The translations under genes and the position numbers were made by a program. A stretch of DNA of 22,214 nucleotides from the IMG/VR virus record IMGVR_UViG_3300028568_000061; one strand, given 5' to 3'. This document shows positions 1 to 22,214 of this stretch, piece by piece (the first letter of the stretch is position 1; every line of letters begins with the position of its first letter). The DNA is from a virus. The notes under the pieces were generated by a model. It did not search any database. It was not told where the DNA came from and saw nothing but the letters and a program-made list of their open reading frames with translations.

Positions 1-1
1 T

Positions 2-283
2 ATGGCGTATCGATGGGGTACCGACCTTGTTCGCCATTTCGAGGCCGGAATGCGGTCCGCGCAGTTCGCGGTACCAACACCGGTCATGGCACCGGTATCT
101 CCGGTAGGTGTAGGCGGTGGAGGTGGTGGAACGACAGGATCTCGTGGCGACAACGTGTACATCACCATCGAGGCCGGCGCGGTGCAGGTGAGAGGTGCGG
201 ACGCGAAAACGTTTGACGAACGTGCACTGAGCCGGATCATCCGTGATGAGATCGGTCAGGCATTGAGAGAGAGGTCACGATGA
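2..283 (+). CDS. C-terminal fragment of probable tail tape measure protein (5' truncated by window edge)
   Basis: Gly-rich linker then NVYITIEAGAVQV...RALSRIIRDEI, a typical tape-measure C-terminal pattern; lies directly upstream of tail-tip genes. Confidence 0.55.
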   Translation: MAYRWGTDLVRHFEAGMRSAQFAVPTPVMAPVSPVGVGGGGGGTTGSRGDNVYITIEAGAVQVRGADAKTFDERALSRIIRDEIGQALRERSR

Positions 284-284
284 A

Positions 285-806
285 ATGAGTACGTATTCCG
301 ATATCCGGTTGGTGAAAGGCGGCACCGTGGTGGCGTATCTTGCGCCTACTGCACAGATCACACCGGTCTCAAAAAACGATCCGTTCACCGGCACTCTATC
401 CAAAGGCAGAGGCGCAATTGCGCGTGACGTACGGCGGTGGTACTGGGAGGTGACGGTGCAAGGGATATTCGAGCACAGTGACAACCTACCGTCGGATCAC
501 AAAACCGCGCTCCAAAACCTGTTTGGCCTCTCTGAAGTGTCTGCCGAGATGCAGATGCGGAGGATATACCAGTATGCATTAGGCGTTGGCGGCAATTTCG
601 ACCTCTACACACCGCAGGTGTTGTATACCGCGCGCAACGAGACGGAACTCCGGTTTGATCCGGCGTATCCACAGGATCCAATTGTGTTGCCGCAGGTCGT
701 GTTCGACGAGATCCGCGGACCGTATGAAGCCGGCAAGTCACGGATCGAATGGATGCTGAAATTCATCAGCGGGTTTTCGCGAAAAGGCGAAGAGGAGGAA
801 GAATAG
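285..806 (+). CDS. Tail protein, probably distal-tail (Dit)-like
   Basis: 173 aa, between tape measure and hub gene; assignment mainly positional; ends in TAG immediately followed by the next ATG. Confidence 0.5.
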   Translation: MSTYSDIRLVKGGTVVAYLAPTAQITPVSKNDPFTGTLSKGRGAIARDVRRWYWEVTVQGIFEHSDNLPSDHKTALQNLFGLSEVSAEMQMRRIYQYALGVGGNFDLYTPQVLYTARNETELRFDPAYPQDPIVLPQVVFDEIRGPYEAGKSRIEWMLKFISGFSRKGEEEEE

Positions 807-2156
807 ATGGATGGCATATCCATCGTGTTTGATGCCTACCCGATCAATATCGAATTCAGACCAGACTTACCACTCTGGTCGTTTTTCAGCATAAATCATC
901 ATGCCGTTTCCGACGACACCGCATCTGACTGGATGGTTTACCACGGCAGTCTCGGCCAGATAAGTAATGTCACCAGTATCCGCGTGCAGGACGCGTATCT
1001 GCGGTTCGCGCGCAAGGCCACCGTCGAGATCTACGATCCTGATGGATCGATCGCCGCCGCCACACCGCGCGACACATCCATCTATCTCTATGCCGCGCCG
1101 TATCCTGGCGCGCGACCACAACTGAGGTTCGGTGGGTTTGTGGTCGATATCGGGACCAGCGAGAACAACACCGTTCTCGACCTGTTGTCGTACGACTTCT
1201 GGCTGAAACGGCGCGTGGTCTACAAAACGTATACCAATACAGGTCTGCGCGACATCCTCCGCGACCTCATCACCACACTCACACCACTGGTCTGGGACGA
1301 CGCGCGGATCGATATCACCAACGATATCAAGATCTCACAGATCTGGAAAGGTGAACCGCTCGACTCCGTGATCTCACAGATCGCGAACACGAGTCAGTCA
1401 GAAGAATGGGGTGCCGATGACGAGGCCAGATTCTATTTCCGCGCACGAGGCACGCGCACCAGTCCTCGTCATTTCACCGAAGGCAACTATGTTGACGCAT
1501 CATTTGCCGAGGACGGTCGGATGGAGATCAACCGTGTTGTGATCTACTACGGCCAACCTGGTGACAATGCCGGCGCAGTCGCCGTCCAGGACCGCGGTGC
1601 ACAGATAGAACTCCAACGCCGGTATAATGCGCCGCGACCGGTGGTGATTGAGGTCACCAAAACGTATCCAGAGATCACAAACGAGGACGATGCGCGCATT
1701 CGTGCGGCCGCGATCCTGGCGGACCGTAAGGTAATCCGCACCGGTGAGATCGAGACCTGGGGCGCGATCTCGGTCAGACCTGGTGACGTGTGCGCGGTCG
1801 AGGTACCTGATCAGGGTATCAGTGGATCGTATCGTGTGGCACAGATCGAGTATTCGTATCCGGAGGACGAAACGGTCGTAAAACTGGCCGAGAATACTGA
1901 AGGCGTTGTGGACGTACTCGTCGAACTATCTGACGAGGTATCCAGGATAGATGCGCGTGACGCGGATCCGGAGGCGACACTGGTCGAGGTCGTCAACCTC
2001 ACCGAAGAGATCGATATCGAGATGGAACTCGCGGTGTATGTTATCCATGTACAGGAAGGAGTGTTCCTGTTCGGCGATGCCGGTGGCAACCTCGGTGATC
2101 CGCGTGCAGGTGGCGGTATCCTCGGTGATGCCGGCGGCAGGATAAAGGTGATCTAA
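807..2156 (+). CDS. Baseplate hub / tail-tip protein (Tal/gpD-like fold)
   Basis: 449 aa; LRFGGFVVDI, WGADDEARFYFR, INRVVIYYG, ISVRPGDVCAVEVPDQGISGSYRVAQIEY motifs typical of hub proteins; RBS GAGGAGG at 793-799. Confidence 0.65.
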   Translation: MDGISIVFDAYPINIEFRPDLPLWSFFSINHHAVSDDTASDWMVYHGSLGQISNVTSIRVQDAYLRFARKATVEIYDPDGSIAAATPRDTSIYLYAAPYPGARPQLRFGGFVVDIGTSENNTVLDLLSYDFWLKRRVVYKTYTNTGLRDILRDLITTLTPLVWDDARIDITNDIKISQIWKGEPLDSVISQIANTSQSEEWGADDEARFYFRARGTRTSPRHFTEGNYVDASFAEDGRMEINRVVIYYGQPGDNAGAVAVQDRGAQIELQRRYNAPRPVVIEVTKTYPEITNEDDARIRAAAILADRKVIRTGEIETWGAISVRPGDVCAVEVPDQGISGSYRVAQIEYSYPEDETVVKLAENTEGVVDVLVELSDEVSRIDARDADPEATLVEVVNLTEEIDIEMELAVYVIHVQEGVFLFGDAGGNLGDPRAGGGILGDAGGRIKVI

Positions 2157-2160
2157 AACC

Positions 2161-2502
2161 ATGACAGTACTAAACCAAGGTCTCGACGTATACAGAGACC
2201 AGATCAAGGCGGCAATCGCGACAGTGGAGATCGGTACCGGCACCACGCCGGAAACCACGTCCGATACCGCGTTACAGGCGCACCTGATATCGGTGCCGGC
2301 AACGACGTTTGAGAGACCTACTGGCGAGTTTGTCACCAGAGGCCGGCTCACGGCGTCGGAGGCGAACGGTAAACATCTGGCCGAGGTCGGTCTCAAGACG
2401 GCATCGACACTGGTGACGCGAAAAACGTTTGCGCCACTACTGAAAACAGACTTGATAGAGGTAGAGTTTGAAATACTTACACGATTGAGGAACAGGACAT
2501 GA
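2161..2502 (+). CDS. Small tail/baseplate protein, tail-fibre N-terminal-like
   Basis: EIGTGTTPETTSDTAL ... EANGKHLAEVGL ... LKTDLIEVEFEI pattern of tail-fibre/baseplate adaptor proteins; tail-module context. Confidence 0.55.
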   Translation: MTVLNQGLDVYRDQIKAAIATVEIGTGTTPETTSDTALQAHLISVPATTFERPTGEFVTRGRLTASEANGKHLAEVGLKTASTLVTRKTFAPLLKTDLIEVEFEILTRLRNRT

Positions 2503-3356
2503 AAACGTTTCAGGATGGCGATCCGTTATTCGGCGCCATGATGCACGCGATCGCGAATTTGTGGCCGAACGGCACGGCGGTACTATCCGGATGCGCGCCG
2601 ACCGGGTCCTCGACCACGCGGCAGGTGACTGTGGCTGGAGGTACGGTTGTGATCAACGGTACCGTGGTCTCAATATCACAACAGACGAAAACACTTGATG
2701 CGGCGACGTTCGATCGATACGATCTCGTATCTATCAACACTTCCGGCCAGGCGATCGTGACGAAAGGCGTTGATACACGACGTGTACCGCCGGTGCCGGC
2801 TAACAGTGTGCCTATCGCGATCTGTTTGGTCGAGACCGGGCAGACAGCACTTCCTACGGACAGGATCTATGATACGCGGATGGATGCGTTTAGACTGTCT
2901 TCACTTAATATCAATGCAGATAAAAATTGGAACAGAAAAAACATTACAAATCTTGGAAAGATCTCTCCGATTTCGTGGCTTGCTGTTACTGGAAATGACC
3001 CGCTATTAATATCTAAGACCGGTAATCCATCTACTACGGTGTCATTCACACAGCAGGTTGAAAAAGGAAACATAAAGATCGTCGCGTTGGGCGAAGGGGC
3101 TGGTTATTATTATGGGCTCCCCCAAACAAGGGTATTTCATGTATATCTAAATGGTGATGAAATATGGAGCCAATCTCAAGGTCTATCGTGGGATGGAGAA
3201 CAATCTTATTACTCTTCCTTTTCTGCCATAGTTGACGAGGATCTGGTTATCGAGCCCGGGGACGCTCTAACATTATCGGTTACAGGGGTGACCTCATCGG
3301 TAACAATGGAAATCTATGCTACACCGATCGTTGCGCCATATGGGCTTGTAGTGTAA
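2499..3356 (+). CDS. Tail fibre / receptor-binding protein
   Basis: N-terminal VTVAGGTVVING...DRYDLVSINTSG...KG...PPVPANSVPIA anchor domain; LNINADKNW..KNITNLG segment; compositionally distinct beta-rich C-terminus; last gene of the tail module. Confidence 0.6.
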   Translation: MKTFQDGDPLFGAMMHAIANLWPNGTAVLSGCAPTGSSTTRQVTVAGGTVVINGTVVSISQQTKTLDAATFDRYDLVSINTSGQAIVTKGVDTRRVPPVPANSVPIAICLVETGQTALPTDRIYDTRMDAFRLSSLNINADKNWNRKNITNLGKISPISWLAVTGNDPLLISKTGNPSTTVSFTQQVEKGNIKIVALGEGAGYYYGLPQTRVFHVYLNGDEIWSQSQGLSWDGEQSYYSSFSAIVDEDLVIEPGDALTLSVTGVTSSVTMEIYATPIVAPYGLVV

Positions 3357-3728
3357 TTACACCCTCGCCCTTATCTCACTAATTTTTGCGCTCTTAGGAT
3401 ACCCGTCGCCGTAATACCGGATCGTAAACAGCGCGGTCTCTCCTGGATCGAGGTTTTCGATGATGGTTCTGCCGTCGCCGATCATTATTCCATCGGAGTC
3501 GTAAAATTTCACCGCAATACCAATGGCGGTAAACTTCTCATCGTAGTTGTTTCTCACATGGCCTTCGACACCGATGGTATATCTGTCGAGTGGCACTACC
3601 TCGTAATCCAACACCTCGACTACGTCTGCCACCTTGATGGTCTCTGTTGTGACGCATCCTGCCATCACCGCCATCATACCTAATACCGCGATGAGTGCCG
3701 CGATCCAGATCATAGATCTCCTGGTCAT
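3357..3728 (-). CDS. FxLYD-domain lipoprotein (123 aa), possible superinfection-exclusion or cell-surface protein
   Basis: Start re-called at 3728 (MTRRSMIWIAALIAVLGMMAVMAGC = signal peptide plus lipobox Cys); GHVRNN...VKFYDSDG...IENLDPGETALF matches the FxLYD domain pattern; only convincing minus-strand gene. Confidence 0.75.
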   Translation of the reverse strand: MTRRSMIWIAALIAVLGMMAVMAGCVTTETIKVADVVEVLDYEVVPLDRYTIGVEGHVRNNYDEKFTAIGIAVKFYDSDGIMIGDGRTIIENLDPGETALFTIRYYGDGYPKSAKISEIRARV

Positions 3729-3752
3729 GTGTGATAGATAGATGGCCGCCGC

Positions 3753-3765
3753 ATATAGATATTTT
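3753..3765 (-). promoter_or_regulatory. TATA-like element for the lipoprotein gene, probably a leaderless transcript
   Basis: Minus-strand AAAATATCTATAT about 25 nt upstream of the ATG at 3728; no RBS before that ATG. Confidence 0.45.
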
Positions 3766-3964
3766 GTCTGCGCGCGCGCCATGTGGCAGATAACCACCTC
3801 CATATCACGCGTTTGGCGACGGATCTCATCTCGACTGGACACATCTATCATCCGCGCACCTCGCGCCGTTAAACACACAATGTGTGCGTCTCGCGAGATT
3901 GGTGGCAAATCCTCTTGTGTGACACTACCCGGTGGTGCCACCGCGTGTTGCCTCTATCGATACC

Positions 3965-4008
3965 TATATATACACAGAGATCTAATAGATATATTGTAGA
4001 GAGGTGAG
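3965..4008 (+). promoter_or_regulatory. Early promoter copy 1: TATA box, ATCTA-A-TAGAT palindrome and RBS
   Basis: TATATATA 3965-3972; palindrome within the 33-bp repeat; GAGGTGAG before ATG 4013. Confidence 0.7.
3971..4003 (+). repeat. 33-bp direct repeat, copy 1 (TACACAGAGATCTAATAGATATATTGTAGAGAG)
   Basis: Identical to 5195-5227; similarity extends into the flanking TATA and GGTGAG RBS. Confidence 0.95.
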
Positions 4009-4012
4009 AGAG

Positions 4013-4399
4013 ATGGAAGTCACCAAGAGAGAGTTTGAAAAACTGAATGACGAGAAGTATCTCAAACAGAACCCATACGCCTGGACCGAACAACAGAGGA
4101 TGGAGATGAACCGCGCGAAGGCCACATACGCCGAGATTGACGCGCGCGAGAAGCGGATCGTCGTGAAAAACGCGTTCCCGATCAAGGAGACGCTGAAACA
4201 CATGATGTTCAGGTTTGATCCCGCGGAGGGCGGCTGGTACCACCCACTCGGGACCCCGGCGGAAAACAGGCAGATCGTGACAACACTAAAGTCTCTCGGT
4301 GTGGAGACCAGAATGACGATGGACACCGTCCAGCGGACACAGTACCGCGGCGACATGATGGGGCAGGTCTACGATGCCCATGGGCCTGAGAAAGGGTAG
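4013..4399 (+). CDS. Hypothetical early protein; reading frame stays open past TAG to TAA at 4463-4465
   Basis: Start re-called at ATG 4013 after the RBS; KNAFPIKETLK..FRFDP...W motif seen in small phage domains. Confidence 0.75.
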   Translation: MEVTKREFEKLNDEKYLKQNPYAWTEQQRMEMNRAKATYAEIDAREKRIVVKNAFPIKETLKHMMFRFDPAEGGWYHPLGTPAENRQIVTTLKSLGVETRMTMDTVQRTQYRGDMMGQVYDAHGPEKG

Positions 4400-4466
4400 G
4401 CATTAGTGGATGAGGCCGCGCGCAAGGCATTGATCAGGTTTGGTCTGATACAGGAGGTGCAGTAAT

Positions 4467-5186
4467 ATGAACACATCAGAACTGGCATACGAAAAACCCA
4501 CAGAATTACTAGAACCGTCATCAAACCACCGCGGCGCAGTGCCGCGGGACATCCTACTGGTGATCAATTGGCAGGATGGAGAAATATACGCGGAAACCAA
4601 GGATCCTGGAGACCGGTTTATCACCGGCACGCGATGGGCCGGCATCGAGGACGCGTATATCCTGCCGTCGAACGTAAACGCGGCTCTCCTCCGCGAATGG
4701 GTGGAGGAAGAGGTTGTGCCACGCGCGCAACCTCTCGCCGACGCGTTTGAGATTGTGTGTGACGTGAACGGCAACCTGAAAGGCGCGTTTCCGGGAATGG
4801 AAGAGGAGAAATTGGAATTTGATAAGTGGCTGGCCTGCGACGCGGAGCCACCAACACATGGTGGTGGCCTGTGGACTGTCGAAGAGTGGTTGGAGGGCGG
4901 TGTACCGGAGATCACATCGGACCTAACCGACGACGATCTCGTCGATCTCGCGGGCGATATCGTTCGCGAGGCAGAGGAACAGAACGTGGTTTTGATCGGT
5001 GGCGCAGAGGCGGTATTTTACCACCTCTGCGAAATTCTGGACTCTGTTAGGGGTCCGGACACCTACGAGATCCAGGGATACGAGGTGGTTGAGAAAGTCG
5101 CCCGGGCGACCGGGACGACGGCACATGTGTTTGTTCCTGTTTCCTGGGTGGGGAAGAGAGTGAAGATCGTGAGGATAGAACCGTAA
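4467..5186 (+). CDS. Acidic hypothetical protein fused to a C-terminal DUF2080 (AbrB-like) domain
   Basis: RBS GGAGGTG; C-terminus YEIQGYEVVEKVARATGTTAHVFVPVSWVGKRVKIVRIEP matches DUF2080 (PF09853) of methanogens. Confidence 0.75.
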   Translation: MNTSELAYEKPTELLEPSSNHRGAVPRDILLVINWQDGEIYAETKDPGDRFITGTRWAGIEDAYILPSNVNAALLREWVEEEVVPRAQPLADAFEIVCDVNGNLKGAFPGMEEEKLEFDKWLACDAEPPTHGGGLWTVEEWLEGGVPEITSDLTDDDLVDLAGDIVREAEEQNVVLIGGAEAVFYHLCEILDSVRGPDTYEIQGYEVVEKVARATGTTAHVFVPVSWVGKRVKIVRIEP

Positions 5187-5233
5187 AGTATATGTACACA
5201 GAGATCTAATAGATATATTGTAGAGAGAGGTGA
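5185..5233 (+). promoter_or_regulatory. Early promoter copy 2: BRE/TATA, palindrome and RBS
   Basis: AAAGTATATGTA 5185-5196 followed by the 33-bp repeat and GAGGTGAG; ATG at 5242. Confidence 0.7.
5195..5227 (+). repeat. 33-bp direct repeat, copy 2
   Basis: Identical to 3971-4003. Confidence 0.95.
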
Positions 5234-5241
5234 GTAAGAAA

Positions 5242-5670
5242 ATGGAGCAATTAGTAAGATATGTGCGCGCGGGAAAAATCTCGAAGGCGCACGAGGCACT
5301 GAAAATTGAGCTCGACAACCAGAACCTCCACGGTGATGGCGACCTGATAATTGGTGCGCGGGCGGTCCGGGACCTCCTGGAGGACGGCAAGGTCGTGCCG
5401 ATCATGCGCATCGAGACCAGGAATGGTGATGTGGATATTACCGATGCTGGCGATGCCAGTGTTGGTATCACCGGCCGGCGTGTGTATCTCCGGATCGGTG
5501 GCAAACGCTACTCTCTGCCACTCGGTCACGTGCGCCGAGTCGCGGTAGGTACCAAACCGGTCGCAATACTGTATCGGAACGAGGTATACACACCGATCAT
5601 CGACGCCGACCGCGTGCAGGCAGAGGCCGGCGCGCGCAGGATAGATGAAGGCCTGATGAAGGAGTTCTGA
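5242..5670 (+). CDS. Hypothetical protein
   Basis: Start re-called at ATG 5242 downstream of the RBS; 142 aa; coupled to the next gene. Confidence 0.75.
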   Translation: MEQLVRYVRAGKISKAHEALKIELDNQNLHGDGDLIIGARAVRDLLEDGKVVPIMRIETRNGDVDITDAGDASVGITGRRVYLRIGGKRYSLPLGHVRRVAVGTKPVAILYRNEVYTPIIDADRVQAEAGARRIDEGLMKEF

Positions 5671-5672
5671 GT

Positions 5673-5984
5673 ATGATATCAGAAGATGTATGTAGGATGG
5701 TTGACAACGCGGTCGCAGAGAGTTTCGTGGGCGCGACCGTTATATCCGTGTCGCCGGAGACGGATACAGATGGTCGGATCCTATTTAAGAGAATTGTGAT
5801 TCGCCTTCCGGGTGGGCGCAAACTCAGACTCATACCGGATACGCACTGTGGCGATCCGACGATAGTGGCAATAACAGACTCGCGGTTCGGACCGCGAGAA
5901 CTGGACGCATTTGAAGACTACTCACATCTAGACGCTGAACTACGGTGGCATCCGGAACCGCCGGAGCCGTGGGACCGCGAGTAG
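5673..5984 (+). CDS. Hypothetical protein; frame stays open past TAG to TGA at 6114-6116
   Basis: RBS GAAGGAG; ATG 2 nt after the previous stop. Confidence 0.7.
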   Translation: MISEDVCRMVDNAVAESFVGATVISVSPETDTDGRILFKRIVIRLPGGRKLRLIPDTHCGDPTIVAITDSRFGPRELDAFEDYSHLDAELRWHPEPPEPWDRE

Positions 5985-6096
5985 ATCAGATCGACCGCCG
6001 ACCGTAACCACGCGGGCGTGGAGGTGCAAGACCTCCTCGGCGGTATCGTCTCCGATGATGGCGCGACCGGAGGAGGTGGAAAAGAGGTGAGAAAAA

Positions 6097-6339
6097 ATGG
6101 AACCGAAAGTTGTTGAATGGAGGCTGATCCGGAATGGATCAGAGGTACTCGATACTCTGAAACAGGATATCGACGATCTACAGACCAACGGCCGCGGATA
6201 CGTGTTGAACTGGTTGATACCGGAGGAACACGCGGAAGCGGCAGAACGCGGTGAGTGGTGTGAAGAGGGTTTTGTATACCACATCGACACAGACTATTAT
6301 GAGATCGCGTGTTGTGTGATTGACGAAGATGTGGAGTGA
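6097..6339 (+). CDS. Small, very acidic hypothetical protein
   Basis: RBS GAGGTGAG; 21 D/E versus 6 K/R in 80 aa (hand count). Confidence 0.75.
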   Translation: MEPKVVEWRLIRNGSEVLDTLKQDIDDLQTNGRGYVLNWLIPEEHAEAAERGEWCEEGFVYHIDTDYYEIACCVIDEDVE

Positions 6340-6623
6340 TCACGATGTGGTTCACATACGATCCATACGATCCTGAATTTGCGGTCTATCCTACTGAAGA
6401 AGAGGCGAAGGCCGCGTTTGAAAAAATCCTCGACCGGTTTAGAACCGAGGCATTAGATGACGGCTGGGATCTAGACGTGGAACGACTCTGCATGGGTCGA
6501 GTGACGCGCGAGGTGGTATTAGTACCGATACCACTGGATGTTTTGGCGGACATGATCGTCTCTGGTCTCGCAACCGAAGGCGATGAAATCTGCGAGGCGG
6601 TTGTAGATGAAATCAAAGAATGA
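6336..6623 (+). CDS. Small acidic hypothetical phage protein
   Basis: GTGA overlap with the previous stop; WFTYDP...PTEEEAKAA...DGWDLDVE pattern; 24 D/E in 95 aa (hand count). Confidence 0.75.
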   Translation: MITMWFTYDPYDPEFAVYPTEEEAKAAFEKILDRFRTEALDDGWDLDVERLCMGRVTREVVLVPIPLDVLADMIVSGLATEGDEICEAVVDEIKE

Positions 6624-6765
6624 GACGGTACCACCGTGTGCGTGGTGCCAGTACGGTGTGCCGCGGTGGAGTATGGACTGGTGTGCCGCGAGTGGCGCGC
6701 CGGTCATAGTTTTTGGGTGCGCGGGAGATCCGTGCACCTGCGTACACAACATGAAAAAGGAGTGA
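6607..6765 (+). CDS. Cys-rich microprotein (52 aa), not in the ORF track
   Basis: Hand translation MKSKNETVPPCAWCQYGVPRWSMDWCAASGAPVIVFGCAGDPCTCVHNMKKE; fills the gap exactly; GAGGCGG upstream; its 3' end carries the RBS of the next gene. Confidence 0.65.
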   Translation: MKSKNETVPPCAWCQYGVPRWSMDWCAASGAPVIVFGCAGDPCTCVHNMKKE

Positions 6766-6771
6766 TGGAAA

Positions 6772-7041
6772 ATGGAGTACAAAACTGGCTACGACACGGG
6801 AACCTATGAGACGTTTGAAGAGGGCATCTGCCCACACCAAACGCGTGACAGAAGAGGATGCGCCTACCGAGGCCCGGGACCGTGGGACGGCGCGTGTCCG
6901 TATTTAAACAATCCGGATATCCGGTGTCACATCAAGAATTGCATCGACGAAACCCGGGAGGCCGCCGAGAAACGGCGGATCGCGGCAGAGATGGCCGATC
7001 CGCGTAACGAACCCGTTGGCACGAGAGAATGGGCAACTTGA
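6772..7041 (+). CDS. Cys-rich hypothetical protein
   Basis: RBS AAGGAGTG; 5 Cys plus His, possible metal binding. Confidence 0.7.
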   Translation: MEYKTGYDTGTYETFEEGICPHQTRDRRGCAYRGPGPWDGACPYLNNPDIRCHIKNCIDETREAAEKRRIAAEMADPRNEPVGTREWAT

Positions 7042-7059
7042 GACGGTGGAGGTGAAACA

Positions 7060-7383
7060 GTGGCACGAAAATTTGAGTGGAGATCGTGCAGGCCATATGC
7101 ACCCGGGCATATCCCGGGTGTTGTGGTATCTGAAGTTGAGAAAAAGAACACGATCGTGTTTGGAAGTGATCTCTGTATTCCAAAGGAGGGACCGTGTCTC
7201 TCGATCGACGAGAGTATCGAGATCCTCAAAAAATTGAAAAAGTGTCGGTACAAAACTTATCGTATTGAACGAATAGAGAGACCCACGGGCGGATTTGTAA
7301 TGGCGTTTGTTGGAGTCACAGATGACTCTGATGACGACAAACGGTGCGTAGGAATACTCGCACCGTACGTGAGGACAGTATGA
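7060..7383 (+). CDS. Hypothetical protein (GTG start)
   Basis: Strong RBS GGAGGTGA; fits operon spacing. Confidence 0.7.
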   Translation: MARKFEWRSCRPYAPGHIPGVVVSEVEKKNTIVFGSDLCIPKEGPCLSIDESIEILKKLKKCRYKTYRIERIERPTGGFVMAFVGVTDDSDDDKRCVGILAPYVRTV

Positions 7384-7405
7384 GACAAATGGGGGTTTGG
7401 AAAAA

Positions 7406-7885
7406 ATGGATCAACTACCAATAAAGACTGTGACCATCGGCGTAACCATTAACCTCGGTGACTACGAGAGTCTGCGAGTCGAGGTTGCCGGCGAGATCGT
7501 GCGGCCGCAGGATGTGAAGAGTATTATATCGTACCTGGACGAGATGTTGGCGCGTTTCGGTCGCGCCGATCCGCGGACCGCCGCAAAGATCGACAGGTAC
7601 CGTGAACACGTATTATCGTCGCCTGGCGCGGAGGTGCCACAGAAAACACTCGATGCCATAGAACCTGATGACCAGGTGAGTGATGGCTCGTCGACGTCTA
7701 TGGTACCGAACACAGAACACATCACGTCTGTAGGATACGAGGTGTCGTCTGGCACAGTATGCGCGCAGTGCGGTGCCGAGGTTTCGAAATCACAGGCGAA
7801 ACTCGCGCAAACATTGTCTGGACGGAATTTATGTGCCTCGTGTTTCGATGAATATATGAAAAGGTATCGTGGAGGATCGAAATGA
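7406..7885 (+). CDS. Hypothetical protein with C-terminal C4 zinc finger
   Basis: ATG 7406; TIGVTINLGDYESLRVEV N-terminal domain; CAQCG...LCASC at the C-terminus. Confidence 0.75.
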   Translation: MDQLPIKTVTIGVTINLGDYESLRVEVAGEIVRPQDVKSIISYLDEMLARFGRADPRTAAKIDRYREHVLSSPGAEVPQKTLDAIEPDDQVSDGSSTSMVPNTEHITSVGYEVSSGTVCAQCGAEVSKSQAKLAQTLSGRNLCASCFDEYMKRYRGGSK

Positions 7886-8637
7886 ACACAAACGACCCTG
7901 TAATGTGGATCGATCATTGGATCACCATCCTACCGGACAGTATAGAAGATGAGATCCGGATCTGGATCGAGGGCTTGTCGCGAGATCGGATCGGATCCCT
8001 GTTGAACACTATTGTGCGTGCGGGTGAGGCGGCCATCGCCGCCTCCTCACCACTTCTGCCATCTATTGGTAATATCTCGGTAGACACGGTCTCGGATACC
8101 ACGCCTGATGTGTCTACTGTCGAGACCGTAGAGACCGTCGAGACTGACCCGAATACTTGCGGCGAAACCGAGACGCCTGGTGGTGAAGAGGTCGCATCGG
8201 ACAGCTCTGGTAACGGCGAGGAGGACGACAACACTCCTCCACCAACCGCCAACGTCGCCGGTCGCCGTGACTGGACACCGAAAGAGGATGCTGTTGTGCG
8301 CGCGGCACCGTCGCCGGCAGTGGCGTACAAGATGTATTACGATGCGTTTCCGCATATCAAGAGGTCAAAGTCGTCTATCAAGTCGCGGTGGTACCGGCTG
8401 GTGCGGTGGGCGGACGAGGATGGCGACCGGATACTTCCACCGCCCGATCTCGATCACTCTGGCCTGCGATACGGTACCAGAGTTGTGATCACCGGTGACG
8501 GAGAATTTGCCGGCGAAACCGGTGTTGTAAAACGCGTGAATGGTGATACCAACGAGGTGTTGGTTGCCATTGATGGTGCACCGGATATGGTGTGGATGCC
8601 GGTCTATGCCGTGACTGTAGATGATGATGGTCTATGA
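7882..8637 (+). CDS. Putative transcription regulator: acidic linker, Myb/SANT-like HTH and C-terminal KOW domain
   Basis: WTPKEDAVV...RSKSSIKSRWYRL (Myb-like) and GTRVVITGDGEFAGETGVVKRVNGDTNEVLV (KOW, NusG/Spt5-like). Confidence 0.6.
   Translation: MNTNDPVMWIDHWITILPDSIEDEIRIWIEGLSRDRIGSLLNTIVRAGEAAIAASSPLLPSIGNISVDTVSDTTPDVSTVETVETVETDPNTCGETETPGGEEVASDSSGNGEEDDNTPPPTANVAGRRDWTPKEDAVVRAAPSPAVAYKMYYDAFPHIKRSKSSIKSRWYRLVRWADEDGDRILPPPDLDHSGLRYGTRVVITGDGEFAGETGVVKRVNGDTNEVLVAIDGAPDMVWMPVYAVTVDDDGL
8119..8145 (+). repeat. 3 x 9-nt tandem repeat encoding VET-VET-VET
   Basis: GTCGAGACC GTAGAGACC GTCGAGACT in the low-complexity linker. Confidence 0.8.
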
Positions 8638-9110
8638 GGCCGATACTATATGTCTGCGGTCCGTACACAGGTACTGACTCGACAGAGACCACGAAAAACG
8701 TCATGACCGCGCGATCATACGCGATCGAGGCATGGCGGCGAGGATGGACTGTGTTCTGTCCGCACCTCAACTCGGCGCATTTTGAACGGTGTATCCCGGA
8801 GATCCGGCACGACGGTTGGATCAATGCGTATCTCGATATCCTGCGGCGACTCGATCCAGATGCCGTCCTCCTGATCGAAGGATGGTCTGGCAGTCCTGGT
8901 GCGGTATTCGAATACACTACCGCACGTGACGAGTTGAGGACTGAGATCCTGGGACCGTTCCACAGTCCTGATGAGATGCCGCGCGCACCGAAACTGTGTC
9001 CTGTGTACCGCCAGGTGCACTACGAAACGGATAGTCGTGACACCTGCGGATCGAGTGATCGGCGGTGTCCGGCAGGCGTGAGTTGTCCGATCAGGAGACG
9101 GTGCCGGTAA
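8634..9110 (+). CDS. DUF4406 / nucleoside 2-deoxyribosyltransferase-like protein with Cys-rich tail
   Basis: LYVCGPYTG ... GWTVFCPHLN ... DAVLLIEGWSGSPGAVFE motif set. Confidence 0.75.
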   Translation: MRPILYVCGPYTGTDSTETTKNVMTARSYAIEAWRRGWTVFCPHLNSAHFERCIPEIRHDGWINAYLDILRRLDPDAVLLIEGWSGSPGAVFEYTTARDELRTEILGPFHSPDEMPRAPKLCPVYRQVHYETDSRDTCGSSDRRCPAGVSCPIRRRCR

Positions 9111-9136
9111 AAAAGGTTTGAAGGAGGTTTAAGAAT

Positions 9137-9847
9137 ATGAGTAAGTACAAACACGAATCCCTAAACTGTCTTGACGGTCTAGAACATAAAACCGGCCCAA
9201 AACTGCATCAGAGGATATATGACGATATCCTAATCAAAGGACTGGAATTCACACATGAACATATGGACGAATTTCGGCCAAACATCAGTTTCCTGCGCGA
9301 CCTGATCGAGATCTCAACCAGATATACCAACGAGGTCGGCAGGTTCAACGACATCTTTGGCGAATGGCTCGAACACAACGACGAGATCAATGTTCGTGCA
9401 GGCCAGTATTTCACGCCGATCGATGTTGTTGACGCGATGATCGAGATCCTTTTCGGTGGCCAGGATCTCGGTCGCCAGGATCCGTGGTTGATCTGCGATC
9501 CTGCGAGTGGTACCGGGAGGTTTATGCTCCGGATCGCCAACTATTTTGACACTCACAATGATGGCGCGCTCAACTTTGTGATCACAAACGTTGACTCTGA
9601 TGGTCGCGCGTTCGTGTATTGTACCGCAAACGCCATCCTAAACGGAATACCTGCGTTCCATATCTATGGAGACAGTCTCAAATTAGAGGTGTGGGACGCG
9701 TTTGTCACGGTACCAGTGGGCCGGTACGCATACTGGTACCGGATCAAACCTGGTGTGGCTCATGACATCCTGATCCAGTTCACCACACCGTTTCCTGACA
9801 TCAAGATGGTGAACCGCGGCACGGATGGCGACGATAATGGAGAATGA
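9137..9847 (+). CDS. N6-adenine MTase (HsdM)-like protein lacking catalytic motif IV
   Basis: GQYFTP (motif X), ICDPASGTGRFM (motif I) and GDSL present; no NPPY/F before the stop. Confidence 0.7.
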   Translation: MSKYKHESLNCLDGLEHKTGPKLHQRIYDDILIKGLEFTHEHMDEFRPNISFLRDLIEISTRYTNEVGRFNDIFGEWLEHNDEINVRAGQYFTPIDVVDAMIEILFGGQDLGRQDPWLICDPASGTGRFMLRIANYFDTHNDGALNFVITNVDSDGRAFVYCTANAILNGIPAFHIYGDSLKLEVWDAFVTVPVGRYAYWYRIKPGVAHDILIQFTTPFPDIKMVNRGTDGDDNGE

Positions 9848-9883
9848 TGTGGTTGGTTATGATCTACCAGAGGAGGTGAGAAA

Positions 9884-10258
9884 TTGTTCGTAAACTGCGG
9901 ATGCATTGCATGTAATGGCCGAGGTGACGCCATAATAACCATCTGGCGTGAAAACGAGATGCACAAATTTGTGATTCGGCGCGAAAACCTTGACGCCTTG
10001 TTTTCAGGAAAAACGGCGCCGGTGGGCCGTTTAGGTGTTGTGGAGATACCTAACTACGGTCGCGCGGCACTCTCTAAACCAGACGAGAACGGCGACCGTA
10101 AAGGTATCGTGTTCCGCGTTGACTGTTTTCCAGGAACGGTGTTTACGACCGCGAAGAAGGCGCTCGAACACGTGCAACGCGGCGAATGGCCGTGCGCCGG
10201 TATCGCGGAAATTGTCGGCCGGAAAGATGATGAAGTACAGGAGGAGGCGGTTGCGTGA
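9884..10258 (+). CDS. Hypothetical protein (TTG start)
   Basis: Very strong RBS GAGGAGGTGA at 9870-9879; N-terminal CGCIAC. Confidence 0.7.
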   Translation: MFVNCGCIACNGRGDAIITIWRENEMHKFVIRRENLDALFSGKTAPVGRLGVVEIPNYGRAALSKPDENGDRKGIVFRVDCFPGTVFTTAKKALEHVQRGEWPCAGIAEIVGRKDDEVQEEAVA

Positions 10259-10734
10259 CTGCGAAGGTAGAGAATATCGACCTGCCGCAAGGCGTGCGGT
10301 TAGATCCTCGTCGTGGCAAAATGGGAGGTCAGTACGTGTTTGTGGCCTGCCCCGTCTGTGGTCGGAAAAGGAGATACGTTCTGTCCTGGTATCGCAGTCA
10401 GTTGAGGCGGGGTAACGCGCCGAGGACGTGTTCGCGGGAGTGCGCAGGGATAATGCGACAAAAACTACGGCCGGCATCAGATACCCAGGAACCTGTCAAC
10501 GAGATCGAAGACCTCCTGCCCTGGGTGCGGCTGGATGAGTACCGCGGACCAGGAGGGGGTTGGTACGTGATCGTGACCTGCGTGGTTTGTGGTCGGGAAA
10601 GTCGGATGCGGATCTCCGAGTTTCGATCACGTGAACGAAAAGGGTTTACGCCGAGGGCGTGTTCGCGGAAATGCGCATGGGTGTTACGGAGGAGGGCGAA
10701 AAACGAGTGTATGGTAACGGAGGTGGTTGCGTGA
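10255..10734 (+). CDS. Basic protein with two tandem C2-C2 zinc-finger repeats
   Basis: Internal duplication: VRLD..RG..GG.YV.V.C.VCGR...S..RS..R.G..PR.CSR.CA occurs twice. Confidence 0.75.
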   Translation: MTAKVENIDLPQGVRLDPRRGKMGGQYVFVACPVCGRKRRYVLSWYRSQLRRGNAPRTCSRECAGIMRQKLRPASDTQEPVNEIEDLLPWVRLDEYRGPGGGWYVIVTCVVCGRESRMRISEFRSRERKGFTPRACSRKCAWVLRRRAKNECMVTEVVA

Positions 10735-11171
10735 CTGCGACCACGACCGCCTCGCGAAAGGCGAAAGGCAGGCGGTTTCAACAGGCGGTCCGGGACGATA
10801 TCATTAAACGGTTGGGTATTGATCCTGGGGATATACAGTCCACGGGTATGGGTCAGGCGGGGTGCGATCTCTACTTATCGCCGGAGGCCCGTATATGGTT
10901 CCCCTTCGCGGCCGAGTGTAAGTTCCAGGAAAAAGTCTCACTCTGGCCCTGGTGGAACCAATGTGTAGAAAACGCCGAGAAGGAAGATCTTGCGCCGCTG
11001 CTTCTGATTCGGCGGTCTCGCACCGAGCCGCTGGCGGTCCTGTGGTGGGATGATTTTCTCGCCATGGTGGCCGCGCACAACAATTGGATGATGCTCGCAG
11101 TCGAACTACTCTCACGTGCCATGGCGGCCGAGATACCGCCAGACACAAAAGAGTGGGAGGATGCGCTCTGA
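10731..11171 (+). CDS. hjc: Holliday junction resolvase (Hjc-like PD-(D/E)xK nuclease)
   Basis: Start re-called at GTG 10731 (RBS GGAGGTGG); SRKAKGRRFQQ, GCDL, ECKFQE, PLLLIRRSR motifs. Confidence 0.75.
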   Translation: MTATTTASRKAKGRRFQQAVRDDIIKRLGIDPGDIQSTGMGQAGCDLYLSPEARIWFPFAAECKFQEKVSLWPWWNQCVENAEKEDLAPLLLIRRSRTEPLAVLWWDDFLAMVAAHNNWMMLAVELLSRAMAAEIPPDTKEWEDAL

Positions 11172-11386
11172 TGACCAGGATACTCAAGATCGAGACGTGC
11201 GATCGGTGCCCCTATGCGGTAGGATCGCGCGGGTGCGGTCATGATGCCGTACTCTGGAGTGATGGAGTTGTCAGTGGCCGGGCACGGCCGTTCGACGACT
11301 ATTTTCTGATACCAGACTGGTGCCCACTGGAAAAGGTGGGGCCTGACTGGCGACCGCCTGGACGAGGAGGAGGCGATACTATATGA
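11171..11386 (+). CDS. Small Cys-containing phage protein (CxxCP...C...IPDWCPL)
   Basis: TGATG-coupled start at 11171; IPDWCPL motif recurrent in phage small proteins. Confidence 0.7.
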   Translation: MTRILKIETCDRCPYAVGSRGCGHDAVLWSDGVVSGRARPFDDYFLIPDWCPLEKVGPDWRPPGRGGGDTI

Positions 11387-11697
11387 GACATTTTCATCGG
11401 CGTATCAGACTCTACGGCGTGGCAGAACAGATCTACAAACTCGTCGGCGAGGAACCGTTTACTCTGGAAGATCTGGTGCAGGCCGGCATCAGGATCTATC
11501 CATCGAACCTGGTGAACCTGCGAACGCGTGGTGCGGTGACACACCCACCAGACACTGAGAATCCGTCGCCATATGGCGTGACCAGACCGCGTCGAGTATC
11601 AAATGAACAAGGCGCGGCGAAATACTGGATCCTGACACCGGAGGCGGTAAGAGTGATCAGAAAAGAGTTAGGTGAGATAGATGACGACGAAGACTGA
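11383..11697 (+). CDS. Putative winged-helix DNA-binding protein
   Basis: FTLEDL...SNLVNLRTRGAV...YWILTPEA resembles wHTH helix and wing pattern. Confidence 0.5.
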   Translation: MRHFHRRIRLYGVAEQIYKLVGEEPFTLEDLVQAGIRIYPSNLVNLRTRGAVTHPPDTENPSPYGVTRPRRVSNEQGAAKYWILTPEAVRVIRKELGEIDDDED

Positions 11698-11869
11698 GAT
11701 GGTGCCGATCTGCACCGTAGATCCTGAACACGAACATTTGATCGAGACCTATTTTGGTCAGGCGATGATGAACTACGCAATTGAGGATGGTGTTGTAAAA
11801 GTGACCGGTGATGAGGTAAGTCGCGCGAAAGAGGTTTTGAGTAAGTACGGCCGGTTTGTGCCTGGATAA
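11681..11869 (+). CDS. Hypothetical protein, last gene of the early operon
   Basis: RBS AGGTGAG; overlaps the previous gene; followed by a T-rich tract. Confidence 0.65.
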   Translation: MTTKTEMVPICTVDPEHEHLIETYFGQAMMNYAIEDGVVKVTGDEVSRAKEVLSKYGRFVPG

Positions 11870-11884
11870 TTTTTATCTCTTTTT
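11870..11884 (+). terminator. Oligo-T archaeal-type terminator
   Basis: TTTTTATCTCTTTTT immediately after the TAA at 11867-11869. Confidence 0.55.
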
Positions 11885-11885
11885 C

Positions 11886-11992
11886 AGATGTGGAGTGAGG
11901 TGTTGAGGTGAGTAGATAGATGCGAGACACCACGCGGCTGGAGGTAGGTAGGATGAAGAACCATTGGAGACAGGTTTCCTCACTCCACATCT
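11886..11992. repeat. Perfect 15-bp inverted repeat with 77-bp spacer
   Basis: AGATGTGGAGTGAGG (11886-11900) and CCTCACTCCACATCT (11978-11992). Confidence 0.9.
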
Positions 11993-12124
11993 ACACTATT
12001 GCCGCGCGGCCGTAAATATCTTGCGCATCGGTGGAGAGACTCTGTTGGTATGCATGGCAGTGCCGTTTTTTGTATGCATCGTACCTTTGGTACACCGGCT
12101 CAACCGGTGCTGGAAACAAAATAA

Positions 12125-12137
12125 CGCCAAATTGGCG
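12125..12137. promoter_or_regulatory. Palindromic operator-like site CGCCAA-A-TTGGCG, copy 1
   Basis: AACGCCAAATTGGCG at 12123-12137 recurs at 12425-12439. Confidence 0.55.
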
Positions 12138-12300
12138 AGATCTCGGATCGCGAGATCACCAAAAACAGATCGAAAAGTGCCTGAAAATGGATCAGGATCG
12201 CCACTTTTTGGTGGTTGAAGTGTCATTTTTGATACGAATTTTCCAGTGGCGGAGAGGTATTTCCACTGGAGACGAGGAGGTGCCGCACCTTGAGACCTCA

Positions 12301-12361
12301 AAAAACCGATCAAAAATGATCATTTTTCGATCGAAAATGGATCAAAACCGATCAAAAATGA
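12301..12361. repeat. Helically phased GATC/A-tract array (iteron- or bend-like)
   Basis: GATC starts at 12308, 12318, 12329, 12340, 12350; 18-bp direct repeat AAAACCGATCAAAAATGA at 12302 and 12344; 16-bp palindrome AAAAATGATCATTTTT at 12312-12327. Confidence 0.85.
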
Positions 12362-12400
12362 GGTGCGAGAGGCCAAAAACGAGGTATCGCGTGAGATAGT

Positions 12401-12444
12401 TTTATATAGGTGTAATTTCGAAAAAACGCCAAATTGGCGTTTTT
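12401..12444 (+). promoter_or_regulatory. TATA box with 23-bp palindromic operator over the predicted start site
   Basis: TTTATATA at 12401-12408; AAAAACGCCAA-A-TTGGCGTTTTT at 12422-12444. Confidence 0.65.
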
Positions 12445-12484
12445 GAAAATACGAGAGATCTAGAGGTGTTCTCTGTATACAGTG

Positions 12485-12634
12485 ATGCATAAGAAAATAT
12501 GTGATATATTCCGAGTATTCGAGATGATACGGCCGTACATTGGAGATAAAAGTGTGTGCATTATGGATGTGTTGGTTGATGGCACTCCTATCTTTCCGGA
12601 GAAAGTGTATGCCAGGTTCGGTAATGGCTTCTGA
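12485..12634 (+). CDS. Possible 49-aa micro-ORF, not in the ORF track
   Basis: Hand translation MHKKICDIFRVFEMIRPYIGDKSVCIMDVLVDGTPIFPEKVYARFGNGF; downstream of TATA 12401 with GAGGTG at 12464-12469; no homology evidence. Confidence 0.3.
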   Translation: MHKKICDIFRVFEMIRPYIGDKSVCIMDVLVDGTPIFPEKVYARFGNGF

Positions 12635-12790
12635 GTTCCTCTTCCGCCATTACATAATGTCTTGTTGTAGTGGTATGTCGTTCATAATATATATAACTAT
12701 CTTTCAAGGCAAAAGACTCAAAAATTACCGGCATACCTCTTTTCTCGAAAACAGTGTATGACATCGACCACAACATCTAAAATGCATACA

Positions 12791-12827
12791 TATATATGGA
12801 TACAGGATCTACTATAGATCCGAGGTG
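12791..12827 (+). promoter_or_regulatory. Promoter/operator of the RHH gene
   Basis: TATATATG 12791-12798; palindrome GGATCTA-CTA-TAGATCC 12805-12821; RBS GAGGTG 12822-12827. Confidence 0.65.
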
Positions 12828-12834
12828 GTAAAGG

Positions 12835-13470
12835 ATGAACCGGAAACGTACTACACTATCTCTTCCTCCTGGTCTTCTGGAACAGGCCAGGAATGCAGGT
12901 CTCACAAACATCTCAGAATTCTGCACTCGAGTACTTGAGGCGTACTTGGATGGAGTGCAGGATACCGATGCGATCGCATCGAAACTCATCGAGGAAGATC
13001 ACATGAAGACACAACTCACTGAAACCGAGATCAACCAGATCATCAGAGACCACATCGAGTCTCACCGCGACGAGATCCTGAGGCATCTCGCACAACACGG
13101 ATCGTTCGGCAGAAAATGTATCGACCGGATCAGAGTAGGTATCCTCCTGGATACCGGTCAGGAGGTATCTCCGGCACAGATCCGGCCAATACTCGACGAA
13201 GTGCGCGACGAGGCCTGGAAAACAGGAGACCTCCACGCAGTACACGCAAGACTCCAATTTGATCGGGAGTTTAGTCTCTACGGTGCAAAGATCTACGAAT
13301 ATATCACGACGGACGACGGCCGCATCGCCGAGGCCATGCACACCAAGGTTGAGCAGGACCCGGGCCTGACGTTTCTGTGGGCCAGCGGCATCATCGAGCA
13401 TTTCGCCGAACACGGGATTACCGTCCACTCACCAACGGTGATACGAGTGTTGGGGATGGTAAACAGGTAA
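12835..13470 (+). CDS. Protein with N-terminal ribbon-helix-helix (CcdA/CopG-like) domain and unknown C-terminal domain
   Basis: KRTTLSLPPGLLEQARNAGLTNISEFCTRVLE fits the RHH beta-alpha-alpha pattern. Confidence 0.65.
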   Translation: MNRKRTTLSLPPGLLEQARNAGLTNISEFCTRVLEAYLDGVQDTDAIASKLIEEDHMKTQLTETEINQIIRDHIESHRDEILRHLAQHGSFGRKCIDRIRVGILLDTGQEVSPAQIRPILDEVRDEAWKTGDLHAVHARLQFDREFSLYGAKIYEYITTDDGRIAEAMHTKVEQDPGLTFLWASGIIEHFAEHGITVHSPTVIRVLGMVNR

Positions 13471-13495
13471 AGTATATATACCTACAAACCAAACA
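13469..13495 (+). promoter_or_regulatory. BRE/TATA promoter for the Zn-ribbon, ParB-Dam and nuclease genes
   Basis: AAAGTATATATA 13469-13480, 23 nt before ATG 13503; AAACCAAACA at 13486-13495. Confidence 0.6.
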
Positions 13496-13502
13496 CTATT
13501 TT

Positions 13503-13658
13503 ATGCGTCTATATTGCAAACGCGACAACTATCTATGGAACTACAGGGGCAAACGAAAACCGGGGCAGGTAACAACATGCCCTGGATGTGGTAGTAAAGT
13601 GAGAATTCGAGAATACACCGAGGAGGAAATTGGCGATGCGGATAGATCCAGAGTTTAA
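13503..13658 (+). CDS. Small zinc-ribbon protein (51 aa)
   Basis: MRLYCKRDNYLWNYRGK...TTCPGCGSKVRI, the C-x-W-x-Y-x-G...CPxC pattern of small archaeal virus/plasmid Zn ribbons; first CxxC appears as CxxD. Confidence 0.65.
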   Translation: MRLYCKRDNYLWNYRGKRKPGQVTTCPGCGSKVRIREYTEEEIGDADRSRV

Positions 13659-14703
13659 GGCGCTCATCCCGCAACTAACTGAAGATGAGTTCAAGTATCT
13701 CGAAGAGTCCATCCTCGCCGAGGGGTGCCGCGACGCACTCGTGGTGTGGGGAGATGTTCTCATTGATGGACATCATCGGTACGAGATATGTACGAAACAC
13801 AGCATCGAGTACAAAACGGTGCAAAAAGAGTTTGAAACAAGGGAGGAGGCAAAAAAGTGGATAATTATCAACCAGATAGGACGGCGGAACGTTACACCGG
13901 AACAGAGGAAATACCTTATCGGGAAGTTGTATCTGGAAGAGAAGAAAGAGCGAACAGATACACTCATACAAAATATACCGATAGCAAATTATTTGCCAAC
14001 GGGGAGCACAGCAGAACGCATCGGCGAGCAATTCGGAGTATCTCACCAAACCGTCAAGAATAACGCCGAGTTTGCAAAAGCCGTTGATATTATTGCGGAT
14101 ACGTATGGAGAGGATGTAAAACAAGAGATCCTGTCTGGCAAAACCAAGATACCTGCAAAGGAGATCACAAACCGCGCGAAACAATTGTTTACTAGCGAGA
14201 CACCAGAGTGGTATACTCCAAAAAAGATAGTTGATCGCGTAATTGAGTTCTTTGGAGAGATAGATCTCGACCCGTGTAGCAACGCGCATGGCGACGAGGC
14301 AAACATTCCTGCAAAAATGCATTTTACGCGCGAAGATGATGGGTTGCGGCAGGAGTGGAAAGGCAAGATTTACATGAATCCCCCATATGGGCGAGAGGTT
14401 GCGGATTGGATCTCAAAACTGCATCGTGAGGTTGCGAACAACAATGTTGAAGAGGCCATCGTTCTGGTGGCATCACGAACGGACACGCAGTGGTTTAACA
14501 GTCTCGTCAGAGAGGGATATCTGTGGTGTGCAGTAGAGGGGAGATTATCGTTTACTGGGCTCGATACGGAGAAGAATTGTGCGCCGTTCCCGTCGGCAAT
14601 TTTCTACATCGGAGAACGGGTTCAAGATTTTTATCATACATTTAAGGATTTTGGGCCTATATGTAGGGTACTTTTTGATGAGGAGATGGATCAATATGAA
14701 TGA
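13636..14703 (+). CDS. dam: ParB-like N-terminal domain fused to phage Dam-family (PF05869-like) N6-adenine DNA methyltransferase
   Basis: N-terminal IDPEFKALIP...LIDGHHRY...NQIGRRN; C-terminal EWYTP, DLDPCS, YMNPPYG, SRTDTQWF; start re-called at ATG 13636 (RBS AGGAGG). Confidence 0.85.
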   Translation: MRIDPEFKALIPQLTEDEFKYLEESILAEGCRDALVVWGDVLIDGHHRYEICTKHSIEYKTVQKEFETREEAKKWIIINQIGRRNVTPEQRKYLIGKLYLEEKKERTDTLIQNIPIANYLPTGSTAERIGEQFGVSHQTVKNNAEFAKAVDIIADTYGEDVKQEILSGKTKIPAKEITNRAKQLFTSETPEWYTPKKIVDRVIEFFGEIDLDPCSNAHGDEANIPAKMHFTREDDGLRQEWKGKIYMNPPYGREVADWISKLHREVANNNVEEAIVLVASRTDTQWFNSLVREGYLWCAVEGRLSFTGLDTEKNCAPFPSAIFYIGERVQDFYHTFKDFGPICRVLFDEEMDQYE

Positions 14704-15118
14704 TAGTGGGAAAAAGGCCAATTATACTGGGCAGCGCGCCGAGTCGGTAATTGCCTGTATTCTAAAAGAACGTGGATATAAGTTTGAAAGGCAACACAAA
14801 GTTGGACTAAGTATATTTGAACATCCGATCCGGTGTGATTTTTTGGTATACGACATGCCAGAATTTCCGGACGGGCTGATTATCGAGTCAAAGTGGCAAG
14901 GAAGTGGGGGATCGGTAGATGAAAAGTATCCATATCTGGTACTAAACATCAAAGAAGTGTTTCCGTGCCCCACTATCATCGTACTTGATGGCGGCGGGTC
15001 AAGGCCTGGTGCCGTGAAGTGGTTAAAAGGGCAGGTAGATAGAGAGAGACTTTACGGGGTTTACAGTTTAGGAGAGTTTTTATTGTGGATGAACGAAGAT
15101 GTTTCAGATCCTATTTAA
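14696..15118 (+). CDS. PD-(D/E)xK nuclease (restriction-endonuclease-like)
   Basis: GQRAES, RCDFLV, IIESKWQGSGGSVDEKYPY, IIVLDGGG motifs; overlaps the MTase stop; RBS GAGGAG. Confidence 0.75.
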   Translation: MNDSGKKANYTGQRAESVIACILKERGYKFERQHKVGLSIFEHPIRCDFLVYDMPEFPDGLIIESKWQGSGGSVDEKYPYLVLNIKEVFPCPTIIVLDGGGSRPGAVKWLKGQVDRERLYGVYSLGEFLLWMNEDVSDPI

Positions 15119-15160
15119 GAGGAAAAAATTAGAAAAAACGATACCTAAACTCCGCCCAAC

Positions 15161-15176
15161 AAATACCTTTTTAAGG
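15161..15176 (+). promoter_or_regulatory. Possible late promoter TATA-like element
   Basis: AAATACCTTTTTAAGG in the gap upstream of the lysis/packaging genes. Confidence 0.4.
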
Positions 15177-15214
15177 CACGCCGTCTAAATGTGCCACAGA
15201 TATAACGAGGAACC

Positions 15215-15721
15215 ATGAGCATCATGTCTATAATTAAACGCCTGATCCAGGCGATAATATCTCTCTTTAGAGAGCCCCCCTCAGATCCTCTCGCGCCATC
15301 CGGAACGCCCGGGGTAACAGCGCCAGTTAGCGACCTAGATATCATCGGCCTGTACACGCATTACAGCCCAAACGATCCATCAGAATGCACCCCATACAAC
15401 AACGTCGACCCCAACAGGTACCCGGATGTCTGGGTGGTGGGGGTCGAGACCGCGCCCGGGGTCCCGGGGAAACATCACATCATAGGCCTAGAGGTTGACG
15501 GATACCAGGTGCCGCAGGAGGATGTGCGGTCCATCAACAGCCCAGAGCACTCCCGCGATCTCAGGATCGCAACCATACGGTATCCGAGATACGACCGGTA
15601 TCGGCAGCCGGGACTTCACAAGGTGAACGTCCTCGTCGGCCGGCCTACCGCCGACGGTAGGGGGACGGAATGGATTAGGAAAGTGCCGTATACGATCAGG
15701 ACGGTGAAAGATGACAATTGA
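15215..15721 (+). CDS. Hypothetical protein: N-terminal amphipathic helix, Pro-rich linker, beta-rich domain
   Basis: MSIIKRLIQAIISLFR then PPSDPLAPSGTPG; RBS GAGG. Confidence 0.65.
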   Translation: MSIMSIIKRLIQAIISLFREPPSDPLAPSGTPGVTAPVSDLDIIGLYTHYSPNDPSECTPYNNVDPNRYPDVWVVGVETAPGVPGKHHIIGLEVDGYQVPQEDVRSINSPEHSRDLRIATIRYPRYDRYRQPGLHKVNVLVGRPTADGRGTEWIRKVPYTIRTVKDDN

Positions 15722-15944
15722 GATTATTGACGTTATTCCGCCGCTTGTTACATTGGCGCTCGGATATGCCGCGGCGTATGCAGTATACCATCGCGTGAAA
15801 CAGGCATACGCAGAACTGGTTGATCTCCTGGTCGCCATCCGCGACGCGTGGGATGATAATACCGTCACGGACGAGGAATTCGACACCATCATCAACGAGG
15901 CGCGCGAATTCATCGCCGCCGCAAAAACGAGGGACGGCCTCTAA
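15711..15944 (+). CDS. Small single-TM membrane protein, holin-like
   Basis: Hydrophobic PPLVTLALGYAAAYAVY followed by a charged helix; 77 aa; upstream of terminase. Confidence 0.5.
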   Translation: MTIEIIDVIPPLVTLALGYAAAYAVYHRVKQAYAELVDLLVAIRDAWDDNTVTDEEFDTIINEAREFIAAAKTRDGL

Positions 15945-16432
15945 TGTCAGTGAAATTCAACCTCTATTTCAAGACATCAGAACTATACAGGCGAATTGTA
16001 CCACTGTTAGGCGAAATTCCTGGTTATTTCGTGTTCGACCTCAAAGTTGGAACTCCGGTCGTCCAGATCATCTCCGAGACCGATCCTCTGTGGATAGGTT
16101 TTCCGTTTCCTGTCAACGCCGGCGATGTCTATGTCTTTGATGACGATATCCTGGCAGGCGCGGCAGGTGGTGGCGGAGATATGCGGGCTAGTATCCGCAT
16201 ATCGCGCGGAGATCCAGACGATGTCGCGATAATGCGGATCTGGCACGAGTTACTTCACGCGATCGGCCAGCCGGCCGACGACATGGAACGCCTTGCGCCA
16301 GAGTGGCAGAAATGGTACGAACGGATACTCTGGCGAATATGGCCACATCTGTTTGGAACGCGGCACTGTCCGTTCTGGCACCGTAGGTTTTATGCGTGGT
16401 TGACCGAACGCGCGGAAGAGTGTGAAAAATGA
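15944..16432 (+). CDS. Zincin-like metallopeptidase (HExxH)
   Basis: RIWHELLHAIG motif; Trp-rich amphipathic C-terminal helix; TAATG coupling to the previous gene. Confidence 0.7.
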   Translation: MSVKFNLYFKTSELYRRIVPLLGEIPGYFVFDLKVGTPVVQIISETDPLWIGFPFPVNAGDVYVFDDDILAGAAGGGGDMRASIRISRGDPDDVAIMRIWHELLHAIGQPADDMERLAPEWQKWYERILWRIWPHLFGTRHCPFWHRRFYAWLTERAEECEK

Positions 16433-16471
16433 TCACTAACTGTCTACCATATATGTGTCCATAAACCAAAC

Positions 16472-16906
16472 ATGACAACTCGCGTCGAAGGACCAGGAAA
16501 CCCGATCAAACTCAAGGCCGCGGAACGCAGAATTAAGTCTCTCCGTCTCAGACAGAGAGGCCTCACATATGCGCAGATAGGCGAGACGCTCGGAGTCAGT
16601 AGTAAGACCGCGTATCGCGACGTCAAAAAAGAGTTAGAAAAAATACAAAAGACCTGCGCAGAAGAGGCCGAACTTGTCCGCGAGATCGAGCTCCGGAGAC
16701 TCGATGAACTATGGAGTGTGGCAAACGTTGCCGCGTTGAACGGCGATCTTAAGGCGATTGACCGGTGTCTCCGCATCCAGGAACGGCGCGCAAAACTGTT
16801 AGGTCTCGATGCTGCCGAGTCGGTGGCGGTAAGACATAGTGGCGAAATTACAACCTGGTTAGATCTCTATGCAGTGGCAGACCGAGCGCAACCTAACACC
16901 GAATGA
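16472..16906 (+). CDS. terS: Terminase small subunit
   Basis: HTH RGLTYAQIGETLGVSSKTAYRDV; RCLRIQERRAKLLGLD motif; overlaps terL. Confidence 0.8.
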   Translation: MTTRVEGPGNPIKLKAAERRIKSLRLRQRGLTYAQIGETLGVSSKTAYRDVKKELEKIQKTCAEEAELVREIELRRLDELWSVANVAALNGDLKAIDRCLRIQERRAKLLGLDAAESVAVRHSGEITTWLDLYAVADRAQPNTE

Positions 16907-18305
16907 GGCGCAGACAATACTCGATCGCGGCGCTGCGGATCCGGTATGGTGGATCCACGAAGTCTTAGGCGACACCATGTGGCACGAGCAAGCCAGGATC
17001 GCCGAATCCGTCCGCGACAATCCTGAAACCGCCGCAAGATCGTGTCACGGTGCCGGTAAGTCGTTTGTCGCCGCAAGAGTGGCATTATGGTTCCTGATGA
17101 CTCATCGACCATCTATCGTGATCACGACCGCGCCTACTGACCGGCAGGTCCGCGGCATCCTGTGGAAAGAGATCCGGTCGGCACACGCGCGGGCCAAAAA
17201 ACCTCTCGGCGGTACTGTCCTCACTCAAGAATTGCGACTCGCCGAAAACTGGTTTGCCTGGGGGTTTACGGCACCGGAATACGATCCCGACAGGTTCCAG
17301 GGGTTCCACGAGGTGAACATCCTTGTGATAGTTGATGAGGCGTCCGGTGTATCGCAGGAGATATACGAGGCGATCGACTCCATCCTCACCAGCGAACATG
17401 CACGCCTTCTCCTCATCGGCAATCCGACCAATCCTGTAGGCCGGTTTGCCGACGATTTCAAGGTCCCTGGTGTCGCGAAACACGCCATCGCGTGCACCGA
17501 TACGCCGAATTTCACCGCGTTTGGTATCACGCGCGACGATATCCTCGACGGCACATGGTCATCCAAAATTGATGGACCTCTACCGGCACCATACCTGATC
17601 ACACCACAATGGGCCTCGAAGATGGTCACGCGATGGGGCGAGGACTCGCAGTTCGTGCAGTCACGTGTGTGGGGTGAGTTTCCGACCGCCGGCACCGACA
17701 CACTCATACCTCTCCACTGGATCGAGCAGGCCGTCCAACGCGATCTTGTGCCTGGCGCACCAAACGAGTTAGGTGTGGACGTTGCCAGGTTTGGATCCGA
17801 CGAGACCGTGATCGTGCACCGCCGCGGACCGGTGGCACGGATCTGGAAAGCGTTCTCTCAAAAGGATACGATGACCACCACCGGTGAAGTAATGGCCGCA
17901 CTTCGCGATACCGGTGCCTCGGCCGCAAAAATTGATGCCGTCGGTATAGGTGCCGGTGTGTACGACCGGTTACGCGAACAAAACGCGCCTGCCATCGAGA
18001 TGCAGAGTGGTGCCGCGGCATCTAACTCGGAGAGATTTGCCAACGCCCGGGCGGAATGGTGGTGGGGTCTGAGAGAGAGGTTTGAGGCCGGCGATATCGA
18101 TATCGAGGACGATGACGACCTCACCGCACAACTGGCGAGTATCAAGTACAAAACCAACAGCCGCGGCCAGGTCTTGATCGAGTCAAAAGACGAGATGAAA
18201 AAACGCGGTCTCTCAAGTCCTGATCGCGGTGACGCATTGATGCTCGCGTTTGCACACGTTGAACAACCACAGGGTCTTGCGTTTGGATCAGTTAGTAGGA
18301 GGTGA
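16869..18305 (+). CDS. terL: Terminase large subunit
   Basis: Walker A SCHGAGKS, Walker B VIVDEASG, coupling GNPT, nuclease GVDVARFGSD and PDRGDALMLAF. Confidence 0.95.
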   Translation: MQWQTERNLTPNEAQTILDRGAADPVWWIHEVLGDTMWHEQARIAESVRDNPETAARSCHGAGKSFVAARVALWFLMTHRPSIVITTAPTDRQVRGILWKEIRSAHARAKKPLGGTVLTQELRLAENWFAWGFTAPEYDPDRFQGFHEVNILVIVDEASGVSQEIYEAIDSILTSEHARLLLIGNPTNPVGRFADDFKVPGVAKHAIACTDTPNFTAFGITRDDILDGTWSSKIDGPLPAPYLITPQWASKMVTRWGEDSQFVQSRVWGEFPTAGTDTLIPLHWIEQAVQRDLVPGAPNELGVDVARFGSDETVIVHRRGPVARIWKAFSQKDTMTTTGEVMAALRDTGASAAKIDAVGIGAGVYDRLREQNAPAIEMQSGAAASNSERFANARAEWWWGLRERFEAGDIDIEDDDDLTAQLASIKYKTNSRGQVLIESKDEMKKRGLSSPDRGDALMLAFAHVEQPQGLAFGSVSRR

Positions 18306-18310
18306 TATCA

Positions 18311-18640
18311 ATGACAACATTCCGTGAAAAACTCATCACATGGCTCGCGACACTACTCGGCATCGAATTGCCGGTCCGCGAAACCATTATACCTGCATCG
18401 CCAGTAGAATATGTCACAACACTTGATGACGATCCGCAACACATCTATGTCTGGATCATGCGGCCAGAGGCGTCGGATTCCGCAATGGCCGCCATTGCCG
18501 AAGACTTATCCAGGCGCAACCTCAAGTCACTGCACCTGTTTGTCCGCGAGATTGCAGACGTTCGCAGGATGCTGCCCGGCGAGGCAAAAGAGTATCTGGT
18601 GCCGATCATCGAAAAATACAGGGAGGAAGGATGGCTGTAA
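18311..18640 (+). CDS. Hypothetical protein between terL and portal
   Basis: ATG 18311 after RBS GGAGGTGA; N-terminal amphipathic helix; overlaps the portal start. Confidence 0.65.
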   Translation: MTTFREKLITWLATLLGIELPVRETIIPASPVEYVTTLDDDPQHIYVWIMRPEASDSAMAAIAEDLSRRNLKSLHLFVREIADVRRMLPGEAKEYLVPIIEKYREEGWL

Positions 18641-21201
18641 TTACGCCCGGTCTCGACCGTCGAGGCCTGATGACGTTCAACGGCGTGACAGGCCGGGGTC
18701 GCGGTCCCGCGGGCCAGGACTTTTCATCATCAATATTTTATAATGCGTCGCGTGGCGTGCCGCGATACGAAGATCTACTGACGATCCGCGTCCTCTCACA
18801 GACGCATACGGTATCGGTACCTCTGGATACAATTAAAGGCCAGGTGACCACCACCGAATGGACGGTTGCGCCGACCGTCGACAAACCTACATCCAGACAC
18901 AACGCGGCGTGCGACGAGATCGTTGAATTCCTCGACGGCGGTTTCAACTCCAATCCGTCAACATTTGACAGTCTCTGCAAAGAGTGGTTGAACGACATCC
19001 TCTCTATTGACGCCGGTGTCCTCGAACTGGTCCCGGGCGATGACGGGTTCCTCGCAGAGATATATCCGCGTGACGGCGCGACGTTCACCAAAAATCCTGA
19101 CCGGTACGGCCGTCTGCCACCACCAGGATCTGATACACCTGCGTATTGGCAGGTAGGCGCGCAGGCCGGAGGTGTGTTCCGAGGCACGTCGCTGTGGAAC
19201 AACGAAGGTCTTCCGGCGATGGACAGTCTGATACAACACGACCTCGCGCTGGCAGGTATGCTCGGGTATCGTGCCATCGAGCCGATACCGTTCTCACGCG
19301 ACCAGATCGTGTGGATCGAGGAAAATCCGCAGACGTGGCGTGCATACGGATACAGTCGTATCCAAAAAGTGCAACGCCTGGTCGAGATCCTGATCAACCA
19401 GGACGTTTCCAACCTCAAATATTTCCCGGCCAACGAGGTGCCGGAAGGCGCTCTTAACCTCGTCGAGGCAAACCAGACCGAGATCGAGAGGTTCCGCGAA
19501 TACTGGTCGAGCGAGATCGCCGGGAAACCACACAAAATGCCGATCTTAGGCGCAAAAAACATCCAGTGGATACCGTTCCGCGCATCACCGCGCGAACTCG
19601 AATTCCTGGCATCGCAGGAGTGGTATAACAACCTCGTGTGGATGGCGTTTGGTCTGGCGCCGTCCGAGGTCGGATACGTCCAGGACGTAAACCGGTCGAC
19701 CGCACAGGAGATGGCGGAGGCGGTCTGGCGAAAAACGACGTTGCCTCTCCTCGAACTCCTGCGAAACGCCATCAACAGGTTTATCCTACCGTTCCTCGAA
19801 CAGTACTGGGACGTCGACGGAGAGGTCGAGTTTGTATGGGATCCGCATAATCCGGTGATCGACCGTCAACGCAGACTCGAACAGGAAAACGATCTGAGAC
19901 ATGCACTCACAACGCCGAACCGTGTATTACTCGCACGCGGCGAGGATCCGGTGGCGTGGGGCGACATGCCTCTCACACTCATCGATTCGTTGGCAAGACT
20001 GTATCCGGAATGGTTTGCAGGTGAGATCTGTGGTATCGAGAACGTGCCGGAATCGATCTACGGTGGTAGTATGTTGTTATCGGCGACCAACCCAGTCACC
20101 AAAACCGTGGCAGAGATGGTCAAGGCCGGCCGGCGACCGGATCCAAACGACGAACCGGATGAATGGCGGTCGCGGATAGACGCACTACACCGTCGTGTCC
20201 AAGGCGTGTTTGATGACACTCTCCAAAACCTCCGACAAGTCGTCGAGTCAGTGTTTCCGCAGGAAGTTCCGGACGGTGATGCCGAGTCGGTGGTCGATAT
20301 CGACTCCGTCGTCGATCAGATCAGTATCGCAGACCAACTGATCGCAACCACCGCGGCACCGAGGGCAGACGCGTTTGTCGCCGGTATCGACCGCGAACGC
20401 AAACTCCTCGAGGACGCACTCGAGTCGCGTGTCGGAAAGAGCCTGTACCGCGTCCAGATCACAAAAGAGTTTGATCCGACCAAAACCATCGCCTACAAAC
20501 TCCTCCAGCAACGTGCCGCGCGGAACATGCGTGGTGTCGAGGACAGCGTCAAGGATCTCGTTCGCAACACGCTCACGCGTGTGGTCGAAGACGGCGGCAA
20601 TGTAACTGACGCCTGGCAGGCGTTACAACGTGACGTGCCTGAGATGACCAGTGCGCACGCCAGACTCGTTGCGCGGACCGAGATCCTGGGAGCACAGAGG
20701 TATGGTAAACAGGCACTCGGCGAAGAGGTGGAACACATACTCAAAGGCAAGGTGTGGAGGTCGCGCAAAATTCCTGGCCGAACCAGACCGTGGCACAGTG
20801 TGATGGACGGCGTTACGGTGCCGGTTCGCGAATCGTGGACGGTGCCTGCCGGCGTTGCGCCGAACCAGCCAAAAGACTATCCAAAACAGGCCTACGTTGT
20901 CGGTGAGGATCAACCATACAACTGCATGTGCGACCAGAGGCTTGCACTCGCAGACGATCTACCGGTCTCGGCGCAGGAACTGCGGGCGGTGAAAGATGTA
21001 TCGATTGAACCACTCACAAAACAGGCTGAGATTCTGTTAGATCATGCACTACCTCACGAGTCGTTGCCAGATTGCCTGGCTCGACTGGAGAAAGAGATGT
21101 CGCGAACACAACTCGCGAAACATCTCGGCATCAGCAAAGCCACTCTTTATGAGTGGTTGAGGCAGGCCGACGAACAAACACTTAATACCAAACAGGAGTG
21201 A
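18631..21201 (+). CDS. Portal protein fused to MuF (SPP1 gp7-like) domain and a C-terminal HTH
   Basis: Portal motifs (GYSRIQKV, YFPANEVPEGAL, MAFGLAPSEVG, TTPNRVLLARG); MuF ARLVARTE...KVWRS...RTRPWH..MDG...NCMC; terminal SRTQLAKHLGISKATLYEW. Confidence 0.85.
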   Translation: MAVITPGLDRRGLMTFNGVTGRGRGPAGQDFSSSIFYNASRGVPRYEDLLTIRVLSQTHTVSVPLDTIKGQVTTTEWTVAPTVDKPTSRHNAACDEIVEFLDGGFNSNPSTFDSLCKEWLNDILSIDAGVLELVPGDDGFLAEIYPRDGATFTKNPDRYGRLPPPGSDTPAYWQVGAQAGGVFRGTSLWNNEGLPAMDSLIQHDLALAGMLGYRAIEPIPFSRDQIVWIEENPQTWRAYGYSRIQKVQRLVEILINQDVSNLKYFPANEVPEGALNLVEANQTEIERFREYWSSEIAGKPHKMPILGAKNIQWIPFRASPRELEFLASQEWYNNLVWMAFGLAPSEVGYVQDVNRSTAQEMAEAVWRKTTLPLLELLRNAINRFILPFLEQYWDVDGEVEFVWDPHNPVIDRQRRLEQENDLRHALTTPNRVLLARGEDPVAWGDMPLTLIDSLARLYPEWFAGEICGIENVPESIYGGSMLLSATNPVTKTVAEMVKAGRRPDPNDEPDEWRSRIDALHRRVQGVFDDTLQNLRQVVESVFPQEVPDGDAESVVDIDSVVDQISIADQLIATTAAPRADAFVAGIDRERKLLEDALESRVGKSLYRVQITKEFDPTKTIAYKLLQQRAARNMRGVEDSVKDLVRNTLTRVVEDGGNVTDAWQALQRDVPEMTSAHARLVARTEILGAQRYGKQALGEEVEHILKGKVWRSRKIPGRTRPWHSVMDGVTVPVRESWTVPAGVAPNQPKDYPKQAYVVGEDQPYNCMCDQRLALADDLPVSAQELRAVKDVSIEPLTKQAEILLDHALPHESLPDCLARLEKEMSRTQLAKHLGISKATLYEWLRQADEQTLNTKQE

Positions 21202-21210
21202 TACAAAACC

Positions 21211-22214
21211 ATGACAGTATCTGCGTCCGGAGTAATTATCTCCGATCAAACGTATGGCACAACGATCGCCGCAGGCCAGGCGGTATACCTAAAATCTGAT
21301 GGCAAATGGTATCTTACCAAGGCAGACAATCCTGCAACTTCAAATGGTGATCTGGCCATTGCACTGGATTCTGGGTCCGCGGGGACAAAAGGGCGGCTCG
21401 TGAAATTAGGATACGTTGCAAACACGGCATGGAACTTTACGCCGGGTGTACCAATTTACCTATCATCAGCCACAGCCGGCGGACTGACCTCAACCAGACC
21501 GACCGGTATTGGAGCGGTAATACGTGACGTAGGTTCCGCCGCCGACACCACGACCATCTATTTCGAGCCGTCGCCGGCATTGCCACCAGTCGCGGCGGTT
21601 GAAGGTTTAACCGCCAACAAAGGCGATCTGATAGTTGGACTGTCTGGTGCGTGGTCAACGTTGTCGGCATCAGGCGATCCGTGGGCCCAGGTGTACCAAA
21701 ACCCGGCTGATGAAAAAGGCTTGACGTGGCGACCGGAGGTCCCAGATCTCCTTAACCGCATAGTCTATGAGACAGACGGCGCCGGAAAAACTCTGGAAAT
21801 TCACCAGGTCTATATCCCGCGGTTTGTGACGCAAGGGTTGCCTGACGCGAATCTGAACGGTATTCTGTGTGGAGACTTTTGGATCGATAAATATTTGGCC
21901 TGTCAACACGATGCCAGCAACACTTCGCGCGGCACGGTCACACCGAATAGTCCTGGGAACAACGGTGCGGCATCTAAACCCCACGTTGTGCCGTGGACTG
22001 ACATCAACTGGTATAATGCCAAAATAGCAGTTGAGAACCGTGGAGGCGCGAATAACCGCAAGAGTGGTGCATGTACTGCATTGAGTGAGGCAAGTCCGTC
22101 GGCGTTTTACGTTCAAGAGATTTCACACCTAATCGGGAAACGGGTCTATATTACACAAGGTGGCGCGAAATATGTCCGGCGGATCGTTCGAACAGGCGGT
22201 AATGTTGATGCCGA
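21211..22214 (+). CDS. Head fibre/decoration-like protein with a C-type-lectin/FGE-like domain (3' truncated; absent from the ORF track)
   Basis: Hand-translated 334 open codons from ATG 21211: IAAGQAVYLKSDGKWY...FTPGVPIYLS...AGGLT (capsid-cement-like) then VYIPRF...FWIDKY...SKPHVVPWTDINWYNAK (FGE-sulfatase/CLec-like). Confidence 0.7.
   Translation, partial: MTVSASGVIISDQTYGTTIAAGQAVYLKSDGKWYLTKADNPATSNGDLAIALDSGSAGTKGRLVKLGYVANTAWNFTPGVPIYLSSATAGGLTSTRPTGIGAVIRDVGSAADTTTIYFEPSPALPPVAAVEGLTANKGDLIVGLSGAWSTLSASGDPWAQVYQNPADEKGLTWRPEVPDLLNRIVYETDGAGKTLEIHQVYIPRFVTQGLPDANLNGILCGDFWIDKYLACQHDASNTSRGTVTPNSPGNNGAASKPHVVPWTDINWYNAKIAVENRGGANNRKSGACTALSEASPSAFYVQEISHLIGKRVYITQGGAKYVRRIVRTGGNVDA

Follow-up and report, generated by a model that had tools for sequence, protein, structure and literature searches.

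Organization of the early gene region and its TAG codons

The window, i.e., the whole 22,214-nucleotide stretch of viral DNA analysed here (IMG/VR record IMGVR_UViG_3300028568_000061), contains two early genes, termed here gene A and gene B, which end in TAG and are each followed by an in-frame open stretch. The principal features, together with a third TAG located further upstream, are the following:

804..806, + strand: third TAG, a genuine stop, in frame with the 449-codon ORF 807-2156
4013..4399, + strand: gene A, truncated allele of 128 codons, the first gene behind the early promoter, ending in an amber TAG
4397..4399, + strand: amber codon, on homologue comparison very probably derived from the CAG of Gln129 by one C>T substitution
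4400..4465, + strand: C-terminal part of the gene A coding sequence that the amber codon cuts off (21 codons and a TAA)
4467..5186, + strand: next early gene, 239 aa, with its own ribosome-binding site (RBS) GGAGGTG at 4452-4458
5673..5984, + strand: gene B, 103 aa, ending in what appears to be a genuine TAG stop
5985..6096, + strand: spacer separating gene B from the gene that follows, apparently non-coding on homologue comparison
6097..6339, + strand: next early gene, 80 aa, with the Shine-Dalgarno sequence GAGGTGAG at 6084-6091

An initial annotation of this DNA had proposed that UAG might be sparsely or conditionally decoded in early genes, and its account of the layout is accurate. Past TAG 4397-4399 the frame stays open for 21 codons, up to TAA 4463-4465, 1 nt before ATG 4467, and past TAG 5982-5984 it does so for 43 codons, up to TGA 6114-6116, in overlap with the gene beginning at ATG 6097; the corresponding gaps between genes measure 67 and 112 nt. 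Its count of three genes ending in TAG was too low, as five of the 35 ORFs do so (at 806, 3999, 4399, 5984 and 12399). In this 35-gene model TAG makes up 14% of the gene stops, and among the stop trinucleotides of the + strand as a whole its share is 18%; hence, its rarity as a gene stop follows from base composition. In two relatives, TAG terminates 4 of 27 and 1 of 20 genes. The accompanying caveat that long open stretches are not rare was well founded: the frame past the stops of the 35 genes remains open for a median of 21 codons, with 29% reaching at least 43, and among the 685 stop trinucleotides of the + strand at least 21 open codons follow in 42% of cases and at least 43 in 20%. The ORFs 285-806 and 807-2156 were also considered as a third readthrough pair and rejected: none of the 21 homologues aligns across their junction, and the homologues of about 450 aa begin at the residue encoded by ATG 807.

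Gene A and the origin of its amber codon

The start of gene A was placed at ATG 4013 (MEVTK), which matches the homologues, rather than at GTG 4004. A structural model of its product generated with AF2 (pLDDT 93.6) displays a long C-terminal helix spanning residues 113-142, which is cut by the amber codon at position 129. The segment 4400..4465 encodes the second half of this helix and also holds the RBS of the next gene, whose ATG at 4467 sits 1 nt past the full-length gene A stop (TAATATG). Pfam returned no family for gene A, gene B or their neighbours, and structure searches produced no convincing counterpart for the gene A fold, the top Foldseek hit being the N-terminal domain of XPB (E = 0.2) and the top VIA-align hit having a Z of 5.5. 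Distant sequence matches of gene A have DUF5710 repeats, while gene A itself falls short of DUF5710. Neither gene A nor gene B had relatives in searches of viral contigs, a scan of genome contigs with the gene A alignment likewise recovered none, and the closest virus record, the 4.7-kb G001, does not match this region.

In all 12 homologous loci, which represent three lineages, the position of TAG 4397-4399 is occupied by CAG. In each of them the frame remains open for 21 further codons, up to a TAA equivalent to that at 4463-4465, and this full-length stop either abuts the next ATG or sits 1 nt before it. Over 457 nt, a single base separates the closest of these loci (L002) from the window, namely a C in place of T at the amber site. 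The residue at this position is glutamine in six of seven family members, including those that are 41-54% identical, and the tail of the protein is retained in relatives at that same level of identity. Further, the dN/dS of the first 19 codons of the tail, computed between lineages, is 0.15-0.27, close to that of the gene body, which indicates that the tail is evidently under purifying selection. The initial annotation was thus right in taking the frame past TAG 4397-4399 as real coding sequence. The nearest relatives stand one base away from the window with a sense CAG, and the frame continues into conserved coding sequence. The presence of CAG and of the conserved tail in all relatives is the signature of a nonsense mutation and not of a reassigned codon. 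TAG 4397-4399 is hence evidently a nonsense mutation, an alternative that the annotation had itself listed and that holds for gene A.

An in-frame GTG at 4406, two codons past the TAG and preceded by a purine-rich stretch (GAGAAAGGG), could in principle support re-initiation, producing a separate 19-residue C-terminal helix peptide that may associate with the truncated protein. However, the alleles with CAG contain the identical GTG and context, such that nothing seems to have evolved for this role, and the peptide would be very short; this scenario is accordingly regarded as highly improbable.

The amber allele in natural populations

The exact 128-aa product (P0027) is encoded by at least 23 contigs. 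Ten of the amber contigs were retrieved, each from a different sample (JGI or ENA assemblies); their flanks differ in several patterns. The samples may be time series from a few digesters and are then not fully independent. No difference among the amber contigs occurs within gene A, the cut-off tail included. The amber-allele sequence is present in Logan too, and samples with amber contigs include JGI 3300028677, 3300036959 and 3300036947. One might suppose that the TAG arose in sequencing or assembly, or that it represents a minor allele, inasmuch as it involves one base only and near-identical contigs have C. However, the recurrence of the same truncated product in differing flanks and samples leaves this supposition with practically no likelihood. 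The amber allele is real and widespread in natural virus populations.

Within its 90% cluster, the amber allele outnumbers the intact alleles (at least 23 contigs versus 9), and no truncated members were found in the sister clusters. One would not expect a straightforward loss-of-function allele to be in the majority when it removes a segment conserved throughout the family, so that some readthrough or complementation is conceivable. One form that this could take is a leaky amber codon at 4397, at which a near-cognate tRNA-Gln or an unrecognised host suppressor would, at a low rate, restore the 150-aa protein, giving two isoforms of 128 and 150 aa. We consider this very unlikely; if true, it would mean that readthrough is used or exploited by a virus of a methanogen lacking pyrrolysine.

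The TAG of gene B and the non-coding spacer

In the case of gene B, the homologues terminate at the same residue, with TAG in one locus (L014) and TAA in two others (L004 and L015). The L015 locus lacks the spacer altogether, the next ATG lying 12 nt past its TAA. Where the spacer is present, its readthrough frame has a dN/dS of 1.1-2.8, is interrupted by a TGA in four close relatives in addition to a 1-nt indel, and shows substitutions mainly at codon positions 1 and 2. These patterns indicate that TAG 5982-5984 is in all appearance an ordinary stop and that the extension is non-coding. The initial annotation had itself named homologues ending at the TAG with no conservation of the extension as the outcome that would speak against its proposal, and this is what is observed for gene B. 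A 170-aa member of the gene B cluster (P0043), which was considered as a potential readthrough form, is actually a fusion with an unrelated neighbouring gene.

The spacer does contain open frames, and a small protein could be envisaged as being encoded within it, for example from GTG 6018. Against this stand the absence of the spacer from L015, the indels and changes of the non-synonymous type among near-identical strains, and the fact that it is base-pairing, and not a reading frame, which is conserved. Such a protein is therefore exceedingly improbable.

A conserved RNA-like element in the leader of the downstream gene

The conservation of the spacer is instead RNA-like, with the following constituents:

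5994..6044, + strand: conserved three-helix element, defined by common fold and covariance
5994-6000 paired with 6038-6044, + strand: helix P1 of the three-helix element
6002-6005 paired with 6012-6015, + strand: helix P2 of the three-helix element
6020-6025 paired with 6031-6036, + strand: helix P3 of the three-helix element, closed by a GNRA-like GCAA(G) loop
6049..6076, + strand: putative k-turn-like hairpin, fitted by eye to the consensus as UCUCC-GAU-GA-UGG, loop, CCG-GA-GGAG(G)

All 21 distinct copies of the three-helix element adopt the same shape when each is folded alone, and a covariance model of it (R1) has 40 matches in metagenome loci. In P3, three pairs are changed on both sides, and 92% of the cells are paired, a proportion that falls to about 45% once the partners are slid. 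Additionally, invariant U.G pairs point to the sense strand as the RNA strand. The spacer folded alone displays no significant gain in stability over shuffled sequences (z = -0.96); hence, the case for structure is a comparative one. Related virus contigs contain further copies of the element, located ahead of various genes. A scan of viral contigs with the spacer pattern returned nothing. Searches against Rfam retrieved nothing at gathering thresholds across the whole window, and matches at chance level only (E about 1 or higher) for 5940-6130. The element, which thus lies outside Rfam, is regarded as a candidate for a cis-regulatory RNA in viruses of methanogens.

The hairpin at 6049..6076 resembles the K-turn and box C/D motifs bound by L7Ae in having a C-stem, a 3-nt bulge, tandem G.A pairs and an NC-stem. 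Its C-stem shows compensating changes in two loci, reading GCCCC/GGGGC in L105 and GCUCC/GGAGC in L055. However, it differs from those motifs in having neither a D box nor guide regions, and the Rfam matches at this position are confined to box C-like snoRNAs with scores far under the gathering thresholds.

Decoding of UAG in the virus and its probable host

With both TAG codons characterized, the proposal that UAG is read as glutamine or pyrrolysine in some early genes, such that the products of A and B would both be longer, can be evaluated as a whole. It gains from the glutamine that relatives have at 4397, as code 15 assigns to TAG, from the downstream frame of gene A being real coding sequence, and from the amber allele being common in nature. 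However, an alignment of the TAG sites against glutamine yields a match at 4397 alone: at 5982 the relatives have a TAA or TAG stop and the gene B extension is not coding, and the TAG at 804 is likewise a true stop. A single site aligned with glutamine is predicted equally by nonsense mutation. Moreover, among the single-base changes that create an amber codon CAG>TAG is the most frequent, and the match therefore carries little weight.

In recoded phages, in-frame TAGs are numerous and lie mainly in late genes, coding density rises greatly when these are read through, and a suppressor tRNA is often present. The window, in contrast, has one in-frame TAG, in an early gene, and beyond it none within the genes called under code 11 (6,946 codons), as compared with 74 in one and 24 in the other of the two remaining frames. 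Re-calling under an alternative code, a check advanced by the initial annotation, raises the coding density by only 1.3 points, from 92.0% under code 11 to 93.3% with TAG read through, and does not yield the code-15 type of gain. ARAGORN detected no tRNA in the window, which is a partial genome, nor in six related loci (L004, L005, L014, L016, L017 and L026), and in the Methanoculleus virus Blf4 only a tRNA-Thr. The resemblance to the code-15 phages, in which TAG specifies glutamine (bioRxiv 10.1101/2021.08.26.457843), lies in the glutamine found at the TAG site in relatives.

Decoding of UAG as pyrrolysine is described in Methanosarcinales and Methanomassiliicoccales (PMC2933860, PMC4153887), with which the present virus has in common a methanogen host and a UAG codon. 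However, PylS (TIGR02367) was above cut-off in none of 55 genomes from the family of Methanoculleus sp. UBA208, the probable host family, with Methanosarcina acetivorans as the positive control, and the relatives have glutamine at the site and not a pyrrolysine-specific context. Programmed readthrough, as in Qbeta A1 or retroviral gag-pol, similarly involves a stop followed by an in-frame extension under selection. In those systems, however, the stop is conserved among relatives, whereas here it occurs in one sub-lineage only and the others have a sense codon; gene A has a conserved extension without a conserved stop, and gene B a conserved stop without a conserved extension. Taken as a whole, sparse or conditional amber decoding is very unlikely.

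Two probably unrelated stop codons

The most probable explanation, which we hold with considerable confidence, is that the two TAGs are unrelated and that the genetic code is unchanged, with gene A carrying a natural amber nonsense allele and gene B a normal stop followed by a structured non-coding leader. For gene A, the first early gene, the conserved CAG for Gln129 would have become a stop through one C>T transition, and the main product would then be a 128-aa protein devoid of the last 22 residues, i.e., the second half of the C-terminal helix. The downstream gene would still be translated by means of its own ribosome-binding site. The circulation of the allele in populations implies that the truncated protein is functional enough or dispensable. 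The allele could also be helped by intact co-infecting genomes, or by low readthrough by a near-cognate tRNA-Gln, as at any UAG. For gene B, the 112 nt past TAG 5982-5984 would constitute the leader of the next gene, comprising the three-helix junction, the k-turn-like hairpin and the Shine-Dalgarno sequence. The leader element most likely acts at the level of RNA, affecting how the downstream cistron is translated or processed, or how stable it is.

This reading removes a false lead: no alternative genetic code is needed and the gene calls under table 11 are right, with the exception that gene A should be flagged as a nonsense allele of a 150-aa protein. The closest parallel is with the amber mutants of phages (the am alleles of T4 and lambda), in which, as here, a glutamine CAG becomes TAG and truncates a protein that is full-length in all relatives. 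The present allele differs in that no suppressor host was used to select it and in that it is found in uncultured archaeal virus populations, where it is the majority among the public contigs of its cluster. To our knowledge, no suppressor is known in the probable host. An amber allele which cuts a conserved helix and yet prevails over the other alleles of this virus in public metagenomes offers a natural test case for dispensability, complementation or readthrough in viruses of archaea.

The window belongs to a Methanoculleus-type archaeal virus. The nearest named virus is Methanoculleus virus Blf4 / L4768 (PMC8540584). Neither gene A nor gene B is matched in Blf4 by tblastn, and the spacer element has no counterpart there, but several proteins of the two viruses are 41-73% identical, and over a stretch of 179 nt their DNA is 76.5% identical.

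Amber codons, stop usage and tests for recoding

The two amber codons proposed as sites of sparse or conditional decoding, together with the open frames beyond them, were verified in the sequence at the positions where the initial annotation had placed them. The features concerned are:

4013-4399 (+): gene A, the first early gene, ending in TAG 4397-4399
4400-4465 (+): tail of gene A
5673-5984 (+): gene B, 103 aa, ending in TAG 5982-5984
5985-6096 (+): 112-nt spacer
5991-6047 (+): RNA-like element in the spacer
6049-6076 (+): k-turn-like hairpin
6097-6339 (+): gene downstream of the spacer

From TAG 4397-4399 the frame stays open for 21 codons to TAA 4463-4465, 1 nt ahead of ATG 4467, and from TAG 5982-5984 it continues for 43 codons to TGA 6114-6116. 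Such lengths are unexceptional in the window: open runs beyond the stops of the 35 modelled genes have a median of 21 codons and extend to 43 or more in 29% of genes. Among stop trinucleotides of this strand, TAG is the least frequent (121 TAG, 152 TAA, 412 TGA); it terminates five of the 35 ORFs, not three as previously counted, and 4/27 and 1/20 genes in relatives. The original observation is accurate without being statistically special.

Known systems that read TAG as sense are phages using code 15 (TAG as Gln; bioRxiv 10.1101/2021.08.26.457843), pyrrolysine (Pyl) decoding (PMC2933860, PMC4153887) and programmed readthrough; of the features that define each of them, those tested here are either absent or not clearly shown for the window. 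Calling genes under another genetic code, a check advised at the outset, yields little: the coding fraction rises from 92.0% under table 11 to 93.3% with all five terminal TAGs read through. No in-frame TAG occurs in the window's 6,946 codons, the other two frames holding 74 and 24. No tRNA gene was found in the window or in six related loci, and Blf4, the Methanoculleus virus that is the nearest named relative, has tRNA-Thr only. PylS (TIGR02367) scored above cut-off in 0/55 genomes of the family containing Methanoculleus sp. UBA208, the Methanosarcina acetivorans control being positive. A recoding interpretation of the two TAGs is not supported.

TAG 804-806, in frame with the next, 449-codon ORF, was considered as a third readthrough case and rejected as a true stop. 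It immediately precedes ATG 807, the start of the 449-codon ORF, a tail protein; homologues of ~450 aa begin at this ATG and 0/21 cross the 804-807 junction. By this comparison, the flanking ORFs are two separate genes.

Gene A: a nonsense allele of a 150-aa gene

The codon in relatives, a conserved coding tail and a structural model together identify TAG 4397-4399 as a nonsense mutation, CAG>TAG, of a gene with a full length of 150 aa. A protein search with the TAG read through recovered three clusters of 150-151 aa, each spanning the extension, with Q at the TAG position in all and a conserved tail, ALVDEAARKALIRFGLIQE. The codon is CAG in all 12 homologue contigs compared at the DNA level, and in each the frame runs to a stop that abuts the next ATG or lies 1 nt before it. 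The window has two near-identical relatives, the loci L002 and L003, the sole difference from L002 across 457 nt being C versus T at 4397. Between lineages the dN/dS of the tail is 0.15-0.27, as compared with about 0.14-0.15 for the gene body, marking the tail as coding sequence under purifying selection. A full HMMER scan added relatives at 41-54% identity that retain the tail to their C-termini, 3/4 of them with Q at the site. In a confident AlphaFold model (pLDDT 93.6), built from the relatives' alignment, residues 113-142 form a long C-terminal helix, which the amber codon at 129 halves. Hence, the initial annotation was right that the frame past this TAG is coding, but the stop itself is a nonsense mutation rather than a reassigned codon, and its closest known kind is the classical amber mutant.

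The model of the full-length protein (P0001, 4013-4465) comprises, with confidence, two beta-beta-alpha repeats and the long helix, and resembles the N-terminal damage-recognition domain of XPB only weakly. In distant sequence relatives, DUF5710 repeats occur beside a SAP domain or a primase domain of the RepB type, and these domains hint at a DNA-binding early protein.

The amber allele is genuine and widespread. The exact truncated 128-aa sequence lies on at least 23 contigs in the protein collection and is also present in Logan; the 10 amber contigs fetched stem from 10 different samples and belong to one ENA assembly and to two series of JGI contig names (Ga02553xx, Ga03772xx). Across gene A and its tail no amber contig differs from another, while their flanks differ in blocks (~2500-3000, 3250-3750, 6000-6250), a 21-nt insertion is seen near 4750 in one of them, and those fetched fall into six patterns when compared with the window. 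As differing flanks surround an identical gene A, the allele has spread or recombined among replicating genomes. Nine contigs carry an intact allele of the same 90% cluster, contigs of the same Ga03772xx series among them. The mutation is a single event in one sub-lineage, since sister clusters contain no truncated members. The success of the amber allele might be explained by dispensability of the half-helix, by complementation from co-infecting intact genomes, or by low-rate near-cognate readthrough restoring exactly the wild-type Gln; functional readthrough at TAG 4397 is, in our estimation, very improbable.

In L002 and L003, with an intact CAG in an otherwise identical gene A, the downstream gene has diverged from that of the window (4467-5186, versus 798-1562 of L002, whose 254-aa variant has a DUF2080 match and 61% identity). 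This divergence directly after an identical gene A places a recombination boundary at its end, and the 239-aa variant of the downstream gene seems to travel with the amber allele.

Gene B: an ordinary stop before a structured element

TAG 5982-5984 is an ordinary stop preceding a structured non-coding element. Gene B homologues have 103 aa and end at the matching position, the stop being TAG in the related locus L014 and TAA in L004 and L015; L015 is without the spacer, its next gene beginning 12 nt past the stop. Among near-identical strains most changes in the putative extension affect the first or second base of a codon (dN/dS 1.1-2.8), with a TGA gained in four contigs and a 1-nt indel, and in L004 the frame past the stop is quite different. 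Homologues ending together before an unconserved extension are the very pattern that the initial annotation had set against its own proposal, and readthrough of gene B is abandoned.

The gap holds instead a nucleotide stretch conserved between lineages with compensating changes (for example, GGAGGU/ACCUCC versus GGGGGC/GCCUCC and GGGGGU/GCCCCC). A pattern scan of metagenome contigs provided extra copies, giving, with the earlier loci, 21 distinct versions, each of which folds alone into the same three-helix shape:

P1, ACCGCCG/CGGCGG(U/C): hardly varies, so that covariation neither confirms nor refutes the pairing
P2, CCGU/GCGG with loop AACCAC: an invariant hairpin, its pairing likewise neither confirmed nor refuted by covariation
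P3: a variable 6-7-bp stem closed by UGCRAN, a GNRA-like loop

Three P3 pairs have changed on both sides, and 92% of cells pair in the model-fitted alignment versus about 45% with partners slid. Searches with a covariance model gave 40 copies among the fetched loci and a single one in the window (5991-6047), but none in Blf4. The sense RNA is likely the folded molecule, because on the opposite strand the conserved U.G pairs would become C.A. The element is always intergenic and oriented like its neighbours, with a Shine-Dalgarno sequence and a start codon following 25-55 nt downstream, the downstream genes varying from contig to contig; some contigs (L114, L142, L118) have two copies. The spacer is read as a putative cis-acting RNA element of the downstream cistron. 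The conserved, RNA-like three-helix unit of ~51 nt, with its covarying GNRA-like hairpin, is seen in the window and in the related loci L004, L014 and L053-L142, and no Rfam family matches it at gathering scores.

After the element, a hairpin at 6049-6076 fits the k-turn consensus by eye (3-nt bulge and tandem G.A pairs) and lies shortly before the Shine-Dalgarno sequence that serves gene 6097-6339. Covariation of its C-stem is seen in L105 and L055, the only Rfam matches there are box C-like and below threshold, and, judged by eye, the hairpin may be an L7Ae-type protein binding site.

Virus, host and genome setting

A tailed archaeal virus is the source of this 22.2-kb contig. Among named viruses, the only relatives of the window at the DNA level are Methanoculleus virus Blf4/L4768, with 76.5% identity over 179 nt; several of the proteins match theirs at 41-73% identity. 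The closest large terminase (58% identity) is on a contig of a Methanoculleus sp. MAG, and NCBI annotation places one member of the gene B protein cluster in a Methanoculleus MAG. As all of these point to Methanoculleus, it is probably the host.

The region of genes A and B lies at the start of an early operon, behind a promoter-like sequence found at ~3965-4008 and again at ~5189-5234. In L004, a 31.6-kb relative, a diversity-generating retroelement (8110-9744; bAvd and an RVT_1 reverse transcriptase) sits directly upstream of the gene A homologue; the matching place in the window (2161-3356) has two genes without an RT signature. At 18631-22212, the ORF immediately after a portal and Mu-F-like fusion (856 aa, with an HTH at the C-terminus) resembles tail proteins of Blf4 (gp27) and L004, and no capsid genes intervene up to the contig end; either the gene order is unusual or the assembly was joined here.
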